A stretch of 60,274 nucleotides of DNA, from assembly GCA_043805415.1 (NCBI GenBank), contig JAZDHZ010000010.1, positions 1-60,274 of the forward strand, written 5' to 3'. The DNA is from Candidatus Omnitrophota bacterium (lineage in GTDB: Bacteria; Omnitrophota; Gorgyraeia; B26-G9). The translations under genes and the position numbers were made by a program. Of this stretch, positions 1 to 60,274 are shown piece by piece. How positions within the stretch are numbered: the stretch's first letter is position 1; each line of letters opens with the position of its first letter. The notes under the pieces are model-generated. The model saw only the letters and a list, made by a program, of their open reading frames with translations, was not told the origin of the DNA and did not search any database.

Positions 1-388
1 CATAATCATGCCCAATCATATTCATGGAATAATAATTATAAATAAACCTGTAGGGACAGCCCCGACGAAGGAGGGGTGCGAAGCCCAGGCTTCGCCGAGG
101 CGAGCAGGCACTGCCCTGTCCGCTAATAAAAATACAAAAAACAACAAATTATCCATTATTATTGGTTCGTTTAAATCCGCGGTTACAAAACAGATCAATC
201 AGATAAATAATAAATTTAAATGGCAACGTTCATTTTATGACCATATAATTCGCACCAATGATTCTTTAAACAAGATCCGTGAATACATTGTTAATAATCC
301 GGCAACATGGAATAATGATGAACATAATATTATAAATTATTCTATAGAGGACAAGGCATGCCTTGTCCCTACAGGATATTTATTGTAA
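1..388 (+). CDS. REP-associated tyrosine transposase (RAYT, IS200-like Y1/HUH family), 5' end cut by the window edge
   Basis: The frame is open from base 2 (IIMPNHIHGIII = HUH motif). It also has WQRSFYDHIIR (catalytic Tyr helix) and an NNPATWNNDEHN tail. Clear paralogue of 819..1475. The N-terminal part lies left of the window. Confidence 0.8.
   Translation, partial: IIMPNHIHGIIIINKPVGTAPTKEGCEAQASPRRAGTALSANKNTKNNKLSIIIGSFKSAVTKQINQINNKFKWQRSFYDHIIRTNDSLNKIREYIVNNPATWNNDEHNIINYSIEDKACLVPTGYLL
349..375 (-). repeat. REP-like unit (GTAG tetranucleotide + palindrome) inside the last codons of RAYT copy 1
   Basis: Perfect 20-nt palindrome GGACAAGGCATGCCTTGTCC followed by CTACAGG. On the minus strand this reads CCTGTAG + hairpin. 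The inverse partner CCTGTAGGGACAG lies at 47..59. Confidence 0.5.
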
Positions 389-566
389 AATTAAAATAAA
401 CCAAAATATAACCATTCGCTCCAAGGCAATCCTAGGAGCAGCGAATAGCGATTAGCGTTTAACGAATAGAAAAGCAGAAAAAAGCAGCGATTAGGGGTGA
501 GAATCGTCCCCTTTGGAATTTTTCAGCTGAGGTTCTTTGATTGAGGGGATTTGTACGGAGCCAGGA

Positions 567-658
567 GGGCGGAGCGCCGCTAAGACAGGGATGTTTTGTT
601 GGCGAGGAGGCACGCGGGTTTTTCGCGTGCCGGAGTGAATCACCGAAATCATCTTGCC
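567..658 (+). repeat. Hairpin-bearing intergenic element, copy S1 (family with 6131..6345 and 27443..27550)
   Basis: Shares ordered boxes with copy S3: GACAGGGATGT, GCGAG, then a GC-rich hairpin (GGCACGCG-ggttttt-CGCGTGCC at 609..631), then CGAAA..AT..TTGCC. It lies between the two RAYT genes. Confidence 0.55.
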
Positions 659-818
659 TGATGAACTTCAAAAAGAAGAACATCGCATAAAATTCCAGTG
701 GGGCGCGTTTTTCTTTGCTTCGTTTCTTTTGTAGCGCTCAAAAGAAATGAAGAAGGCATTTGTTATGGAGAAACGCGTAGATTTCTTTACTTGAGCGCAG
801 ATGTAATGGAAAATAATA

Positions 819-1475
819 ATGGATAAATCCCCGAAACGAAAAACAACACGATTAAAAGAATACAATTATTCCTTACCTGGTTATTATTTCGTAACAATTT
901 GTACATATAATCGAGAATGTCTGTTTGGCAATATAATTGATAATCAGATTAATTTAAACGATTCGGGCAAAATGATTGATGAAAGATTACAAACATTGCC
1001 TGAACATTATGATGATATATTGATAGATAATTATATTGTTATGCCCAATCACATTCATGCGATTATTATAATCAAAGAACCTGTAGGGGCGGCTCCCCGT
1101 GGCCGCCCAGGATTGCAATCAAATAATATTTTAATTGAAAATAATATATTCAGTAACGGGCCGGCACAGGGACAAAGTAACGGACAGGCACAGGGGCCTG
1201 TCCCTACAGGAAAATTATCATTATCGGATATAATTCATCGATTTAAATCATTGACAACGAAACGTTATATTGACGGCGTAAAAAATAACAATTGGCAACC
1301 TTTTGATAAACACGTTTGGCAAAGATCTTTTTATGATCATATAATACGAACAGATACAACATTGAAAAATATCCGCGCGTATATAATTAATAATCCCGCG
1401 ACATGGGATAATGATGAACATAATCCGAAAGATATTTATAACGGACAGGCACAGGGACCTGTCCCTACGGGTTAA
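819..1475 (+). CDS. REP-associated tyrosine transposase (RAYT, IS200-like Y1/HUH family), full length
   Basis: 218 aa. Motifs: YFVTICTYNRECLFG N-terminus, MPNHIHAIIII (HUH), WQRSFYDHIIR, NNPATWDNDEHN. A GC-rich insert encodes VGAAPRGRPG...GQAQGPVPTG. Confidence 0.85.
   Translation: MDKSPKRKTTRLKEYNYSLPGYYFVTICTYNRECLFGNIIDNQINLNDSGKMIDERLQTLPEHYDDILIDNYIVMPNHIHAIIIIKEPVGAAPRGRPGLQSNNILIENNIFSNGPAQGQSNGQAQGPVPTGKLSLSDIIHRFKSLTTKRYIDGVKNNNWQPFDKHVWQRSFYDHIIRTDTTLKNIRAYIINNPATWDNDEHNPKDIYNGQAQGPVPTG
1182..1210 (-). repeat. REP-like unit inside RAYT copy 2
   Basis: GGACAGGC-acaggg-GCCTGTCC hairpin followed by CTACAGG (minus strand: CCTGTAG + hairpin). It encodes GQAQGPVPTG. Confidence 0.5.
1443..1471 (-). 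repeat. REP-like unit at the 3' end of RAYT copy 2
   Basis: GGACAGG-cacaggga-CCTGTCC followed by CTACGGG. Near-identical to 1182..1210 and again encodes GQAQGPVPTG just before the stop codon. Confidence 0.5.
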
Positions 1476-1490
1476 AAATGAAGGAATCTA

Positions 1491-1519
1491 TTGACAAATA
1501 ATTTGTTTTCAGGTATGAT
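1491..1519 (+). promoter_or_regulatory. Sigma70-like promoter (TTGACA-17-TATGAT) upstream of the AbrB-like gene
   Basis: TTGACA at 1491..1496, a 17-nt spacer, TATGAT at 1514..1519. It lies about 58 nt upstream of the ATG at 1577. Confidence 0.5.
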
Positions 1520-1576
1520 TAATATGTAATTTCATACTTTTCATATTTATCAAACGCGAAGCCTAAGGAGGCTGAG

Positions 1577-1825
1577 ATGAAGGATTCACCCGAAGTATTT
1601 GGAACCGTGACTGTGGGCCAAAGAGGCCAGGTGGTTATTCCGATGAAAGCGAGAAAAGCGCTTAAGCTGAAACCCGGGGATCAGCTTATTGTCATGTCCG
1701 GGCCTCCAGGCAAAAATGATATTATCAGCTTTATCCCAGCTAAGAGTTTGGCTGGATTCTTAAAACATTTTGAAACCCGAATTGATGCTTTGAAAAAGGA
1801 GCTTTCCAAGCAAGAGAAAAAATAA
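1577..1825 (+). CDS. AbrB/MazE/SpoVT-family DNA-binding protein
   Basis: VTVGQRGQVVIPMKARKALKLKPGDQLIV is a typical SpoVT-AbrB swapped-hairpin motif. AAGGAGG RBS upstream. Confidence 0.7.
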   Translation: MKDSPEVFGTVTVGQRGQVVIPMKARKALKLKPGDQLIVMSGPPGKNDIISFIPAKSLAGFLKHFETRIDALKKELSKQEKK

Positions 1826-1898
1826 TTTTTTTAATTTTCTTATTTTGAGACGCATAGCTGTTTTAATCAGGGAAATATCTGGGGGAATCAAACTTTAA

Positions 1899-3182
1899 AT
1901 GTCTAAATTAACTTATAAAATCACGGTTTTTAGCTTAGGTTTATTTTTATTCTGCGGAGCAATGCCAGGATTTGTAATGGCCGAAGAAGTCCTGACCTGG
2001 GATGATTGCGTTAAAGAAGCATTGCAGAAACATCCGGAATTAATGTCTGCCCATGAACAAGTTGTCCAGTCCCGCGCGGATAAAAATATCAGCACTTCAA
2101 ATATCTTACCGCAGATATCAACGCAAGCCAGCGGGAAAAAATCCAAAGTAGAGGGAAGTGACGAGACTAAAGATTACGCTTATAGCGTTTCCGCTGAGCA
2201 ATTGCTGTTTGACGGATTTAAAACAAGCTCAAATATTCACGCCGCGGTAAAGACGCTTGACGCCGCGGAATATAATTATTTAGTCGCTTCTTCTGATATC
2301 CGGCTGAGTTTAAATACCGCGTTTTCCGGTTTATTAAGAGCGCAGGAGCTTATCGCTCTTACCGAAGAAATCGCTAAACGCAGAAAAGAAAATTTAAAGC
2401 TGGTTAAAATCAGATATGAGGCAGGCCGGGAACATAAGGGCGCGGTTTTAACCGCGGAAGCGGATCTGGCTCAGGCGGATTTTGAAGTGTCTCAAGCTAA
2501 AAGAAATATTTTATTAGCCCAGCAGGAGTTGAGTAATCAGCTGGGCCGGGATAAAAGAACTTTGATCAAAGTCGCGGGTGATTTGAATATTGAATCAATC
2601 ACTGATTCTAATCCGGACTGTGAAGTTTTAGCGGATAATACTCCATTTCTTAAAGCCCTAGTTTCCAGAAAAGAAGCAGCCAGGTTTAATTACAGTTCCG
2701 CGAAAGGGGATTTATTTCCTAAGGTTTATTTGAATGGTTCATTGGGCAGAAGTAATTCAGATTGGCCTCCGCAAGAAGATGCCTGGTCAGCAGGCTTAAC
2801 TGTTTCTCTGCCTTTGTTTGAAGGCGGCAGCAGAATATATCAGATTAATAAAGCTAAATCGCAATGGAAGCAAGCCCAAGCCAGTGAACGCAGCGGCCGG
2901 GACAGTGTGGTTTATACCTTAGAAAAAACCTGGAAAGATCTGCAGGACGCGCTGGAAACAGTTTCTGTTGAAAAAAAATTTCTCGCGGCAGGTTTAGAGC
3001 GGGCGAAGATTGCCAACGCGCAATATTCCTCAGGGCTTACTGCTTTTGACGACTGGATTATTATTGAGAACAATCTGGTGAGTGCTAAAAAAGCTTATCT
3101 TGACGCGCAGGAAAATTTATTAGTCGCCCAAGCCTATTGGATTCAAGCAAAAGGGGGAATATTAGAGTATGTTAAAAAATAA
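1899..3182 (+). CDS. TolC-like outer membrane efflux protein (OEP family)
   Basis: 427 aa with a signal peptide and two OEP-type coiled-coil/beta repeats. It sits directly upstream of the adaptor and MacB-type pump. Confidence 0.8.
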   Translation: MSKLTYKITVFSLGLFLFCGAMPGFVMAEEVLTWDDCVKEALQKHPELMSAHEQVVQSRADKNISTSNILPQISTQASGKKSKVEGSDETKDYAYSVSAEQLLFDGFKTSSNIHAAVKTLDAAEYNYLVASSDIRLSLNTAFSGLLRAQELIALTEEIAKRRKENLKLVKIRYEAGREHKGAVLTAEADLAQADFEVSQAKRNILLAQQELSNQLGRDKRTLIKVAGDLNIESITDSNPDCEVLADNTPFLKALVSRKEAARFNYSSAKGDLFPKVYLNGSLGRSNSDWPPQEDAWSAGLTVSLPLFEGGSRIYQINKAKSQWKQAQASERSGRDSVVYTLEKTWKDLQDALETVSVEKKFLAAGLERAKIANAQYSSGLTAFDDWIIIENNLVSAKKAYLDAQENLLVAQAYWIQAKGGILEYVKK

Positions 3183-4128
3183 ATTATTTTTAGGTGTCAT
3201 AATAAGTCTAGTTTGTTTAGGGAGTATAGGCTATTTTTATAAAACAAAAAACTCCGCGGCTGAGAATGGCTTGTTTCAGGAAATAAATCCGGAAATCGGC
3301 AATATTCAGCTGACTGTGTCAACCACAGGAGTTGTTGAACCGCAAAACCGTTTAGAAATAAAACCCTCGATCAGCGGCCGAATCGAGGAAATTCTGGTTC
3401 AAGAAGGCGATGGAGTTAAAAAAGGCGATATCCTGGCGTGGATGAGTTCAACTGAAAGAGCAGCGCTTATTGACGCGGCAATTTCTCAAGGAGATCAGAC
3501 CCGGCAATATTGGGAAGAGGTTTATAAAAAAACCCCGATTATCTCCCCGATTGACGGCAAAGTGATTGTCCGGACTTTTGAGCCTGGGCAGTCAATTACC
3601 ACCAGTGACGCTTTACTGGTATTATCGGATAGGCTGATTGTTAAGGCGCAGTTTGATGAAACCGATATTGGCCGGGTAAAAATCAAACAGCAGGCAAGTA
3701 TAACTCTGGACGCGTATCCCAAAGATAAGATTAAGGGAACAGTAGATCATATTGCCTATGAATCGCAGTTAGTTAATAATGTCACAATTTATGATGTTGA
3801 TATTGTTCCTCTGGCAGTTCCGGAATTTTTCCGTTCCGGCATGAGCGCGAATGTTGAGGTTATTGAAAATTCACGGACAGGAGTAATCTTAATTCCGCTG
3901 GAAGCTGTGCGGGATGAGGACGGGAAAAAATTTGTGATGATCAAGAAAAAACAAGGCAAGGGCAGCGAAAAACGGCAGGTCAAATCGGGTTTGACGGATA
4001 TTAACAATGCAGAGATAATTTCCGGATTAACTTTAGCGGATATTGTTATTATTAAAGATCAAAAATATGTACCTAAAAAACAAGAGACAGGAACAAATCC
4101 GTTTATGCCGTCTCGCAAGAAAAAATAA
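3169..4128 (+). CDS. Efflux periplasmic adaptor (HlyD/MacA family)
   Basis: N-terminal TM helix, a lipoyl-like motif (GRIEEILVQEGDGVKKGDILA) and beta-barrel domains. It overlaps both neighbouring genes. Confidence 0.8.
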   Translation: MLKNKLFLGVIISLVCLGSIGYFYKTKNSAAENGLFQEINPEIGNIQLTVSTTGVVEPQNRLEIKPSISGRIEEILVQEGDGVKKGDILAWMSSTERAALIDAAISQGDQTRQYWEEVYKKTPIISPIDGKVIVRTFEPGQSITTSDALLVLSDRLIVKAQFDETDIGRVKIKQQASITLDAYPKDKIKGTVDHIAYESQLVNNVTIYDVDIVPLAVPEFFRSGMSANVEVIENSRTGVILIPLEAVRDEDGKKFVMIKKKQGKGSEKRQVKSGLTDINNAEIISGLTLADIVIIKDQKYVPKKQETGTNPFMPSRKKK

Positions 4129-6086
4129 TGATTGAAATCAATAATATTTCTAAGACCTACCATGCTGACGCAGTGCCGGTTTACGCGCTGCGCGGCGTCA
4201 GTCTTTCCATAAAAGCCGGGGAGTTTGTGGCGATTATGGGTCCATCCGGATCAGGTAAATCCACGCTTTTACACTTGCTCGGATTTCTTGACCGGCCGGA
4301 TACGGGTGAGTATAAGATATTTAATACGGAAATTTCCCATTTAAATGATACTGAACTAGCCGCTTTGCGAAACCGTTTAGCGGGTTTTGTGTTTCAGCAA
4401 TTTCATCTTCTGCGCAGAATAAGCGCCATTGAAAATGTGGGATTGCCTTTGATTTACGCCGGGAAAACTGATATCCAAGATAAAGCTTTTGAAAAACTCA
4501 AAGCCGTGGGATTAGCGGAACGGAAAACCCATAAACCGAATGAGCTTTCCGGAGGCGAACAGCAAAGAGTGGCTATTGCCCGGGCATTGATTAATGATCC
4601 AATGATAATTTTCGCCGATGAGCCCACGGGAAATCTGGACACTAAGAGCGAAGAAGAAATAATGAAAATTTTAAAAAAGCTCAATGAACAGGGCAAGACA
4701 ATTATTATGGTTACGCATGAGCGGGAAATTGCTGAGCAGGCGCAAAGGATTATCACCATGCGTGACGGCAAAATCCAATCTGATGTTTATATTGATAAGA
4801 ATGCTCCTTTGGCAGAAATCGCCAAAGATGATTTGTCAATTGCTGATATTGTTTCGCAAAAACATTCCGCGTTTAGCCATATGGAATTTATCCAGCATTG
4901 CCATCAAGCGTTTCAAGCCATTCTTTCGAATAAAGTCAGGTCATTTCTTTCAATTTTAGGGATTCTTTTTGGCGTGGCCGCGGTAATCGCGATGATGGCT
5001 TTAGGGGAAGGGGCTAAATTATCAATGGAGCTGCAGCTTAAATCACTGGGGTCAAATCTCCTGTCAATCAGCGGAGGACACGCGCAAATACATGGGTCTT
5101 CTTCAGCAACTGTAACCAGGTTTACTTTTGAAGATGTCGCGGCAATAAAAGAACTGTCGGCTTATATCAAAAGAGCCAGCGGCAGCTGCCGGGGAAGCGC
5201 TCAAATTGTTTATGAGAATGAGAATTGGAATACGAGTGTTGAAGGGGTAGGTTATGATTATGGCCAAATGCGGGCGACAATTCCCGAAATCGGCCGTTGG
5301 TTTACCCCAGAGGAAATCAGCCGCAGAGATAAAGTGGCGATTATCGGAATTACTGTTGCCGGCAAAATTTTTAATAATCGAAATCCCCTAGGTAAACAGA
5401 TAAAAATAAACCGGATTAATTTTCAAGTAATCGGCCTTGCTCCGGAAAAAGGATCAGGCGGCTGGCGAGACCAGGATGATGTTGTGTATATTCCGCTGAC
5501 CACGGCAATGTACCGTGTGCTGGGTAAAGATTACCTTGATCAGATTTATGCCGAGGTTGCTGATGTCGGATCAATGGCTGCTGCTCAGGAGCAGATCAAA
5601 AATATTATTAAAAAGCGGCATAAATTATACAAAGACGATGATTCTTTTGAGATCCGCGATATGAGTGAAATTCAGAAAATGCTGACCAGTACAACTCAAA
5701 CCATGAGTCTGCTTTTAGGCAGCATTGCCGCTATATCGCTTTTAGTCGGGGGCATTGGAATCATGAATATTATGCTAGTGTCTGTTACCGAGCGGACGCG
5801 GGAAATCGGATTACGGAAAGCCATTGGCGCTCGGAGCAAGGATATAATGTTTCAATTTTTAATTGAAGCAGTGGTCATGACTTTTAGCGGCGGTTTAATC
5901 GGTATCCTCCTGGGAGCCGGCGCGGCTTTTATTATGGCCGCGGTTGTGGGCTGGGCAACCAAGGTTTCGCTGTTTAGTATTATTTTATCAACCACATTTT
6001 CCATTGCCGTGGGAATAGGCTTTGGCTTATGGCCGGCAAAAAAAGCCGCGGAACTTAACCCTATCGAAGCCTTGCGTTTTGAATAA
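4128..6086 (+). CDS. macB: MacB-type ABC transporter, fused ATPase + FtsX-like permease
   Basis: Walker [10 protein letters not shown], signature [15 protein letters not shown], Walker B IIFADEPT. The C-terminal part has a MacB periplasmic domain and four TM helices. 652 aa. Confidence 0.85.
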
Positions 6087-6130
6087 AACTCCGCCTAGAT
6101 AATCATTCCAACTCTCTTATGTGTCCTTGC

Positions 6131-6345
6131 GGCAAAAACACATCTTTTAGCTAAGCCTGAGCCTGCATCGTGCAGGCCCAGCCGCGCGTTCTCACTAAGG
6201 ATTCCGAAAATATCTGCTAGGTCGCAGCTATTTCGGACTAAATTCGAGCAGGCTGACTTGACCTCGCTAATATTTATCATAACCTTAGTCTAATGGCTCG
6301 GTAAGTCAGGCTCTCATTTAAAGCGCCGCTAAAAGAGAATTTTTG
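6131..6345 (-). repeat. Hairpin-bearing intergenic element, copy S2 (inverted relative to S1/S3, with an internal insertion)
   Basis: The reverse complement of 6131..6195 aligns base for base with 27486..27550 (about 9 differences in 65 nt). The hairpin is GCCTGCA-tcg-TGCAGGC. The distal box AAAGCGCCGCTAAAAGA at 6323..6339 matches the S3 box at about 27438..27455 in inverted orientation. Confidence 0.6.
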
Positions 6346-6520
6346 CCCAGCGGATCGGCTATTAGCTATAACTGGTGACCTTGTGTAATATGTTTGCGCG
6401 TTTCCGAGTTCACGCGTTAGCGTGTTACAAACATAACAAATTAGTTCTAACTCGATAACGCGGCAACGCGAAAACTCATAACTAATAATTCATAACTCAT
6501 AACTATTAACTACCCGCTAT
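6346..6520. repeat. Mosaic intergenic 'word' repeat region R2
   Basis: Contains ACTGGTGACCTTG (shared with 22139..22152). Contains CTCATAACTAATAATTCATAACTCATAACT, which is the inverted form of the module at 13896..13949 and 22802..22855. An imperfect inverted repeat GTAATATGTTTG...CAAACATAAC is also present. Confidence 0.55.
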
Positions 6521-6655
6521 ATATAATATATTGACAAAAATCAGTAAAACTCTCAGAATATGTATGAGGTTTGAATAAAGCAAATATCAAAGAAAGGATG
6601 TCTTTCCTTATTGTTCGGAGTAAATTCCAGGGATTTATACTAGGGGAAGAGAATT

Positions 6656-7330
6656 ATGCGCATATTATTAGTGGAGGATGAAAAAAAGATTGCCAGTTTT
6701 ATTGAGCGAGGGCTTAAGGCACACCGCTATATCGTAGATATTGCTTCTGACGGAGAACATGGCTTGGAGTTGGCGGAACTAAATCATTATGATTTAATTA
6801 TTCTGGATATTATGCTGCCGGGCAAAGACGGGATTACTGTTTGTAAAGACCTAAGGGATCAGGGAATTGATAGTCCGGTAATGATGCTTACTGCTAAAAG
6901 TTCAGTTACAGATAAAGTGCATGCTTTGCATTCAGGCGCGGATGACTATTTGGTCAAACCTTTTTCTTTTGAAGAGTTTACGGCCAGAGTAGCTGCCTTG
7001 CTTAGGCGGACAAGAAAGGAAAAGACCTCAATTTTAAAAATAGGCGATATCGTGCTTGATCAGATGACGCATAAAGTCACAAAAGCTGATCAGGAACTAT
7101 TGCTTACTCCCAAGGAATATAGTCTTTTAGAATATTTTATGCTTAATGCCGATCAAGTAATAACCCGGACAATGATATCAGAACATGTGTGGAATGAGGA
7201 TTTTGACAGCTTTTCCAATATTATCGATGTTTTTATCAATAACTTGCGCGGCAAGCTTGATTCTGATCGGAAAAAAAGCTGTATTCAAACCATTCGCGGT
7301 GTTGGCTATACTTTAAAAAGCAAAACCTAA
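6656..7330 (+). CDS. OmpR-family response regulator
   Basis: Receiver domain (DLIILDIMLPGKDG, phospho-accepting Asp) plus a winged-helix output (TIRGVGYTL). Confidence 0.9.
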   Translation: MRILLVEDEKKIASFIERGLKAHRYIVDIASDGEHGLELAELNHYDLIILDIMLPGKDGITVCKDLRDQGIDSPVMMLTAKSSVTDKVHALHSGADDYLVKPFSFEEFTARVAALLRRTRKEKTSILKIGDIVLDQMTHKVTKADQELLLTPKEYSLLEYFMLNADQVITRTMISEHVWNEDFDSFSNIIDVFINNLRGKLDSDRKKSCIQTIRGVGYTLKSKT

Positions 7331-8835
7331 TGAGAATTAATTCAATAAAATTCAAACTTTGCGTTCTCTATGTCGGAGCTCTGGGGCTTCTCCTGGTAGC
7401 TTACCGGGGCGTGCTTTACTATAATCTTTATCAGAATTTGTACCGGGATTCAGATGCCCGGCTGATTGCCAAAGCAGATGCGGTATATAAAAACCTCCGG
7501 GTATTTACCGCGCCGCTTAAAGAATCAAAAAGAGCAGTTATCTTTGGAACCAGAAGAATGCTGGGTGTTGATGTTACCTATCCGGATAAAACCCAGTTGA
7601 TGCGCATAGAAGATATATGGCTTAAGCGCAGAGATGAGCTTGGCTTGAATAAAGATTATATTAATCTTTTGAATGAAGAAGGCAAGACAGTTGTGAGTTC
7701 GCCGAATATTGATAAAGGTTTGAGCCATTTTCTTGAGAAATACGCAAAGGCAGATAATAAACAACAGGCTTTTTATAATCTAGTTTATAAGGAAAGCCTG
7801 AACCTGAGAATAATCGTTATGCCGGTTGATTTCGCGGATCTGGGCAAATATACGATTCAGATCGGTATAACCACTGACCCGATAATTTATATTTTGCGCG
7901 AACGGATTAATAAAAGCGCGATCAGTATTCCTTGGATTATGTTTTTAGCAGTGGTGATCAGCTATTTCATGGTGTGGCTTATTTTACGGCCGGTTAAACA
8001 GGTTGCAAAAATTGCCAATGATATTTCCCATGAAAATCTAAGCGCAAGAGTCAATGTGCAGAATATTGACCAGGAAATGAAATATCTTGCTGAATCATTT
8101 AATGATATGATTGAAAGGCTTGAAGAATCGTTCACCTATGTTGAGGAGTTTAGTTCATATGTTGCCCATGAACTAAGAACTCCGCTTACGATTATCAAAG
8201 GAGAGACAGAGGTGGCTTTGCAAACTGACCATACGCATGAAGAATGTAAAGCAGTGATGCGGTCTAATCTGCAGGAAGTGGAAAGGATGCTTAAGACAAT
8301 TGACCATTTGCTGTTGCTCGCGGATATGAATTACCGTAAACAGTCTGTTAATTTTGAACGAGTTGAGTTAGGAGAATTTTTAAAAGATATCCATGAAAAA
8401 AGCACTATGTTAGCAGCAGCAAAACAGATCACAGTTATGCTTGAAATGTCTAAGGACAAAATAGAACTAATGGCCAATCGCAATGAATTACGCAGATTAT
8501 TTTTTAATCTTATTGAGAACGCGATTAAGTTTACCCCTCCTGGCGGGATGATTGAGCTAAGCGTAAAACAGCAAAAAAACAAAGTCCAGATCAGTATCGC
8601 GGATACCGGTATTGGCATAAAACAAGAAGATATCCCTAAAATATTTAATAAATTTTTCCGTGCTTCCGGCGAAGAAAAGGAAAAACCTCTGGGCAGCGGT
8701 TTAGGGCTGGGGATTGCTCAGTCGATTGCCCGGATCCACCAGGGCCGAATTGAAGTTATCAGTCAACCGAAAAAAGGTTCGACTTTTACTGTGACCCTGC
8801 CGATTGCCCCATCTCTAAACATTAAGAAAAATTAA
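7330..8835 (+). CDS. Sensor histidine kinase (HAMP-HisKA-HATPase_c)
   Basis: Two TM segments, H-box SYVAHELRTPLT, N box NLIENAIKFT, G boxes DTGIGI and GSGLGLGIA. Its start overlaps the regulator stop (TAATG). Confidence 0.9.
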   Translation: MRINSIKFKLCVLYVGALGLLLVAYRGVLYYNLYQNLYRDSDARLIAKADAVYKNLRVFTAPLKESKRAVIFGTRRMLGVDVTYPDKTQLMRIEDIWLKRRDELGLNKDYINLLNEEGKTVVSSPNIDKGLSHFLEKYAKADNKQQAFYNLVYKESLNLRIIVMPVDFADLGKYTIQIGITTDPIIYILRERINKSAISIPWIMFLAVVISYFMVWLILRPVKQVAKIANDISHENLSARVNVQNIDQEMKYLAESFNDMIERLEESFTYVEEFSSYVAHELRTPLTIIKGETEVALQTDHTHEECKAVMRSNLQEVERMLKTIDHLLLLADMNYRKQSVNFERVELGEFLKDIHEKSTMLAAAKQITVMLEMSKDKIELMANRNELRRLFFNLIENAIKFTPPGGMIELSVKQQKNKVQISIADTGIGIKQEDIPKIFNKFFRASGEEKEKPLGSGLGLGIAQSIARIHQGRIEVISQPKKGSTFTVTLPIAPSLNIKKN

Positions 8836-8896
8836 TTTTATCTTCATCTTCTCTTAATTATCATTCATATATACTTTCCGCATAGGGGAAGTATAT

Positions 8897-11410
8897 ATGG
8901 GGAAAAAAAGATTTTATCTATCCGCGATTAAACAAGTCTCAGCGAGTTTTTTATTTTTTTGCCAAAAGATTAAAGCATTGAGTAATTTAAAAAGATTATG
9001 CTTTTTTATTCTATTGTCAGCTTTATTCTTGGTTGATAATGTATCAGCAGCTAATCAAATGCCCACAGATAGTTATACATTCTGGGTGCTGACAAATGCT
9101 CCGGATAGTTCAGCGCCACTTTTTCAAGGATGTCTCCCCGCGCCTGATGCTCTGGGCATATCTCGATCAACTAATATCAAAGCCTGTATATTTGATACCC
9201 AGTCCGCGATAGATTACAGTTCTATAGATATGGCAGTAAATGGTACGCTGATTATAAGCAATGGCATTGTTCAGACTTATCAAGATCCAGAGGGTAATAC
9301 GCAGTACTATCAAGTAGAAATAGTGGAAAAAACAGTTAATGAGTATGTCTTGATGTATGACCCTGTTGAATGTTTTAATTATGAAGAAAATGTGGTAGTT
9401 ACATTAAGCGTGTCCGATGTTAACGGTAACGATGTTAACGCGTATAATTATGCTTTTAAAATACAGAATTTTCAAATGGGTGCAGTCAGTTCTTTTTTTA
9501 ACGCGGAACCTTTAAACATTAGTTTAGCGGCGCAAACAGCGGATACTGGATTTATGCAGGATAATGCTGTGATCGCGAATTCAGTTGATGGTAAGCATGT
9601 GTTCATTGTTTGGGAACAGCGCAGCAGTTCAGGGGTATGGGATATTTATTGCGTAAGATCAAATGATTTTGGTAAAACTTTTGCCGCTCCAGTCAGAGTA
9701 AATCCTGATGCAGCTGGCGCAGAACAGCGCTTTCCCTGCATTGCTTTAGATAGCCTGAATAATGTATATGTCAGTTGGCAGCAAAAGACAATAGCCGGAG
9801 ACTGGGATATTTATATTGCTAAAATGAATAGCAATGAAAGTTTATTTAGTCCTAGTCAGCGCGTATACGCGGATTATAACGCAACCAACCAGTTATATCC
9901 CGCGATAACAGCGGGGCCTGCATTGCAAAGCGATGGGCTTTCCGAGACGCAGGAACCGTCAACAGTATATGCGGTTTGGGTTGAGGATAATGGAGTGAGT
10001 TCCAGTGTGCGTTATACAAGAACCACAGCATCTTATAGTGATGCTTGGGATGTTTTTGTCAGCAATAGCATCCGGATTGATCAAGATCGCTCACAGCAGT
10101 GCAAAGACCCGATAATAAAACTTGATGCCAGCTCTCGAACTTTTGTGGCTTGGCGCGCAGAGAATGAAAATGGAACTTCCAGTATTTATTTTGATCTAGC
10201 GAGTAAAAATGCAGTTGATGGAAAGGAAAGTTTTGGTACGGATATCACTGTGAGTAACAGTACCAGCGCAGCGATAGAGCCTGAGCTCGAGGTGTCATTA
10301 GACGGCAATAATATTTACCTGCTGTGGAAAGAGTTATTATTAACACAAGCTAATTTAAAGTTTTCTTATTATCGGTATAGTAATGGTTATTACACTTTGA
10401 ATACTGCTAAAACAGTTAATGCCAACATATTGAGCGATCAAGCTCTCGGCAGTTATGATCTTTCTATCGATAATGGCGGAGATGTATCAGCGATATGGAG
10501 TGAGGTTGATAATACTAATACAATTATTAAGTTGTCCGGAGCGGCTTATAATGCTTATAATTTTTCGGAATTTGCTTTAATCAAAACCCCGGGGGTTCAG
10601 AAAAACCCTTGTTTAGGTATTGACGCCCAGGGGGGGCATTATTATCTGGGCTGGACAGATAACAGTAATGGCTATGACGCGATATGTTTTTGCCGGAATA
10701 CGTATATCATTACTGATGAAATTACTGCTCAGAAAATAGATAATGATCTTGGCGGCTCTTTGACTGTTACTCAGGGCAGTATCAGCGGAACAAGCATTGA
10801 AATTCCGGCTGAAGCAATTGATACGCCGATTACAGTTACAATCGCTGAGTCTGTAGGCGCTCCAGATACTGATGGCACGATTAACAGGATTAGTAATGTT
10901 GTTGATTTTGGTCCTGGGCAGATGCTGTTCAATGCTCCGGTTCAAATCACGCTGCCATATAATAATGAAATTATAGACAATAGTAATTTAAACATATTTT
11001 ATTATAATATTGGCGCTCTGGCATGGGAAGTAGTTCCTGGCGGGGTAGTGGATGTTGTTAATAGAACTATTTCAGCGAATATAAGCCATTTTTCGATTTA
11101 TATGGTTGCTGAGGAAATTGTTCCTAGCTCAGGGACTACTCCGGTTGCCAGCAGCGGAGGAGGCGGTGGCGGAGGATGTTTTATTGCTACAGCGGCATTT
11201 GGTACCAGTACTGCTAAACAAGTCGATGTATTGCGTAAATTTCGAGACAGGTATTTATTAACCAATAAATTAGGAATAATTTTTGTGCGAAACTATTATA
11301 AATACAGCCCGCCGCTTGCTGATAAAATAAGAAATAATAATAACCTAAGAGCGCTGATCCGCGTAGGTCTTAAGCCTTTGATTTGGTTAAGTAAATCAAT
11401 CTGCGAGTAA
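8897..11410 (+). CDS. Large secreted BNR/Asp-box (sialidase-fold-like) protein with a C-terminal [10 protein letters not shown] box
   Basis: 837 aa with an N-terminal hydrophobic signal/anchor. One Asp-box is SNDFGKTF, and W-rich beta-propeller-like repeats recur ([44 protein letters not shown]). A poly-Gly linker precedes [28 protein letters not shown]. Confidence 0.6.
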
Positions 11411-11482
11411 TTTTTCTGTAAACAGTCTGCTAATATTAGGGATTAAGTATTCTGATTGAAAAATAGCGAACAATATTTTAAT

Positions 11483-11511
11483 TTGACATAGCCGCAATGC
11501 CATGCTAACAT
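11483..11511 (+). promoter_or_regulatory. Sigma70-like promoter (TTGACA-17-TAACAT)
   Basis: TTGACA at 11483..11488, a 17-nt spacer, TAACAT at 11506..11511. It lies upstream of the ATG at 11561. Confidence 0.4.
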
Positions 11512-11560
11512 ACAATCACATTTCCACTTTTATCACGCGATAACCAACGAAAAATACTAA

Positions 11561-13303
11561 ATGACAAACAAAAAACCATACATTAAATGTTTTGGAATTA
11601 TATTTTTTTTATTTATATTTTCCGCAATGTCTTATGCTGCGGAAATTATTTTTTTAGATGCTGCTTCTTCCGAAAGCCAAACTTCAGGTTTAAATCAATT
11701 TTCCTTTTCGCAAAGGCTCCATGATCTTACTGATTTTGCTTCCTATAAGCAATATGGACCGGATCGTTCGGGCATGATTAACGGAAGAGTGTCCACACAG
11801 GTAGAATTTACCAATGTTTCCGGTAATCAGACAAAATCGTTTTACCGCGATAGCAATGAAGACTATCAGGCAGATCTTAGTTTGAATATTTTTGAAAAAC
11901 TGCCCAACGGATATCAGCTGCAAAGCCAGTCTGCTGTGCGGAAAACTGATAATTCCCGGGTTGAATCCAGCCGCGATGTGAAGATTAAACAGTTCAATAT
12001 CTCCGCGCGCAATGATGACAATCTTTTTGAATTAGGCGATTTTTATGCTGATTTCAGTCAGTTTGTTATGGGCAGCAGCCTTGAAGGGGCAAACGCTCAA
12101 ATGAAAGTCTCTGATTTAATAGAATTAAAAACAGTTGCCGCGCGTAAATATGCAAGCGATTCCGCGGCCGGTCTTTTTCAGCGCGACGTCGCGGGATTAA
12201 AAACCGACACTTTTTTATTGGAAGATTCTGAATTATTTTCCTTATTTCGTTTGGGAGTCCAGGGAGTAAGTGTTCAGGATGATAGCTCAACTATTCCGGA
12301 TAATTCCAGCAGCTTAGATTTAAATAACTCGGTGTATGGTGTTGATGGCGAAATGCGCATGCAGAACGGTACTTCTTTATTATTTGAACTTGCCCGCGGC
12401 CGCTATATAAAAGATGAGGATGTGGCTGCTAAAGAGATTAACTCTGGTTTGGCATTTAGGGTGCAGCCGGGATTTCGTTATGAAGACTGGTTTAATCTTC
12501 GATACCTTTATTATTATGTTCAGCCTGAATTTTATAGTGAAGTAGGCTCTGCTTCATCAGATAAGATCCAGCATCAGATGGTAGTTGACTTGCGGCTTAG
12601 CGAAAAAAATATTCTTTCTTTAACCGAGAATCTATATTGGGATCATCTGGACGACAGCAAGCTTACCAAGCGGACAACTAATAATGATCAATATATTTCA
12701 CTAACTACCCGCCCTTTTGAGGATAATAAAGATTTTTCCATCCGGACATATGTAAACTGTTTGGATAAAAACTCAGATGATTTGCCTAATAGCGCCGAAT
12801 CAACCACCGCAACATATGGTCTTTCCTTAAATACTCGGATATCCGAAGCATTTTTGGGTGTGTTTTTTGAACACCGCTATTTTGATGATAAAGCAGCTGG
12901 CGCAGCTACAGAATCTTTTCAGCGTTTTGGCAGCAGTTTTAGCCGGGATTTTACTGTGGGAAAACGCAGGCTTTATCTGGCGGCAAATTACAGCGTTGAT
13001 GCCAGAGATACGCGCAATGATGAAAACCTTAGCCTTAGCAATGGATTATCATTAACTGGCCGTTATGAAATTAGTGATCCTTTGAACTTTAACTTTGGTT
13101 ATAATCTGATGGTTGCCGATAATGCCGAACCTTTGGAAGATTATTATACGAATAAGACATATGGAGAACTTTCCTATAAACTCAAAGGTGAGCGCAATGG
13201 AGTTATTACTACCAGGGCGGAACTGAATAATTATCTTTATGACAGTGATAATGGCGATTATCAGGAAAAAAGATTTGTTTTGAAATTTGCCAGCAACTTT
13301 TAA
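11561..13303 (+). CDS. Outer-membrane beta-barrel protein (unknown family)
   Basis: Signal peptide (IIFFLFIFSAMSYA), alternating beta-strand pattern, and a C-terminal KFASNF ending in Phe, which is typical of OMPs. Confidence 0.6.
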   Translation: MTNKKPYIKCFGIIFFLFIFSAMSYAAEIIFLDAASSESQTSGLNQFSFSQRLHDLTDFASYKQYGPDRSGMINGRVSTQVEFTNVSGNQTKSFYRDSNEDYQADLSLNIFEKLPNGYQLQSQSAVRKTDNSRVESSRDVKIKQFNISARNDDNLFELGDFYADFSQFVMGSSLEGANAQMKVSDLIELKTVAARKYASDSAAGLFQRDVAGLKTDTFLLEDSELFSLFRLGVQGVSVQDDSSTIPDNSSSLDLNNSVYGVDGEMRMQNGTSLLFELARGRYIKDEDVAAKEINSGLAFRVQPGFRYEDWFNLRYLYYYVQPEFYSEVGSASSDKIQHQMVVDLRLSEKNILSLTENLYWDHLDDSKLTKRTTNNDQYISLTTRPFEDNKDFSIRTYVNCLDKNSDDLPNSAESTTATYGLSLNTRISEAFLGVFFEHRYFDDKAAGAATESFQRFGSSFSRDFTVGKRRLYLAANYSVDARDTRNDENLSLSNGLSLTGRYEISDPLNFNFGYNLMVADNAEPLEDYYTNKTYGELSYKLKGERNGVITTRAELNNYLYDSDNGDYQEKRFVLKFASNF

Positions 13304-13317
13304 TCAAGGCGGTAATT

Positions 13318-13758
13318 ATGCGTAACTTTAAAAAAAGATTATTATTTATTCTTTTCGGTTTAATTTTTTTCTGCCCAGCTGCTCTTAGCCAGATAGATAT
13401 TCAGCAGGAATTGGATACAGGCGCAACAGCAGTTAATAAAATTTTTAACATGTATTCCAGCTATTCACAAGCTGGATTCGATTCTGTGGTCTCCAATGAT
13501 TTTATGCCTTTGCGCAGCGAGTTTATGAGCAAAGTTGATGCTTCAGCTGTAAATGAGCAGGCCTTAGAGTTTAATGTTTCCGTGGATCAGGTGCTTATAT
13601 TAGAAAAGAAGATGGCAGTTATGTGTCAGTGGTATAAAAAATTCACTGTTTCCAAAACTCCTGGTCAACAAAAAACCCAAGGTAAATCTGAGCTGATTTT
13701 CCAGCTTGAAGGCGATCAGTGGAAACTGGTTAAACTAAACGGTGATAATCCGTTTTAA
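13318..13758 (+). CDS. Small secreted protein, possibly NTF2/SnoaL-like fold
   Basis: Signal peptide (LFILFGLIFFCPAALSQ) and a C-terminal ...GDQWKLVKLNGDNPF. No recognisable catalytic motif. Confidence 0.35.
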   Translation: MRNFKKRLLFILFGLIFFCPAALSQIDIQQELDTGATAVNKIFNMYSSYSQAGFDSVVSNDFMPLRSEFMSKVDASAVNEQALEFNVSVDQVLILEKKMAVMCQWYKKFTVSKTPGQQKTQGKSELIFQLEGDQWKLVKLNGDNPF

Positions 13759-13814
13759 TGGTAATTAAATAAGTAATAAATAAAATTCCTCTCTACTATT
13801 TTAAACACTCTAAT

Positions 13815-13843
13815 TTGACAAAGTGGTTAAACTCGGCTATACT
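13815..13843 (+). promoter_or_regulatory. Near-consensus sigma70 promoter (TTGACA-17-TATACT) about 300 nt upstream of arsR
   Basis: TTGACA at 13815..13820, a 17-nt spacer, TATACT at 13838..13843. A transcript from here would run through repeat region R3 before reaching the ATG at 14146. Confidence 0.45.
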
Positions 13844-13895
13844 ATATAGCAAGATGGCTATATAAATCATGTATAAGTAAAGCGCGACAAGACAC

Positions 13896-14122
13896 AAGGG
13901 CGCAAAAGCAGTTATGAATGACTAATTATGAGTTACGAGTGAAAAGCAGGAAGCGCTTCGCGCTTAGCTCATAGCTCATGGCTCATAGCAAAAACAAGGC
14001 GCAGGAACAAGTTAATAGTGACAAGTTACTGGTCAACTGGCTAACAGGCTAACACAAGGACACAAGAGCAGGAATTAGGAAGTTAGCTGTTAGTTTTTTA
14101 CGCAATACGCACGACGCGATAC
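13896..14122. repeat. Mosaic intergenic 'word' repeat region R3
   Basis: 13896..13949 matches 22802..22855 (54 nt, 2 mismatches). 13943..13976 matches 21961..21994 (34 nt, 2 mismatches). 14081..14122 matches 22918..22959 (42 nt, 1 mismatch). Confidence 0.8.
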
Positions 14123-14145
14123 TGAACAAGAAGCAAAGGGAATTT

Positions 14146-14484
14146 ATGCGGAAACTGGAAAAAATATTTAAAGCATTGGCTGATATCAACCGGCTGCGGA
14201 TAATAAAAATGCTGCAAAAACAGAAACAGTGCGTGTGTGAGCTGGCTTTTGTTCTGGGCATTACTCAGCCCAGTGTTTCCCGTCATCTTAAAAAACTAAA
14301 AAATGCCGGCTTAATTGATTGTGAGAAAAATGGGTTTTGGACAGATTATTATTTGGTCGAAGCCGGCCAATATTCTAAGCTGATTATCCAGTATCTTAAA
14401 CAATGCGCTGAAAATGATAATCAGGTGAGAAAAGATTTAGAGAAAATTAAAAAAGCCAATCGCCAGAAACTTTGCTGTAAATAA
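14146..14484 (+). CDS. arsR: ArsR/SmtB-family metalloregulator
   Basis: LADINRLRIIKMLQKQKQCVCELAFVLGITQPSVSRHLKKLKNAGLI is an ArsR wHTH with a CVC metal/metalloid site. Confidence 0.85.
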   Translation: MRKLEKIFKALADINRLRIIKMLQKQKQCVCELAFVLGITQPSVSRHLKKLKNAGLIDCEKNGFWTDYYLVEAGQYSKLIIQYLKQCAENDNQVRKDLEKIKKANRQKLCCK

Positions 14485-14532
14485 TATTTTTTATAAAAAT
14501 AAATAGCATTTTTGCTGTATGGGGGTAAAACA

Positions 14533-15705
14533 ATGAAAGAATGGAAAAAGTTTTTATTAATGCTAATCGGCTTTCTGGCATGTTTTTATTTACCGATTGA
14601 GCTTTTAGCATTTCGCAATCCGCTTTTTGAAGCTTTAGCTCTGGTTAAATGGTATGCCAGAGAGCATGTTTTACTTTGTCTGGTGCCGGCTTTTTTTATT
14701 GCCGGAGCGGTTTCAGTGTTTATCAGCCAGGCCTCAGTAATTAAATATTTCGGAGCCAAAGCAAATAAAATTTTAGCTTATAGCGTTGCTTCAATTTCCG
14801 GGACTATTCTCGCTGTATGTTCCTGCACTGTTCTGCCTTTATTTTCCGGTATATATAAAAGAGGCGCGGGATTAGGCCCGGCAACAACTTTTCTTTATTC
14901 CGGACCGGCAATCAATATCCTGGCGATTATTATGACCGCGCGGATCTTAGGCTGGCAGCTGGGTTTAGCCCGAGCTGTGGGAGCGATTATCTTCAGTATT
15001 ATAATCGGACTGCTAATGCAGCTTATATTTTTAAAAGAAGAACGGGAAAGAAAAACAGAAGGGGATTTATTAGCAATCGAGAAAAAAGAACCCAGAAGCT
15101 TATGGCAGCATGCTTTGTATTTTCTGTCAATGGTAGGATTTCTCGTGTTTGCTAATTGGGCCAGACCTTTAGCTGGCGACAGCGGTTTGTGGGCATTTAT
15201 ATTTTCGCTAAAATGGTATGTATCAGCGGGATTTTTATTGCTGATCGGACTTATGCTCAGTAAATGGTTTAAAAAACCAGAGATTATTGATTGGACGCAG
15301 AGTTCCTGGACATTTGCCAAACAGATAATGCCTTTGCTTTTGTTCGGAGTGATTATTTCCGGGTTTTTACTGGGCCGGCCGAATCATGAAGGACTGATTC
15401 CCTCCTGGATAATTGTCCAGGCAGTTGGCGGTAATTCCTTATTGGCTAATTTCTTCGCGTCATTTGTCGGAGCGTTTATGTATTTTGCTACTTTAACTGA
15501 AGTACCGATTCTCCAAGGTCTGATCGGCTCAGGCATGGGCAAAGGCCCGGCCCTGGCTTTGCTTTTAGCCGGACCAGCCTTGAGCTTGCCGAATATGCTG
15601 GTTATTCGCAAAGTTATTGGTACAAAAAAAACCATTGTTTATGTCAGCTTAGTGATTGTTATGGCCACATTAAGCGGAATTATGTTCGGTTTAATTGTAA
15701 AATAG
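14533..15705 (+). CDS. ArsP-like permease (two-domain membrane permease with a CxC motif)
   Basis: Polytopic membrane protein with SGTILAVCSCTVLPLF. The ATG at 14533 follows a GGGGG RBS, whereas the ORF-track TTG at 14512 has none. Confidence 0.7.
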   Translation: MKEWKKFLLMLIGFLACFYLPIELLAFRNPLFEALALVKWYAREHVLLCLVPAFFIAGAVSVFISQASVIKYFGAKANKILAYSVASISGTILAVCSCTVLPLFSGIYKRGAGLGPATTFLYSGPAINILAIIMTARILGWQLGLARAVGAIIFSIIIGLLMQLIFLKEERERKTEGDLLAIEKKEPRSLWQHALYFLSMVGFLVFANWARPLAGDSGLWAFIFSLKWYVSAGFLLLIGLMLSKWFKKPEIIDWTQSSWTFAKQIMPLLLFGVIISGFLLGRPNHEGLIPSWIIVQAVGGNSLLANFFASFVGAFMYFATLTEVPILQGLIGSGMGKGPALALLLAGPALSLPNMLVIRKVIGTKKTIVYVSLVIVMATLSGIMFGLIVK

Positions 15706-15714
15706 GAGGTTGTG

Positions 15715-15948
15715 ATGAAGATTGAAATACTGGGCATGGGCTGTCCAAAATGCAAAAAATTATATGAAAATGTTCAGGAAGCAGTTAAGCAAGAAAATAT
15801 TGATGCGGAGATTTTAAAGGTCACGGAAATAAATAAGATAATGGAGTACGGGGTTATGATTACTCCTGCTTTAGTGGTTGACGGAGAAGTTAAGGCTGCC
15901 GGGAAAATCCCTTCAGTTGATGAAATTATGAATTGGATTACCGCATAA
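15715..15948 (+). CDS. Small thioredoxin-fold redox-active disulfide protein
   Basis: MKIEILGMGCPKCKKLYENV (CxxC) and a length of about 77 aa. An AGGAGG RBS sits 5 nt upstream of the ATG at 15715. This family is typically paired with ArsP-like permeases. Confidence 0.75.
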   Translation: MKIEILGMGCPKCKKLYENVQEAVKQENIDAEILKVTEINKIMEYGVMITPALVVDGEVKAAGKIPSVDEIMNWITA

Positions 15949-15962
15949 AAGAGGAGAAAAAT

Positions 15963-16400
15963 ATGGCAAATACAACGAAGATCTTTTTAGTAATAGCAAT
16001 AATTGTTCTGGGAGCGTTTATGCTGCAGCATAATTCCAATAAAGGCTGCGGTAATGGTGTGTGCGGTTTATTACCTGCCGCGATGGCGGAAACTTCGGAT
16101 TTACCAGAGAAAGCTGAACAGATTAGTTTTGTGGAGCTGGGATCGGTAAATTGCATTCCTTGCAAGCAGATGCAGCCGATTATGGAGGAAATCGAGAAAG
16201 AATATACTGGAAAAGTAAAAGTTGTATTCCATGATGTTTGGACAGAAGAAGGCAGGAAGTATGGTAATGAGTACCATATCCGGGTTATCCCGACACAAGT
16301 ATTTCTGGATAGAACCGGTAAAGAAATATTCCGTCATGAAGGATTTTTCCCAAAATCAGAGATTGAAAAAATCTTAAATAACGCTGGAGTTTTAAAATGA
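15963..16400 (+). CDS. Membrane-anchored thioredoxin-like protein (CIPC active site)
   Basis: N-terminal TM helix (IFLVIAIIVLGAFML) and a thioredoxin fold with SVNCIPCKQM. The ATG at 15963 has an AAGAGGAG RBS. Confidence 0.75.
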   Translation: MANTTKIFLVIAIIVLGAFMLQHNSNKGCGNGVCGLLPAAMAETSDLPEKAEQISFVELGSVNCIPCKQMQPIMEEIEKEYTGKVKVVFHDVWTEEGRKYGNEYHIRVIPTQVFLDRTGKEIFRHEGFFPKSEIEKILNNAGVLK

Positions 16401-17098
16401 TAATGTGTTTATTTGAAATATTAACTAATGCCTTAAACGGTACGCCGTTTATTGCCGTAAGCGCGGCGTTTGCCTGGGGGGTATTGAGTATCCTGCTTAG
16501 CCCTTGTCATCTGGCAAGTATCCCGCTGATAATTGGGTTTATTAATGATCAGGGAAAGATATCGACAAAAAGGGCGTTTGTATTAGCGCTGCTTTTTTCT
16601 TTAGGAATCCTTATAACCATAGCTATTATCGGGGTGATTACCGCGGGCATGGGCAGAATGCTTGGTGATATCGGCAGTTGGGGTAATTATTTTGTCGCAA
16701 TTATTTTTCTGGCAGTAGGATTGCATTTATCAGGACTTCTGCCATTGTCTTTCATAAATGGGGTAAGCCAGCCAGGCATGAAAAAAAAGGGGTTATTGGC
16801 TGCTTTACTGCTCGGCCTTATATTCGGTATCGCGCTTGGCCCGTGCACCTTCGCGTATATGGCTCCGATGCTGGCGATTACTTTTTCCCTGTCTTCGACA
16901 AAATTCCTGTATGGAATAATCCTTCTTATGGCTTATGGAATCGGGCATTGCTCGGTGATTATATTTGCCGGAACATTTACGGAAATGGTAGAGCGGTATC
17001 TTAAATGGAATGAAAACTCAAAAGGAGTGCTTATCCTGAAAAAGATATGCGGTTTTTTGGTAATCTTAGCAGGGATATATCTATTATTTAAAAGATAA
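16397..17098 (+). CDS. ccdA: CcdA/DsbD-type thiol:disulfide electron-transfer membrane protein
   Basis: Six TM helices with the two conserved Cys motifs [10 protein letters not shown] and [11 protein letters not shown]. Start overlaps the upstream stop (ATGA). Confidence 0.8.
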
Positions 17099-17118
17099 TT
17101 AATGTGAGGGAAAAGATT

Positions 17119-18186
17119 ATGTCAGAAGAGATAAAATTAGGGTTTTTTGAAAAATATCTAACCATTTGGGTTATCGCCTGCATTGGCTTAGGGATATTTT
17201 TAGGGAAATTATTTCCCCAGGCTGCGGTTACATTAGACAGTATCTCAATTTATCATGTGTCTATTCCGATTGCCGTCTGTCTTTTTTTTATGATGTATCC
17301 GATTATGGTGAAGATTGATTTCAGCGAAGTTATTAAGGCCGGCAAGACGCCTAAGCCGGTATTGCTTACATTGTTTGTAAATTGGGGGATTAAGCCGTTT
17401 ACGATGTTTGCCATCGCCACATTTTTTCTTGGATTTGTTTTTAAACAGTGGCTGCCGGGTTTAGAGATTATCAAGGACGGAACTCAGGTTGAACTGTATC
17501 GTTCTTATATTGCCGGCTGTATTTTGCTGGGCATCGCGCCCTGCACGGCCATGGTTCTTGTCTGGGGGCACCTGGCTAAGGGCAATGATGGACATACTCT
17601 GGTTATGGTCGCGATAAATTCGCTGACAATGTTGTTTCTGTACGCGCCATTAGGCGGATGGCTGCTTGGGATAAATCAGATGCCGATCCCTTGGCAGACT
17701 ATTGTTATCTCAGTAGTGATGTATGTTGGCATGCCTTTACTTCTAGGATATTATTCAAGGAAATTCATTGTTGCCAAAATGGGGTTTAGCTGGTTTGAGG
17801 ATAAGTTTATTCATTATCTTACACCGGTTTCAATCAGCGCGCTGCTGGTTACTCTGGTTCTTTTGTTTTCGTTTAAGGGAGAGCTGATCATTGATCAGCC
17901 GCAGGTGATTTTGCTGATCGCGATTCCGCTTTTTATCCAAACTTGCCTGATTTTCGCGATTACTTACGGGTTGGCTTTATGGTTAAAATTGCCTTATAAG
18001 GATGCCGCGCCTTCTGCCTTGGTTGGAGCAAGCAATCATTTTGAAGTTGCCATCGCGACTTCGGCGATGCTGTTCGGCCTTTCATCAGGAGCTTCTTTGG
18101 CAACTGTGGTTGGGGTAATTATTGAAGTGCCGGTAATGCTTATTTTAGTCAGGGTGTGTTTGAAAACCAGGAATATTTTTAAATAA
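17119..18186 (+). CDS. acr3: ACR3-family arsenite efflux transporter
   Basis: FEKYLTIWV start region and [14 protein letters not shown] (the ACR3 conserved Cys motif). About 10 TM helices. The ATG at 17119 follows GAGGGA. Confidence 0.85.
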
Positions 18187-18213
18187 GTTTTTCTAAGTAA
18201 GGCTAGTCTCAAT

Positions 18214-20937
18214 TTATATTGATGAATTAAGTATGGCAGGAGAAAATATCGTTATTTTTGATGGTTCTGATTTTGGCTGGAGTCTTGTTTTCTCTGTTGA
18301 TATTTTGAAGACAGTCTCAGAATTTTGCGGATAGCGCGGAGCAATGTCTTTTCTGATTAAGACTAAAAGCTGGCTGAGTTTTTTTGATAATTCCCAGGCT
18401 TTTTCTTTTAGTGAGATATCCTTTTTTGATAATACCGAATCTACAATATCAAAATACTTTTCATCCTCGGGTTTAATTATAGGCGAAAACCCCATAATTT
18501 TTTTGTATAATACCATATTTTGCAATCCATCGGGTAAAGATATTAAGCCGGTTAATGAGGAATATCCTGCAATTTCAGCTCGCGCAGTAATTTCTTTGTA
18601 TAAAGTTTTTATTACTCCCGCGGATTTGGGAAAACTTTTAAGCTCCTGGGAGGGGTATTTATTCCGAGGGTAAGAGCTTAGGGCTGCTAGAATTGTTTCT
18701 TGCTCCTGAGCTAAATCAATATCAGCTAATTGCTTTAAGACAATAGTTATTTCTTTCGCGGTTAATCCTACGCAGGCATTAGAAAATTTTTCAAGCACAG
18801 GGTCAAGATCAAGCTGAATATTGTTTACTAAAAGAGATTTTAGAGTTTGTTTTAAGTTATTAGCAGCGTCTTCATATCCGTAGCGGGATGTTAGTACGTG
18901 TTGAGTCATAATGACTCTTTCTTCTTGTCCCGCGGGAGTTTCCAAACTGATTCTTCCGATAATCAGTGTATTGATTCCGATACTGCGTCCATCATATAAT
19001 GTAAGTTTACCTGTCTGGCCTGCCGGAGTGTTAACAAAAATATCATAACTATCCAGATACTCCTGGTTGGCATCCTTTCCCAATAGACTAATAGTGACTT
19101 TTGAGCTTGGGCCTTTTTTAATGCTTATTTGGGGAGAATTAAATACCGGTTTAAATCCTTTGGAAATAACCGGCTGTAAATTGTTTACAAATTTATGAAA
19201 TTGTTGCCTTTGCCATTGTTCTGGTTTTTGCGTGGCTTTAAGGATGAGGAAAAGTATTGTTCTGTGCCCAGCCATTTGATATAAAAAATCATACAAATCA
19301 GGATTTTGTTTTATCAGCATAAGCTTGTTAATATATTGTTTAAAAAAAGGATTGCGTAAATATTGATGGACAAAAATATAAAACATAGCGTCGCGATGCC
19401 CGGCAAAATTCTTTTGGGTTATAGCAATATCAAAGCCTTTTCCTTTTAGCAAATCCGCAACTTCTTCCGTAATTCGGGAATGTTCCTGAGTGTCCATGTA
19501 AAAAAATGAGCCGTTATCTTTTAACGCTTGCCGTTTAGTTATATATTCAATCGCGCTTTTTTTCGCATCGGGGCTCATAAGCCGCAAGGATGCGGTGGAA
19601 AGCATAAAATCGAATTTTTCCTTTGAGAGAACAGTGGGAAAGTCGCGTACGTTTGCAGTGACTTGTTGGACTTTTTCATACAGGTTGTTAGGCAGAGTTT
19701 CTTTGCGTCTCTTATCTGCTGTAGAGTTTGAATTTTGGCTTCGGTCGTATTCAATGAGTTTGTTAACTGAAGGAATATTTTGTAAAATATTATTTACAAG
19801 AACTCCTGACCCTGTCGCAAATACAAGTAAATCCTGCTTTTCGGTTTTTTGAATTGATTCTTCTTTTATGGCATTAACCAGAAAATCTTCCTGAGAGCGC
19901 TTGGTGTCAAGGGCTAAGCATCTTAAAACCCCGGGGTCTTTAAAAATCACGCCATCTTTATATAAGGTTGTATATTCTGGAGTAAAAAGTGTATTTTGAT
20001 CCTGCCGATAAAGCAGATCAAAAAATCCATGCCAAAATCGTTCTTCTATAAGGATTCTTTCAGTATCTTTTAAATCAATATCATGAAAAAGCTGATCAAA
20101 TATGGCATTGCTGGAAATTGCTTCCCTTAATATTATTCGTTGGCCTTGCGTTGGGATTTCTGAAGAAACTGATAGATATAGTTGTTGGTTTTCTTCACCG
20201 ATTGAAAACATCTCCCCTAGTCCAGCAGAATATATATTTAATTTTAGTTTTTCCAGGGAGTTCTTATCAATCTCAAGCAGTGTGCCAGCAAGATTAAAGG
20301 CTACTTTTTGTTTTGCCTTGGCTTTTTCTAATAGTTTTTCTACAGCTTGCAGTCCAGTGATTCCAATATGTCTAATAGTTACAAGTTCAGAATTTTGCGC
20401 ATCCTCAAATAGAGCGTAAGCTGCTTTTAAATGTTCTTCGCTTGAAGCGTTTTCTAATAAATTAAGCCCCATTTCAGCACTTTGATAATTAGATTTGGGA
20501 AAAAGAAATGAATATGCTATTCCAAATGCTGTACCGCCTAATACTACACTGCTGATAAAAGGAGTTAAATTCGGATAGAATTGAATCCCTGCTATAGCAC
20601 CCAATATGCTTCCGGCAAATATGGTGATTACCCGCATAAGTGATCGGGAACCATTATAATTTTTCTCGAGATGTAACAATCCCCCTGGGCCCTTTGTTTG
20701 TCTTTGCAGTAATTCTAAGGGGTCAATTTTACTGTCATCAGGTAAAGTATAGGAAGCAAGCAGTTTTAAGGTGCTTGATCGCATTTGCGTTGAGGATATT
20801 TTGATTTGGGGAGATAGCATGGCTGAAGAGCCATTATTAATGCCAGAGCGCATTGTTTCTGAATGCGCATAGGCTAGGTTTGAGCTAAGCAGCGCGTTTA
20901 TAAGACATAAAGTAAGAAGTTTTTTTAATTTAGGCAT
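18214..20937 (-). CDS. Large orphan membrane-anchored protein with a possible Rossmann/SAM-methyltransferase-like core
   Basis: 907 aa. Signal peptide, two Gly-rich TM helices (ITIFAGSILGAIAGIQFY, VVLGGTAFGIAYSFLF), a central LLVFATGSGVLVNNIL (motif I-like) and FDFMLSTASLRLM. No confident family assignment. Confidence 0.35.
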   Translation of the reverse strand: MPKLKKLLTLCLINALLSSNLAYAHSETMRSGINNGSSAMLSPQIKISSTQMRSSTLKLLASYTLPDDSKIDPLELLQRQTKGPGGLLHLEKNYNGSRSLMRVITIFAGSILGAIAGIQFYPNLTPFISSVVLGGTAFGIAYSFLFPKSNYQSAEMGLNLLENASSEEHLKAAYALFEDAQNSELVTIRHIGITGLQAVEKLLEKAKAKQKVAFNLAGTLLEIDKNSLEKLKLNIYSAGLGEMFSIGEENQQLYLSVSSEIPTQGQRIILREAISSNAIFDQLFHDIDLKDTERILIEERFWHGFFDLLYRQDQNTLFTPEYTTLYKDGVIFKDPGVLRCLALDTKRSQEDFLVNAIKEESIQKTEKQDLLVFATGSGVLVNNILQNIPSVNKLIEYDRSQNSNSTADKRRKETLPNNLYEKVQQVTANVRDFPTVLSKEKFDFMLSTASLRLMSPDAKKSAIEYITKRQALKDNGSFFYMDTQEHSRITEEVADLLKGKGFDIAITQKNFAGHRDAMFYIFVHQYLRNPFFKQYINKLMLIKQNPDLYDFLYQMAGHRTILFLILKATQKPEQWQRQQFHKFVNNLQPVISKGFKPVFNSPQISIKKGPSSKVTISLLGKDANQEYLDSYDIFVNTPAGQTGKLTLYDGRSIGINTLIIGRISLETPAGQEERVIMTQHVLTSRYGYEDAANNLKQTLKSLLVNNIQLDLDPVLEKFSNACVGLTAKEITIVLKQLADIDLAQEQETILAALSSYPRNKYPSQELKSFPKSAGVIKTLYKEITARAEIAGYSSLTGLISLPDGLQNMVLYKKIMGFSPIIKPEDEKYFDIVDSVLSKKDISLKEKAWELSKKLSQLLVLIRKDIAPRYPQNSETVFKISTEKTRLQPKSEPSKITIFSPAILNSSI

Positions 20938-20989
20938 CGTATCTCCGTAAAAATAAAGTTATAAAATATACCATATTTTTAGACTTAAT

Positions 20990-21084
20990 GCAACGGGTGA
21001 TTAATGGAAATAGAAAATAAAGGACACAATAATAGCTCATGGCTGATAGTCAATAGTAAAAAGTAGAAAGTTATAAAGTTCATA
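20990..21084. repeat. Mosaic intergenic 'word' repeat region R4
   Basis: Contains AATAGCTCATGGCTGATAGTCAATAG, words shared with R3, R5, R7 and R8. Confidence 0.45.
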
Positions 21085-21311
21085 AGGCTCAACCATGTTC
21101 ATGAAATAATAAATATTGTAGGGAACAACCGTGTTGACCCGATGCAAAAATAATAATCTGATACCATTCAATAAACGTTTTTTTGCAACGTAATTTCTAT
21201 GACCATATCATTCGCGACGATAAAGCATTAAATAAAATTCGCGAATATATTGTTAATAATCCCGCAACATGGGATAATGATAAACATAATCCAAATAATA
21301 AAAACATCTAA
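21085..21311 (+). pseudogene. Decayed RAYT (IS200-like Y1 transposase) remnant
   Basis: LNHVHEIINIVGN (HUH region, 21088..) followed by a stop. A second frame from 21186 reads QRNFYDHIIRDDKALNKIREYIVNNPATWDNDKHNPNNKNI*. The N-terminal third is missing, and frameshifts and stops are present. Confidence 0.75.
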
Positions 21312-21363
21312 GTTGCTCTAGGCAATCGGGACACAGCCTGAGCTCAAACGTCATACAAATAGA

Positions 21364-21921
21364 ATGGGGGGCGCAATGATGAAAAGAATGCGGATGAGCA
21401 AAGCATTTACTCTGATAGAGCCGGGACCAGTTGTTCTTGTGACGACAAACAATGGTAAGAAGAACAATATAATGACAATCTCCTGGACCATGGTGATGAG
21501 CTTCACGCCGGTATTTGCCATAACCACGGGATCCTGGAACTATTCTTATGCCGCGCTTGAGAAATCCCGAGAATGCGTAATCGCGATTCCCACTGTGGAT
21601 ATGATTGATCAGGTTGTGGGCGTGGGAACATGTTCCGGGGCTGACACAGACAAATTTAAAAAGTTTGGACTAACTGCTGTAAAGGCAAAGCAGGTAAGGC
21701 CGCCTTTGATTAAGGAATGCCTGGCAAATATCGAATGTAAAGTTATTGATATCATAAAAAAGCACAATATTATTGTGCTCGAGGGAGTTGCCGTGTACTT
21801 TGATGGTTTAAGAAAAGAGCAAAGAACTATTCACGCAATCGGCGACGGCACCTTTGTAGTAGACGGACGAAAGCTGAATAGGAAGAAAATGATGCGGATG
21901 TGGCTTCCGGATGGGGTGTGA
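21364..21921 (+). CDS. Flavin reductase-like FMN-binding protein
   Basis: VVLVTTNNGKKNNIMTISWTM is a typical Flavin_Reduct split-barrel signature. The start could instead be the ATG at 21376, after the G-rich RBS. Confidence 0.75.
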   Translation: MGGAMMKRMRMSKAFTLIEPGPVVLVTTNNGKKNNIMTISWTMVMSFTPVFAITTGSWNYSYAALEKSRECVIAIPTVDMIDQVVGVGTCSGADTDKFKKFGLTAVKAKQVRPPLIKECLANIECKVIDIIKKHNIIVLEGVAVYFDGLRKEQRTIHAIGDGTFVVDGRKLNRKKMMRMWLPDGV

Positions 21922-22160
21922 AAAGAGCAGCGAATAGCGTGTAGCGTTTAGGGATTAGGAAAAGCAGGAAGCTCTTCGCGCTTAGCTCGTAGCTAATAGT
22001 AAAAGCAAAAGCTTAAAACGCTTGGCTTATAGCTAATAGTCCATGGCTTATGGATGAAGACAGAAGACAAAGCTTGGCTCATGGCTTATAGTCCATGGTT
22101 AAAAGCGGAAAGCAATTGACTATCGACCATTAGCCATTGAACTGGTGACTTTGAATGCTG
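21922..22160. repeat. Mosaic intergenic 'word' repeat region R5
   Basis: 21925..21950 matches 437..461 (2 mismatches). 21961..21994 matches 13943..13976. 22120..22140 matches 26684..26704 (1 mismatch). ACTGGTGACTTTG is shared with 6374..6386. Confidence 0.75.
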
Positions 22161-22193
22161 CTTCTTCATCAATAGAGCAAACTACATAAATCA

Positions 22194-22222
22194 TTGACAA
22201 TACGTACGGCATGTGGTACGCT
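22194..22222 (+). promoter_or_regulatory. yefM-yoeB promoter (TTGACA-17-TACGCT) with two GTAC operator cores
   Basis: TTGACA at 22194..22199 and TACGCT at 22217..22222. GTAC cores at 22204..22207 and 22216..22219 are 12 bp apart, in and around the spacer. Confidence 0.5.
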
Positions 22223-22242
22223 TTAAGTAAAAGGAGACTGTT

Positions 22243-22485
22243 ATGACCACTTTAACCGCGAGCCAGGCGCGAAGCATATTATATAAATTATTAGACACAA
22301 CAGCTTTATCTCATGAACCAATACAAATTACCGGAAAAAGAAATAATGCTGTTTTAATCTCTGAAGATGACTGGAGAGCAATTCAGGAAACCTTATATCT
22401 TGTTTCAATTCCGGGAATGCGGGAGTCTATTCTCAAGGGCTTAAAAACTCCGCTTAAAGAATGCGGCAAGAAATTGACATGGTGA
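22243..22485 (+). CDS. yefM: Phd/YefM-family antitoxin
   Basis: MTTLTASQARSILYKLLDTTALSHEPIQITGKRNNAVLISEDDWRAIQETLYL is a classic YefM N-domain. It overlaps the toxin gene. Confidence 0.9.
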   Translation: MTTLTASQARSILYKLLDTTALSHEPIQITGKRNNAVLISEDDWRAIQETLYLVSIPGMRESILKGLKTPLKECGKKLTW

Positions 22486-22745
22486 GCTGGAAAATAGTTT
22501 ATACAAAGCAATCTCTGAAAGACGCGAAAAAATTATCTGCCGCCGGATTGCGCTCTAAAGCGGAAAGCCTCCTGGAAATTATAAAGGAAAATCCCTTCAA
22601 GACTCCTCCTCCGTTTGAAAAACTAGTCGGTGATTTAACCGGTGCCTATTCAAGAAGAATAAATATCCAGCATCGAATTATTTATCAGGTATTGAAAAAA
22701 TACAAAACAATAAAAATTATCCGCCTGTGGACTCATTATGAGTAA
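22479..22745 (+). CDS. yoeB: Txe/YoeB-family toxin (ribosome-dependent mRNA interferase)
   Basis: WKIVYTKQSLKDAKKL..., SRRINIQHRIIYQV and a C-terminal RLWTHYE (the YoeB HY tail). The ATG at 22479 overlaps the yefM stop. Confidence 0.85.
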   Translation: MVSWKIVYTKQSLKDAKKLSAAGLRSKAESLLEIIKENPFKTPPPFEKLVGDLTGAYSRRINIQHRIIYQVLKKYKTIKIIRLWTHYE

Positions 22746-22749
22746 AAAT

Positions 22750-22967
22750 AGTATTGCGTATCGCGTATTGAGTATTGCGTGGAACCGAAGGATGAGGGAC
22801 GAAGGGCGCAAAAGCAGTTATGAATTACTAATTATGAGTTATGAGTGAAAAGCAGCGGATAGCGTATAGCGATTAGCGTTTAGACAAGTTACAGTATTGA
22901 GTATTGCATGTCTCATTAGTTAGCTGTTAGTTTTTTACGCAATACACACGACGCGATACGCAATACT
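22750..22967. repeat. MITE-like 218-bp element with 31-bp terminal inverted repeats (region R6)
   Basis: The left arm 22750..22780 (AGTATTGCGTATCGCGTATTGAGTATTGCGT) matches the reverse complement of the right arm 22937..22967 at 28 of 31 positions. The interior carries modules shared with R3, R1 and R5. Confidence 0.65.
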
Positions 22968-22982
22968 GTAACGATTGACTAT

Positions 22983-23762
22983 TCACTGATTATTGGCGGG
23001 TTTGGCTTCGGAGAATAGTTTATCCAGTTGCGCGTAGATTTCTTTGGCCTTGTCCGGATTGCCGAGTTTTTTATAGGTTTCGGCAAGGAAAGTATAAATA
23101 ACTCTTTTGTTAAATCTATCGGCATTATGCTCATCGCTTAATATTTTAGCGCGTTTAAAGTAATAATTAGCATTGGGATAATCTTTTTTATTCATAAAAT
23201 AAGTTTCGCCCAGTTCCGCGTATATTTTCCAGGAATCAGGATTATTTTTAAGCCCGGATTGAAGAAGGTTTATTGCTTCCTCGATTTTGTCCAAGTGGCT
23301 GGCCAGCCAATATCCGCCAAGGCAATAAGCGGATTCATTATGCGGATTTAATTTAATCGCGTAATAAAACCAGGGAATAATTTCCTTTTGCTCATTTGCC
23401 GCTAAATGGCGATGGCTGGTTATCCTCAGGGATTGGCTGATATTAAGCAACGGGTTAATAAAGTTTTGCTTACTTGCTGGTTCCGGCTGATCGTGATCAT
23501 GATCGTGTTCAGCTTCATGTTCATCATGCGCTTCCAATCCTCCTGGGCAAAGCCGGCCGCTGGCATGAAAATAGGCGTCTGCCTGGAGATAGGATAAATC
23601 TGAAAGATATTCCCGAAACTCTCCAAAGGTTTTATAAAATAGCTGACTGTTTAATCCGCTGGCGCCTTTTTGGCTGAGGAATTCCTGACTATAAGTATCG
23701 ATTCTAAGACAAAGCAGAATAATAAATAAGGCAGCGATGATAAAAAAAACGCAGTTCTTCAT
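22983..23762 (-). CDS. TPR-repeat protein with an N-terminal TM anchor and a His/Asp/Glu-rich segment
   Basis: TM helix (VFFIIAALFIILLCL), an HDEHEAEHDHDHDQ tract, and C-terminal TPR-like repeats (AYCLGGYWLA, AELGETYF, ANYYFKRA, FLAETYKKLGNPDKA). Confidence 0.6.
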   Translation of the reverse strand: MKNCVFFIIAALFIILLCLRIDTYSQEFLSQKGASGLNSQLFYKTFGEFREYLSDLSYLQADAYFHASGRLCPGGLEAHDEHEAEHDHDHDQPEPASKQNFINPLLNISQSLRITSHRHLAANEQKEIIPWFYYAIKLNPHNESAYCLGGYWLASHLDKIEEAINLLQSGLKNNPDSWKIYAELGETYFMNKKDYPNANYYFKRAKILSDEHNADRFNKRVIYTFLAETYKKLGNPDKAKEIYAQLDKLFSEAKPANNQ

Positions 23763-24533
23763 TTAAAGACTTTTTCTTTTAAACAGCATACTGGTTATCC
23801 AGATTATCAGTCCTGTGTATAAAACAGTGTATATTGATATGGCAGTTATTGTCCAAAGCGGTAATGGCTCCCAGAGGTGAATTAGCCTGATGCGCAGGTC
23901 ATAGAACTCAAAGTGGGGTAAGATATAGTATAACAGAGAGTATAGATAAGTTAGTTTTCCCGAAGCCAGGACAAGTATTTTTCTTAAAGCTTCATTGTAC
24001 CAGAACATGAAAAAATAAAGCGAAAAGCTTATGGCAATGTTCGCGGAAATGGTCAGAAATAAAGAAAATAAAATCGCGAAACTGGAAAGCAAGGCCAACA
24101 GGAGAAGGCTCAGCCAGTAATATTGCGCGAGTAAGATTAAACTAGTATGCTCGCCTTTGCTAAGAATAAAAATAAGATACAAACAATAAAAAGCGGAAAA
24201 GGAGATAACGGAAATAAATAAACTGCCGACAAATTTACCGAGAATAAACTGAGTCCGGGAAACCGGCTTAGCGAGCAGCGGATAAATTGTTTTAGATTCT
24301 ATTTCTGCCGGGATTTGCTTGGCTGAGAAACTAATGGTGATAATTAGGGAAAAAAACGATACCAGAGATAAGCCGATATCTTTTAAATAGCGGGAAATAT
24401 CTTTTATGCCGAAAAATGTTTCACTATAGAAAAAAGCCGCTAATCCTGCGAATAGGATTATAAGGATATAAAAATCTTTTTTTCTCAGCAGTTCTTTTAT
24501 TGTGTGCCGCGCTAAAATAAGGATTTTATTCAT
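23763..24533 (-). CDS. ABC-2-type transporter permease
   Basis: 256 aa with six predicted TM helices. It abuts the ATPase gene upstream and the TPR gene downstream. Confidence 0.65.
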   Translation of the reverse strand: MNKILILARHTIKELLRKKDFYILIILFAGLAAFFYSETFFGIKDISRYLKDIGLSLVSFFSLIITISFSAKQIPAEIESKTIYPLLAKPVSRTQFILGKFVGSLFISVISFSAFYCLYLIFILSKGEHTSLILLAQYYWLSLLLLALLSSFAILFSLFLTISANIAISFSLYFFMFWYNEALRKILVLASGKLTYLYSLLYYILPHFEFYDLRIRLIHLWEPLPLWTITAISIYTVLYTGLIIWITSMLFKRKSL

Positions 24534-25272
24534 TTTTCACCAAGTCAAAGAAATATTGTTCCAGGGTTATGGCCGCGCCTTTTTCATTCATAATCTCATG
24601 GGGTTTGGTTTCTTTTAATATTTTTCCGTCTTTAAGAATAATCACTTTATCGGAAATAATTTCCGCTTCGGAAAGTTCATGCGAAGAGAAAAAAATGGTT
24701 TTTCCTTTGGCTTTTAAATCAAGCAGGATTGCGCGCATATTCATCCTGGCAATCGGGTCAAATCCGGTGGTTGGTTCGTCTAAGATCAGCAAATCAGGGT
24801 CATTGATCAAGCATTGGGCAAAGCTTACTTTCTGGAGCATACCTTTGGAAAAAACCTTCATCAAAGTATTGGCCTGCTTAGTTAAATCAACCAGTTCAAG
24901 AATCTGTTCAATCCTTTGCCTAAGCAGTTTGTGAGGAATATAAAAGATTTTTCCGTAAAAATTAAGCAGTTCTTTGGGCGTAAGATACCAGTAGTAATTC
25001 GCGGTTTCCGGCATATAGCCAATGCTTTCGCGGGTAGAGCTCAGGAAAGGTTTTTCCTGAAAAATTAAAACCTCTCCCTTGGCCGGAACCAGCAGTCCGA
25101 GCAGGGCTTTGATCAGGGTTGTTTTTCCCGCGCCGTTTGGGCCGAGAAAGCCGCAGATCTGGCCTTTATCCACGCTAAGGCTGATATTTTGCAGCGCTTT
25201 TTTCTCCAGCCTGCCTTTACCGTAAATAATGTTTAAATTGTTGACGCTAATCACATGTTTCATTATAAACAA
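24526..25272 (-). CDS. ABC transporter ATP-binding protein
   Basis: Walker A GPNGAGKTT, signature FSKGMLQKVSFAQCL, Walker B LLILDEPT. The start may instead be the ATG at 25263. Confidence 0.85.
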   Translation of the reverse strand: MFIMKHVISVNNLNIIYGKGRLEKKALQNISLSVDKGQICGFLGPNGAGKTTLIKALLGLLVPAKGEVLIFQEKPFLSSTRESIGYMPETANYYWYLTPKELLNFYGKIFYIPHKLLRQRIEQILELVDLTKQANTLMKVFSKGMLQKVSFAQCLINDPDLLILDEPTTGFDPIARMNMRAILLDLKAKGKTIFFSSHELSEAEIISDKVIILKDGKILKETKPHEIMNEKGAAITLEQYFFDLVKNE

Positions 25273-25481
25273 AGTTTAACATATGTATTTTTATACTTCA
25301 AGCAGTTATTAATTCAGCGGCTATTATAAGGAAAAGCGCAAACAGTTAATATTCATACTTTGGATTATAAAATCTATTGCCATGGGTTTTTGTTGATATA
25401 CCATTGGTTAAAACTATGGTATAATCTGTTTAAAATAAATAGTAATAATCAAAAAATTGAGCAAATAATAAGGCGGGAATT

Positions 25482-26633
25482 GTGTACATATTGAAAAACA
25501 GAACATTTTTAATTACCTGCGGCAGAGGCATTGTGCCTTATCTGCGCCAAGAAGTTGAACAGCTGGGTTATCCGGTTATCTCGTCGCATGAGACGGGTTT
25601 AGAAATCGAAGCGGATTATGAGGATTGCTATAAGCTGAATCTTTGCCTGCGCACAGCCATGCATGTAATGTATTTAATTAAAAAATTCGCTTGTACCAGT
25701 CCGCAGGAGTTATATGACATAGTAGCGGCTTTGCCTTGGGAAAGCCTGATCAGTCCGGAAGAATATGTCAGCGTGGTATCCATGGCAGATACAAAGCATT
25801 TGAAGAACTCGATGTTTGCCAGTCAAAGAGTAAAAGACGCGATTGTTGATCGGATCACGCGTATATGCGGCAGCCGTCCCAATTCTGGTCCGACAAGAGA
25901 CAATGTGGTAATTAATCTTTTTTGGAAAAATAACCGCTGCTGGCTATATGTAGATACATCAGGTAATAAACTTTCAGACCGCACATACCGCAAGCTTCCG
26001 CATGTCGCTCCTTTGCAGGAAACCCTGGCCGCGGCATTATTATTAGCAGCTGGTTATGATGGTTCAACTGCTTTGGTTAATCCAATGTGCGGCAGCGGAA
26101 CTCTGGCGATTGAAGCGGCCTTGATCGCGCTTAACCGGGCTCCGGGTCTTTTAAGGAGCAATTATGGTTTAATGCATTTAAAGAATTTTAATTCGGATAA
26201 TTGGCAGGCAACGCGTAAACAAATTAAAAAAACAAGCAAACCGCAATTAAAGGCAAAAATTATTGCTTCGGATATTTCTCCCCAAGCAGTGGATACTGCC
26301 AGGAAAAACGCGCAGACTGCCGGAGTAGATCAGGTAATTGAATTTCATGTCTGCGATTTTAGCAAAACTCCCATGCCTGAGCAGGGCGGAATTATGATTA
26401 TGAACCCGGAATACGGCGTTAGAATGGGCCAGGAAATTCAGCTGAGAAATACTTATAAAGATATCGGCAATTTTTTAAAAACAAAGTGCGCTGGATATAA
26501 GGCTTATGTGTTTACCGGCAATATGCGCCTGGCGGATCAGATTCCTTTAGAGCCAGTGAGCGCGAAAGCATTTTCTAATGCCAAAATTGACTGCAAACTG
26601 TTTGAATATGATTTAGCCGCGGAGTATGATTAA
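25482..26633 (+). CDS. THUMP-domain class I SAM-dependent RNA methyltransferase (RlmL/YpsC-like)
   Basis: N-terminal THUMP-like region, PLQETLAAALLLAAGY, SAM motif I MCGSGTLAIEAAL and catalytic IMNPEYG. Confidence 0.8.
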   Translation: MYILKNRTFLITCGRGIVPYLRQEVEQLGYPVISSHETGLEIEADYEDCYKLNLCLRTAMHVMYLIKKFACTSPQELYDIVAALPWESLISPEEYVSVVSMADTKHLKNSMFASQRVKDAIVDRITRICGSRPNSGPTRDNVVINLFWKNNRCWLYVDTSGNKLSDRTYRKLPHVAPLQETLAAALLLAAGYDGSTALVNPMCGSGTLAIEAALIALNRAPGLLRSNYGLMHLKNFNSDNWQATRKQIKKTSKPQLKAKIIASDISPQAVDTARKNAQTAGVDQVIEFHVCDFSKTPMPEQGGIMIMNPEYGVRMGQEIQLRNTYKDIGNFLKTKCAGYKAYVFTGNMRLADQIPLEPVSAKAFSNAKIDCKLFEYDLAAEYD

Positions 26634-26709
26634 ACTCATAGCTCATAGCTGATAGCTCATGGCAAAAAGCAAAAAACTATTAGCTATCGGCCATTAGCCA
26701 TTGACTATT
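26634..26709. repeat. Mosaic intergenic 'word' repeat region R7
   Basis: CTCATAGCTCATAGCTGATAGCTCATGGC words. 26684..26704 matches 22120..22140. It ends in ATTGACTATTC abutting the stop of the minus-strand FKBP gene, as at 22974..22984. Confidence 0.7.
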
Positions 26710-27141
26710 CTAGGAAATTATTTCCACCAGCTCTAACTCAAAAATAAGGTCTTCACCGGCTAGGGGATGATTAGCGTCAACAGTTACTTCTTTTTCCGTG
26801 ATTTCAGTGATAATCGCGGGAATCTTCTGTCCGTTTTCATTATGAATACCCAGCCTCAGCCCGACAGCAGGAACTAAATCTTTGGGCAAATGCCCGCGGG
26901 CAACAATCGCGATAAGGTCTGGATTTTTCGGGCCATAGGCTTTATCACAGGGAATGGTTATGGTTTTTGTTTCATTGACTTTCATTCCCAGAGTGCCTTC
27001 TTCAAATCCGGCAATTACTTGTCCTGAGCCAATAATAAATTCAAAAGGATTTCTTGAGCGCGATGAATCAAACACGCTATTATTTTTCAGTTTGCCTGTA
27101 TAGTGGATCTTTACTTTATCGCCTTGTTTTGCCTGATTCAT
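26710..27141 (-). CDS. FKBP-type peptidyl-prolyl cis-trans isomerase (SlyD-like, no metal tail)
   Basis: GDKVKIHYTGKLKNNSVFDSS...FEFIIGSGQVIAGFEEGTLGM plus an IF-domain insert. Confidence 0.85.
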   Translation of the reverse strand: MNQAKQGDKVKIHYTGKLKNNSVFDSSRSRNPFEFIIGSGQVIAGFEEGTLGMKVNETKTITIPCDKAYGPKNPDLIAIVARGHLPKDLVPAVGLRLGIHNENGQKIPAIITEITEKEVTVDANHPLAGEDLIFELELVEIIS

Positions 27142-27239
27142 GCTCCGCGTCCTTTCTGATCAGTTCAGATTAGTATTGGTGTTTTTATTTATTTTTAAAT
27201 TAACCTTTTTGGATGGATAAGTCAAGGGGAAAACATAAA

Positions 27240-27410
27240 AAGCATGCTTGGCTGATAGCTCATGGCTAATGGTCGATAGTAAGAGCAGAAAGCAGAAATA
27301 AATATCTAATTTCTAATTGCACTAATTTCTAAACTCTAAATAAACTCAAATGACTAAAACAAAAAAAACAGAAAACAGATAAAATACTTGGCTGATGGTG
27401 ACTAGCTGCA
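27240..27410. repeat. Mosaic intergenic 'word' repeat region R8
   Basis: GCTGATAGCTCATGGCTAATGGTCGATAG, AATTTCTAATTGCACTAATTTCTAAACTCTAAATAAACTC and GGCTGATGGTGACTAGC. The word set is shared with R4, R5 and R7. Confidence 0.55.
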
Positions 27411-27442
27411 ACTTAGATTGTTAAAGGTAAAAATTTATCTTT

Positions 27443-27550
27443 GAGCGGCGCTTTTGAGCGTAATTTTGACAGGGATGTCAAAATAGCGAGAACGCGCGGT
27501 CGGGGCTGTACGATGCAGCCCCGGGCTTAGCGAAAAGATATGTTTTTGCC
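27443..27550 (+). repeat. Hairpin-bearing intergenic element, copy S3
   Basis: AGCGGCGCT box, GACAGGGATGT, GCGAGAACGCGCGG, the hairpin GGGGCTGTA-cga-TGCAGCCCC, then GCTTAGCGAAAAGATATGTTTTTGCC. Homologous to S2 (inverted) and S1. Confidence 0.65.
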
Positions 27551-27562
27551 TACTCTTTTTTC

Positions 27563-27811
27563 TTGAAAATAAAAGATATTAAACGTATGATGAGGGGTAT
27601 GAATCCAGATAGAGAGTTTTTAATTAAATTAGCTAAGACGCGCATGCCTTTTGGCAAGTACAAAGGCAGATTATTAATCGATTTGCCGGAAGACTATATT
27701 ATGTGGCTTAGCCGTAAAGGTTTTAGTAATGATTCGCTGGGTAAAATGCTGGCAACCATGTATGAGATACAGCTTAATGGTCTGGATGATTTATTAAAGC
27801 CGCTGCGCTAG
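27563..27811 (+). CDS. DUF3820-family protein
   Basis: MPFGKYKGRLLIDLPEDYIMWLSRKGF...LATMYEIQLNGL. The true start is uncertain: the TTG at 27563 or a downstream ATG. Confidence 0.65.
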   Translation: MKIKDIKRMMRGMNPDREFLIKLAKTRMPFGKYKGRLLIDLPEDYIMWLSRKGFSNDSLGKMLATMYEIQLNGLDDLLKPLR

Positions 27812-27972
27812 AAAAAGCCGGGGTTTAAAATTTTCCAAAAACTTTCAGATTTATTCTCTCCCAACAAGCGCTTAACTAAAATTATTTGCTTTTTGTCTTT
27901 ACAAAAGCAGTAAATTTGTGTAGACTTTTATCTTTGTTGTAAGAAGTTAATAATTAGTTAAAGGAAAGAAAA

Positions 27973-29589
27973 ATGATTTCAGCAAATAATATTTCACTAA
28001 ATTTTGGAGCTCAAAAGCTGTTTTCCGACGTGAACATTGTATTTTCACCCGGTAATTGCTATGGCTTAATCGGTGCGAATGGTTCAGGTAAATCCACATT
28101 TTTAAAAATTCTCTCCGGGGAAATCGAACCGTCCAAAGGCGAAGTATCAACTCCTAAAGGCAAGCGGATCTCCAGTCTTAAACAGGATCAGTTTGCTTTT
28201 GATGAATATACGGTTTTGATGACCGTGATCATTGGCCATAAAAAGCTTTATGAGATTATGCTTAAAAAAGACGCTTTGTATGCCAAAGAAGATTTTTCTG
28301 ACGCGGACGGGGTTTTAGCTTCTGAGCTTGAGGCTCAGTTTGCTGATCTGGACGGCTGGAACGCGGAATCTGACGCGGCTAAACTGCTCAGTGATCTGGG
28401 GATAGCCGAAGAACTGCATGAAAAACAAATGAAGCAGCTTGAGGCAGGAGAGAAAGTGCGGGTTTTGCTGGCCCAGGCATTATTCGGCAATCCGGATATT
28501 CTTTTGCTGGATGAACCGACAAACCATCTGGATGTGGCAACTTGTATGTGGCTGGAGGAATTTTTGCTTAATTTTGAAAACACAGCGATTGTTGTTTCGC
28601 ATGACCGGCATTTTTTAAACAAAGTCTGTACGCATACCGCGGATATTGATTTTGGCAAAATCCAGCTTTATGCCGGCAATTATAGTTTTTGGCTGGAATC
28701 AAGCCAGATTGCTTTGAAACTGCGCAGTGATGCTAATAAAAAAACCGAAGAAAAACGCAAGGAAATGCAGGAATTTATTGCCCGGTTCAGCGCTAATGCT
28801 TCCAAATCAAGGCAGGCGACCAGCAGAAAGAAAGCTTTAGAAAAACTCACTCTGGAAGATATTAAGCCCTCTTCGCGCAAATATCCGTATATTAACTTTG
28901 AACAGCTGAAACCAGCAGGCAATGAGATTGTAAACATAGAAAATTTGTCGGCGCGGCTTGATGGCCAAATTATGTTTGAAAATTTGAATATCCGGATTGA
29001 GCCGGGTAATAAAATCGCTTTTATCGGCTCAAATAACCTGGCGAAAACAATCCTGTTTAAAATCCTGGCTGGTGAGCATAAAGACTATGGGGGAAGTTTT
29101 AAATGGGGCGGGTCTACAGTCCGGGCATATTATCCCAAAGATAATACCGAGTATTTTATGCGCGATATGAATATTATTGACTGGCTAAGGCAATATTCTA
29201 CACAAACCGATGAGAATTTTGTCCGGGGATTTTTAGGCCGGATGCTGTTTACCGGGGATGATTCGCTCAAGTCAATAAAAGTTTTATCCGGAGGCGAAAA
29301 AGTCAGATGCATGTTGTCGCGGATGATGCTTACCCAAGGCAATGTGCTTATTTTTGATGAACCAACCAATCATTTGGACCTGGAAGCGATAACCGCTTTA
29401 AACCGCGGCCTGGAGAAATATCCGGGAACAATTCTTTTCTCTTCGCATGACCATCAGCTGGTGCAAACCGTGTCCAACCGGATTATTGAAATAACCCCTA
29501 AGGGATACATTGACCGGATGAATACGACCTTTGATGAATATTTGGCTGATGAGAATATTCAGCAGCGGAGAAAACAATTATACGTTTAA
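27973..29589 (+). CDS. ABC-F family ATPase (YbiT/EttA-like translation factor)
   Basis: Two ABC domains without TM segments. NBD1: GANGSGKST / LEAGEKVRVLLAQAL / LLLDEPTNHLD. NBD2: LSGGEKVRCMLSRMM / LIFDEPTNHLD. The NBD2 Walker A is the atypical GSNNLAKT. Confidence 0.85.
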   Translation: MISANNISLNFGAQKLFSDVNIVFSPGNCYGLIGANGSGKSTFLKILSGEIEPSKGEVSTPKGKRISSLKQDQFAFDEYTVLMTVIIGHKKLYEIMLKKDALYAKEDFSDADGVLASELEAQFADLDGWNAESDAAKLLSDLGIAEELHEKQMKQLEAGEKVRVLLAQALFGNPDILLLDEPTNHLDVATCMWLEEFLLNFENTAIVVSHDRHFLNKVCTHTADIDFGKIQLYAGNYSFWLESSQIALKLRSDANKKTEEKRKEMQEFIARFSANASKSRQATSRKKALEKLTLEDIKPSSRKYPYINFEQLKPAGNEIVNIENLSARLDGQIMFENLNIRIEPGNKIAFIGSNNLAKTILFKILAGEHKDYGGSFKWGGSTVRAYYPKDNTEYFMRDMNIIDWLRQYSTQTDENFVRGFLGRMLFTGDDSLKSIKVLSGGEKVRCMLSRMMLTQGNVLIFDEPTNHLDLEAITALNRGLEKYPGTILFSSHDHQLVQTVSNRIIEITPKGYIDRMNTTFDEYLADENIQQRRKQLYV

Positions 29590-29745
29590 GCGCTATAATT
29601 GTTGCATTATTTTCGGGATTATTTTAAGAAGCTTTCAGCGGGGTTTTTAATTTAAAAACTCTGTTTTACCGAGGGAAAATGCTTAATTGGCTTTAAAAGG
29701 ATTTTGCTAAGCCGGGTTTTAAATAAAAATATTTTAACAAATAAC

Positions 29746-29774
29746 TTGCAAATATGTTTTGCATAGGATATACT
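29746..29774 (+). promoter_or_regulatory. csp promoter (TTGCAA-17-TATACT)
   Basis: TTGCAA at 29746..29751, a 17-nt spacer, TATACT at 29769..29774. This predicts a leader of about 110 nt before the ATG at 29892. Confidence 0.55.
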
Positions 29775-29808
29775 CCTTGTTGTAGTAAATGAGGTAGTAG
29801 AAATCTTG

Positions 29809-29843
29809 ACCGTAAGGGCAGACAATTACCTTACGGTTTTTTT
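29809..29843 (+). promoter_or_regulatory. Terminator-like hairpin + U-tract inside the csp 5' leader (candidate attenuator/thermosensor)
   Basis: ACCGTAAGG (29809..29817), an 11-nt loop, CCTTACGGT (29829..29837), then TTTTTT. It lies between the predicted promoter and the RBS AAGGAGG. Confidence 0.45.
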
Positions 29844-29891
29844 ACGTAGCATTATTTACTATAGTTCAGAAAGAAGGAGGTGTAGTAAATA

Positions 29892-30092
29892 ATGGAGCAA
29901 GGAACAGTTAAGTGGTTTAATAACTCAAAAGGTTATGGGTTTATTGCTTCGGAGTCAGGAGTGGATGTATTCGTACACCATAGCGCAATTCAGGGTGAAG
30001 GCTACAAGTCTTTAGATGAAGGCCAGGCAGTACAGTTTGAAGTCCAAGACGGTCCGAAGGGTAAACAAGCATCAAATGTTGTAAGATTATAA
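29892..30092 (+). CDS. cspA: Cold-shock protein (CspA family, CSD)
   Basis: [15 protein letters not shown] (RNP1) and VFVHHSAI (RNP2). 66 aa. Confidence 0.95.
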
Positions 30093-30104
30093 TCTTGCAT
30101 AAAA

Positions 30105-30143
30105 ATGGCCCGGTTATAATTTATTACCGGGCCATTTTATTTT
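30105..30143 (+). terminator. Rho-independent terminator after csp
   Basis: ATGGCCCGGT (30105..30114), loop, ACCGGGCCAT (30126..30135), then TTTTATTTT. Confidence 0.8.
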
Positions 30144-30345
30144 CGCGGAAACAGAAGACAAAGAGGTTATTCCCGTAATTCATAAATAGAAAGTCTTACC
30201 TTTAAATCTCTTCTTGTATATAATACAGCTATTATATCTATCTTTAATAAAATTAAAAACAACATAAACATATCCATAGCCCTGGTTTTTTAAAAATCAC
30301 CAGTAGGGATTTATTTAATATATATAAAAAGGGACAATGTAAAAT

Positions 30346-32187
30346 ATGCATAATCAAAAACGCCGAAAAGATGTTAGAAATGTCGCGATTATTGCCCATG
30401 TTGATCATGGGAAAACCACGCTGGTAGACGCGCTGCTTAAATATACCGGAGCTTATGATTTTAAAGCCGGAGAAGCAACGATTATGGACTCTAATCCTTT
30501 AGAAAGGGAAAGAGGAATTACGATTGTTTCGAAAAACGCGTCTTTGCAGTATAAAGGAGTGCAGATTAATATTGTGGACACTCCCGGCCACGCGGATTTC
30601 GGCAGTGAAGTCGAGCGGATTTTAAAAATGGTAGACGGCGTGCTTCTGCTTGTCGATGCTTTTGACGGGCCAATGCCTCAGACAAAATTTGTTTTAAAAA
30701 AATCATTGGAATTACATCTTAAGCCAATTCTGGTAGTTAATAAGCTGGATCGGCCTAGTGCTCGGCCGGATGAAGTCGCGGATCTGACATTTGATCTTTT
30801 TTGCGAATTAAACGCGACTGATGAGCAGCTTGATTTTCCCATAGTCTATGCTTCGGGCAAAGATGGGTATTCGATTATTGATTTGGATGATCCCCGGGAG
30901 TCAATGAAGCCGCTTTTAGATGTAATTTTACATAGAGTTTTGCCTCCGATTGCTGATCCGGAACAGCCATTGCAGATGTTAGTTACAATGCTGGATTATG
31001 ATTCCTATATAGGCAGAATCGCCATTGGCCGGATTGCTCACGGAGAGGTTAAATTCGGTCAGCCGGTTGCCTGCGTGAAAAGAAACGGGACAATTACTAA
31101 AGGCAAAGTTACCAAGATTATGAAATACCGCGGTCTTAAACGCGTGGAAGCTGAGATGGCTCAGGCCGGAGATATTATCTCGATCGCCGGGATTGAAGGC
31201 GTGGAAGTCGGAGAAACAATTGCCTGCATTACTGATCCCAAAGGTTTGCCGGCAATTAAAATTGATGAGCCGACGATTTCAATGAATTTTTCGCATAATA
31301 CCAGTCCGCTTGCCGGGAAAGACGGCGGGAGATTTTTAACCTCGCGCCATATCCGGGAAAGACTGACGCATGAAGCAATGATTAATGTGGGAATTAAAGT
31401 AGAAGAAATCGCTAATTCGGAAAGATTTAAAGTTTCCGGCAGAGGAGAGCTGCATCTGGCGATTTTGATTGAAACCATGCGCCGGGAAGGATATGAATTA
31501 GAAGTATCCCGTCCCCAGGTAATTATCAAGAAGATGGGTTCTCAGATCCTTGAACCGGTGGAAGAATTGGTGATTGAAGTTGATCAGGAATATCAGGGGT
31601 CGATTATGCAGGCTTTGGGTGAACGCAAAGCTGAAATGGTTAATCTGAATACAACTTTCAGCGGTACAAGCAGACTGGATTTTATCATTGCCTCAAGAGC
31701 ATTGATTGGTTTTCGCAGTGAATTTCTTAGAATGACGCGCGGCAGCGGAATTATGTATCAAAATTTTCTCGAGTACCAGACTTATAAAGGGGAAATGCCA
31801 TGCCGGCAAAGCGGAGTTTTAATTTCTCAGGCAGCAGGCGCGGCAGTCAGCTATGCTTTATTTAATTTTCAGGCCAGAGGTGAGATTTTTGTAAAGCCCG
31901 GTGAAATGCTCTATGAAGGGATGATTATTGGGGTGAATAATAAAGGAGCGGATCTTGTGGTTAATCCGCTGAAAGGAAAGAAATTAACTAATATGCGCGC
32001 TTCCGGGTCTGATGACGCGATTGTGCTTATTCCGCCGCGTCCGATTACTTTGGAATTTGCCTTGGAGTTTATTGAAGATGATGAATTAGTGGAAATAACC
32101 CCTCAGCATATTCGGCTGAGAAAAATGAGTTTACAAGAACTGGATCGTAAAAGAACAGGCAAAAAACAAAAATCCGAAGGATTGTAG
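30346..32187 (+). CDS. typA: Translational GTPase TypA/BipA
   Basis: NVAIIAHVDHGKTTLVD, DTPGHADFG, NKLD. EF-G-like domains with the BipA-specific C-terminal domain. 613 aa. Confidence 0.95.
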   Translation: MHNQKRRKDVRNVAIIAHVDHGKTTLVDALLKYTGAYDFKAGEATIMDSNPLERERGITIVSKNASLQYKGVQINIVDTPGHADFGSEVERILKMVDGVLLLVDAFDGPMPQTKFVLKKSLELHLKPILVVNKLDRPSARPDEVADLTFDLFCELNATDEQLDFPIVYASGKDGYSIIDLDDPRESMKPLLDVILHRVLPPIADPEQPLQMLVTMLDYDSYIGRIAIGRIAHGEVKFGQPVACVKRNGTITKGKVTKIMKYRGLKRVEAEMAQAGDIISIAGIEGVEVGETIACITDPKGLPAIKIDEPTISMNFSHNTSPLAGKDGGRFLTSRHIRERLTHEAMINVGIKVEEIANSERFKVSGRGELHLAILIETMRREGYELEVSRPQVIIKKMGSQILEPVEELVIEVDQEYQGSIMQALGERKAEMVNLNTTFSGTSRLDFIIASRALIGFRSEFLRMTRGSGIMYQNFLEYQTYKGEMPCRQSGVLISQAAGAAVSYALFNFQARGEIFVKPGEMLYEGMIIGVNNKGADLVVNPLKGKKLTNMRASGSDDAIVLIPPRPITLEFALEFIEDDELVEITPQHIRLRKMSLQELDRKRTGKKQKSEGL

Positions 32188-32221
32188 TTTTTTTATTAAA
32201 AATAAGAAAGTTGGTTTTAAA

Positions 32222-33958
32222 ATGGATACATTTAAAAGTTTAGGTTTATCGGAAGATGTCTTAAAAGTTTTGGAAGCAAAAGGGTTTGAATCGCCGACAC
32301 CGATTCAGAAAAAAACTATTCCGGCAATCCTTAAGGGAAACAAAGATATTGTTGGCCAAGCGCATACGGGAACAGGAAAGACAGCGGCTTTTGGCTTGCC
32401 GATAATGGAGCAATTAAAAGAAAATTCTACTTCGGTTCAGGTGCTGGTGCTTACTCCGACAAGGGAGCTGGCGATTCAGGTTGCCGAAGAAATATACTCA
32501 TTAAAAGGGCGCAAAAAATTAAGCGTGGTTCCGGTATACGGGGGACAGGCTATATCTTTGCAGCTGAGAAGTCTGAAAAAAGGGGTAGATATTGTAGTCG
32601 GCACCCCTGGAAGAATTATTGATCATATTAACCGCCGGACGCTGAAGCTTGGAGAAATATCTTTTTTAGTGCTTGATGAAGCAGATGAAATGCTGAACAT
32701 GGGTTTTTTAGATGATGTAAAAGAAATCATGGAAAAGACACCTTCAACTAAGCGCACATTGCTTTTTTCCGCGACCATGCCGCCGGCTATATTGCAAATA
32801 GCTAAAAAATATATGCATGAATATGATTTGATAAAAGTTACCTCGCAGCAGCTTACAGTCAGTAATACTGATCAGATATATTTTGAGGTCTCGGAAGCGG
32901 ATAAATTTGAAGCTCTGAGCCGGATTATTGATATTGAAGAAGATTTTTTTGGTTTGGTTTTTTGCCGGACCAAAAGGGATACGGACCAGGTTGCCCGGCA
33001 TTTATCCGAACGCGGTTATGATGTTGACGCTTTGCATGGTGATCTCTCCCAAGCCCAGCGGGAACAAATATTGAATAAATTTAAACGCAAAGCAATTAAT
33101 GTCTTAATCGCGACTGATGTCGCGGCACGCGGTATAGATGTTCAAGACCTGACGCATGTTATTAATTACGCGCTGCCTAATGACCCGCAGGCCTATGTCC
33201 ACAGAATCGGCAGAACCGGGCGAGCGGGTAAGCAGGGAATCGCGATAACTTTTATTACTCCTGCTGAGTACAGAAGATTGCAGTATATAAAACAAACGGC
33301 AAAAACTGATATTAGAAAAGCGGAATTGCCTAAAGTCAAAGATGTGATCCAAACTAAAAAACGCCGGATTAAAAATAGCGTTAGCGAGATTATTAAAACA
33401 GAGTTGCAGCCGGCATATCTGGAACTGGCCAATGAACTTTTAGCGGATAGTTCACCAGAACAAGCTTTGGCCGCGCTTTTACAGCACTCTTTTGCCGGAG
33501 AACTGGACGCGAGCACTTATGCTGATATCGATAGATCGGGAGTTGACCGCAAAGGTAAAACCCGCTTATTTGTCGCTCAAGGCAAAATTGACGGCTTGTC
33601 ATCAAATAAATTAATCGATATTTTAAAAGATAAATGCAATATTAAAGCCCGCCAAATAAGGGATGTTCAGATATTAGATAAATTTTCATTTGTTACTCTT
33701 GCTTTTCATGACGCGGAAAAGGTCCTGGCTTTTTTTAATACCAAAAAATCCGGAACAGAACTGTTTATTACAAAAGCCAAAACCGATGAAAAAGCAAGTG
33801 CCCGGGGAGCTCAAGGCAGTCACAATAGATCTAATCGTAATGAGCGAAGCAACCGCAATGAGCGAGGCAATAAAGATAAAAAAACTTACGGCAACGATCG
33901 CGGCGCTAATAAAGATAAAAAGAGTTATGGCAGTGATCGGAAAAAACAAAGAAGATAA
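32222..33958 (+). CDS. deaD: DEAD-box ATP-dependent RNA helicase (DeaD/CsdA-like, with a DbpA-type RNA-binding domain and a basic repeat tail)
   Basis: Q motif, AHTGTGKT, DEAD (VLDEADEML), SAT, HRIGRTGRAG. The C-terminal tail is RSNRNERSNRNERGNKDKKTYGNDRGANKDKKSYGSDRKK. Confidence 0.9.
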   Translation: MDTFKSLGLSEDVLKVLEAKGFESPTPIQKKTIPAILKGNKDIVGQAHTGTGKTAAFGLPIMEQLKENSTSVQVLVLTPTRELAIQVAEEIYSLKGRKKLSVVPVYGGQAISLQLRSLKKGVDIVVGTPGRIIDHINRRTLKLGEISFLVLDEADEMLNMGFLDDVKEIMEKTPSTKRTLLFSATMPPAILQIAKKYMHEYDLIKVTSQQLTVSNTDQIYFEVSEADKFEALSRIIDIEEDFFGLVFCRTKRDTDQVARHLSERGYDVDALHGDLSQAQREQILNKFKRKAINVLIATDVAARGIDVQDLTHVINYALPNDPQAYVHRIGRTGRAGKQGIAITFITPAEYRRLQYIKQTAKTDIRKAELPKVKDVIQTKKRRIKNSVSEIIKTELQPAYLELANELLADSSPEQALAALLQHSFAGELDASTYADIDRSGVDRKGKTRLFVAQGKIDGLSSNKLIDILKDKCNIKARQIRDVQILDKFSFVTLAFHDAEKVLAFFNTKKSGTELFITKAKTDEKASARGAQGSHNRSNRNERSNRNERGNKDKKTYGNDRGANKDKKSYGSDRKKQRR

Positions 33959-33965
33959 TCTGAAA

Positions 33966-34319
33966 TTAACTAAGTTCGCTTAACAGTTTTTCAATTTGTT
34001 TTTTATGATGTTCAATAATATCTTCCGGCGTGCCCCAGGACGCGGACATGGCAGCCAGTCTTTCAGTGACTTTGATTAAAGTTTCTTTGGTCGGATGCTC
34101 AAAGTCCGCGTTTATCTGCTGAAAGGTAAGTTTGACAACTGATGTAATCCTTTGCAGGACATCAGTATCATCAGAGGCTTTTCCGAACTTTTGCTTTGCG
34201 TGTTTAAAAGTTTGCTTTTGCGCTTCAAAAAAACATTTAATAACTAGATCTCTTGCTTTTTGCGGGTTTAAGTCTTGTAAATCCGAGGCTTGTAAATACC
34301 ATCGTTCATGTTCAGTCAT
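33966..34319 (-). CDS. Hypothetical helical protein
   Basis: 117-aa ORF convergent with the helicase gene. An RBS-like GGAGG sits upstream of the ATG. No recognisable motif. Confidence 0.4.
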   Translation of the reverse strand: MTEHERWYLQASDLQDLNPQKARDLVIKCFFEAQKQTFKHAKQKFGKASDDTDVLQRITSVVKLTFQQINADFEHPTKETLIKVTERLAAMSASWGTPEDIIEHHKKQIEKLLSELS

Positions 34320-34462
34320 ATTTGCCTCCTAATAACCAATCATTTTAATCGATACTATTTATTTTTGACAAAAACTGCAGCTTTAATCCATTATTTTAAT
34401 AATAAACATCTAATTAAAAAGTAAGTTAATTGTTACTAAAACTTAGGCTCTTCAGCTTATTG

Positions 34463-34831
34463 CTATTGCAATAGATCGCGTACTGGTATTTCCTTGGCCA
34501 ATTCACTTCCAGTGCTGCAGACTGCTTTTATTGATAAGATATCATCACTTTCATGTTTAGGAACCAAAAAGCTTGTTTTGACCAGGCTGGAGTGGTTCTG
34601 GTAGATGAAAGTTTTGGAATCAGCAAGTTTGCCGTTTAGCTGCAAAATTACTTCCTTGATAAAATGCGTCCGGTTTTTTTCATGCCCGCCTGTCGCGATC
34701 CGGTGATTTATAGTTACCATGATTTCATTGGCTGATTTATTATATTGCACCTGTATATTAGAAGGCGGATGAGCGAATGCCGGTTGGGTTATTAGAAAAA
34801 ACCCTAAGGAATAAACTATTATCTTATACAT
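34463..34831 (-). CDS. Small secreted protein, possibly desulfoferrodoxin/Ig-like fold
   Basis: Signal peptide ending in AFAHPP. The His pattern (HPPSN..., INHRIATGGHEKNRTHFIKEVIL) and a late Cys are loosely reminiscent of SOR-type iron sites. This is a weak call. Confidence 0.3.
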   Translation of the reverse strand: MYKIIVYSLGFFLITQPAFAHPPSNIQVQYNKSANEIMVTINHRIATGGHEKNRTHFIKEVILQLNGKLADSKTFIYQNHSSLVKTSFLVPKHESDDILSIKAVCSTGSELAKEIPVRDLLQ

Positions 34832-35016
34832 GAAAATCTCCTTTGGTTAATAGCTTTAAGCCTAACCTGTATAATTATACTGCTTATTTTAAAAAAAACA
34901 TAATAATTTTTATGGAATCAAGGGATGTTATGCGTTTATAATATAAGCATCAATTTTAAGCTGACAATAAACGCAGGTTTATTAATTGCTAGTTAATTAC
35001 CGGGAAAAGGAGTTGT

Positions 35017-35841
35017 ATGAGTTTAATAAATGTAGATAAGCATAAGTGTAAGGCTGATGGAATATGCGTAAAAGTTTGTCCAATTGAAATATTAAAAATG
35101 GACGCGGATAAGCGTATTCCTGCGGCAATAGAAAATGCCGAAGAAATTTGTATTAATTGCGGTCATTGTGTCTGTGTTTGCCCTTATGGGGCTTTATCGC
35201 TTAATACCATGCCGGTAATTGAGTTAAAACAATTGCCTGCTGACTGGAGAATTCAGGAAGATAAGCTGGAGGTTTTTTTAAAAGGCCGCAGGTCAATCAG
35301 GCAGTATGAAAATACACTTGTTTCCAAAAAAAAATTGGAAAAATTAATTGATATTGCCCGCTACGCGCCGACAGGAATAAATAAACAACCTGTGCGCTGG
35401 ACCGTGGTTTATGAAAAAGAGCAAACCCATAAACTGGCAGAGCTGGTTGTGGAATGGATGCGGCAATTAGTCCAGGCCAAATCTCCCTTGGCTGAATCTT
35501 TACGCATGGATTTAACTGTTTCTATGTGGCAGCAAGGCAAGGATCGTATCTGCCGCGATGCTCCGCATCTAATCCTCGGGCATGCTTTAAAAGATGATAT
35601 GCTCGCGCCGCAAGCCGCGACTATTGCTTTTGCTTATCTGGAGCTTAGCGCAGTGTCCATGGGGCTTGGCGCTTGCTGGGCAGGATATGTGAATATGGCG
35701 GTAAATGCTTCAGAAACAGTGCGTAAATTTTTAGGTTTATCTTCAAGAAGCGCGTGTTTTGGAGCAATGCTGATCGGGTTTGCTCAATATGAATATAAAC
35801 GCATTCCTTTACGCAATAATCCGCATATAAAATGGCGCTGA
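35017..35841 (+). CDS. Nitroreductase-family protein with an N-terminal 2x[4Fe-4S] ferredoxin domain
   Basis: CKADGICVKVCP and CINCGHCVCVCP clusters, then a nitroreductase core (RRSIRQY..., ARYAPTGINKQP). Confidence 0.8.
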   Translation: MSLINVDKHKCKADGICVKVCPIEILKMDADKRIPAAIENAEEICINCGHCVCVCPYGALSLNTMPVIELKQLPADWRIQEDKLEVFLKGRRSIRQYENTLVSKKKLEKLIDIARYAPTGINKQPVRWTVVYEKEQTHKLAELVVEWMRQLVQAKSPLAESLRMDLTVSMWQQGKDRICRDAPHLILGHALKDDMLAPQAATIAFAYLELSAVSMGLGACWAGYVNMAVNASETVRKFLGLSSRSACFGAMLIGFAQYEYKRIPLRNNPHIKWR

Positions 35842-35953
35842 ATAAATAAAATTTTCAGTAATCGATTTATACAAAACAAAGCTGATTTACATTATTTACA
35901 AAAAGGTGTATAATTTTGCAGTATAGCGATTATATTCAACAAGGAGGTTTTTG

Positions 35954-36367
35954 GTGATCAAGAGTTTATCGATTGGACATGAGATATCAGTTGTGGTGAT
36001 AAATGAAGTAGGCGCTTTAGCTAAAGTAACGTCATTTTTAGTTAATCATGGAATTAATGTGGATGCGGTTGCCGGATATTCTAATCATGTGGGCGATCAG
36101 GCAGGGCTGATGTTTATGACTGATGATAATGTATCAGCAATAAATGAACTTACAAACAATGGTTATGAGGATGTTAGAGAAAATGAAGTAATAGTTGTTG
36201 AACTAGAGAATACTCCCGGCGCCTTAAAAAATATTTCTGAACGGCTTACCCAAAAGGATATAAATATATCATATATTTATTGCACAACCTGTTTGCAAGG
36301 ATGTCCGGCAAAAATAGTTCTATCCACATCAGATAATGAAAGGGCGTTTGAATTACTTAAAAGCTGA
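35954..36367 (+). CDS. Tandem ACT-domain protein
   Basis: Two beta-alpha-beta-beta-alpha-beta units (ISVVVINEVGALAKVTSFLVNHGINV and IVVELENTPGALKNISERLTQKDINI). The GTG at 35954 is 6 nt after GGAGG. Confidence 0.6.
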   Translation: MIKSLSIGHEISVVVINEVGALAKVTSFLVNHGINVDAVAGYSNHVGDQAGLMFMTDDNVSAINELTNNGYEDVRENEVIVVELENTPGALKNISERLTQKDINISYIYCTTCLQGCPAKIVLSTSDNERAFELLKS

Positions 36368-36561
36368 AGTGGGATAAGCTTAAACCGCGCTATATGAAAT
36401 TACCGGCTTTTCTAATGTCGCAACATGTTTTTTAACAGGTGATTACATTTCTATTTAATAATTATTATTTTTAATGTAAACCTTTTAGCTTATTGTTCGT
36501 CTAAATGAGTGAAAGGCAATACAGCTAATTTAGATTAATTGTTTAGAAAGGGGGAATGAAT

Positions 36562-37167
36562 ATGAAAAAAATATGGATTGTTGGACTCGGAATAGTAATC
36601 GCGCTAAGCTCTAATTTATTTGCTCAGGACGAAGGTGCTGATACTTCCGGAAAACTGAGACAGGAACGAAAAGAATACATCCAGGAGCAGAAGCAGGAAA
36701 ATCAACAATGGCGCGAGGATTTTGAAGCACGCAGACAAACAGCACTGGAAGATTATCAAGCTCAAGGGCTTTCGCCAGAAGAAATCAAAGCAAAAATGGC
36801 TGAGTTTAGAAAAGAAGGCAAAGAACATAGGGTTGAAACCCGCGCGGAAATAAAAGAGCAAAAGCAGGAGTTTAAGCAAGAACGCAAAGAAATGCGATTT
36901 GAAAAAATGGATGCTAATGCTGATGGCCAGGTTGATCAAACAGAAAGACAAGCTTTTCGCAAAGAACGCATGGACAAAAATAATGATGGGAGCATAGATA
37001 AAACAGAAAGAAATCAATATAAAGATCGACGTGAAGATATTAGAGAACACAAGGAAAATAGAATGGAAAACCGCGAAAATATGCGCGAGCGCAGAGAAGA
37101 AAGAAGCGAAAGACGAGAAAGTGGAATGGGCCAAGGCAATAATGGCGGAGGCGGAGGCCGCAGATAA
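36562..37167 (+). CDS. Secreted highly charged protein with two EF-hand-type Ca-binding loops
   Basis: Signal peptide (IWIVGLGIVIALSSNLFA), E/K/R/Q-rich repeats, the loops DANADGQVDQTE and DKNNDGSIDKTE, and a poly-Gly tail. Confidence 0.6.
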   Translation: MKKIWIVGLGIVIALSSNLFAQDEGADTSGKLRQERKEYIQEQKQENQQWREDFEARRQTALEDYQAQGLSPEEIKAKMAEFRKEGKEHRVETRAEIKEQKQEFKQERKEMRFEKMDANADGQVDQTERQAFRKERMDKNNDGSIDKTERNQYKDRREDIREHKENRMENRENMRERREERSERRESGMGQGNNGGGGGRR

Positions 37168-37196
37168 GCGGTTTATTATTAATAGAGGAAAATACT

Positions 37197-37227
37197 CCCT
37201 GCATCCTAATAAGATGCAGGGTTTTTT
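37197..37227 (+). terminator. Rho-independent terminator
   Basis: CCCTGCATC (37197..37205), loop, GATGCAGGG (37213..37221), then TTTTTT. Confidence 0.8.
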
Positions 37228-37325
37228 ACAAATTATTTTGATTTCAAGGTCAGTTAAAGTATAATAATACTCTAACGGTAGCGGTTTGCGGAATATCTTT
37301 TCAATGAAAAATACATTAAAGACAG

Positions 37326-38567
37326 GTGAAAGAGAATTTTTTTATGGATCAGGTTAAGAAAAATGCAAGCATTCAGAATGATGCTGGAGGTTCTCCTGCC
37401 ATTAATGGGTCCTTAGCCTACAAGCTGCCGCATGATTTCATTGGGAATACAGGCATCGGCGAGTGTATGATTAAAACTTCTGACTCAATCTCGATAAATA
37501 GCGGGATAGATGAAATCCTTGTTTTTGCCAGAAATAATCAAACTACGGATATTCATATTTCAGCGAATAATCCGATATTTTTCCGAAAATACGGGTTGTT
37601 AACTCCTCAGACCAAACAGTGTTTAAAAAAAGAAGATGTTAAAAAGTTTATAGAAAGCATGCTCAGTGAACAGCAATTAACTGAATTTTATGCTTACGGA
37701 GATCTTGAACTAATCTATGTAATTACAGGTGCCGGCAGATTTAGAGTAACCGTAGCTAAAAAAACTCCTGGCTGGGATCTTACAATTCGTTTGATTCCTA
37801 TGCGGCTTTTTTCTTTTCAAGAATCCGGCATGCCTGAATCCTGTCGCGAGCTTACTAACTGGTCTCAGGGCATGGTATTGGTTACCGGCCCGATCGGTTG
37901 CGGGAAAACCACCACATTATCGGTTTTAACTGAATTAATCAATCAAACCCGCACCGAACATATTATATCAATTGAAAATCCGATTGAGTTTGTTTTTCAG
38001 CCAAAAAAATGTCAGATAACCCAAAGAGAAATAAATAAACATACTTTGTCTCAGGATAATGCCTTAAGAGCAGCGCTCAGACAAGATCCGGATATTCTTA
38101 TTGTAAGCGAGCTGCGGGATAATGAAAGTATTCAGCTTGCGGCTACCGCGGCGGAAACAGGACATTTGGTTTTAGGCACAATGAATACCAATGACGCGGC
38201 GCAAACTATACTCAGGATAGTTAATTCTTTTTCCCCTGAAGACAGGTCGCTTGTCCAAAATATGATATCAGAATCACTAAGAGGAATTATTTGTCAGCAA
38301 TTGATTCCCCGAAAAGACGGAAGAGGGATTGTCACGGCATATGAGGTTTTAGTGGTTAATTCCGCGATTTCTAATTTGATTCGAAAAGGCAATGTTGACC
38401 AGATATTACGTGTTATTGCTACCGGAGCCGCGGAAGGAATGATTCCGTTTGATTTGTCATTAATGAATTTGCTGGATAAAGGGATTATTAGCTGGGAAGA
38501 AGCTTATGCTCGCTGTTCAAATAAACGGGAATTTGAAAAACGCAGAGACGGGCTTTATCCGTTTTAA
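37326..38567 (+). CDS. PilT/PilU-like type IV pilus retraction ATPase paralogue with an N-terminal extension and an altered His box
   Basis: Walker A GPIGCGKTTT and Asp box ILIVSELRD. The His box reads GHLVLGTMNTNDAAQT (Asn where PilT has His). The start may instead be the ATG at 37344. Confidence 0.75.
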   Translation: MKENFFMDQVKKNASIQNDAGGSPAINGSLAYKLPHDFIGNTGIGECMIKTSDSISINSGIDEILVFARNNQTTDIHISANNPIFFRKYGLLTPQTKQCLKKEDVKKFIESMLSEQQLTEFYAYGDLELIYVITGAGRFRVTVAKKTPGWDLTIRLIPMRLFSFQESGMPESCRELTNWSQGMVLVTGPIGCGKTTTLSVLTELINQTRTEHIISIENPIEFVFQPKKCQITQREINKHTLSQDNALRAALRQDPDILIVSELRDNESIQLAATAAETGHLVLGTMNTNDAAQTILRIVNSFSPEDRSLVQNMISESLRGIICQQLIPRKDGRGIVTAYEVLVVNSAISNLIRKGNVDQILRVIATGAAEGMIPFDLSLMNLLDKGIISWEEAYARCSNKREFEKRRDGLYPF

Positions 38568-38584
38568 ATAGACTTAGGAATGAT

Positions 38585-39640
38585 ATGGCGAAAATAGACA
38601 ATTTATTTTATCAACTTATTGAAAAAAACGGTTCTGATCTGCATTTAGCCCAAGGCAGCAAGCCGAGAATCCGGATTAATGGAAGGCTTATTGAATTAAA
38701 AGATCAGCCAGTTTTTAGTCGAGAGTATATTTGTGAGATTCTGATGGAAATCTCCGGGCCGGAATTATGGGAAAAATTCCAGGATTCAGGAGATATTGAT
38801 TTTGCCTATGAACTGGATAATGGCAGCCGTTTTCGTTCTAATTATCTACGCCATTTTTATGGGTTTGGCGCTGTTTTCAGGCTTATCCCTTCACGAATAA
38901 TGACCTTTGATGAGCTGCAATTGCCTTTGGTATGCAAATCATTGTGCGAATTACAAGCAGGATTGGTTTTAGTCACCGGGCCAACCGGCAGCGGTAAATC
39001 AACAACCCTGGCGGCAATTATTGATTATATAAATTCTCAGTTTGTTAAAAAAATAATTACAATTGAAGAACCAATAGAATTTTTGCATCAGAATAAGGGT
39101 TGTATTATTGTTCACCGTGAAGTCGGCAGCGATACGGTTTCTTTTGCCCAAGGTTTGCGCAGCGCGCTCAAGAGTGACGCGAATATTATTCTTGTTGGTG
39201 AAATGCGCGACCGGGAAACCATAGAGCTTGCTTTGACAGCGGCGGAAATGGGGATTCTTGTGTTTGGAACTTTGCATACAAATTCCGCGGCGAAAACAAT
39301 TGATCGAATTGTTGACACTTTCCCTGGCGCGAAAAAAGACCAAATAAGTGAGATTTTGGCAAATACTCTACAGTCAGTAATAGCGCAGCAGCTGGTGCGT
39401 AGTGCTGATGGCTCCAGACGATGGGCAGCTTTTGAGATTCTTTTGCGGACAACGGCTTTGCCTTCAATAATCCGCGCTGGTGATACTAAATTGCTCAAGG
39501 GTGAGATTAATACTCATTCTAAAATCGGGATGATTTCCATGGATACCTCTCTTTTAAAACTTTTGCATGAATCAAAAATAACCAAAGAAGACGCGTATCT
39601 TAAAGCTTTGGATAAGGCATTATTTAAAGACGGAAGATAA
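38585..39640 (+). CDS. pilT: Type IV pilus twitching-motility ATPase PilT
   Basis: GPTGSGKSTT, IILVGEMRD, GILVFGTLHTNSAAKTIDRIV, and an AIRNLIRE-like SIIRAGD region. 351 aa. Confidence 0.9.
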   Translation: MAKIDNLFYQLIEKNGSDLHLAQGSKPRIRINGRLIELKDQPVFSREYICEILMEISGPELWEKFQDSGDIDFAYELDNGSRFRSNYLRHFYGFGAVFRLIPSRIMTFDELQLPLVCKSLCELQAGLVLVTGPTGSGKSTTLAAIIDYINSQFVKKIITIEEPIEFLHQNKGCIIVHREVGSDTVSFAQGLRSALKSDANIILVGEMRDRETIELALTAAEMGILVFGTLHTNSAAKTIDRIVDTFPGAKKDQISEILANTLQSVIAQQLVRSADGSRRWAAFEILLRTTALPSIIRAGDTKLLKGEINTHSKIGMISMDTSLLKLLHESKITKEDAYLKALDKALFKDGR

Positions 39641-39855
39641 ACTAGAGCTAAAGATATAAAACAGCGCTTTCTTTTTTTCGAATTGACAAAATAACCGGTA
39701 TCATGATATCATATTACTCTAATAAACATCTTGACATATCTTTTATATGTAAGAGGCTGCATAATCTGCAAATTCCTTGCTAGATAAAATCCAAAGCTTT
39801 TATTTACATATAGTTATGGCATCTTATTTTCTGCGGAATGCGGGAAAAAATAATG

Positions 39856-39880
39856 AATGGAATCCATATTGGATTCCATT
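39856..39880 (+). promoter_or_regulatory. Perfect 10-bp hairpin in the PFOR upstream region
   Basis: AATGGAATCC-atatt-GGATTCCATT, about 60 nt upstream of the start codon. Function unknown. Confidence 0.3.
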
Positions 39881-39940
39881 ATCATCTTTTAAGACAAAAA
39901 ATCTCAATAAAATTAATAAGCACAAGAAATGGAGGAAGTA

Positions 39941-40810
39941 ATGGCAAGAAGAAAAATCGTGATGGACGGCAATAGCGCCGCGGCGTATGTCGGACATGCT
40001 ATGAATGAAGTATGCGCTATTTATCCGATAACCCCTTCTTCGGGTATTGGAGAGATAGCTGATGAGAAATCAGCAAAAGGCCAGGTTAATATTTGGGGTC
40101 AGGTTCCAATGGTATCGGAACTGCAGTCTGAAGGCGGCGCTTCCGGTGCTGTGCATGGCTCGCTTTCTGCCGGAGCATTAACCACAACTTTTACCGCCTC
40201 GCAGGGTTTACTGCTTATGCTGCCGAATATGTATAAAATTGCCGGAGAATTAACTCCCGCGGTTTTTTATGTGACTGCCCGGACATTAGCTTCACACGCG
40301 CTTTCTATATTCTGCGATCATTCGGATATTATGGCTGCCCGTCCAACCGGATTCGGGATATTATTTGCCAGCAGCGTACAGGAAGTAATGGATCTGAGTG
40401 TTGTTGCCCAGGCCGCGACTTTAGAATCACGCGTTCCGTTTATTATCTCTTTAGACGGATTCAGAACATCGCATGAAATTCAGAAAATTGAAGAACTGAC
40501 TTTTGATGATATGCGCGCCATGGTAAAAGATGAGTTAATTGCTGAACATCGAAAACGCGCGCTGAGTCCGGATCACCCCAGTCTTAAAGGGACTTCTCAA
40601 AACCCGGATGTATTTTTTCAGGAAAGAGAAACCGTAAATCCGTTTTATGATAAAACTCCGGCGGTTGTTCAGAGTGTTATGAACAGATTTGCCAAAGTAG
40701 TCGGCCGCCAGTATAGGGCATTTGATTATATCGGAGCAAAAGACGCTGAGAAAATAATCATTATTATGGGCTCGGGTGCTGGCGCGGTTCAGGAAACAGT
40801 TGAAAGCTGA
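39941..40810 (+). CDS. nifJ: Pyruvate:ferredoxin (flavodoxin) oxidoreductase, N-terminal fragment (frameshift-interrupted)
   Basis: MDGNSAAAYVGHAMNEVCAIYPITPSS is the canonical PFOR domain I start. GGAGG sits 5 nt upstream of the ATG at 39941. The ORF stops at 40808..40810 in the middle of a conserved segment. Confidence 0.85.
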   Translation: MARRKIVMDGNSAAAYVGHAMNEVCAIYPITPSSGIGEIADEKSAKGQVNIWGQVPMVSELQSEGGASGAVHGSLSAGALTTTFTASQGLLLMLPNMYKIAGELTPAVFYVTARTLASHALSIFCDHSDIMAARPTGFGILFASSVQEVMDLSVVAQAATLESRVPFIISLDGFRTSHEIQKIEELTFDDMRAMVKDELIAEHRKRALSPDHPSLKGTSQNPDVFFQERETVNPFYDKTPAVVQSVMNRFAKVVGRQYRAFDYIGAKDAEKIIIIMGSGAGAVQETVES

Positions 40811-40827
40811 ATGCAGCCAAAGAAAAG

Positions 40828-43515
40828 GTGGGCATGATAATTGTAAGACTCTATCGTCCGTTTAATGTAGAGGCATTTATCGCCACTATTCCGGCAACCA
40901 CAAAGTCAATCGCGGTTTTAGACAGAACCAAAGAACCCGGCGCGATCGGCGAACCTTTATATCTTGATGTGCGTTCCGCGATTGGCGAAGCAATGGAAAC
41001 AGGCACCGCGCCGTTTAAAGTATGGCCAAAGATTGTCGGCGGACGTTATGGTTTAGGCTCCAAAGAATTTACTCCCTGCATGGTCAAGGCGGCATTTGAT
41101 AATTTATCCAAGCCAGAACCGAAAAATAAATTCACACTGGGAATTGTGGATGATGTGACTAATTCCAGCTTAGAATCTGATGCTTGTTTTGAAGCAGAAG
41201 ATGCGGAAACTTTCCGCTGCATGTTCTGGGGCTTAGGTTCTGACGGAACAGTCGGCGCGAATAAAAACTCGATTAAGATAATCGGAGAATCAACTGATTT
41301 TAATGTCCAGGGATTTTTTGTTTATGACTCGAAAAAAGCCGGCTCAAGAACAACCTCGCATTTACGTTTTGGCAAAAAAGCAATTAACAGTACATACTTG
41401 GTGCAAAAAGCTAATTTTATTGCCTGCCATAATTTCAGCTTCCTGGAAAAATATGACATGCTTTCAGCCGCGGAAAAAGGCGCGACTTTTCTTTTGGCAA
41501 GTCCGTTTGGCAAAGATGAAGTATGGGATAAGATGCCCAAAGAAGTTCAACAGCAGATTATTGATAAAAAACTTAAGCTTTATGTAATTAAAGCATTTGA
41601 ATTAGCTGATCAGCTGGGATTAGGCGCGAGAATCAATGTGATAATGCAAACTGCTTTCTTTAAAATCAGCAATATTCTTCCAGTGGAAAAAGCCGTGGAA
41701 GCAATCAAAACTTCGATTAAAAAGACCTATGGTTCCAAAGGTGAAAAAGTAGTTAATATGAATAACAAAGCTGTAGATATTGCCCTTACCTCAATTGAAC
41801 AAGTTAAAATCAGTGAAAAAGCAACCAGTAAAATATCTATTCCGAGTATTGTTTCGGATAATGCGCCTGATTTTGTAAAAAATGTTACTGCGCCGATCAT
41901 TGCCGGTAAAGGTGATGACCTTCCGGTATCAGCTTTTCCAATTGACGGTACCTGGCCGACAGCAACCTGTCAGTATGAAAAACGCAATATCGCATTACAT
42001 ATTCCTGAATGGACGCCTGAGCTTTGTATTCAATGCGGTCAGTGCAGCTTTGTGTGTCCGCACGCGGTTATTAGAATGAAAATCTATGACGCTGATCTGG
42101 CGAAAAAAGCTCCGCAAGGGTTTAAATCATCCCCAGCTAAAGGCAAAGGGGTTGAGACCAAGGCCTTTACTCTACAGGTTGCTCCGGAAGATTGTACTGG
42201 CTGCGTCGCTTGTGTAAATAAATGTCCGGCTTTGGAAAAAGGCGCGGATAAACAGCCTACAGGAAAAAAAGCAATTAACATGGTTTCGCAAATTGAAATC
42301 CGCGAAAAAGAAAAAAAGAACTTTGAGTTTTTCCTTTCTTTACCGGATTTAACTGTAAAAGATAATCCATTCGGCATTGAAACATTGCGCGGCGCTCAGC
42401 TGATGCGGCCTTTGTTTGAGTTCTCAGGCGCTTGTGCCGGCTGCGGGGAAACTCCTTATGTAAAACTGCTTACCCAGTTATATGGAGACAGAGCGATTAT
42501 TGCTAATGCCACGGGTTGTTCCTCGATTTACGGCGGAAATTTACCAACAACGCCATATTGCACCAGAGCAGACGGTAAAGGCCCGGCCTGGTCAAATTCA
42601 TTGTTTGAAGACAATGCTGAATTTGGTTTTGGCATGCGCCTGGCAGTTACTCAGATTCAGGAACAGGCAAAGATGGCATTAAAGGAAATAGCCACTGGTG
42701 ATTTAGGTTCTTTGGTTGATGAGATATTAAAAGCAGAACAGAAAACCCATTTACAGATTGAAGAACAGCGGGAAAGAGTCGCATTGCTTAAAACAAAACT
42801 CAAAGGAAATGCTAAAGCAGCTAAATTGCTTTCACTTGCGGATTACCTTGTTGCTAAGAGCGTCTGGATTCTTGGCGGAGACGGATGGGCCTATGATATC
42901 GGATATGGCGGATTAGACCATGTGCTTGCTCAGGATAAAAATATCAATGTTCTGGTGCTGGATACAGAAGTTTATTCCAATACCGGAGGACAGATGTCCA
43001 AAGCAACACCAATGGGCGCGATTGCTAAATTTGCTGCTGCGGGAAAGCCATTATTCAAAAAAGATCTTGGATTATTGGCGGCAACATACGGATCAATTTA
43101 TGTTGCCCGTGTAGCCATGGGTGCTAATCCAGCGCAAACCCAAAAAGCATTTATTGAAGCAGAGCAGTTTGACGGGCCTTCAATAATCATTGCTTATACG
43201 CATTGCATTGCCCATGGAATTAATATGACCAAGGGTATGGATCAGCAGAAACTGGCTGTGGACAGCGGATATTGGACATTGTTCAGGTTTAATCCTGATT
43301 TGATCAAGCAGAATAAGAACCCAATGCAGCTTGATTCTAAAGCCCCGAGCATTCCATTGGAAAACTATATCTATAATGAAAATCGGTTTAAAGCGCTTAA
43401 GAACATGGCTCCGGAAAGAGCAGCGGAATTTTTAAAACTTTCCCAGGCTGAACTTAAACGCCGCTATAGAATGTATGAGCATTTAACTAAACTGGATTAT
43501 TCGCAGACTGAATAA
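40828..43515 (+). CDS. nifJ: Pyruvate:ferredoxin (flavodoxin) oxidoreductase, C-terminal fragment (frame open from 40804)
   Basis: KLNAAKEKVGMIIVRLYRPF continues PFOR domain II. Also present: two 4Fe-4S motifs (CIQCGQCSFVCP, CTGCVACVNKCP) and the TPP domain (GGDGWAYDIGYGGLDH). Confidence 0.85.
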   Translation: MGMIIVRLYRPFNVEAFIATIPATTKSIAVLDRTKEPGAIGEPLYLDVRSAIGEAMETGTAPFKVWPKIVGGRYGLGSKEFTPCMVKAAFDNLSKPEPKNKFTLGIVDDVTNSSLESDACFEAEDAETFRCMFWGLGSDGTVGANKNSIKIIGESTDFNVQGFFVYDSKKAGSRTTSHLRFGKKAINSTYLVQKANFIACHNFSFLEKYDMLSAAEKGATFLLASPFGKDEVWDKMPKEVQQQIIDKKLKLYVIKAFELADQLGLGARINVIMQTAFFKISNILPVEKAVEAIKTSIKKTYGSKGEKVVNMNNKAVDIALTSIEQVKISEKATSKISIPSIVSDNAPDFVKNVTAPIIAGKGDDLPVSAFPIDGTWPTATCQYEKRNIALHIPEWTPELCIQCGQCSFVCPHAVIRMKIYDADLAKKAPQGFKSSPAKGKGVETKAFTLQVAPEDCTGCVACVNKCPALEKGADKQPTGKKAINMVSQIEIREKEKKNFEFFLSLPDLTVKDNPFGIETLRGAQLMRPLFEFSGACAGCGETPYVKLLTQLYGDRAIIANATGCSSIYGGNLPTTPYCTRADGKGPAWSNSLFEDNAEFGFGMRLAVTQIQEQAKMALKEIATGDLGSLVDEILKAEQKTHLQIEEQRERVALLKTKLKGNAKAAKLLSLADYLVAKSVWILGGDGWAYDIGYGGLDHVLAQDKNINVLVLDTEVYSNTGGQMSKATPMGAIAKFAAAGKPLFKKDLGLLAATYGSIYVARVAMGANPAQTQKAFIEAEQFDGPSIIIAYTHCIAHGINMTKGMDQQKLAVDSGYWTLFRFNPDLIKQNKNPMQLDSKAPSIPLENYIYNENRFKALKNMAPERAAEFLKLSQAELKRRYRMYEHLTKLDYSQTE

Positions 43516-43535
43516 TTCTAAGTTAAACGAAATTA

Positions 43536-43569
43536 GCCCTTTGCCGGTAACGGCAAAGGGCTTTTTCTT
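43536..43569 (+). terminator. Rho-independent terminator after PFOR
   Basis: GCCCTTTGCCG-gtaa-CGGCAAAGGGC followed by TTTTTCTTT. Confidence 0.85.
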
Positions 43570-43726
43570 TACCCGTAAAATACGCCATAAATGATCCGGC
43601 TGATTCTGATTGCCTGGATTGGGGCAAAGGTATAAAATATATATGCCGGGTTATCCGGGAGGGCCGGGATCAAGAATAATTTTTTGGCTTGGAAAATATC
43701 TGTTAAATAAAAGGGAGCTGACTAGA

Positions 43727-46012
43727 ATGGAAAAAGATCCTATTTGCGGTATGGATGTTGATGCCCGGAACGCGATAAAAGTGGAAGTAGAAAATAGAAT
43801 ATATTACTTTTGCAGTGAGAACTGCAAGGATAAATTTATTCAAAATTTAACAAATCATGCTCAGCAGAAGATAAAGCGGAAACCTGCCGCGGCTAAAGAC
43901 CGGCAATATACCTGCCCGATGCATCCGGAGATAATTCAGGATATTCCCGGAGACTGTCCGAAATGCGGGATGGCTTTGGAACTCAAAAGCGCGACCGCGG
44001 AAAAAGGAGCGGAAGATGAGGAAATAAAAAAATTAGCTAAAAAATTCCGGCTTGGATTAGCTTTAGGCCTGCCGGTTTTTTTCCTGGCAATACAAGAAAT
44101 GATTCCGGCGATAAAATTTGAATTTATTTCTCACCGCGTTTCCGGCTATCTGCAGCTGGTCTTGGCAACTCCGGTAATTTTTTGGGCAGGAGGATTCTTT
44201 TTTACAAAGGCTTGGAAATCGGTTATTAACCGCAGTTTAAATATGTTTTCTTTGATTGCCATGGGTGTGGGCGCGGCTTATTTTTACAGTGCTGCGGCTG
44301 TTTTGTTTCCGCGGATTTTTCCTGAATCCTTAAAGATGCAGGGGGAGCTCGGGCTGTATTTTGAAGCAGGCGTCGCGATTACTTTATTAGTTATATTAGG
44401 ACAATATTTGGAAGCAAGGGCAAGGGCGCGGACAGGCCAGGCAATAAAGGCTTTATTAGGCCTTGCCGCAAAAAAAGCGCGCAGAATTACGGATTCAGGA
44501 GAAGAAGAAGTAGATATAGAACAGATTCAGAAAAATGACCTTCTTCGCGTGCGCCCCGGGGATAAAGTACCGTTAGACGGTATTATTACGGAAGGCAAAA
44601 GCACTATTGACGAATCAATGATTTCCGGTGAGCCGGTTCCGGTTGAGAAAAAACAAGGCGACAGGGTTATTGGCGCAACGGTAAATCAAACCGGCACATT
44701 TGTGATGAGAACTGAAAAAATCGGATCAGAAACATTGCTATCTCAGATTGTTCAGATGGTTGCTGATGCTCAGCGCAGCCGCGCGCCGATTCAGGCAATC
44801 GCGGATAAAGTGGCCGGGGTTTTTGTGCCTGTTGTTATTTTAACTGCCGGGTTAACATTTATCATTTGGTCATTCTGGGGGCCGGAGCATGCGCTTGCCT
44901 ATGCTTTGGTTAATTCTATTGCTGTTTTGATTATTGCCTGTCCCTGCGCGTTAGGATTAGCCACTCCGATGTCGATTATGGTTGGAATTGGCAGGGGGGC
45001 GCAAGCCGGTGTATTGATAAAAAATGCCGAAGCTATTGAGAAAACTGAAAAAATAACGCATGTTTTAACAGATAAGACCGGGACATTGACCGAAGGTAAG
45101 CCGCGTGTTACAGCTGTCGAACAGGCAGAAGATATTGACGAAAAAACTCTTCTGGCGGTTGCCGGTTCTTTAGAACAGCCAAGCGAACATCCGCTGGCCC
45201 GCGCGGTGCTTGATTATGCTAAAGAAAAAAATGCCGGGCTTAAGGATATCGAGGATTTTGATTCCGTGACTGGCGGAGGGGTTAAGGGGAGGCTAGGAAT
45301 CAAAGAGGTGTGTTTGGGCAAACAGAAGTTTATTGAAAAGTTCGTGAAAAATTTGCCGCAAAATTTGCTGGACAAAGCGATAGCTATGCAGAAAAAGGCT
45401 CAGACTGTTGTCTGGGTAGCGCAGGAAAAGAAAGTTTTAGGGATAATCGGAATATCTGATCCGATTAAAAAAACAACGCCGGAAGCAATTAAAGCGCTGC
45501 ATGCTCTGGGCTTAAAGGTTGTTATGCTGACCGGTGATAATAAAAAGACAGCTGAGGCCATTGCCAAAGAATTGAATATTGATGATGTCCGCGCGGAACT
45601 GGAACCTAAAGATAAGCAGGAAATCGTTAAAGAGCTGACCCAAAAAGGCGCTTTGGTTATGATGGCCGGTGACGGGATTAATGATGCTCCGGCTTTAGCC
45701 CAGGCTGAGGTCGGGGTGGCTATGGGAACAGGCACAGATGTCGCGATACAAAGCGCGGGAATTACTCTGGTGCAAGGCGACTTGAATGGAATAGTTAAAG
45801 CGATTAAACTAAGCCGGGCGGTTATGGGGAATATACGGCAGAATCTGTTTTTTGCCTTTATTTATAATGCTCTTGGCGTGCCGGTTGCTGCCGGCATTCT
45901 TTATCCATTTATCGGGCTGCTGCTGAACCCGATGATTGCCGGAGCGGCAATGAGCTTTAGCTCGGTTTCTGTAATTGGAAACGCGCTAAGATTGAGAAGA
46001 ACAAAATTATAA
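43727..46012 (+). CDS. copA: Copper-translocating P1B-type ATPase
   Basis: N-terminal YHS/TRASH-like DPICGMDV...YYFCSENC and [24 protein letters not shown]. Also CPC ([12 protein letters not shown]), DKTGTLT and GDGINDAP. The ATG at 43727 follows AAGGGAG, so the ORF-track TTG at 43610 is unlikely. Confidence 0.9.
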
Positions 46013-46106
46013 GAATAAAAACAGGCGTGTATCTTTTTGTACAACCTCATATAAATCAATAAGATAAATCGAAAACCTCCATTATTTTTAACGTGCTTTA
46101 AGTTTA

Positions 46107-46135
46107 TTGCAAAATCAAAATTCCTATGGTATACT
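46107..46135 (+). promoter_or_regulatory. Sigma70-like promoter (TTGCAA-17-TATACT)
   Basis: TTGCAA at 46107..46112, a 17-nt spacer, TATACT at 46130..46135. It lies upstream of the HD-GYP gene. Confidence 0.5.
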
Positions 46136-46179
46136 TTAAAACATTTTTTAACATATAGTTAGTATTAGAAACACAATGC

Positions 46180-46794
46180 TTGGCCATAATTCAGGGAGAC
46201 TTTTATTTAATGGTAAGTTTTGAAGATTCAGATTTTTCAATCGCGATAAGTCACTTGGAGCAGCATGAAATTCGCAGTGAATTTCCGGCCTGGGTGATCC
46301 GGCATCAAAAGGAAGTGTTTTTGTTGTCCTACCGCATGGGACTTAAGCTGGGATTTACTCCTGAGCAGCTGATGGATATTTCTATTGCCGCGCGTTTCCA
46401 TGATATCGGTAAATCAGATATTGACCCGGAAATAATCAATTATCAGGGGCTGCTTAGCGAAAATCAAAGATATATTATATTTGAACATGTGCATCAGTCA
46501 TACCATATTTTAAGAAAAAAAGGCATTGATTCAAAAAATATATTAGACGCGGTTTTTTATCATCATGAGAATTTTGACGGCAGCGGATATCCGGACAGAT
46601 TGAGCGGGCAGGAAATACCCCGGGAAGCGCAGATATTGCGAATCGTGGATTCATACAGCGCGATGCTGGGACAGCGGCCTTATCAAAACTCAGATAATAA
46701 AGATATTCAATGGGCGATATCACAGATAGAGCAAGGCAGCGGAGTTTTATATAATCCCAAGATGGTAAGGGTTTTCCTGGAAATTATTAAATAA
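46180..46794 (+). CDS. HD-GYP domain protein (putative c-di-GMP phosphodiesterase), no receiver domain
   Basis: RFHDIGK, and HHENFDGSGYP (the HD-GYP signature). The start is uncertain: the TTG at 46180 or the ATG at 46210. Confidence 0.8.
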   Translation: MAIIQGDFYLMVSFEDSDFSIAISHLEQHEIRSEFPAWVIRHQKEVFLLSYRMGLKLGFTPEQLMDISIAARFHDIGKSDIDPEIINYQGLLSENQRYIIFEHVHQSYHILRKKGIDSKNILDAVFYHHENFDGSGYPDRLSGQEIPREAQILRIVDSYSAMLGQRPYQNSDNKDIQWAISQIEQGSGVLYNPKMVRVFLEIIK

Positions 46795-46901
46795 AGGGAC
46801 ACAATACTTATTTATTTCAGATCCTATAAAATTCGCGGTTTTAAGCGGAGAAAAATTTTTATAATCTTATAGGGTCCAGGAAATAAGTATTGTGTCCCTT
46901 T
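46793..46901. terminator. Very long hairpin (21-bp perfect stem base) immediately after the HD-GYP stop codon
   Basis: AAAGGGACACAATACTTATTT (46793..46813) pairs perfectly with AAATAAGTATTGTGTCCCTTT (46881..46901). The arms extend imperfectly inward, and a T-rich run follows. Confidence 0.55.
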
Positions 46902-46963
46902 TTCTCACCTTTTTCTCAGTCCCTTTTTCTCCACCATTGATTTTATCTTAAGTTTGTGTTAAG

Positions 46964-47281
46964 GTGATAACACCTGAAACCTTAAAGAGGTGTATTATTG
47001 CCATTAAGAAAAAAGAACCATGGTTTGTTTACATCGTAGAATGCTCTGATAAGACTTTATATATTGGGATGACCAATGATCTAGATAAACGGATCAAAGC
47101 GCATAATACGACAAATGCCAGCAGATACACAAGAGCCAGAAGGCCGGTAAAACTGAAATATTTTGAAAAATCCAAGAACAGATCAGCAGCGTTGAAAAGA
47201 GAAGCAGCATTAAAGAAATATACCCGGGCTGAAAAGCTCGAACTTATAAAGAAATTGGCTTTAGCTGAAGATATAATATAA
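46964..47281 (+). CDS. GIY-YIG nuclease-family protein (UPF0213-like)
   Basis: WFVYIVECSDKTLYIGMTNDLDKRIKAHN and ...AALKREAALKK. 105 aa. Confidence 0.8.
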   Translation: MITPETLKRCIIAIKKKEPWFVYIVECSDKTLYIGMTNDLDKRIKAHNTTNASRYTRARRPVKLKYFEKSKNRSAALKREAALKKYTRAEKLELIKKLALAEDII

Positions 47282-47287
47282 CAGAAA

Positions 47288-47318
47288 GACCTCTCACCTG
47301 AAAATCAGGTTCGAGGTC
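47288..47318. terminator. Symmetric nested hairpin after the GIY-YIG gene
   Basis: GACCTC-tc-ACCTGA-aaa-TCAGGT-tc-GAGGTC. Confidence 0.5.
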
Positions 47319-47342
47319 CAAAAATTTATGACATAAATTTTT

Positions 47343-47431
<89 letters not shown>

Positions 47432-47440
47432 GAAAATAAT

Positions 47441-47470
47441 GCCCCCGGATTTTTCCGGGGGTTTTTTATT
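47441..47470 (+). terminator. Rho-independent terminator after tRNA-Ser
   Basis: CCCCCGGA-tttt-TCCGGGGG followed by TTTTTTATTTT. Confidence 0.85.
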
Positions 47471-47474
47471 TTAT

Positions 47475-47700
47475 GAGAGGCTGGGATGAGAACCCTAAAA
47501 GAGGATTTTAAGGGGAAAGATTGTTTTCCCTTATCGGCGTACGGGGGCTTCTCTGCGGAAGGAAAGGGACAGCGACCGAGGGGAGCGATAGGGGAAAACC
47601 ATAAGGGTTTCCCTCTATGGAGTGAGTGGACCGCAGCGTAAGCGAAGGGGAATGACACGACGGGTTCGGCGAAGCGTAAATCCCTGCGCCTGCGTATTGT
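47475..47700. other. ORF-less GC- and purine-rich block between the tRNA and the island (candidate ncRNA or integration scar)
   Basis: Much more G+C than the surrounding DNA. Two similar hairpins are present (AAGGGGAAA-gattg-TTTTCCCTT at 47510..47532 and AGGGGAAAACC-ataa-GGGTTTCCCT at 47590..47614). Permuted words GCGTAAGCGAAGG / GCGAAGCGTAAAT also occur. Only spurious antisense ORFs cover it. Confidence 0.35.
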
Positions 47701-47849
47701 AAAAGACTCAATACTTGTTAGCACTGTCTATATTTCCAATAACATATATCATCAGTCATAAACAGATATGATCAGTTATCCGCAGATAAGAATTGGTTGT
47801 TTTTTGTGATTTATGTGGTGGGAATGTGGTGGCAGGCTTTAAAATTAAG

Positions 47850-47878
47850 TTGACATGTCGGGATTGTTTGTATATAAT
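47850..47878 (+). promoter_or_regulatory. Consensus sigma70 promoter (TTGACA-17-TATAAT) of the lexA-like gene, with a direct-repeat candidate operator
   Basis: TTGACA at 47850..47855 and TATAAT at 47873..47878. TTTGTATATA occurs twice (47865..47874 and 47878..47887), overlapping the -10. The ATG at 47888 is only about 10 nt downstream, giving a leaderless or near-leaderless mRNA. Confidence 0.6.
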
Positions 47879-47887
47879 TTTGTATAT

Positions 47888-48517
47888 ATGAAATTAGCAA
47901 TAAAACTAACCCAGAAACAGGAAGAGTTTTTTAATATTTTAGCGGATTATATTCGCCGAGAAAAAATTCCTCCTACCAATCGGGAAATTCTAAAAATGAT
48001 GGGATTAAAATCTCCCCGTAGCATCGCCCAGTATTTAGACGCTCTTGAACAAGGTGAATATATAAAACGAGGGAAGGGCGCCAGGAATATTAAAATTCTT
48101 AAGTCTCCATATGATAATAATGGCGCTGGTAAAACAGTTAAAGTCCCTGTGTTAGGGGATGTCTCCTGCGGGACTCCTTTATTGGCTGAGGAAAATATTG
48201 AAACACAAATCTCTGTTTCTGAAAAAATAGCGAAACCGCCATATAAATATTTTATCCTTCGAGTGGTTGGGGATAGCATGAATAAGGCAGGGATAAATGA
48301 GGGTGATTTGGTTTTAGTTCGCCAACAATTGACCGCTAATAATGGAGATATAGTCGTGGCTTTGATCGATGATGAAGCGACCATAAAAAAGTTACGTTTA
48401 CATGAAGAACATATAACACTTGAACCAAATTCAACTAACCCAAAACATTATCCGATAGTTTTAGAGCGGGATTTTGGAATACAGGGTATTGTGGTTAGAT
48501 CTATGTCGGAATTATAA
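47888..48517 (+). CDS. lexA: LexA-like repressor (LexA wHTH + S24 peptidase)
   Basis: LTQKQEEFFNILADYIRREKIPPTNREILKMMGLKSPRSIAQYLDALEQGEYIKR (LexA DNA-binding domain). Cleavage-site region VLGDVSCGTP. Catalytic GDSM and KK(L). Confidence 0.85.
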   Translation: MKLAIKLTQKQEEFFNILADYIRREKIPPTNREILKMMGLKSPRSIAQYLDALEQGEYIKRGKGARNIKILKSPYDNNGAGKTVKVPVLGDVSCGTPLLAEENIETQISVSEKIAKPPYKYFILRVVGDSMNKAGINEGDLVLVRQQLTANNGDIVVALIDDEATIKKLRLHEEHITLEPNSTNPKHYPIVLERDFGIQGIVVRSMSEL

Positions 48518-48607
48518 CCTCAGTGAAAAAAGGCAAAGTAGCACGAAATAATGGATACATTGAAAAGGCGGATAATTACCTTTTTGTTTCCTGATTAGCG
48601 AGAAGTC

Positions 48608-48616
48608 TGATATAAT
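48608..48616 (+). promoter_or_regulatory. Extended -10 element (TGATATAAT) upstream of the methyltransferase gene
   Basis: TGnTATAAT at 48608..48616, 20 nt upstream of the ATG at 48637. There is no good -35. Confidence 0.35.
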
Positions 48617-48636
48617 AAAAACATTTGGGGGTAATT

Positions 48637-49644
48637 ATGAGAGTTAAATCAGCATATAGAGTTGTTTCTCTTTTCTCCGGTTGCGGAGGATTAGATCTGG
48701 GTTTTAGAGGTGGCTTTAAGTCTTTAGGTAAAAATTACTCAAAGCTGAATTACAATCTTGAGTGGGCTAATGATTTTAATCCGGAAGCTTGTTTGACCTT
48801 TCAGAAGTATTTTGGTGATCATATCGTTCATGGTGATATAACTGAAATTCTTAAAGGGATTAAACAAAATTCATTGTTTGATAAACCTTTGCCTGAAAAA
48901 GCGGATATAGTTTTAGGCGGGTTTCCTTGTCAGGATTTTAGTCACGCTGGCAAAAGACTTGGTTTTACCAGTAAGCGTGGCGTTTTATACCTGAGTATGA
49001 TTGAAGTTATAAAAAAAACTAAGCCCTATGTTTTCGTGGCTGAAAATGTTAGAGGCTTACTCACAATAAATAACGGTGAAGCGATAAAGACTATTATCCG
49101 GGATTTTGAGGCTTTAGGATATAATGTTGTTCCTAATTTATATCTGGCGGCGAATTATGGAGTGCCTCAGAGTCGCGAAAGAGTGATTCTTGTGGGAACA
49201 AGAAAAGACGTATTGCCGCCATTTGAGCATCCTCAACCAATTTTAAACAAAAATACCTGGATATCCGTTGAGAAAGCCATAGCTGATTTGGTTAACGAGA
49301 AAGAAGGATCTATTCCTAATCATTTTTGGTCAAAAGCTAAAAAAAATAAAGGGCAAGGGAATAATAATATTGATAAAGATAGACCTGCCCCAACAATGAG
49401 AGCCGAACATCATGGAAATATTGAATGGTTATGGAACGGGCAAAGAAGGTTGTCAGCCCGAGAAGCGGCGCGGATTCAATCATTTCCTGATGATTTTATT
49501 TTTCATCCATCAACTTCAAGCGCTTATAAGCAAATAGGCAACGCTGTTCCTCCCGTGCTTGGTTGGCATGTTGCTAAAGCGATTCAAGCTTTTCTTGATA
49601 AAAATTTACAAAAGGAATTAGAGTATGATTTGTGCTCGTGTTAA
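48637..49644 (+). CDS. DNA (cytosine-5)-methyltransferase
   Basis: Motif I LFSGCGGLDLGF, motif IV GGFPCQDFSHAGK, motif VI ENVRGL, motif VIII QSRERV, motif X GNAVPPVL. The ATG at 48637 follows a GGGGG RBS. Confidence 0.95.
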   Translation: MRVKSAYRVVSLFSGCGGLDLGFRGGFKSLGKNYSKLNYNLEWANDFNPEACLTFQKYFGDHIVHGDITEILKGIKQNSLFDKPLPEKADIVLGGFPCQDFSHAGKRLGFTSKRGVLYLSMIEVIKKTKPYVFVAENVRGLLTINNGEAIKTIIRDFEALGYNVVPNLYLAANYGVPQSRERVILVGTRKDVLPPFEHPQPILNKNTWISVEKAIADLVNEKEGSIPNHFWSKAKKNKGQGNNNIDKDRPAPTMRAEHHGNIEWLWNGQRRLSAREAARIQSFPDDFIFHPSTSSAYKQIGNAVPPVLGWHVAKAIQAFLDKNLQKELEYDLCSC

Positions 49645-50755
49645 TGACGCTCCTGAGGGTGATTTTGTTGAATTATTAAGAAAAACTCGAGATGTTATTT
49701 TTGAACATTTCAAAACAACTCCCGCGGAATTAAAAAAAATAAAAGCGGTTGAGTTTGAAACTTTAGTGTGTAAGAGCGCTGAAAAAGCAGCTAAAGGAAC
49801 TATTTTTGAGGGTAAAATAGAACAAACTGGGATTCACGCTTTTCCTGATATTATCGCTAGAAAATATTATGGAATAGAGGTTAAAACAACTACCGCGGAC
49901 AAATGGGTATCAACCGGCAATAGCGTGCTGGAAAGTACTCGCCAGGATAGCGTTGAAAGAATATATTTATTTTTCGCCAAATTCGGTGGAACTTTCGACG
50001 TGAAATATAGGTTATATCAGGAATGTCTTTATGAGATAGCGGTTACTCATTCCCCAAGGTATCAAATCAATATGGATTTAAGTGAAGGCCAAACTATTTT
50101 TGATAAGCTTGATATCGCTTATGATGAATTACGCTATCTGGAAAAACCAGTAAAACCAATTATTGAATATTACAGAAAATTGACGAAGCCCGGAGAAGAA
50201 ACCTGGTGGATGGAAGGTTCTGATTCGCAGGAAACGACTTTGAAGCCGATTGTTTCAATGTGGAAATATTTAGACGCTGAAACACAGAAAAATATCAGAG
50301 CGGAAGCTATGGCTCTGTTTCCGGAAATATTCAGTAATAAAACGACAAAATTTCAAAGATTACTTCCCTGGCTCGCCGCTAAGCATGGCGTGGTTATCCC
50401 CGCTGTGCGGGATATATTCACGGCTGGCGGGCAAATAAAATATACGATAAAAGGCGTTAATTATAAAAAATTACCCAAAATCTTTCATTATTTAGAAGAA
50501 AATTTTTCCATAGTTTTGGGGTATGTTAAAAAGATGACTCCTTCAGACGTTAAATATTATTGGCAAATCAATGAAGAAGTTGGGCAATACACGATTATTG
50601 ATCAATGGTGCGATTCTGTTATCGAGAACGCTAGTTTAGCGCTTAAGCGTAATAGACAGTTTATTGTGCATCTTTTGGCGGAAAAATTAGGCAAGAAAGG
50701 ATCATCATCTTTAGTAAAAGAAGAAATGAGTAAATATGGATTAGATTTTGACTGA
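49625..50755 (+). CDS. Type II restriction endonuclease candidate (PD-(D/E)XK)
   Basis: FPDIIARKYYGIEVKTT gives PD...E-V-K. It overlaps the methyltransferase gene by 20 nt and abuts vsr. Specificity unknown. Confidence 0.65.
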   Translation: MICARVNDAPEGDFVELLRKTRDVIFEHFKTTPAELKKIKAVEFETLVCKSAEKAAKGTIFEGKIEQTGIHAFPDIIARKYYGIEVKTTTADKWVSTGNSVLESTRQDSVERIYLFFAKFGGTFDVKYRLYQECLYEIAVTHSPRYQINMDLSEGQTIFDKLDIAYDELRYLEKPVKPIIEYYRKLTKPGEETWWMEGSDSQETTLKPIVSMWKYLDAETQKNIRAEAMALFPEIFSNKTTKFQRLLPWLAAKHGVVIPAVRDIFTAGGQIKYTIKGVNYKKLPKIFHYLEENFSIVLGYVKKMTPSDVKYYWQINEEVGQYTIIDQWCDSVIENASLALKRNRQFIVHLLAEKLGKKGSSSLVKEEMSKYGLDFD

Positions 50756-51225
50756 TGAAAAAAAAGATTAAAAACTATTCAGGTCGAAACTTTAAAAAAG
50801 ACAGATCTAATGACAAAATATCAAAGAAGAATCGTTCTTCTTTGATGGCTAAAATCCGCTCAAAAAATACTAAATTCGAAGAAGAATTTATAAACCTACT
50901 TAGAAAATTCACGCGAAAAAAATTCAAAACACACGTTACTGATATTAAGGGAAAACCAGATATAGTGTTTAATAATGCTAAGATCTGCGTTTTCTTAGAT
51001 AGTGATTTCTGGCATGGATGGCAATATCCAAGATGGAAACATTTGCTTAAAAATGATTTCTGGCGTGACAAGATAGAACGTAATCGAAGTAGGGATAAGA
51101 AAAATTCAAAGTTATTGAAAAAAGCGGGGTGGATTGTTATTAGGATTTGGGAGCATAATATTAAAAAAGATGTAAATCCTGTGATTGAAAGAATTATCGA
51201 AAAGATAGATAATAGGGGTGTTTGA
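50755..51225 (+). CDS. vsr: Very short patch repair endonuclease Vsr
   Basis: RSSLMAKIRSKNTKFE, GKPDIVFNNAKICVFLDSDFWHGW, FWRDKIERNRSRD and GWIVIRIWEH. The start shares one base with the upstream stop. Confidence 0.92.
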   Translation: MKKKIKNYSGRNFKKDRSNDKISKKNRSSLMAKIRSKNTKFEEEFINLLRKFTRKKFKTHVTDIKGKPDIVFNNAKICVFLDSDFWHGWQYPRWKHLLKNDFWRDKIERNRSRDKKNSKLLKKAGWIVIRIWEHNIKKDVNPVIERIIEKIDNRGV

Positions 51226-51719
51226 TGTCAGGAATAGGGCATGTGGGTGAAATTGACGTGATAGAATATCTTACAAAACAACACAAAATGGATATATGTT
51301 TACCATTTAAAGATAAGGGCTTAGGTTTTATTGGGCTAAATAATGGTAATCATTTTGAGTTTCAGGTTAAGACATCTAAGTTTCAAAAAGGGAGTTATTT
51401 CTGGTTTGATATTTATAAAAGTAAAATGATTTATTCTGATAAAACCTTCTATGTTTTTGTGTGCTTTACTATGCCTAGAAGACAATTTATGCAGAGCAAG
51501 AGGAATTTCTTTTTAGTTCCATCAATGCAGTTAAAAAAATGGATAGATAGGAAAGAGCTTTCTTCAAAGAAAGGTAACGATAATTGTTTTAATATTTTTC
51601 TTTATCCAAATGAAAAAGAAAAAACGTGGATTTATAAAAACAAAGGGAAATACTTTGATTGGACAAAATATTGGAATAATTTTGAGTGCTTAGAATATGG
51701 GACCTACGATCATAACTAA
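51225..51719 (+). CDS. Small hypothetical protein, possible PD-(D/E)XK (DUF4365/Mrr-like) fold
   Basis: GHVGEIDVIEYLTKQHKMDICLPFKDKGLGFIG...FEFQVKTS resembles the GxxGE...D...(E/Q)xK core. The ATG shares the A of the vsr TGA. Confidence 0.4.
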   Translation: MSGIGHVGEIDVIEYLTKQHKMDICLPFKDKGLGFIGLNNGNHFEFQVKTSKFQKGSYFWFDIYKSKMIYSDKTFYVFVCFTMPRRQFMQSKRNFFLVPSMQLKKWIDRKELSSKKGNDNCFNIFLYPNEKEKTWIYKNKGKYFDWTKYWNNFECLEYGTYDHN

Positions 51720-51736
51720 ACTACAGGAGGTTGAAT

Positions 51737-52735
51737 ATGTTTGAAAGGAATTTAACTAGGCAAACAATCGCATGGTTTTATGACCACATAAAGAGGAATC
51801 AGATGAACCTTCAGCCTCCTTATCAGCGCAAAAGTGTCTGGAGCAGGTCATACAAAAGGTATTTTATCGACACAATTTTACATAACTATTCTTCTCCTCC
51901 CATATTTTTGAATCATATAATAGGTTCGGATGGGGTTGTGAAGTATGAGGTTGTTGACGGAAGACAAAGACTAGAAGCAATAGTTTCTTTTATTGAGGGG
52001 GAAATTCCCGTAACTAGTAATTTTGGAGATGCGACTGTTGACAATAAATACTTTCAAGAATTAACGGATGATGCAAAGAAAAAATTTTGGAATTACCTGA
52101 TGTCTGTGGAAGATTTATCTGATCCGAGCCCAGCAATTATAAAAGAAACTTTTGATCGCCTTAATAGAAATGTTGCTAAGTTAACGTCTCAAGAATTAAG
52201 GCATGCAAGATATTCTGGAACCTTCATTGCCTTAATATCTGCAATAGCAGATGATCCTTTCTGGGAGGACAATGATCTGAGTAGACCCGCAACAATTAGA
52301 AGGATGAAAGATGTTGAGTTTATTTCAGAATTATTTCTCCTTACAATGCATGGTATTCAGAAAACTACTAAGGATGAACTGGATTTTTTCTACTCTGAAT
52401 ATGATGAAGAAATCCCGGAAGAAAAAAAACATAGAAAAGCTTTTAAGTGGATCCAGTCACAGATAGAGGCAATGGGTTTGAATATTTCGGGGACTCGGTT
52501 AAAAAACTACTCAGATTTTTATTCTCTTTGGGCTGCTTTTTTAGCATTATATGGTAGAAGTATAGATTTGATAGAAACTAAAAAAGCATTAACAGATTTC
52601 TTTTCTAAAATAGAAAGCAAAAGTAAATCTAAAGATATGATTAATTACTTAGAAACTGTAAAATCTCAACCTAATGAGGAAAAGAATCGAAGCGCAAGAG
52701 CAGAAATCTTAAAAGTATTGATAAAAACCAAATGA
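51737..52735 (+). CDS. DUF262 (ParB-like/GmrS-like) domain protein without a DUF1524 nuclease half
   Basis: QPPYQRKSVWSRSYKRYFIDTIL, VVDGRQRLEAI (a DGQQR-type motif) and FDRLNRNVAKLTSQELRHARY. AGGAGG sits 6 nt upstream of the ATG at 51737. Confidence 0.8.
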   Translation: MFERNLTRQTIAWFYDHIKRNQMNLQPPYQRKSVWSRSYKRYFIDTILHNYSSPPIFLNHIIGSDGVVKYEVVDGRQRLEAIVSFIEGEIPVTSNFGDATVDNKYFQELTDDAKKKFWNYLMSVEDLSDPSPAIIKETFDRLNRNVAKLTSQELRHARYSGTFIALISAIADDPFWEDNDLSRPATIRRMKDVEFISELFLLTMHGIQKTTKDELDFFYSEYDEEIPEEKKHRKAFKWIQSQIEAMGLNISGTRLKNYSDFYSLWAAFLALYGRSIDLIETKKALTDFFSKIESKSKSKDMINYLETVKSQPNEEKNRSARAEILKVLIKTK

Positions 52736-53679
52736 TAATTTCAAATTCAATCTCAGAACTTTATGAAGGCATTCGTAGGGAATTGGTATTAATGAAACCT
52801 GATATTGATACTATCTTGGGCCCATTGGCGGAACAATTTGATGGTTTTTTTATTAGCCGGATTAAGGGGCTAGAAAGTTTTGCGCAGAAAATTGAAACGG
52901 GGCAGGCTTGGAAACCAAATGAAATTATAGACTTATATGCCGCAACAATAGTTGTGCCCACATTTAAAGAAATGGAAAAAATTGAGGTTTTGTTAAAAAC
53001 AGATTTTAAGGTTTTAAAGACATTTTCTAATAGGAATAAAAAACCTACAGATTTTATTTACGATGATAAACATGTTCATCTGCAATATAAACATCAAGTT
53101 ACTCCTGGGAAAGAATACTTAGCTAAGCGGTTTGAATTGCAAATTAAGACTTTTTTGCAGCATGGATGGGCTAAAGCAACTCATGATATTTTATATAAAG
53201 GAGATCAGTTGGAATGGCCTCGATTTCGAGTTGCTGCGCAAATTAAAGCGATGCTTGAACAGTCGGATCAAATTCTTTTTGCCATAGATAAATCGTCATT
53301 GTTATGTGAAGACAATGGGCTCAATGAATATAAAGATCAGAATGTTTTGATAAAAATCATGAAAGATAAGTGGGATGTTAGCCAATTGCCTTCAAATATT
53401 AGAGGTACAGCTCAAGCCGTCTATGATTTACTGTGCATTAGTAATCAACCTATGGCTAAGTTAGTAGAATTAATTGAACTCGGCTGTCATGCTGATCTGG
53501 TAGACTCAAAGAGTTTAACGCCACACCAAGCGTTCTTAGGTATTCTTATTAGATTAGATGTAGATAGTTTGCGTGAGGGCCTAAAGAGAGCAAACAAAAA
53601 GATATTTATTTCTAATGAGTTAAAAGATTTGTTAGGAATAATCCCTGGGGATATTTTGGCAATGAGCATAAAAGTATAA
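52732..53679 (+). CDS. Divergent RelA/SpoT-homologue (RSH) nucleotidyltransferase-fold protein, toxSAS/CapRel-like
   Basis: SRIKGLESFAQKIE, IIDLYAATIVV and FELQIKTFLQHGWAKATHDILYK (the EhQhrT..qh.WA...H...YK core). It has a C-terminal extension of about 140 aa. The start overlaps the DUF262 stop (ATGA). Confidence 0.65.
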   Translation: MIISNSISELYEGIRRELVLMKPDIDTILGPLAEQFDGFFISRIKGLESFAQKIETGQAWKPNEIIDLYAATIVVPTFKEMEKIEVLLKTDFKVLKTFSNRNKKPTDFIYDDKHVHLQYKHQVTPGKEYLAKRFELQIKTFLQHGWAKATHDILYKGDQLEWPRFRVAAQIKAMLEQSDQILFAIDKSSLLCEDNGLNEYKDQNVLIKIMKDKWDVSQLPSNIRGTAQAVYDLLCISNQPMAKLVELIELGCHADLVDSKSLTPHQAFLGILIRLDVDSLREGLKRANKKIFISNELKDLLGIIPGDILAMSIKV

Positions 53680-53744
53680 ATAAAGGGGACAGGGTGAGCT
53701 AGCCCGGGTTTGCCATTGGATCATAGATAGAGATTGGGGGATTT

Positions 53745-53933
53745 GTGGATGATGATATAATTGAGCAAATTAAAAAACTTGAAGAAGAGGTTATTAACTT
53801 AAGAAAGCAAATTGAGAGTTTCCAGAATAAAGCGATGATAGTAGGTAATGACTTTAGGAAAGAAATAAGAAACTTAGAATGGAAAGAAATTAAACTGAGT
53901 AAAAAAATAAGCGATTTAAAGAAAAACCTATAG
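53745..53933 (+). CDS. Small coiled-coil protein (hypothetical)
   Basis: 62 aa, GTG start after a GGGGGA RBS, heptad-like IEQIKKLEEEVINLRKQIESFQNK. It may not be a real gene. Confidence 0.3.
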   Translation: MDDDIIEQIKKLEEEVINLRKQIESFQNKAMIVGNDFRKEIRNLEWKEIKLSKKISDLKKNL

Positions 53934-54083
53934 AATACCTTTTGCTAAATTGCTAATAGGTGAAAATTGGGTTAGCAAAGTAAATGGGGTTAGTCCTAAA
54001 CTATGGGGGTGGGTAGGGGACAACGAAGTTTAAAGATTTAAAGTTATTAATAAAATTGAATTTTTCATTGAGGGATATTGATA

Positions 54084-55106
54084 ATGGCAAAAAAGAGAAC
54101 CTCTGAAAAAATTACTTATGAAATTGATCCGTATAATCGGTTGATCATCGACAAAAGTGGTAAAAAAAGCGAACTTTCCCGGTTCAGACAGGTTCTTGAC
54201 GGGCGCTTTAAAATTGATGAAGATAATACACTTACATACCTTATAAAAGCACCCACTCCAGAAGGAACAGAACTCCCGCATCAAGTAAAACTCGAAGGCG
54301 TTTGGTCTTTAGATAAGGACCATAATCTCTGCCTCGAGCTTAATAAGTGGGGCAGGGAGACTCTGGGCGATAAATTAACGCTACAGGGTGAAATTATCGA
54401 TACTTCCAAAAATTCCTTAGCTTTTAGCCTTACTACCCGCACTCAAGATAATATGCAGTCAATCTATATTCTTCAGCTTAAAGGCGCATGGCAGGCAGAT
54501 AAAAATAATCGTCTTACATTTCGAGTTCAAAAAGAAGAAGGCAGTCATGACATTCTTACTTTTAAAGGGACTTGGGAAATAAACAAACAGCATCAGATTA
54601 TTTATCAATACGAAAAAGCTCAGCTGGTCCGCAAAGAGAAAAATATTCATATTCTAACATTTCAAGGTTATTGGGATATTAAAGATAAAGGAAGATTGTC
54701 TTATGTTTTGGATTTGCAGTCTGATTCTGTGTTTAGTTTTAAAACCAGCGTGGCAGTATTTAAAGATAAATACATTAAATATGAATTAGGCATTGGTTTG
54801 TCCAAAAGTTTAGAAGAGCAGATAATTACGCTTTGCGGTAAATGGAAAATTAAAAAAGATATCGGCTTGGTATTTGAAGTGGAATATGAAAATGGAAATA
54901 TTCGGGCAATTACTTTTGGGGCGGAAGCAAAGTTAAGCGCAAGAGACAGTATAAGTTTTGAATTGAAGAACGATCAGAATAAAAATATCAGCGCTCAATT
55001 ACAGCTTTCCCGAAAGATATTAGATGGAGAAGGATTATCGTTTTTGCGGTTTTTAAAGTCGAAGGAGGAAACAGCGGTGTATGTCGGCGCAGGTTTTCGT
55101 TGGTGA
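54084..55106 (+). CDS. Cytoplasmic beta-rich protein built from about 7 degenerate repeats (unknown family)
   Basis: Repeats: LDGRFKIDEDNTLTYLI / LEGVWSLDKDHNLCLEL / LQGEIIDTSKNSLAFSL / LKGAWQADKNNRLTFRV / FKGTWEINKQHQIIYQY / FQGYWDIKDKGRLSYVL / LCGKWKIKKDIGLVFEV. No signal peptide. It ends in GAGFRW. Confidence 0.6.
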   Translation: MAKKRTSEKITYEIDPYNRLIIDKSGKKSELSRFRQVLDGRFKIDEDNTLTYLIKAPTPEGTELPHQVKLEGVWSLDKDHNLCLELNKWGRETLGDKLTLQGEIIDTSKNSLAFSLTTRTQDNMQSIYILQLKGAWQADKNNRLTFRVQKEEGSHDILTFKGTWEINKQHQIIYQYEKAQLVRKEKNIHILTFQGYWDIKDKGRLSYVLDLQSDSVFSFKTSVAVFKDKYIKYELGIGLSKSLEEQIITLCGKWKIKKDIGLVFEVEYENGNIRAITFGAEAKLSARDSISFELKNDQNKNISAQLQLSRKILDGEGLSFLRFLKSKEETAVYVGAGFRW

Positions 55107-55163
55107 ATAAAGCATGATAAACACTGATTGAGAGAATGATGAACACAGATATAGGAGGGTGAA

Positions 55164-55949
55164 ATGATAAAAAGACTTGGATGCCTTAAGGATGAATTTA
55201 GTGGGAAGGATTATTTGATGCGGGCGTATTTGCCGATAATGAAATTGCCAAAAAAAATTGATTATACATCCAAGTTATCACCAGTCAGAGATCAAGGTGA
55301 TGAAGGCACTTGTGTAAGCTTTGCCAGTGCTAGCGGAATGAAAGAGTATCAGGAAATGCAGGATTACTCCAAGTTTATCGAGCTTTCCCCGAGATATATT
55401 TATAGTGAATGTAAAAAGATAGACGGCATGCCAGAAGACGAAGGAACAACACTTCGCGCGGCAATGCAGGTGCTGAATAAAAAAGGAGTGTGTCAGGAAA
55501 AGTTTTGGCCATATCAGCCGCATCAAACAAACAAAGCCAAGACAGGGTTTGCGGCTAATGCCAAGAAATTTCAGATAAAAACTTATGCCCGGATACTTAA
55601 TTTGAGCGAATTACGTTTGAATTTGGTAACTTTTGGACCTTGTATTATTGGTGTGGAGGTTTTTGAAGGGATGATGACTACTAAAACCGGCATTGTTCCT
55701 ATGCCCAAGAAAAATGAAAGAGTCTTAGGCGGGCACGCGATTTGCCCGGTAGGTTATGATGACACTAAGAAACTGATCAAATTTAAAAACTCTTGGTCAG
55801 AGCAATGGGGGCAGAAAGGCTATGGATTTTTGCCTTATGCTTATATTGATAAATACATGATGGATGCCTGGAGTTCAGTTGATATTGAGGATGAAAATCC
55901 AATGACTTTGGCGAGTGTGTTGCAATTCGCTGAGAAGCGAATTAGCTGA
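55164..55949 (+). CDS. Papain-like cysteine peptidase (family C1) lacking both signal peptide and prodomain
   Basis: RDQGDEGTCVSFA (oxyanion Gln + catalytic Cys at residue 50), GGHAICPVGYDD (His) and IKFKNSWSEQWGQKGYGFLPY (Asn-Ser-Trp). Confidence 0.88.
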   Translation: MIKRLGCLKDEFSGKDYLMRAYLPIMKLPKKIDYTSKLSPVRDQGDEGTCVSFASASGMKEYQEMQDYSKFIELSPRYIYSECKKIDGMPEDEGTTLRAAMQVLNKKGVCQEKFWPYQPHQTNKAKTGFAANAKKFQIKTYARILNLSELRLNLVTFGPCIIGVEVFEGMMTTKTGIVPMPKKNERVLGGHAICPVGYDDTKKLIKFKNSWSEQWGQKGYGFLPYAYIDKYMMDAWSSVDIEDENPMTLASVLQFAEKRIS

Positions 55950-55988
55950 TGGCTCATGGCTGATAGCTTATACAGAAAAGGGAAAGTT

Positions 55989-56759
55989 ATGATAAATGTG
56001 ATCTTTATCCATGGGATTAATTATCAGACTACTGGATATAGCAATTGGTTGTTTCAGAATATTCTTTGTGAGTATGGAAAAATCTTAAAGAAAAAAGGGA
56101 TTGCTCAGGAAGAAATAGAACAGAAAAAGGCTCAATTTATCCAAAAAGAAATTATTTGGGCTGATGTTACCACTGATTTGACTAACCGTTATCTGAATTT
56201 AGAATACGAGCTTTTTGGCAAGAAAAAGGGCTTTTGGAATTGGGCTTCAAAGAAAGTTGATCCTTTAGCTTTACAGATAATGTATTACATTAAGGATAAG
56301 GGAGATAAGAATTCTGGGGAAATGGACATTTTGGAGAAGGTGGATCGAGCGTTTCATTCCAGCACTCAAGAAGCAAATGATACAATCGTTATTGCTCATT
56401 CTCTGGGTAGTGTAATTGCTTTTGATTATTTGTTCAGTTTTAGAAAATATTATTTAGACCCAAAGGTAAATGTAGTATCGTTTATCACTTTAGGTTCGCC
56501 AATCCCGATATTTATCTCTGCTATGGGGCATGTTGAATCGGAGCTAGTCTTACCTGCGAATATTAAAGCTTGGCATAATCTTTATGATAATGAAGATGGC
56601 ATAGCCAGAAGATGCAAGCCTTTCTTTCCAAAGATAGATATCCAGGAGGTCGGCGTAAGAACCGGATTCTTTCCAATCAGTGCGCATGTGAAATATTGGC
56701 AGAATAAACAAACAGCTTCGAAAATAGCAAAGATCCTTGCGGGTAATGATAAACGCTGA
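55989..56759 (+). CDS. Alpha/beta-hydrolase-fold serine hydrolase (lipase/esterase-like)
   Basis: VIFIHGIN (oxyanion region) and the nucleophile elbow IVIAHSLGSVIAFDYL (GxSxG-type). Candidate acid and His residues are in NLYDNEDG and ISAHVKYW. The ATG at 55989 is preferred over 55956, which lies in a repeat word. Confidence 0.7.
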   Translation: MINVIFIHGINYQTTGYSNWLFQNILCEYGKILKKKGIAQEEIEQKKAQFIQKEIIWADVTTDLTNRYLNLEYELFGKKKGFWNWASKKVDPLALQIMYYIKDKGDKNSGEMDILEKVDRAFHSSTQEANDTIVIAHSLGSVIAFDYLFSFRKYYLDPKVNVVSFITLGSPIPIFISAMGHVESELVLPANIKAWHNLYDNEDGIARRCKPFFPKIDIQEVGVRTGFFPISAHVKYWQNKQTASKIAKILAGNDKR

Positions 56760-56816
56760 TAAAAAGTTAGAGGAACACTGATATAAACGAGTGGTTAGTG
56801 ATTAGAAAAAACAAAA

Positions 56817-56896
56817 ATGAAAAAGGTTTGGATTAAGAAAAACTTGCTAGGTTAGCTGATATTTCAACAGTAACTCTTGTAAAAATCGAGGAGATT
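56817..56896 (+). pseudogene. Frameshifted remnant of an XRE-type HTH gene
   Basis: MKKVWIKKNLLG* (56817..56855). In the frame shared with the downstream ORF, after a TAA, it reads EKLARLADISTVTLVKIEEI, which matches an HTH_3 helix-turn-helix. Confidence 0.4.
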
Positions 56897-57979
56897 ATGA
56901 AAAAAATATTAATGTTTACTGGGGTTATTATGCTTTTTTGCCTTTCTTTGGCAAAGGCAGATTATTATGATCTTGATGCATTTCAAATAAATCAAACAAA
57001 AACTTATACAACAAAGGAGCACCAAAAATCTAAAGGTATAAATTTCACTATTAAATATCCCAATTCCTGGATTCCTGCTGAAGGAGAAAGACCACATATA
57101 GTACAAAAATTTTCGAAGGTTTTTGAAGATGGAACTTCAGTAATTTGTTTAATTTTAATAAAGGACTTGCCTTCAGAAGTTAGGATATTTTCCGATGCAG
57201 ACATTGCTAAAGAAATGTTTTCTAAAGAATCGGTTAAATTAATGATGGGGGAAGGGTATGAATTAATTGATCATTTGCAAACAAAATATGATGGACAGCC
57301 AGGAGCTTTGAGTGTATTTTTAGTTGTTCAAGAACAAGTGGGAATCAAAATATTTACTTATATGATGCAACATGCGTTTATCTATTCAAAAAAAATGGTT
57401 GCAATTCAATGCTCTATTGGAGGGGCACTCTCAAAGAGAGATAGCATAGAAGAAAAGTATAGGGACTATGAGCTGGTTTTTAAGCAAATTGGCAATAGTC
57501 TAGTTATTGAAGATAAATGGAGTCAACCCGTTGTTACGGAGAAACCTTCTGCTACGGAGCTTGTTTTTGGCGAGTATTGGTGGCTATCTATATTAATATC
57601 AGCATTTTTAACTTGGGGTGTAGGGTTATTGTTACCAGTTTTAATCCGATTTGTTTTTGTTCGTAGGCCTTTGTCAAAAAATATAACAATAATTCTTGTT
57701 GTTGTATTTTGGGTTTTTAATATAGCATTATTTACATTATTAGAGAGTAAAAGTAAAACTCATTCAGCATTACTTTTAGTAGCTGTAGCATCATATTATA
57801 TTTTAAGAAGAGGAAGTAAAAAAGATAATAAGAAATCCAACATCACTAAAGACAGCATACAAACACACAAAAAAACAGATAAACCTCAAATTTGCCCTAA
57901 ATGCGGTGAAGGGTATGATGAGAGCTGGGGGGTATGTTTTAGATGTTCTGTTCCACTAGTTGACAGTGAAGAAAATTAA
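56897..57979 (+). CDS. Membrane protein: signal peptide + periplasmic domain + 3 TM helices + cytoplasmic zinc ribbon
   Basis: MLFCLSLAKA signal peptide and a PsbP/DcrB-like FTIKYPNSWIPAE region. The TM block is WWLSILISAFLTWGVGLLLPVLIRFVF..., and the C-terminal ribbon is CPKCGEGYDESWGVCFRCS. Confidence 0.55.
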   Translation: MKKILMFTGVIMLFCLSLAKADYYDLDAFQINQTKTYTTKEHQKSKGINFTIKYPNSWIPAEGERPHIVQKFSKVFEDGTSVICLILIKDLPSEVRIFSDADIAKEMFSKESVKLMMGEGYELIDHLQTKYDGQPGALSVFLVVQEQVGIKIFTYMMQHAFIYSKKMVAIQCSIGGALSKRDSIEEKYRDYELVFKQIGNSLVIEDKWSQPVVTEKPSATELVFGEYWWLSILISAFLTWGVGLLLPVLIRFVFVRRPLSKNITIILVVVFWVFNIALFTLLESKSKTHSALLLVAVASYYILRRGSKKDNKKSNITKDSIQTHKKTDKPQICPKCGEGYDESWGVCFRCSVPLVDSEEN

Positions 57980-58076
57980 ATGCTCTCTAGAGAAAATTTC
58001 AGTATAAAAAAATAAATAATACAGCGTATAATTTATCCTGCTTTGCCGGAGCGTTTAGCGATTAGAGAGGAGAAAG

Positions 58077-58865
58077 ATGAATATATTTGAAGGCCAAATA
58101 AGAAACGCAAAAAAAGCTTACGAATGGCGCAGCTTTATCCCTAATAATTTAAAAAACTATTTAGATTTTCGTTCTAAGGCGACAGGGATAACTCTGGTTT
58201 CATTATTTGATTTTGCACCGATGAGAGGGATTAATGTAAATAGCGATAATATAAAATTTATAATGGAGACTTTAACAAAAGAGCAGGATTTTTTGCTTAG
58301 CCCAAATAAAGATGATGATAAGAAAAGAGCAATCTTAGAAAAATTAAAGTTTAAATCAAGACTTGCGACCAAAGAAGAGTATTTAGAAGAAGATGTTCAA
58401 GCATTTTTAGTAAGAGAAATTCTTAGTTCTGAAAACAATGCTAAAAATATCGCTCAGAAAATCATTGAGGAGTGCAAACTATCCAGCTTAAAATATTTAG
58501 CTTCAGAATTTGAATGGAGCGAACAAGGCAAAAAAGACAGGGTTGATATTTTGTGCTGCGATGGCGGGGATTATAACAAACTATTAATAATTGAGCTTAA
58601 AAAAGTACGCACAACAAAACTAGAGCAGGCACGCTATTTAAAGATTTTTAAAGAACATGAAACTGAAATCAAAAAATTTGTTGCAGTATTAACAGGTAAA
58701 GAAGTAGACGCATGCCGGACAGATATAAAAATTATATATCTGATGCCAAGCCATCCGCGATTAGATAAAAACATGTGGGTAAAAGTGATAAAGGAGCAGG
58801 GGGTAGATGGGATAATTTTTTATAATACCGGATATCCGTTTGACTGCGCAGTGTTTGAAAAATGA
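58077..58865 (+). CDS. PD-(D/E)XK nuclease-fold protein (NucS/DUF91-like core)
   Basis: ASEFEWSEQGKKDRVDILCCDGGDYNKLLIIELKKVR gives E...D...ExK, as in the NucS C-terminal domain. Confidence 0.55.
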   Translation: MNIFEGQIRNAKKAYEWRSFIPNNLKNYLDFRSKATGITLVSLFDFAPMRGINVNSDNIKFIMETLTKEQDFLLSPNKDDDKKRAILEKLKFKSRLATKEEYLEEDVQAFLVREILSSENNAKNIAQKIIEECKLSSLKYLASEFEWSEQGKKDRVDILCCDGGDYNKLLIIELKKVRTTKLEQARYLKIFKEHETEIKKFVAVLTGKEVDACRTDIKIIYLMPSHPRLDKNMWVKVIKEQGVDGIIFYNTGYPFDCAVFEK

Positions 58866-60094
58866 AAAATTTGAAGTTAATAATCCATAGAGGCACCCAG
58901 GAAATAGGCGGAAGCTGTGTTGAGTTTAAAACTGAAAATACTCGGCTGTTGATTGATTTTGGCCTGCCTCTTGTTGAAAATGACAAAAGATCCTTTGATC
59001 TAAAAACAATCATAAGTAAAAAAATAGATGGTATCTTGATTTCGCACGCGCATCTGGATCATTATGGGTTGTTGCAGTTTATTGATTCTAAGATCCCGGT
59101 TTATATGAGCCAGGGAGCAAAAAGTTTAATAGATGTTTCAAAGCTTTTTCTGCCTGTAAAAATCGGCAATATAAATACATTTATAATTAAAAATAAGGAA
59201 TCTGTTCAGATTGGGGATTTTACAATTACGCCTTATTTAGTTGATCATTCTGCTTTTGACGCCTTTGCTTTTTTAATCGAGGCGCAAGGTAAAAGGCTGT
59301 TTTATTCTGGCGATTTTCGGGCGCATGGGCGAAAATCAAAGTTATTTAAATATCTGGTCGAAAATCCCCCTAAAGATATTGACTGTTTACTTATGGAAGG
59401 TTCAGCGCTCGGCAGAGAGGATGCTCAATATAAAACTGAGACAGAAGTAGAAAAACGGCTTATAGAAATTTTAAAGGAGAGGGAGAACATCACTTTTTTG
59501 TTTGCCTCATCCCAAAATATCGATAGGATAGTCTCCGCATACCGGGCATGTCTTAGGACTGATTCGATTTTTGTTATTGATATTTATACTGCTTTTATTT
59601 TGGATAAATTGAGTAAAGTTTCTAAAAGGATCCCGCAATTTAACTGGAAGAATATAAGAGTGAAATTTCTTAAGTCGCATGCCAATGCACTTGTAAAAGC
59701 AGGATATAGAGATTTACTTTTAGCTTATAATAAACGCAAAATTGATATGACTGAAATCAATCTTAAGAAGAATAAAATTCTTATGCTAGCTCGAAATAAT
59801 TCTGTTTTTCCTTTAATTTTAAAGGGAGTTAAGGGAGCAAGAGGGGCAAGAATAGCATATTCTATGTGGGATGGTTATCTTACCGAAGAATTTAGAAAAT
59901 TCTGTAAAGGCAAAGGGGTAAAACTGGAATATATTCATACAAGCGGGCATGCAACAACGGAAGACCTTAAAACGTTCGCTTCTGCGTTAAAGCCAAGAAA
60001 ATTGATACCAATACATACTTTTGATGCCGGAAAATATCCTGATTTGTTTGAAAATGTAAAGATATTGCAGGATGGAGAAGAATTGGTTATATGA
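58862..60094 (+). CDS. Metallo-beta-lactamase-fold / beta-CASP-like nuclease
   Basis: GGSCVEFKTENTRLLIDFG, ILISHAHLDHYG (HxHxDH), YSGDFRAHG and HTSGHATTEDLKTFASALKPRKLIPIHT (beta-CASP motif C-like). The start overlaps the upstream stop (ATGA). Confidence 0.75.
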   Translation: MKNLKLIIHRGTQEIGGSCVEFKTENTRLLIDFGLPLVENDKRSFDLKTIISKKIDGILISHAHLDHYGLLQFIDSKIPVYMSQGAKSLIDVSKLFLPVKIGNINTFIIKNKESVQIGDFTITPYLVDHSAFDAFAFLIEAQGKRLFYSGDFRAHGRKSKLFKYLVENPPKDIDCLLMEGSALGREDAQYKTETEVEKRLIEILKERENITFLFASSQNIDRIVSAYRACLRTDSIFVIDIYTAFILDKLSKVSKRIPQFNWKNIRVKFLKSHANALVKAGYRDLLLAYNKRKIDMTEINLKKNKILMLARNNSVFPLILKGVKGARGARIAYSMWDGYLTEEFRKFCKGKGVKLEYIHTSGHATTEDLKTFASALKPRKLIPIHTFDAGKYPDLFENVKILQDGEELVI

Positions 60095-60274
60095 ATAAAA
60101 AAATTATAAAAATAATCTTGATAGTTTTTGCGGTTTTAACAATAACCGCACGAGCTAATTGTTTTTCTGCTAATGATACTGTCATGAATCAGGAGGATAT
60201 TAAAGAAAAACTTGTTGGGAGTAAAGCTGTCTTTACTGACGATGGGTTTTTTTATGTTTATGACGATAATGGGA
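60091..60274 (+). CDS. Secreted/hypothetical protein, 3' end beyond the window
   Basis: The ATG overlaps the MBL gene stop (ATGA). The frame is open to the window end: MNKKIIKIILIVFAVLTITARANCFSANDTVMNQ... (signal-peptide-like). Confidence 0.5.
   Translation, partial: MNKKIIKIILIVFAVLTITARANCFSANDTVMNQEDIKEKLVGSKAVFTDDGFFYVYDDNG

Follow-up and report, generated by a model that had tools for sequence, protein, structure and literature searches.

The window, a stretch of 60,274 nucleotides of contig JAZDHZ010000010.1 from a Candidatus Omnitrophota bacterium, holds a low-GC island that follows a tRNA-Ser gene. In it a DUF262 gene and a RelA/SpoT-homologue (RSH) gene form a pair downstream of a methyltransferase, restriction endonuclease and Vsr (M-R-Vsr) unit (48625..51225), with a small open reading frame (ORF) on either side. 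The features are:

48625-49644, + strand: C5 DNA methyltransferase (Pfam DNA_methylase, 6e-74; PADLOC MTase_II, 9e-98); context, not core
49625-50755, + strand: type II restriction endonuclease (PADLOC REase_II, 6e-37); context, not core
50755-51225, + strand: Vsr (Pfam Vsr, 7e-16; PADLOC Vsr, 1.5e-13); context, not core
51225..51719, + strand: orf165, PD-ExK-like; its ATG at 51225 begins on the last base of the vsr TGA (51223-51225)
51725..51730, + strand: ribosome-binding site AGGAGG, read from the sequence, 6 nt before the DUF262 ATG at 51737
51737..52735, + strand: DUF262/ParB-like NTPase of 332 aa whose C-terminal domain is helical; predicted NTP-dependent DNA sensor/regulator of the pair
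52732..53679, + strand: RelA/SpoT-homologue (toxSAS-like) nucleotidyl/pyrophosphotransferase, 315 aa; predicted effector
53745..53933, + strand: 62-aa coiled-coil ORF with a GTG start at 53745, after a 65-nt gap from RSH

The four same-strand ORFs that follow vsr, and all their junctions, are as an earlier sequence-only reading had described them: the DUF262 ATG lies 17 nt after the orf165 stop, and the ATGA at 52732-52735 is common to the DUF262 stop and the RSH start. The DUF262 and RSH ORFs have hundreds of full-length homologues each and are thus real genes, not chance ORFs. That reading also suggested that orf165 and the 62-aa ORF may be accessory or antitoxin parts, which we reject, as neither is conserved with the pair: no homologue of either was found in any other pair locus, and orf165 is a member of a separate cassette family that occurs elsewhere in the absence of the pair.

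The DUF262 protein matches Pfam GmrSD_N/DUF262 with 65.7 bits against a cutoff of 33.2 (E 8e-18). Neither it nor its neighbours gave a Pfam match to a DUF1524/HNH nuclease, so that the description of a DUF262 signature lacking its DUF1524 half was accurate. The motifs quoted for it are those invariant in the family, namely QRxxxW, DGxQR (D74, G75, Q77 and R78) and FxRLNxN, which together make up all three NTPase motifs. PADLOC matches the protein to positions 52-282 of the 385-position NsnA profile at E 3e-31 and more weakly to PD-T4-2_A (E 4e-19 over residues 20-283); related DUF262 proteins match NsnA at 1e-32 to 4e-33. The AlphaFold2 (AF2) model (pLDDT 88) has an alpha/beta N-domain and a purely helical C-terminal half, and among PDB folds BrxU ranks first, followed by ParB/Noc/KorB and sulfiredoxin. 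The helical C-domain is probably DNA-binding, and the protein as a whole probably senses DNA. In GmrSD, BrxU and SspE, DUF262 senses a modification or DNA and drives the effector linked to it, and the same role has been proposed for the DUF262 of Menshen (PMC12065111, PMC10952713).

The RSH ORF matches Pfam RelA_SpoT at E 1.8e-12 (48 bits; cutoff 27), and the RelA/SpoT core motifs picked out from the letters are invariant across the family. The protein consists of a catalytic N-domain (residues ~1-190) and a family-specific helical C-domain (~195-315, ~120 aa), which is the C-terminal extension already noticed in the translation. The ATP-binding R/KxKxxxSxxxK, the Mg-binding Asp and the catalytic ExQxR/KT of the synthetase fold are all present. 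Across the family the motifs RxKxxxSxxxK (with S49 conserved), the D of DxxGxR and ExQxKT...H..YK are kept, and K45, K53, E55, D67, E135, Q137, T140, Y155 and K156 are invariant. The DxxGxR strand is degenerate, as had been said of the window, and is so throughout the family: D67 stays while A70 and T72 replace the G and the R. The acceptor-binding G-loop (G-Y-R/S-S/G-x-H) known from (p)ppGpp synthetases and CapRel is absent and an invariant F108-x-Y/F110-D111-D112 is found instead, which makes the substrate uncertain.

An AF2 model of RSH (pLDDT 88.4, with an all-helical C-domain) retrieves SAS1 (5dec, TM 0.77) with Foldseek, along with RelP, Tas1, FaRel2 and CapRel, the last also among the top hits. 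A comparison of the RSH profile with PDB sequences places CapRel nearest among the solved sequences, though at a distance (E 5e-8, catalytic core only): the match stops at residue ~149, and CapRel superposes on the N-domain only and poorly beyond it (rmsd ~14 A over 235-258 columns). The net charge of the C-domain is -2 in the window, and the family median is +0.5. In PADLOC a weak PDC-S33 match was obtained, and no model covers RSH. The protein probably acts by arresting growth.

The adjacency of the two genes recurs well beyond the window in which it was first noticed. Among 89 non-redundant loci drawn from many phyla, essentially every one with upstream sequence has the DUF262 gene directly upstream of RSH on the same strand, with a spacing typically of -14 to +11 nt; an automatic count found the adjacency for 80 of 91 RSH ORFs, the rest being start-codon overcalls, contig ends (L011, L067) and lesions. 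In the reciprocal direction, all six loci retrieved via DUF262 homologues have a RelA_SpoT gene of ~316-319 aa downstream. The distance matrices of the two proteins correlate at r = 0.894 (n = 80), a value reached in none of 1000 permutations. The pairing is not due to chance, and the two proteins co-evolve. The family comprises ~430 clusters at 50 % identity, the pair occurs in more than 100 species, and host phyla are scrambled across it. Further neighbours include integrase, RepSA, AbiEii, DUF4238 and DpnII genes, with integrases and IS elements nearby. The pair is a conserved, horizontally mobile and patchily distributed unit.

This core unit is best read as a two-gene sensor-effector module for growth arrest, with translational coupling between its genes and built to the PD-T4-2/Menshen design, in which the nuclease would have been replaced by a toxSAS-like effector. 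The sequence-only reading had proposed a GmrSD-type enzyme with its effector swapped; an exchanged effector on a DUF262 sensor describes the pair fairly, but the closest architecture is the two-gene PD-T4-2/NsnA arrangement, in which one protein combines DUF262 with a helical DNA-binding domain and another is the effector, rather than the fused GmrSD. We consider it somewhat likelier than its negation that a DNA cue met by the DUF262 protein activates RSH and that the ensuing growth arrest aborts infection or the entry of foreign DNA. The DUF262 protein, with its NsnA/PD-T4-2_A architecture, would act as a DNA-binding ParB-fold NTPase that is switched by binding and hydrolysing NTP. RSH, which appears to combine an intact site for ATP as pyrophosphate donor with an unusual acceptor pocket, would be inactive in the resting state, its helical C-domain most likely docking onto the DUF262 protein. 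On meeting its DNA cue, most likely foreign DNA in the wrong modification state, the DUF262 protein would activate RSH, which might then transfer pyrophosphate from ATP either to a nucleotide, which would yield an alarmone-type product and drain ATP, or to the 3' end of tRNA. Such a transfer would stop growth and abort the infection or the establishment of incoming DNA. As a mobile module habitually found in R-M loci, the pair could back up restriction as a second line that is not nucleolytic.

The gene order allows for another account, in which the pair is a plain toxin-antitoxin or addiction unit: RSH would be a constitutive toxSAS, and the DUF262 protein would neutralise it either by sequestering it or by using its NTPase site to hydrolyse the toxic nucleotide, so that the pair stabilises mobile R-M islands rather than sensing phage. 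The classic layout of antitoxin and toxin genes likewise has a small upstream partner whose codons overlap those of the next gene, here RSH, which counts against an activating DUF262 protein, and both the order of the genes and their 4-nt overlap are typical of such operons. The mobility of the pair near integrases and IS elements is consistent with this account, as are the inactivating lesions in about 8 % of loci, expected of costly toxic genes, and the antitoxins on record for toxSAS toxins are diverse and unrelated (PMC7229694). The distribution of the lesions, however, points the other way. A DUF262 gene disrupted by a nonsense codon, frameshift or insertion stands beside an intact RSH in five loci and the reverse holds in one, counts that come from MAG assemblies and include truncated proteins that might retain function. 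This pattern is unexpected if DUF262 is needed for survival and argues against obligate neutralisation; we infer from it that DUF262 is an activator rather than an antitoxin. Moreover, a strongly conserved NTPase of 330-360 aa with invariant catalytic motifs is far more elaborate than typical antitoxins, and in all characterised systems the homologous DUF262 protein has a sensing or regulatory role (PMC12065111, PMC10952713). We therefore regard a plain toxin-antitoxin pair as improbable.

The activating sensor-effector module has to be seen against its genomic surroundings. In 77 of the 89 loci an N6-adenine (N6A) DNA methyltransferase (MTase) or R-M system is found no more than 4.5 kb from the pair, usually abutting it, which agrees with the defence setting ascribed to the window; the pair there was said to be fused onto an R-M-Vsr operon, which is true of the window and is one instance of this wider linkage. 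A functional link between the window's own M-R-Vsr unit and the pair is possible. The N6A MTase partners are PstI/BsuBI-type R-M systems, Eco57I-type IIG enzymes or a lone MTase of ~440 aa. No recognisable endonuclease accompanies the N6A MTase in 32 loci, although type II endonucleases are too diverse for Pfam and these loci may hide unrecognised nucleases; in 14 of the 32, a ~440-aa N6_Mtase gene lies 2-105 nt from the DUF262 start. Closely related pairs adjoin differing R-M architectures, all of the Eco57I/PstI MTase clan, and R-M type follows the DUF262 tree in part (nearest neighbours agree at 0.57, against 0.11 when shuffled). The N6A linkage suggests a relation to methylation that is more specific than a generic second line.

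This linkage raises the prospect of an R-M-like system that dispenses with a nuclease, in which the MTase would mark self, making it an integral third part of the system for most of the family, and the DUF262 protein would read the same sites, firing RSH at unmethylated foreign ones; alternatively, self-methylation might license its activity, for which SspE offers a precedent in that phosphorothioate licenses activity there (PMC12065111, PMC10952713). Frequent MTase linkage, loci of the MTase-only kind and the shared MTase clan with its concordance all speak for such gating. It sits less well with the finding that DUF262 proteins more than 50 % identical adjoin MTases whose architectures differ, an argument against close matching of specificity, with the nucleases that the MTase-only loci may conceal, and with the window's own clade. 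In this clade (clade A) the pair is free-standing or adjoins a C5-MTase or a DpnII R-M system: three of the eight clade-A loci examined (L089-L091) have no adjacent MTase, the window, L001 and L092 have a C5-MTase as neighbour, and L098 has a DpnII/N4-N6 MTase. As some pairs are free-standing and others sit beside unrelated MTase types, the pair can exist without a dedicated MTase, and we regard methylation gating as rather doubtful. We nevertheless put forward, tentatively and as an unlikely case, R-M-like immunity without a nuclease, in which the MTase marks self and a ParB-fold NTPase clamp or sensor scans DNA for absence of the mark and, rather than cleaving it, switches on an RSH pyrophosphotransferase of novel acceptor specificity. 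If true, such a system would turn DNA methylation status directly into a growth-arrest signal based on a nucleotide or on tRNA.

Position inside or against R-M loci is also reminiscent of prrC in ecoprrI (PMC12707154), and the pair could be a guard that R-M or MTase proteins keep silent until a phage anti-restriction factor releases it to shut down translation or metabolism. An NTPase regulator with an effector of translation or metabolism parallels the PrrC NTPase and its anticodon nuclease, and the closest solved sequence relative of RSH is CapRel, which pyrophosphorylates tRNA. Most partners here, however, are lone MTases or type II systems of the PstI-like or IIG kind, against which dedicated phage inhibitors are less established; free-standing pairs exist, and DUF262, a DNA- and NTP-binding fold, is not known to serve as a protein guard. 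A guard is, on balance, very improbable. Persistent MTase linkage and the unusual acceptor pocket of RSH are the two features that would fit a regulator outside defence, whose signalling nucleotide would adjust R-M expression, DNA repair or replication once methylation is out of balance; given the patchy, horizontally scrambled distribution, the islands, the frequent pseudogenisation and related loci that show no linkage to housekeeping genes, we find such a role scarcely credible.

Neither the PADLOC models nor the literature searched yielded a named defence system or a paper that describes a DUF262-RSH pairing, in keeping with the sequence-only reading. Among established systems, GmrSD, BrxU and SspE share the DUF262 NTPase domain with DGxQR, BrxU is the best structural match of the sensor, and these enzymes, too, often occur together with R-M, BREX or Ssp loci. 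The pair differs from them in that it lacks the DUF1524 His-Me nuclease and its predicted output is growth arrest by RSH instead of DNA cleavage. PrrC in EcoprrI likewise is a suicide effector that does not cut DNA, has an NTPase regulator and is encoded inside an R-M locus (PMC12707154), but its protein families are unrelated to those of the pair, for which a guard mechanism is hypothetical only.

On the effector side, CapRel(SJ46), FaRel, FaRel2, PhRel2 and Tas1 have the synthetase fold and catalytic residues seen in RSH. In contrast to CapRel, RSH carries no fused pseudo-zinc-finger antitoxin or sensor domain and its C-domain is all-helical; in contrast to the toxSAS systems, reportedly described by Jimmy et al. 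in 2020, its partner is a DUF262 NTPase rather than a small antitoxin or SAH, and F-x-Y/F-D-D replaces the G-loop.

On the sensor side, the nearest parallels are PD-T4-2, which is said to come from the work of Vassallo et al. in 2022, and Menshen (NsnABC). PD-T4-2 is a two-gene DUF262 and HEPN system (PMC12065111, PMC10952713) and, like the pair, has a stand-alone DUF262 protein with a helical C-domain, no DUF1524 and a separate toxic-type effector adjoining it. The effector of the pair, however, has a RelA/SpoT fold and is not a HEPN (PF18735) RNase, no match to PD-T4-2_B/HEPN was found in the window with Pfam or PADLOC, and the sensor is closer to NsnA than to PD-T4-2_A. With Menshen the pair shares the ParB-DUF262 plus helical DNA-binding-domain (ParBDB) architecture, NsnA being the best PADLOC match; the downstream gene, though, is RSH and not NsnB or NsnC, and the NsnB ABC-ATPase (AAA_15/DUF3696) and NsnC inPIN-nuclease are absent from the window and the 89 related loci.

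The closest precedent for the proposed logic is PANGU, in which a DNA-bound sensor allosterically activates a toxSAS via the toxSAS C-terminal domain and neither protein is toxic alone (bioRxiv 10.64898/2026.04.06.716658). The sensors belong to unrelated families, a YejK NAP in PANGU and a ParB/DUF262 NTPase in the pair, the acceptor loops differ, and an MTase linkage as strong as that of the pair is not reported for PANGU. Its C-domain is an acidic DNA mimic, whereas that of RSH is helical and neutral, so that the PANGU activation mechanism is not simply transferable. Nevertheless, PANGU type I (the YejK-like NAP Pag1A with the toxSAS Pag1B/GRel) is, like the pair, a bicistronic unit of a DNA-bound sensor and a toxSAS with a catalytic N- and a regulatory C-domain, and its activation logic fits the lesion pattern of broken DUF262 genes beside intact RSH genes.

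Immediately downstream of vsr, four ORFs follow one another on the forward strand, and the sequence places them and their junctions at the coordinates that the sequence-only reading had claimed: orf165 (51225-51719), the DUF262 gene (51737-52735, 332 aa), the RelA/SpoT-homologue (RSH) gene (52732-53679, 315 aa) and an ORF of 62 aa. Their junctions are as follows.

51223-51225, + strand: TGA stop codon of vsr, on the A of which the ATG of orf165 starts
51725-51730, + strand: AGGAGG, 6 nt before the ATG of the DUF262 gene at 51737
52732-52735, + strand: ATGA common to the stop of the DUF262 gene and the start of the RSH gene
53745-53933, + strand: ORF of 62 aa with a GTG start, after a gap of 65 nt from the RSH gene

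Upstream of the DUF262-RSH pair lie genes for a C5 methyltransferase, a type II restriction endonuclease (REase) and Vsr (Pfam, PADLOC), the REase being recognised by PADLOC alone (E 6e-37). The block with the pair is an acquired island, because its GC content is low (0.33-0.36 across the whole block against about 0.40) and the low-GC stretch begins just past a tRNA-Ser gene (47343-47431; anticodon gga), which directly precedes it. There is no tRNA-derived direct repeat in the window to serve as an island boundary, so the far boundary lies beyond position 60274. The island is headed by a LexA/S24-peptidase-type repressor gene (47855-48517), at the start of which stands a perfect (12/12) sigma-70 consensus promoter (47850-47878). 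Further along, 54078-56759 encodes a 342-aa protein without a family match, then a C1 cysteine peptidase of the papain family (55164-55949) and lastly a 267-aa familyless protein. The gene for a 262-aa protein without a family match (58077-58865) overlaps the next one by 4 nt, judging by the coordinates. The product of that next gene (58862-60094) is an MBL-fold beta-CASP (RNase J-like) protein of 410 aa that NCBIfam relates weakly to Cas14, a protein associated with type VII CRISPR; together the two genes may make up a further two-gene defence candidate of this island.

The first protein of the pair had been read as carrying the DUF262 signature without a DUF1524 half, and Pfam agrees, matching GmrSD_N/DUF262 (E 8e-18; 65.7 bits, cutoff 33.2) and finding no DUF1524 in the ORF. 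All three NTPase motifs (Q30-R31...W35, D74-G75-x-Q77-R78 and F139-x-R141-x-N143-R144-N145) are invariant in an alignment of 37 relatives. In the AlphaFold model (pLDDT 88) an alpha/beta N-domain precedes a C-terminal half made of helices alone. A sequence search against PDB chains gave no match and a fold search was needed: Foldseek ranked BrxU, a member of the GmrSD family, highest, ahead of sulfiredoxin and of the CTP-dependent clamps ParB, Noc and KorB. PADLOC matched the protein to NsnA of Menshen (3e-31) and to PD-T4-2_A (4e-19, over residues 20-283). An architecture of ParB-DUF262 plus a ParB-associated DNA-binding domain has been described for NsnA, DndB, GmrSD and SspE (PMC12065111), and the window protein is predicted to have this NsnA-like architecture, with no nuclease attached. 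As an aside, the PADLOC model PDLC03418, labelled 'type II restriction enzyme', matches the DUF262 N-domain of the window protein and its relatives (E 6e-10 to 1e-14), so that, by implication, some 'type II REases' taken from REBASE are in fact DUF262 proteins; these may be mis-assigned genes that adjoin methyltransferases, like the ones in the loci described here.

The RelA/SpoT core proposed for the second protein is likewise recognised by Pfam (RelA_SpoT, E 1.8e-12, 48 bits, cutoff 27). Its model (pLDDT 88.4) shows an N-terminal small-alarmone-synthetase fold of ~190 residues, with a TM-score of 0.77 normalised to B. subtilis SAS1 and further Foldseek matches to CapRel, RelP, Tas1 and FaRel2, followed by an all-helical C-domain of about 120 residues that is conserved in the family (W214, P220, P264). 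Because the invariant residues (K45, K53, E55, D67, E135, Q137, T140, Y155, K156) map to the ATP-binding RxKxxxSxxxK, the Mg-binding Asp and the catalytic ExQxKT...YK, the protein is very probably an active enzyme. The DxxGxR motif is degenerate, as had been noted, with A70 for the glycine and T72 for the arginine family-wide, and the acceptor 'G-loop' of RelP, RelQ and CapRel (G-Y-R/S-S/G-x-H) is replaced throughout the family by F108-x-Y/F110-D111-D112, an altered acceptor pocket that hints at a new substrate. The nearest solved sequence by profile is the tRNA-pyrophosphorylating CapRel (E 5e-8), with RelP and RelQ marginally behind. Overall the catalytic domain lacks a basic character (median net charge about 0), and the acceptor may be either a nucleotide or a tRNA. 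The PADLOC candidate PDC-S33 was rejected as the identity of this protein, all members matching weakly (E 1e-5 to 1e-10) and over the catalytic core alone. In one Bryobacterales MAG (L063:7959-10649; fetched loci are numbered L001-L098) the RSH ORF runs on for ~570 C-terminal residues without a Pfam match, through a genuine fusion or through loss of the stop codon.

Adjacency of the two genes recurs across many phyla. Long contigs of Terriglobus, of Microbacterium and of an unclassified MAG, three in all, show a DUF262 gene followed by an RSH gene. With each GTDB species represented by one genome, a pattern scan gave 108 RSH relatives, of which the 80 kept span many phyla and one archaeal MAG. 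At least 108 species-representative genomes carry the pair, their range extending from Actinomycetota to Bacteroidota, Cyanobacteria, Planctomycetota and that archaeal MAG. Directly upstream of the RSH gene, on the same strand and typically at a gap of -14 to +11 nt, stands a gene for a DUF262 protein of the window protein's subfamily (phmmer E 1e-45 to 1e-65 when compared with the latter). This is so in essentially every locus with upstream sequence; an automatic count places the gene before 80 of 91 RSH ORFs, and the other cases are overcalled start codons, contig ends (two) and a few lesions. Reciprocally, all six loci fetched through DUF262 homologues (38-78 % identity) have a RelA_SpoT gene of 315-319 aa directly downstream. 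Since pairwise distances of the two proteins correlate (r = 0.894, n = 80; reached by 0 of 1000 permutations) while host taxonomy is scrambled, the two genes are passed on and transferred together, as one unit. An exhaustive profile search yielded about 430 representatives at 50 % identity (E <= 1e-30), and there was no DUF262-RSH fusion among the top 150 (205-496 aa, mostly 315-335 aa); one 1360-aa DUF262 ORF (L034), with the domain at 1027-1168 and no Pfam match in the N-terminal 1000 aa, is probably a start overcall and was dismissed as a fusion. A phage origin was also rejected: 2.9 M viral contigs gave just 3 matches, of which one is decayed, and BFVD has no full-length match. In the archaeal locus (L046, from a thaumarchaeal Candidatus Nitrosopelagicus MAG) the DUF262 and RSH genes come after a fused M-R gene of PstI type, which points to transfer between domains of life or, possibly, to an artefact of binning. 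We regard it as almost certain that the DUF262 and RSH genes function as one unit.

A DNA methyltransferase is the third element that recurs with the pair. In 77 of 89 non-redundant loci an N6-adenine methyltransferase (Eco57I/N6_Mtase clan) lies within 4.5 kb, usually abutting.

Restriction-modification (R-M) context of the pair in the 77 loci with an N6-adenine methyltransferase
PstI/BsuBI-type methyltransferase and REase: 27 loci
Fused methyltransferase-REase protein: 6 loci
Eco57I-type IIG enzyme and M.Eco57I-like methyltransferase, often with an HTH C-protein: 12 loci
Methyltransferase without a recognisable REase: 32 loci, in 14 of which a ~440-aa methyltransferase abuts the DUF262 gene

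Four of the 12 loci lacking such a methyltransferase are cut by contig ends. A C5-methyltransferase R-M system takes its place in the window and in two others (L001, L092), free-standing pairs occur in four (L089-L091, L056), and one (L074) has no methyltransferase in 2.7 kb of upstream sequence; outside this census, L098 carries the pair in an island with DpnII-type R-M genes. The R-M architectures track the DUF262 tree in part (nearest-neighbour concordance 0.57, shuffled 0.11), yet close-kin pairs adjoin different architectures; the pair has therefore re-associated repeatedly with methyltransferase-bearing loci, which exceeds generic defence-island clustering. The linkage allows a methylation-gated, nuclease-free system resembling R-M, for which the loci with a methyltransferase and no recognisable REase cannot serve as proof, as unrecognised type II REases may be present; it also allows a guard of R-M proteins in the manner of PrrC. 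For the window's clade the best estimate is a generic second line behind restriction. This clade is basal (DUF262 ~332 aa, RSH ~316 aa) and without N6-adenine methyltransferase linkage, and since the pair can stand alone in it, beside an integrase or RepSA gene, the two genes are sufficient as a unit.

The suggestion that orf165 and the 62-aa coiled-coil ORF are accessory or antitoxin parts had to be abandoned, as neither has a homologue in any related pair locus. Of that interpretation, the core pairing and its novelty are supported: DUF262 and RSH genes are paired consistently (89 loci), and no named system was found to match them. No homologue of the 62-aa ORF was found in any of 97 loci (L001-L097), and those of orf165 are confined to the four loci fetched through them (L093-L096), never beside the pair. 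The gene is real (~160 aa, 68 clusters at about 55 % identity), one relative has the PD-(D/E)xK domain PF11645, and elsewhere it stands as a cassette of its own, with integrases or other island genes as neighbours and the pair absent; its relatives lie in arrays of small ORFs (L095, L096) or near a Trypco2 gene and a 555-aa GmrSD_N gene (L093/L094), and it may be a single-gene defence candidate by itself. The window's closest relative (L097, DUF262 78 % identical) has a small DUF4365 gene of the PD-(D/E)xK family in the same position (L097:829-1143), with no detectable homology to orf165 (BLASTP E 25).

How might the pair work? DUF262 is an NTPase that senses DNA or its modification and controls a linked effector in GmrSD, BrxU and SspE, and it is the essential, presumed sensor of Menshen, Dazbog and PD-T4-2 (PMC12065111, PMC10952713). 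Toxic small alarmone synthetases (toxSAS) arrest growth by (pp)pApp/(p)ppGpp synthesis or tRNA pyrophosphorylation (PMC7229694), and in PANGU a toxSAS is activated through its C-terminal domain by a DNA-bound protein, neither being toxic alone (bioRxiv 10.64898/2026.04.06.716658). By analogy, the DUF262 protein would be a DNA/NTP-dependent switch and the RSH protein the effector, coupled to it through the helical C-domain. We consider this specific scheme of a sensor activating an effector a little better than an even bet, while a role of the pair in defence or exclusion, more broadly, is probable. In all, about 8 % of loci carry lesions, in keeping with a system that is costly or toxic:

L008:7721, L021:3684 and L037:7371: single TAA nonsense codon in the DUF262 gene
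L063: frameshift in the DUF262 gene
L086:4531-5934: serine resolvase and N4/N6 DNA methyltransferase genes inserted in the DUF262 gene, RSH intact
L070:4292: single in-frame TAA nonsense codon in the RSH gene

Because DUF262 is broken and RSH apparently intact in five loci, against a single reverse case (L070), an activator is favoured over an antitoxin; mostly MAGs are involved, and this small evidence carries little weight. The four independent nonsense codons are curiously uniform, all TAA in otherwise well-conserved genes, and are interpreted as pseudogenisation of a costly system; the insertion in L086, a contig of a viral collection, is a small mobile unit.

The pair is not GmrSD, Menshen, PD-T4-2, CapRel or PANGU. 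It differs from GmrSD in lacking DUF1524, from Menshen in having no NsnB or NsnC and from PD-T4-2 in that its effector is not HEPN, these last two being most alike on the sensor side; from CapRel it differs in the C-domain of the RSH protein and in having a separate partner. PANGU is most alike on the effector side, with an unrelated sensor family, and an acidic DNA-mimic C-domain like that of its Pag1B is ruled out by the neutral charge of the RSH C-domain. None of the PADLOC v2 models represents the RSH family, and the pair goes undetected with that tool. The literature searched, with many subscription papers outside its scope, makes no mention of a DUF262-RelA/SpoT (or PF04607 and PF03235) pairing, and the Menshen survey reports further DUF262-centred systems without naming this one (PMC12065111). 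Provisionally, then, the pair is undescribed: sensor and effector belong to known classes, and their combination and genomic linkage have not previously been reported. Many loci annotated as R-M, hypothetical protein and GTP pyrophosphokinase could be re-annotated, and the near-obligate attachment to N6-adenine methyltransferase and R-M genes offers a testable link from DNA-methylation surveillance to alarmone-type or tRNA-targeting growth arrest. If the proposed working is true, a pyrophosphotransferase would be the third effector class for stand-alone DUF262 sensors, after His-Me nucleases and HEPN/BECR RNases, and the pair would provide the second DNA-bound sensor that switches on a toxSAS, after PANGU.

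What the first reader, a model, noticed from the sequence alone, without database searches (positions are those of the whole stretch)
54084..56759. Seven-repeat beta-rich protein + prodomain-less cytoplasmic papain-like protease + alpha/beta hydrolase: possible protease-gated effector cassette
Seen in the sequence: three same-strand genes are separated by only 57 and 39 nt.
- Gene 1 (54084..55106) has about 7 degenerate repeats of roughly 40-50 aa sharing h-x-G-x-W-x-h-D/K-x-x-x-x-L-x-h. It has no signal peptide and ends in an aromatic residue (GAGFRW).
- Gene 2 is an unmistakable C1 peptidase (QG..GTC, GGHA, KNSW). Its catalytic Cys is already at residue 50. That leaves no room for the roughly 100-aa inhibitory propeptide of papain-type enzymes, and there is no secretion signal.
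- Gene 3 is a GxSxG serine hydrolase (AHSLGS).

Established knowledge: papain-family enzymes are normally held inactive by a prodomain or a dedicated inhibitor. Several bacterial immune systems pair a protease with a substrate it activates, for example gasdermins next to proteases.

Inference: an unrestrained cytoplasmic cysteine protease probably needs a partner that inhibits it or is its substrate. The repeat protein is the obvious candidate, and the hydrolase could be a lipase-type effector. The cassette lies in the island between R-M/DUF262 genes and nuclease genes, which fits a conflict system. The membrane zinc-ribbon protein at 56897..57979 may or may not belong to it.
Basis: partly seen in the sequence, partly recalled or inferred. 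Interest (0 to 1): 0.75.

Follow-up and report, generated by a model that had tools for sequence, protein, structure and literature searches.

The report
Beta-repeat protein paired with short papain protease
A short, cytoplasmic papain-type protease of an already known bacterial class travels through Omnitrophota genomes together with an uncharacterised all-beta repeat protein, but the proposed three-gene "protease-gated effector cassette" is not a conserved unit and its function is unproven.

Summary

**Gene 2** is a short, xylellain-type C1A peptidase, which is a published class. It has no classical propeptide, but it does have a near-invariant N-terminal segment of about 25 residues.

**Gene 1** belongs to a large unnamed family centred on Omnitrophota (493 clusters at 50% identity). 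It is built from about five 62-aa repeats, not seven of 40-50 aa. Its confident AlphaFold model matches no solved or viral structure.

**Gene 3** is a lipase-like serine hydrolase with a conserved Ser-Asp-His triad.

**Linkage.** Across 160 related loci, only the gene 1-gene 2 pair is recurrent. The peptidase is gene 1's commonest neighbour, always on the same strand. In the window's gene 1 subclade the pair occurs in 12 of 14 assessable loci, each time with different flanks, and several copies occur per MAG. Gene 3 follows the peptidase in only 6 of 60 assessable loci. Its slot can instead hold a class-3 lipase or secreted PLD-like proteins, and distant gene 3 homologues sit in unrelated contexts. 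The membrane zinc-ribbon gene never co-occurs with any of them.

**Function.** Nothing matches a known defence system, and defence enrichment was inconclusive. Best reading: a mobile protease-plus-partner pair with interchangeable hydrolase neighbours. Moderately interesting, function unproven.

The parts
54084..55106 (+). Gene 1: a 340-aa cytoplasmic all-beta protein of about five 62-aa repeats. It belongs to an unnamed family centred on Omnitrophota. In this subclade it is the upstream partner of the peptidase.
   Evidence: ORF. No Pfam, NCBIfam, PADLOC or PHROG family. More than 618 homologues at 90% clustering and 493 representatives at 50%. Internal repeats. AF2 model with pLDDT 86.6 and pTM 0.86, about 27 strands. 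No fold match: TM<=0.15 against PDB and BFVD. No hydrophobic segment.
55164..55949 (+). Gene 2: a 261-aa short single-domain C1A (papain-family) cysteine peptidase of the xylellain type. It has Gln44, Cys50, His191 and Asn209 in the conserved motifs, a conserved N-terminal segment of about 25 aa, and a conserved C-terminal tail.
   Evidence: PF00112, E=3.4e-23. Best solved relative 3OIS, E=1e-27, aligned from residue 25. Family alignment invariants. Stop codon 3 codons upstream. 815+ homologues of about 260 aa. PHROG peptidase hit at 3e-28, and relatives in 29 viral contigs.
55956..56759 (+). Gene 3: a lipase-like alpha/beta serine hydrolase (alternative start at 55989). It is an occasional, separable neighbour of the peptidase rather than a core component.
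   Evidence: AHSLGS nucleophile elbow, with HG19-20, Ser149, Asp214 and His244 at least 95% conserved. Only sub-threshold Pfam hits, all to lipase or phospholipase families: DDHD, LCAT, DUF676, PGAP1. Downstream of the peptidase in 6 of 60 assessable loci. Distant homologues in unrelated contexts.

Best explanation
**Proposed model**
- Genes 1 and 2 form a two-gene module that is inherited and relocated together in Omnitrophota.
- Gene 2 is an intracellular cysteine protease of the xylellain type, a short C1A. I infer that it is held in check mainly by its own conserved N-terminal segment of about 25 residues, not by a classical propeptide.
- Gene 1 is an all-beta protein of five repeats with no solved structural counterpart. 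In this subfamily I infer that it is the protease's dedicated partner: a substrate, an adaptor or a regulator.
- Gene 3 is an independently acting lipase-like serine hydrolase. It is one of several interchangeable degradative enzymes that collect downstream of the peptidase; the others are class-3 lipases and secreted PLD-like enzymes.
- The trio seen in this window is therefore one local arrangement of a loose hydrolase neighbourhood, not a fixed three-component system.
- The module sits in accessory, island-like DNA. Its role is probably in inter-organism conflict, but that is inferred only from its context.

**Shown:** the family assignments, intact catalytic residues, absence of export signals, the repeat architecture, the co-occurrence statistics, the differing flanks and the multiple copies per MAG.

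**Inferred:** physical or functional interaction between genes 1 and 2, autoinhibition by the N-terminal segment, and any conflict role.
For: - In 80 gene-1-centred loci from species-representative genomes, the C1 peptidase is the commonest neighbour family: 19 loci by clustering, about 22 by tblastn. The next families reach 9. It is always on the same strand and usually 10-100 nt downstream.
- In 80 peptidase-centred metagenome loci, gene 1 is present in 27. It lies upstream in 16 of the 50 loci with at least 1.3 kb of upstream sequence.
- The coupling is clade-specific. It occurs in 12 of 14 assessable loci in the window's gene 1 subclade (>=68% identity), 4 of 7 in a divergent clade at 44-47%, and about 3 of 50 in between.
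- The flanks of the coupled pairs are unrelated from locus to locus.
- One MAG carries at least five gene 1 copies on different contigs (L004, L006, L007, L010, L011).
- In a few loci the order is inverted, yet the two genes stay adjacent (L127, L134, L135).
- Gene 1 and gene 2 divergences correlate: Mantel r=0.50, with 0 of 2000 permutations reaching it.
- The peptidase catalytic motifs and its N-terminal segment are invariant. Its closest solved relative is 3OIS, and the class is described in PMC10380794.
- No terminator-like site lies on the + strand between the three genes.
- Where gene 3 is absent, the downstream slot holds Lipase_3 (E=3e-32) or PLDc_2 proteins with signal peptides.
- Neighbours of coupled modules include integrases, Type I R-M and Xre HTH proteins. 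Neighbours of stand-alone gene 1 are housekeeping genes.
Against: - There is no direct evidence of any interaction. A complex prediction could not be run.
- Most gene 1 homologues and most peptidase homologues occur without the other within the stored flanks, so neither strictly needs the other in cis.
- The peptidase has other frequent partners: a 104-aa three-TM protein whose stop overlaps the peptidase start in most of those loci (21 of 80 loci), an OMP-like protein and a C92 amidase. Gene 1 is therefore one of several alternatives.
- The Mantel correlation is partly expected from shared organismal phylogeny.
- Multiple copies within a MAG could partly reflect binning of related populations.
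- Gene 2 has backbone-like GC3 (0.41), unlike the AT-rich flanks. That fits a resident gene as well as it fits mobile cargo.
- The N-terminal autoinhibition is taken from my recollection of the xylellain structure paper (Leite et al. 2013), which could not be read here.
Confidence: 0.4

Rival explanations
1. **Independent neighbours.** The three genes have unrelated functions: a general cytoplasmic peptidase, a structural or binding beta-repeat protein, and a lipase. They are adjacent only because these compact, co-directional genomes pack genes tightly and because close relatives share ancestry.
For: - 43 of 51 ORFs in the window are on the + strand, and the median same-strand gap is 61 nt.
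- Most gene 1, gene 2 and gene 3 homologues occur without the others.
- Unrelated genes are often inserted between them: EVE-NucS, PD-(D/E)XK, GIY-YIG (my reading of the sequence, not scanned), DUF5677, SPOR.
- Stand-alone gene 1 copies sit among housekeeping genes.
Against: - The peptidase is gene 1's commonest neighbour, in about a quarter of the loci, although the flanks are otherwise unrelated. Chance would give about 1% (my estimate, for a 20-kb span in a genome of about 2 Mb).
- The adjacency persists across gene 1 identities from 44 to 93%. It survives order inversion and recurs in several copies per MAG.
Confidence: 0.25
2. **Attack or feeding enzymes.** The cluster is a set of degradative enzymes (protease, lipases, PLD-type nuclease or phospholipase) used by a host-dependent or predatory Omnitrophota cell. 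Gene 1 would act as a carrier or chaperone for export by a route that does not use Sec.
For: - The recurrent neighbourhood is made of hydrolases. The PLDc_2 proteins and the OMP-like c4 have signal peptides or lipoboxes, and the small cl61 partner has three predicted TM helices.
- Omnitrophota are described as ultra-small bacteria with predatory lifestyles (bioRxiv 10.1101/2023.11.21.568195).
- Gene 2 has backbone-like composition.
Against: - The gene 1, gene 2 and gene 3 proteins have no signal peptide or TM segment.
- No secretion-system genes were seen among the recurrent neighbours.
- The closest characterised relative of gene 2, xylellain, is recalled (not checked here) as a regulated intracellular-type enzyme.
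- The coupled modules lie among integrases and R-M genes rather than envelope or feeding loci.
Confidence: 0.15
3. **The first reader's model.** A protease-gated defence cassette in which the unrestrained peptidase is inhibited by the repeat protein, or cleaves it, in a gasdermin-like way. The hydrolase is the lipase effector that kills the infected cell.
For: - The gene 1-gene 2 coupling and its accessory-island context.
- Gene 3 has an intact lipase-like triad.
- The C-terminal 30 residues of gene 1 are highly conserved in sequence but modelled with low confidence, as a helix plus a terminal strand. That is what a cleavable regulatory tail could look like.
Against: - Gene 3 is absent from about 90% of peptidase loci, and the trio is confined to close relatives.
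- There are no PADLOC hits.
- Gene 1 shows no gasdermin, pore-former or inhibitor homology by Pfam, by PDB sequence profile or by fold search.
- The peptidase belongs to a class that already has its own N-terminal segment.
- Defence enrichment was inconclusive.
Confidence: 0.12

Closest known systems
Xylellain-type short bacterial C1A peptidases (Xylella fastidiosa xylellain, PDB 3OIS)
   Same: Gene 2 is a single-domain papain-fold enzyme of about 260 aa. It has no I29 propeptide and no signal peptide, and it carries a short N-terminal extension before the mature-enzyme start. 3OIS is its best solved relative (E=1e-27). The class, including its transfer into phages, is described in PMC10380794, and gene 2 relatives occur in 29 viral contigs.
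   Different: The gene 2 extension is only about 24 residues, against about 53 residues before the aligned region in the 3OIS chain. Its sequence (LGCxKDxFxxxDYLMRAYLP) is specific to this subfamily. It also has a conserved C-terminal tail. No gene 1-like partner has been described for xylellain, as far as I recall.
Staphopain-staphostatin operons (clan CA protease plus a cytoplasmic all-beta, lipocalin-like inhibitor); recalled from memory
   Same: A papain-fold cysteine protease is co-transcribed with a cytoplasmic all-beta protein. Gene 1 family members give recurrent sub-threshold hits to lipocalin-like Pfam families.
   Different: Staphopains belong to family C47 and are secreted with a prodomain. 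Staphostatins are single eight-strand barrels of about 110 aa, encoded downstream of the protease. Gene 1 is 340 aa with five 62-aa repeats, is encoded upstream, shows no detectable homology, and often occurs without a protease.
Bacterial gasdermin-protease defence pairs; recalled from memory
   Same: A protease gene lies next to a possible substrate in accessory DNA.
   Different: Gene 1 has no sequence or fold similarity to gasdermins. The known partner proteases are of other families (caspase-like, CHAT, subtilisin or trypsin-like), not C1. The adjacency here is not obligatory, and nothing matches PADLOC.
Lipase/phospholipase-type alpha/beta hydrolases (DDHD, LCAT, DUF676, PGAP1-like, class-3 lipases)
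   Same: Gene 3 has the GxSxG elbow, an HG oxyanion motif and a conserved Ser-Asp-His triad. A genuine Lipase_3 gene occupies the same slot in sister loci.
   Different: Gene 3 reaches no Pfam gathering threshold and has no solved relative by sequence. Its substrate is unknown.

Membership tests
Peptidase family C1A (papain family) | Match to the Pfam Peptidase_C1 model above its gathering score | tested here: met
   PF00112: 83.3 bits against a cutoff of 20.7, E=3.4e-23, covering residues 28-221.
Peptidase family C1A (papain family) | Catalytic Gln-Cys-His-Asn residues in their conserved motifs | tested here: met
   Q44, C50, H191 (nearly invariant) and N209 lie in DQGDEGTC, GGHA and KNSW. 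They are conserved across 27 family members and align to cathepsin K and 3OIS.
Peptidase family C1A (papain family) | N-terminal I29-type inhibitory propeptide of about 100 aa and a secretion signal, as in classical zymogens | tested here: not met
   Only 24-27 residues precede the mature-enzyme start. A stop codon lies 3 codons upstream. There is no hydrophobic segment.
Xylellain-type short bacterial C1A peptidases | Single-domain bacterial C1A of about 260-290 aa whose nearest characterised relative is xylellain | tested here: met
   The best PDB hit is 3OIS at E=1e-27; the next is cathepsin K at 6e-13. All homologues are about 260 aa. The class is named in PMC10380794.
Xylellain-type short bacterial C1A peptidases | N-terminal segment occupies the active-site cleft, and the enzyme is regulated by a bound nucleotide | not testable with these tools
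   This feature is recalled from the xylellain structure paper, which is not held in the library. Only the conservation of the N-terminal segment was shown.
Alpha/beta-hydrolase lipases (gene 3) | GxSxG nucleophile elbow with a conserved Ser-Asp-His triad and an oxyanion HG motif | tested here: met
   H148-S149-L150-G151, D214, H244 and H19-G20 are at least 95% conserved in 115 sequences.
Alpha/beta-hydrolase lipases (gene 3) | Match to a curated lipase family above its threshold | tested here: not met
   DDHD 17.7 bits (cutoff 28.3), LCAT 15.5 (21), DUF676 14.6 (20.3), PGAP1 13.8 (24.3). No NCBIfam match and no PDB match by sequence.
Known anti-phage defence systems (PADLOC-DB v2) | A component protein matches a defence-system model | tested here: not met
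   Genes 1 and 2 give no hit. Gene 3 gives only a chance-level REase_II hit at E=0.007.
Gasdermin-protease systems | The partner protein is a gasdermin homologue and sits obligatorily next to its protease | tested here: not met
   No gasdermin family appears among the Pfam hits of 87 gene 1 family members. No fold match. About 70-75% of gene 1 loci lack the peptidase.
Beta-propeller (considered for gene 1) | Closed ring of four-strand blades, which would show as a high TM-score to known propellers | tested here: not met
   The top Foldseek E-values are to propellers, but with TM<=0.15 and rmsd of about 20 A. Modelled strands reach 12-16 residues.
Outer-membrane beta-barrel (considered for gene 1) | Sec signal peptide plus a C-terminal beta-signal ending in an aromatic residue | tested here: not met
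   The C-terminus GAGFRW resembles a beta-signal. However, the N-terminus is a conserved polar motif (YEIDPxNRL) with no hydrophobic stretch. There is no homology to the true OMP-like neighbour c4.
Lipocalin-like domains (considered for gene 1) | Match to lipocalin-like Pfam families, or structural similarity to them | tested here: inconclusive
   Only sub-threshold hits: DUF7840 in 13 of 87 members, Lipocalin_4 in 7, DUF5004 in 5 (best E=1.2e-5). Structural matches to lipocalin-like entries have TM<=0.18.

The most novel reading that the evidence does not exclude
Genes 1 and 2 are the core of a previously undescribed, mobile, protease-based conflict module of Omnitrophota. In it, a new-fold five-repeat beta protein is the sensor or the cleavable substrate of a xylellain-type cysteine protease. 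Interchangeable lipid or nucleic-acid hydrolases (the gene 3 family, class-3 lipases, PLD-like enzymes) serve as swappable effectors downstream.
Probability: 0.15. Interest if true: 0.7.

Novelty: new variant of a known kind. Interest (0 to 1): 0.4.

Why it matters
**If the gene 1-gene 2 coupling is functional**
- It would give the first partner and the first physiological context for the widespread but poorly understood xylellain-type bacterial and phage C1A peptidases.
- It would give a first functional handle on a large protein family centred on Omnitrophota (493 clusters at 50% identity), whose confidently predicted all-beta repeat fold has no solved counterpart.
- It would add a papain-family enzyme to the set of protease-based accessory modules in a phylum known for host-dependent or predatory lifestyles.

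**If the coupling is not functional**
- The finding reduces to an ordinary short C1A peptidase and a lipase-like hydrolase lying next to an uncharacterised protein in a genomic island.

Tried and rejected
1. **First AlphaFold run.** With 30 close homologues it failed (pLDDT 32.5). It was rescued with 87 diverse sequences.
2. **Structural and profile searches for gene 1.** Fold searches against PDB and BFVD gave only generic beta-meander matches with TM<=0.15. The PDB sequence-profile search gave chance hits to antibody chains.
3. **Propeller, OMP-barrel and lipocalin readings of gene 1.** The first two are rejected and the third is unresolved (see the membership tests).
4. **RHS/YD or MORN repeats.** The motif resemblance (YEIDPxNRL, GxW) was considered, but only 2 of 87 members gave chance-level RHS hits and no Rhs or Tc structures appeared in the fold search.
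5. **Integron or cassette-array idea.** It was prompted by 175-nt repeats bracketing the peptidase gene in L007. The window has no comparable intergenic repeats and no + strand terminator between the genes, so I rejected it for this locus.
6. **Phage origin of gene 1.** It has no relatives in IMG/VR and no PHROG match.
7. **Homology between gene 1 and c4.** c4 is the OMP-like protein that occupies the same slot upstream of the peptidase in other loci. hhalign probability was 0.1%.
8. **PADLOC-based defence enrichment.** Comparing module neighbours with neighbours of stand-alone gene 1 was inconclusive, because R-M models are redundant and helicases and ABC proteins cross-hit.
9. **Zinc-ribbon membrane gene and the 262-aa ORF.** Neither has a homologue in any of the 160 related loci, so I excluded both from the module.
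10. **Xylellain structure paper.** It is not held in the library.
11. **Literature link.** A search for Peptidase_C1 together with anti-phage returned no paper.


Full report
**1. What is in the sequence**

- Gene 1: 54084-55106, 340 aa.
- Gene 2: 55164-55949, 261 aa.
- Gene 3: 55956-56759, 267 aa, or 256 aa if translation starts at ATG 55989. Homologues split about evenly between the two starts.

Gene 1 and gene 2 are 57 nt apart. Gene 2 and gene 3 are 6 or 39 nt apart, depending on the gene 3 start. No terminator-like site lies on the + strand between them. This geometry is not distinctive, however. In this window 43 of 51 ORFs are on the + strand, and the median gap between consecutive same-strand genes is 61 nt.

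**2. Gene 2, the peptidase**

- It is a firm Peptidase_C1 match (PF00112, E=3.4e-23).
- The Gln-Cys-His-Asn residues sit in the expected motifs and are conserved across the family.
- A stop codon lies three codons upstream of the ATG. All 815+ homologues are about 260 aa. The protein has no hydrophobic segment. So there is no hidden prodomain or signal peptide.
- This is not unusual. Its best solved relative is 3OIS (E=1e-27). [quoted passage not shown] In line with that, gene 2 matches a PHROG peptidase family (3e-28) and has relatives in 29 IMG/VR contigs.
- The 24-27 residues ahead of the mature-enzyme start are almost invariant in the family (G6, C7, D10, D16, L18, M19, Y22, L23, P24), and so is a C-terminal tail.
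- From memory, part of xylellain's N-terminal sequence blocks its active site. I could not read that paper here. If the same holds for gene 2, the enzyme carries its own restraint.

**3. Gene 1, the repeat protein**

- It matches no family in Pfam, NCBIfam, PADLOC or PHROGs.
- It nevertheless belongs to a large family. There are more than 618 clusters at 90% identity, almost all annotated as Candidatus Omnitrophota. There are 493 representatives at 50% identity, nearly all 320-345 aa with one architecture.
- A profile self-comparison shows real internal repeats with a period of about 62 residues. Shifts of 62, 124 and 185 residues give E=3e-19, 9e-17 and 6e-6. It is not seven units of 40-50 aa.
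- AlphaFold failed with 30 close homologues (pLDDT 32). With 87 diverse sequences it gave a confident model (pLDDT 86.6, pTM 0.86). The model has about 27 antiparallel strands, some of 12-16 residues, then a helix at 316-326 and a terminal strand modelled with lower confidence.
- Foldseek against PDB and BFVD gave no credible match: TM<=0.15 and rmsd of about 20 A. A sequence profile against PDB gave nothing.
- Reading the sequence against the modelled strands, the strands look strictly amphipathic, with one hydrophobic face and one face rich in Lys, Glu and Arg.
- There are recurrent sub-threshold hits to lipocalin-like families.
- The C-terminus GAGFRW resembles an outer-membrane beta-signal. 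But the N-terminus is a conserved polar motif, not a signal peptide.
- The fold class remains unassigned.

**4. Gene 3, the hydrolase**

- It has the AHSLGS nucleophile elbow, an HG motif and a Ser149-Asp214-His244 triad, each at least 95% conserved across 115 sequences.
- It gives only sub-threshold Pfam hits, but all are to lipase or phospholipase families: DDHD, LCAT, DUF676 and PGAP1.

**5. Co-occurrence, the key test**

I fetched 80 gene-1-centred loci from species-representative genomes and 80 peptidase-centred loci from metagenomes.

*Around gene 1*
- The C1 peptidase is by far the commonest neighbouring family: 19 loci by clustering and about 22 by tblastn. The next families are a Band_7 pair (9 loci), PLD-like proteins (9) and gene 3 (8).
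- The peptidase is always on the same strand as gene 1 and usually lies 10-100 nt downstream.

*Around the peptidase*
- Gene 1 is present in 27 of 80 loci. It lies upstream in 16 of the 50 loci with enough upstream sequence.
- PLD-like genes occur in 22 loci.
- A 104-aa protein with three predicted TM helices (cl61) occurs in 21 loci, and in most of them its stop overlaps the peptidase start.
- Gene 3 occurs in only 6 of 60 assessable loci.

*The coupling is clade-specific*

| Gene 1 identity to the window copy | Assessable loci with the peptidase |
|---|---|
| >=68% (the window's subclade) | 12 of 14 |
| 44-47% (a divergent clade) | 4 of 7 |
| 48-64% (intermediate) | about 3 of 50 |

*The pair behaves as a unit*
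- The genes flanking the coupled pairs are unrelated from locus to locus.
- Single MAGs carry several copies on different contigs, for example L004, L006, L007, L010 and L011.
- Order inversions keep the two genes adjacent (L127, L134, L135).
- Divergences of the two proteins correlate: Mantel r=0.50, with 0 of 2000 permutations reaching it.

*The trio does not behave as a unit*
- The conserved order is gene 1, then [cl61], then the peptidase, then [gene 3 or a true class-3 lipase, E=3e-32], then [PLDc_2 with a signal peptide].
- Unrelated genes are inserted between these: EVE-NucS, PD-(D/E)XK, GIY-YIG (my reading of the sequence, not scanned), DUF5677 and a SPOR lipoprotein.
- More distant gene 3 homologues (49-59% identity) lie in unrelated contexts. 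One lies among housekeeping genes, one beside a Gabija-like OLD/UvrD pair, and one next to PilZ and DUF2079 genes.
- The zinc-ribbon membrane gene (56897-57979) and the 262-aa ORF have no homologue in any related locus.

**6. Genomic context**

- A tRNA-Ser gene at 47343-47431 coincides with a drop in GC from 0.40 to 0.35.
- Upstream of the tRNA lie housekeeping genes: PFOR, a P-type ATPase and an HD protein.
- Downstream lie LexA, a Dcm/Vsr R-M set, a DUF262 + RelA_SpoT pair with PADLOC hits, then genes 1-3, and then a beta-CASP MBL nuclease.
- Within this AT-rich stretch, gene 2 has backbone-like GC3 (0.41, against 0.40+-0.04 for the backbone). Genes 1 and 3 are intermediate (0.33 and 0.35). 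The flanking genes are lower, at 0.23-0.31.
- Neighbours of coupled modules elsewhere include phage-type integrases, Type I R-M parts and Xre HTH proteins. Neighbours of stand-alone gene 1 copies are mostly housekeeping genes. The numbers are small.
- A PADLOC-based comparison of the two neighbour sets was inconclusive.
- None of the three proteins matches a PADLOC model.
- No paper in the library links Peptidase_C1 to anti-phage systems.

**7. Interpretation**

*Best-supported reading (confidence about 0.4).* Genes 1 and 2 are a mobile two-gene module. Gene 2 is a cytoplasmic, probably self-restrained, xylellain-type cysteine protease. Gene 1 is a new-fold beta-repeat partner whose role (substrate, adaptor or regulator) is unknown. 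Gene 3 is a separable lipase-like enzyme, one of several interchangeable hydrolases that gather downstream of the peptidase.

*Rival readings*
- Unrelated neighbours in a compact, co-directional genome (0.25).
- Attack or feeding enzymes of a predatory Omnitrophota cell (0.15; lifestyle as described in bioRxiv 10.1101/2023.11.21.568195).

No interaction, cleavage or phenotype has been shown. The decisive work is a complex prediction and heterologous co-expression with catalytic mutants.

**8. Verdict**

There is a real pair, not a trio. The missing prodomain is ordinary for this class. A defence role is plausible from context but untested.
- Novelty: a new variant of the protease-plus-partner theme, built on a known peptidase class and an uncharacterised protein family.
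- Interest: moderate, 0.4.

Noticed in passing
window 51731-53679: A DUF262/GmrSD_N protein (PADLOC NsnA 3e-31, PD-T4-2_A 4e-19) overlaps by 4 nt with a RelA_SpoT-domain protein (PADLOC PDC-S33 1.4e-10). This looks like a two-gene defence pair just upstream of the finding.
   Followed up: partly
window 47343-47431: A tRNA-Ser(gga) gene followed by a GC-rich hairpin marks the point where GC falls from 0.40 to 0.35. It is the likely boundary of a genomic island that runs to the end of the window. No integrase and no direct repeat of the tRNA 3' end was found downstream.
   Followed up: partly
window 48625-51225: A Dcm-like cytosine methyltransferase, a 376-aa ORF with no family match (possibly the restriction enzyme) and a Vsr-like ORF look like a type II R-M set with very-short-patch repair. 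The assignments come from reading the translations; only the 376-aa ORF was scanned.
   Followed up: no
window 58862-60094: A beta-CASP metallo-beta-lactamase nuclease (RNase J-like, weak Cas14-type N-terminal hit) recurs downstream of the gene 1-gene 2 pair in the closest relatives: L004/L085 at 86% and L088 at 71%. It may be part of the conserved framework in this lineage.
   Followed up: partly
L007 5355-6965: Three copies of an intergenic repeat of 175-340 nt bracket the peptidase gene in this sister locus, each giving a spurious antisense ORF. This may be a MITE-like element. Nothing comparable is present in the window.
   Followed up: partly
L079 3672-3986, L083 1128-1442 and 19 other peptidase loci: A 104-aa protein with three predicted TM helices (cl61) lies immediately upstream of the peptidase, and in most of these loci its stop overlaps the peptidase start. 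That suggests translational coupling and membrane association of the protease in that lineage.
   Followed up: partly
L195 6001-12261 (also L196): A gene 3 homologue (51% identity) is followed by an Exo_endo_phos protein and then an OLD-TOPRIM AAA_15 ATPase plus a UvrD helicase, which is a Gabija-like pair.
   Followed up: no
L120, L122, L160, L161 (peptidase at about 7001-7780): An alternative arrangement around the peptidase: a 430-440-aa OMP-like protein with a signal peptide lies upstream, and a 177-aa PLDc_2 lipoprotein lies downstream. Both partners are envelope proteins, and the OMP-like protein is unrelated to gene 1.
   Followed up: partly
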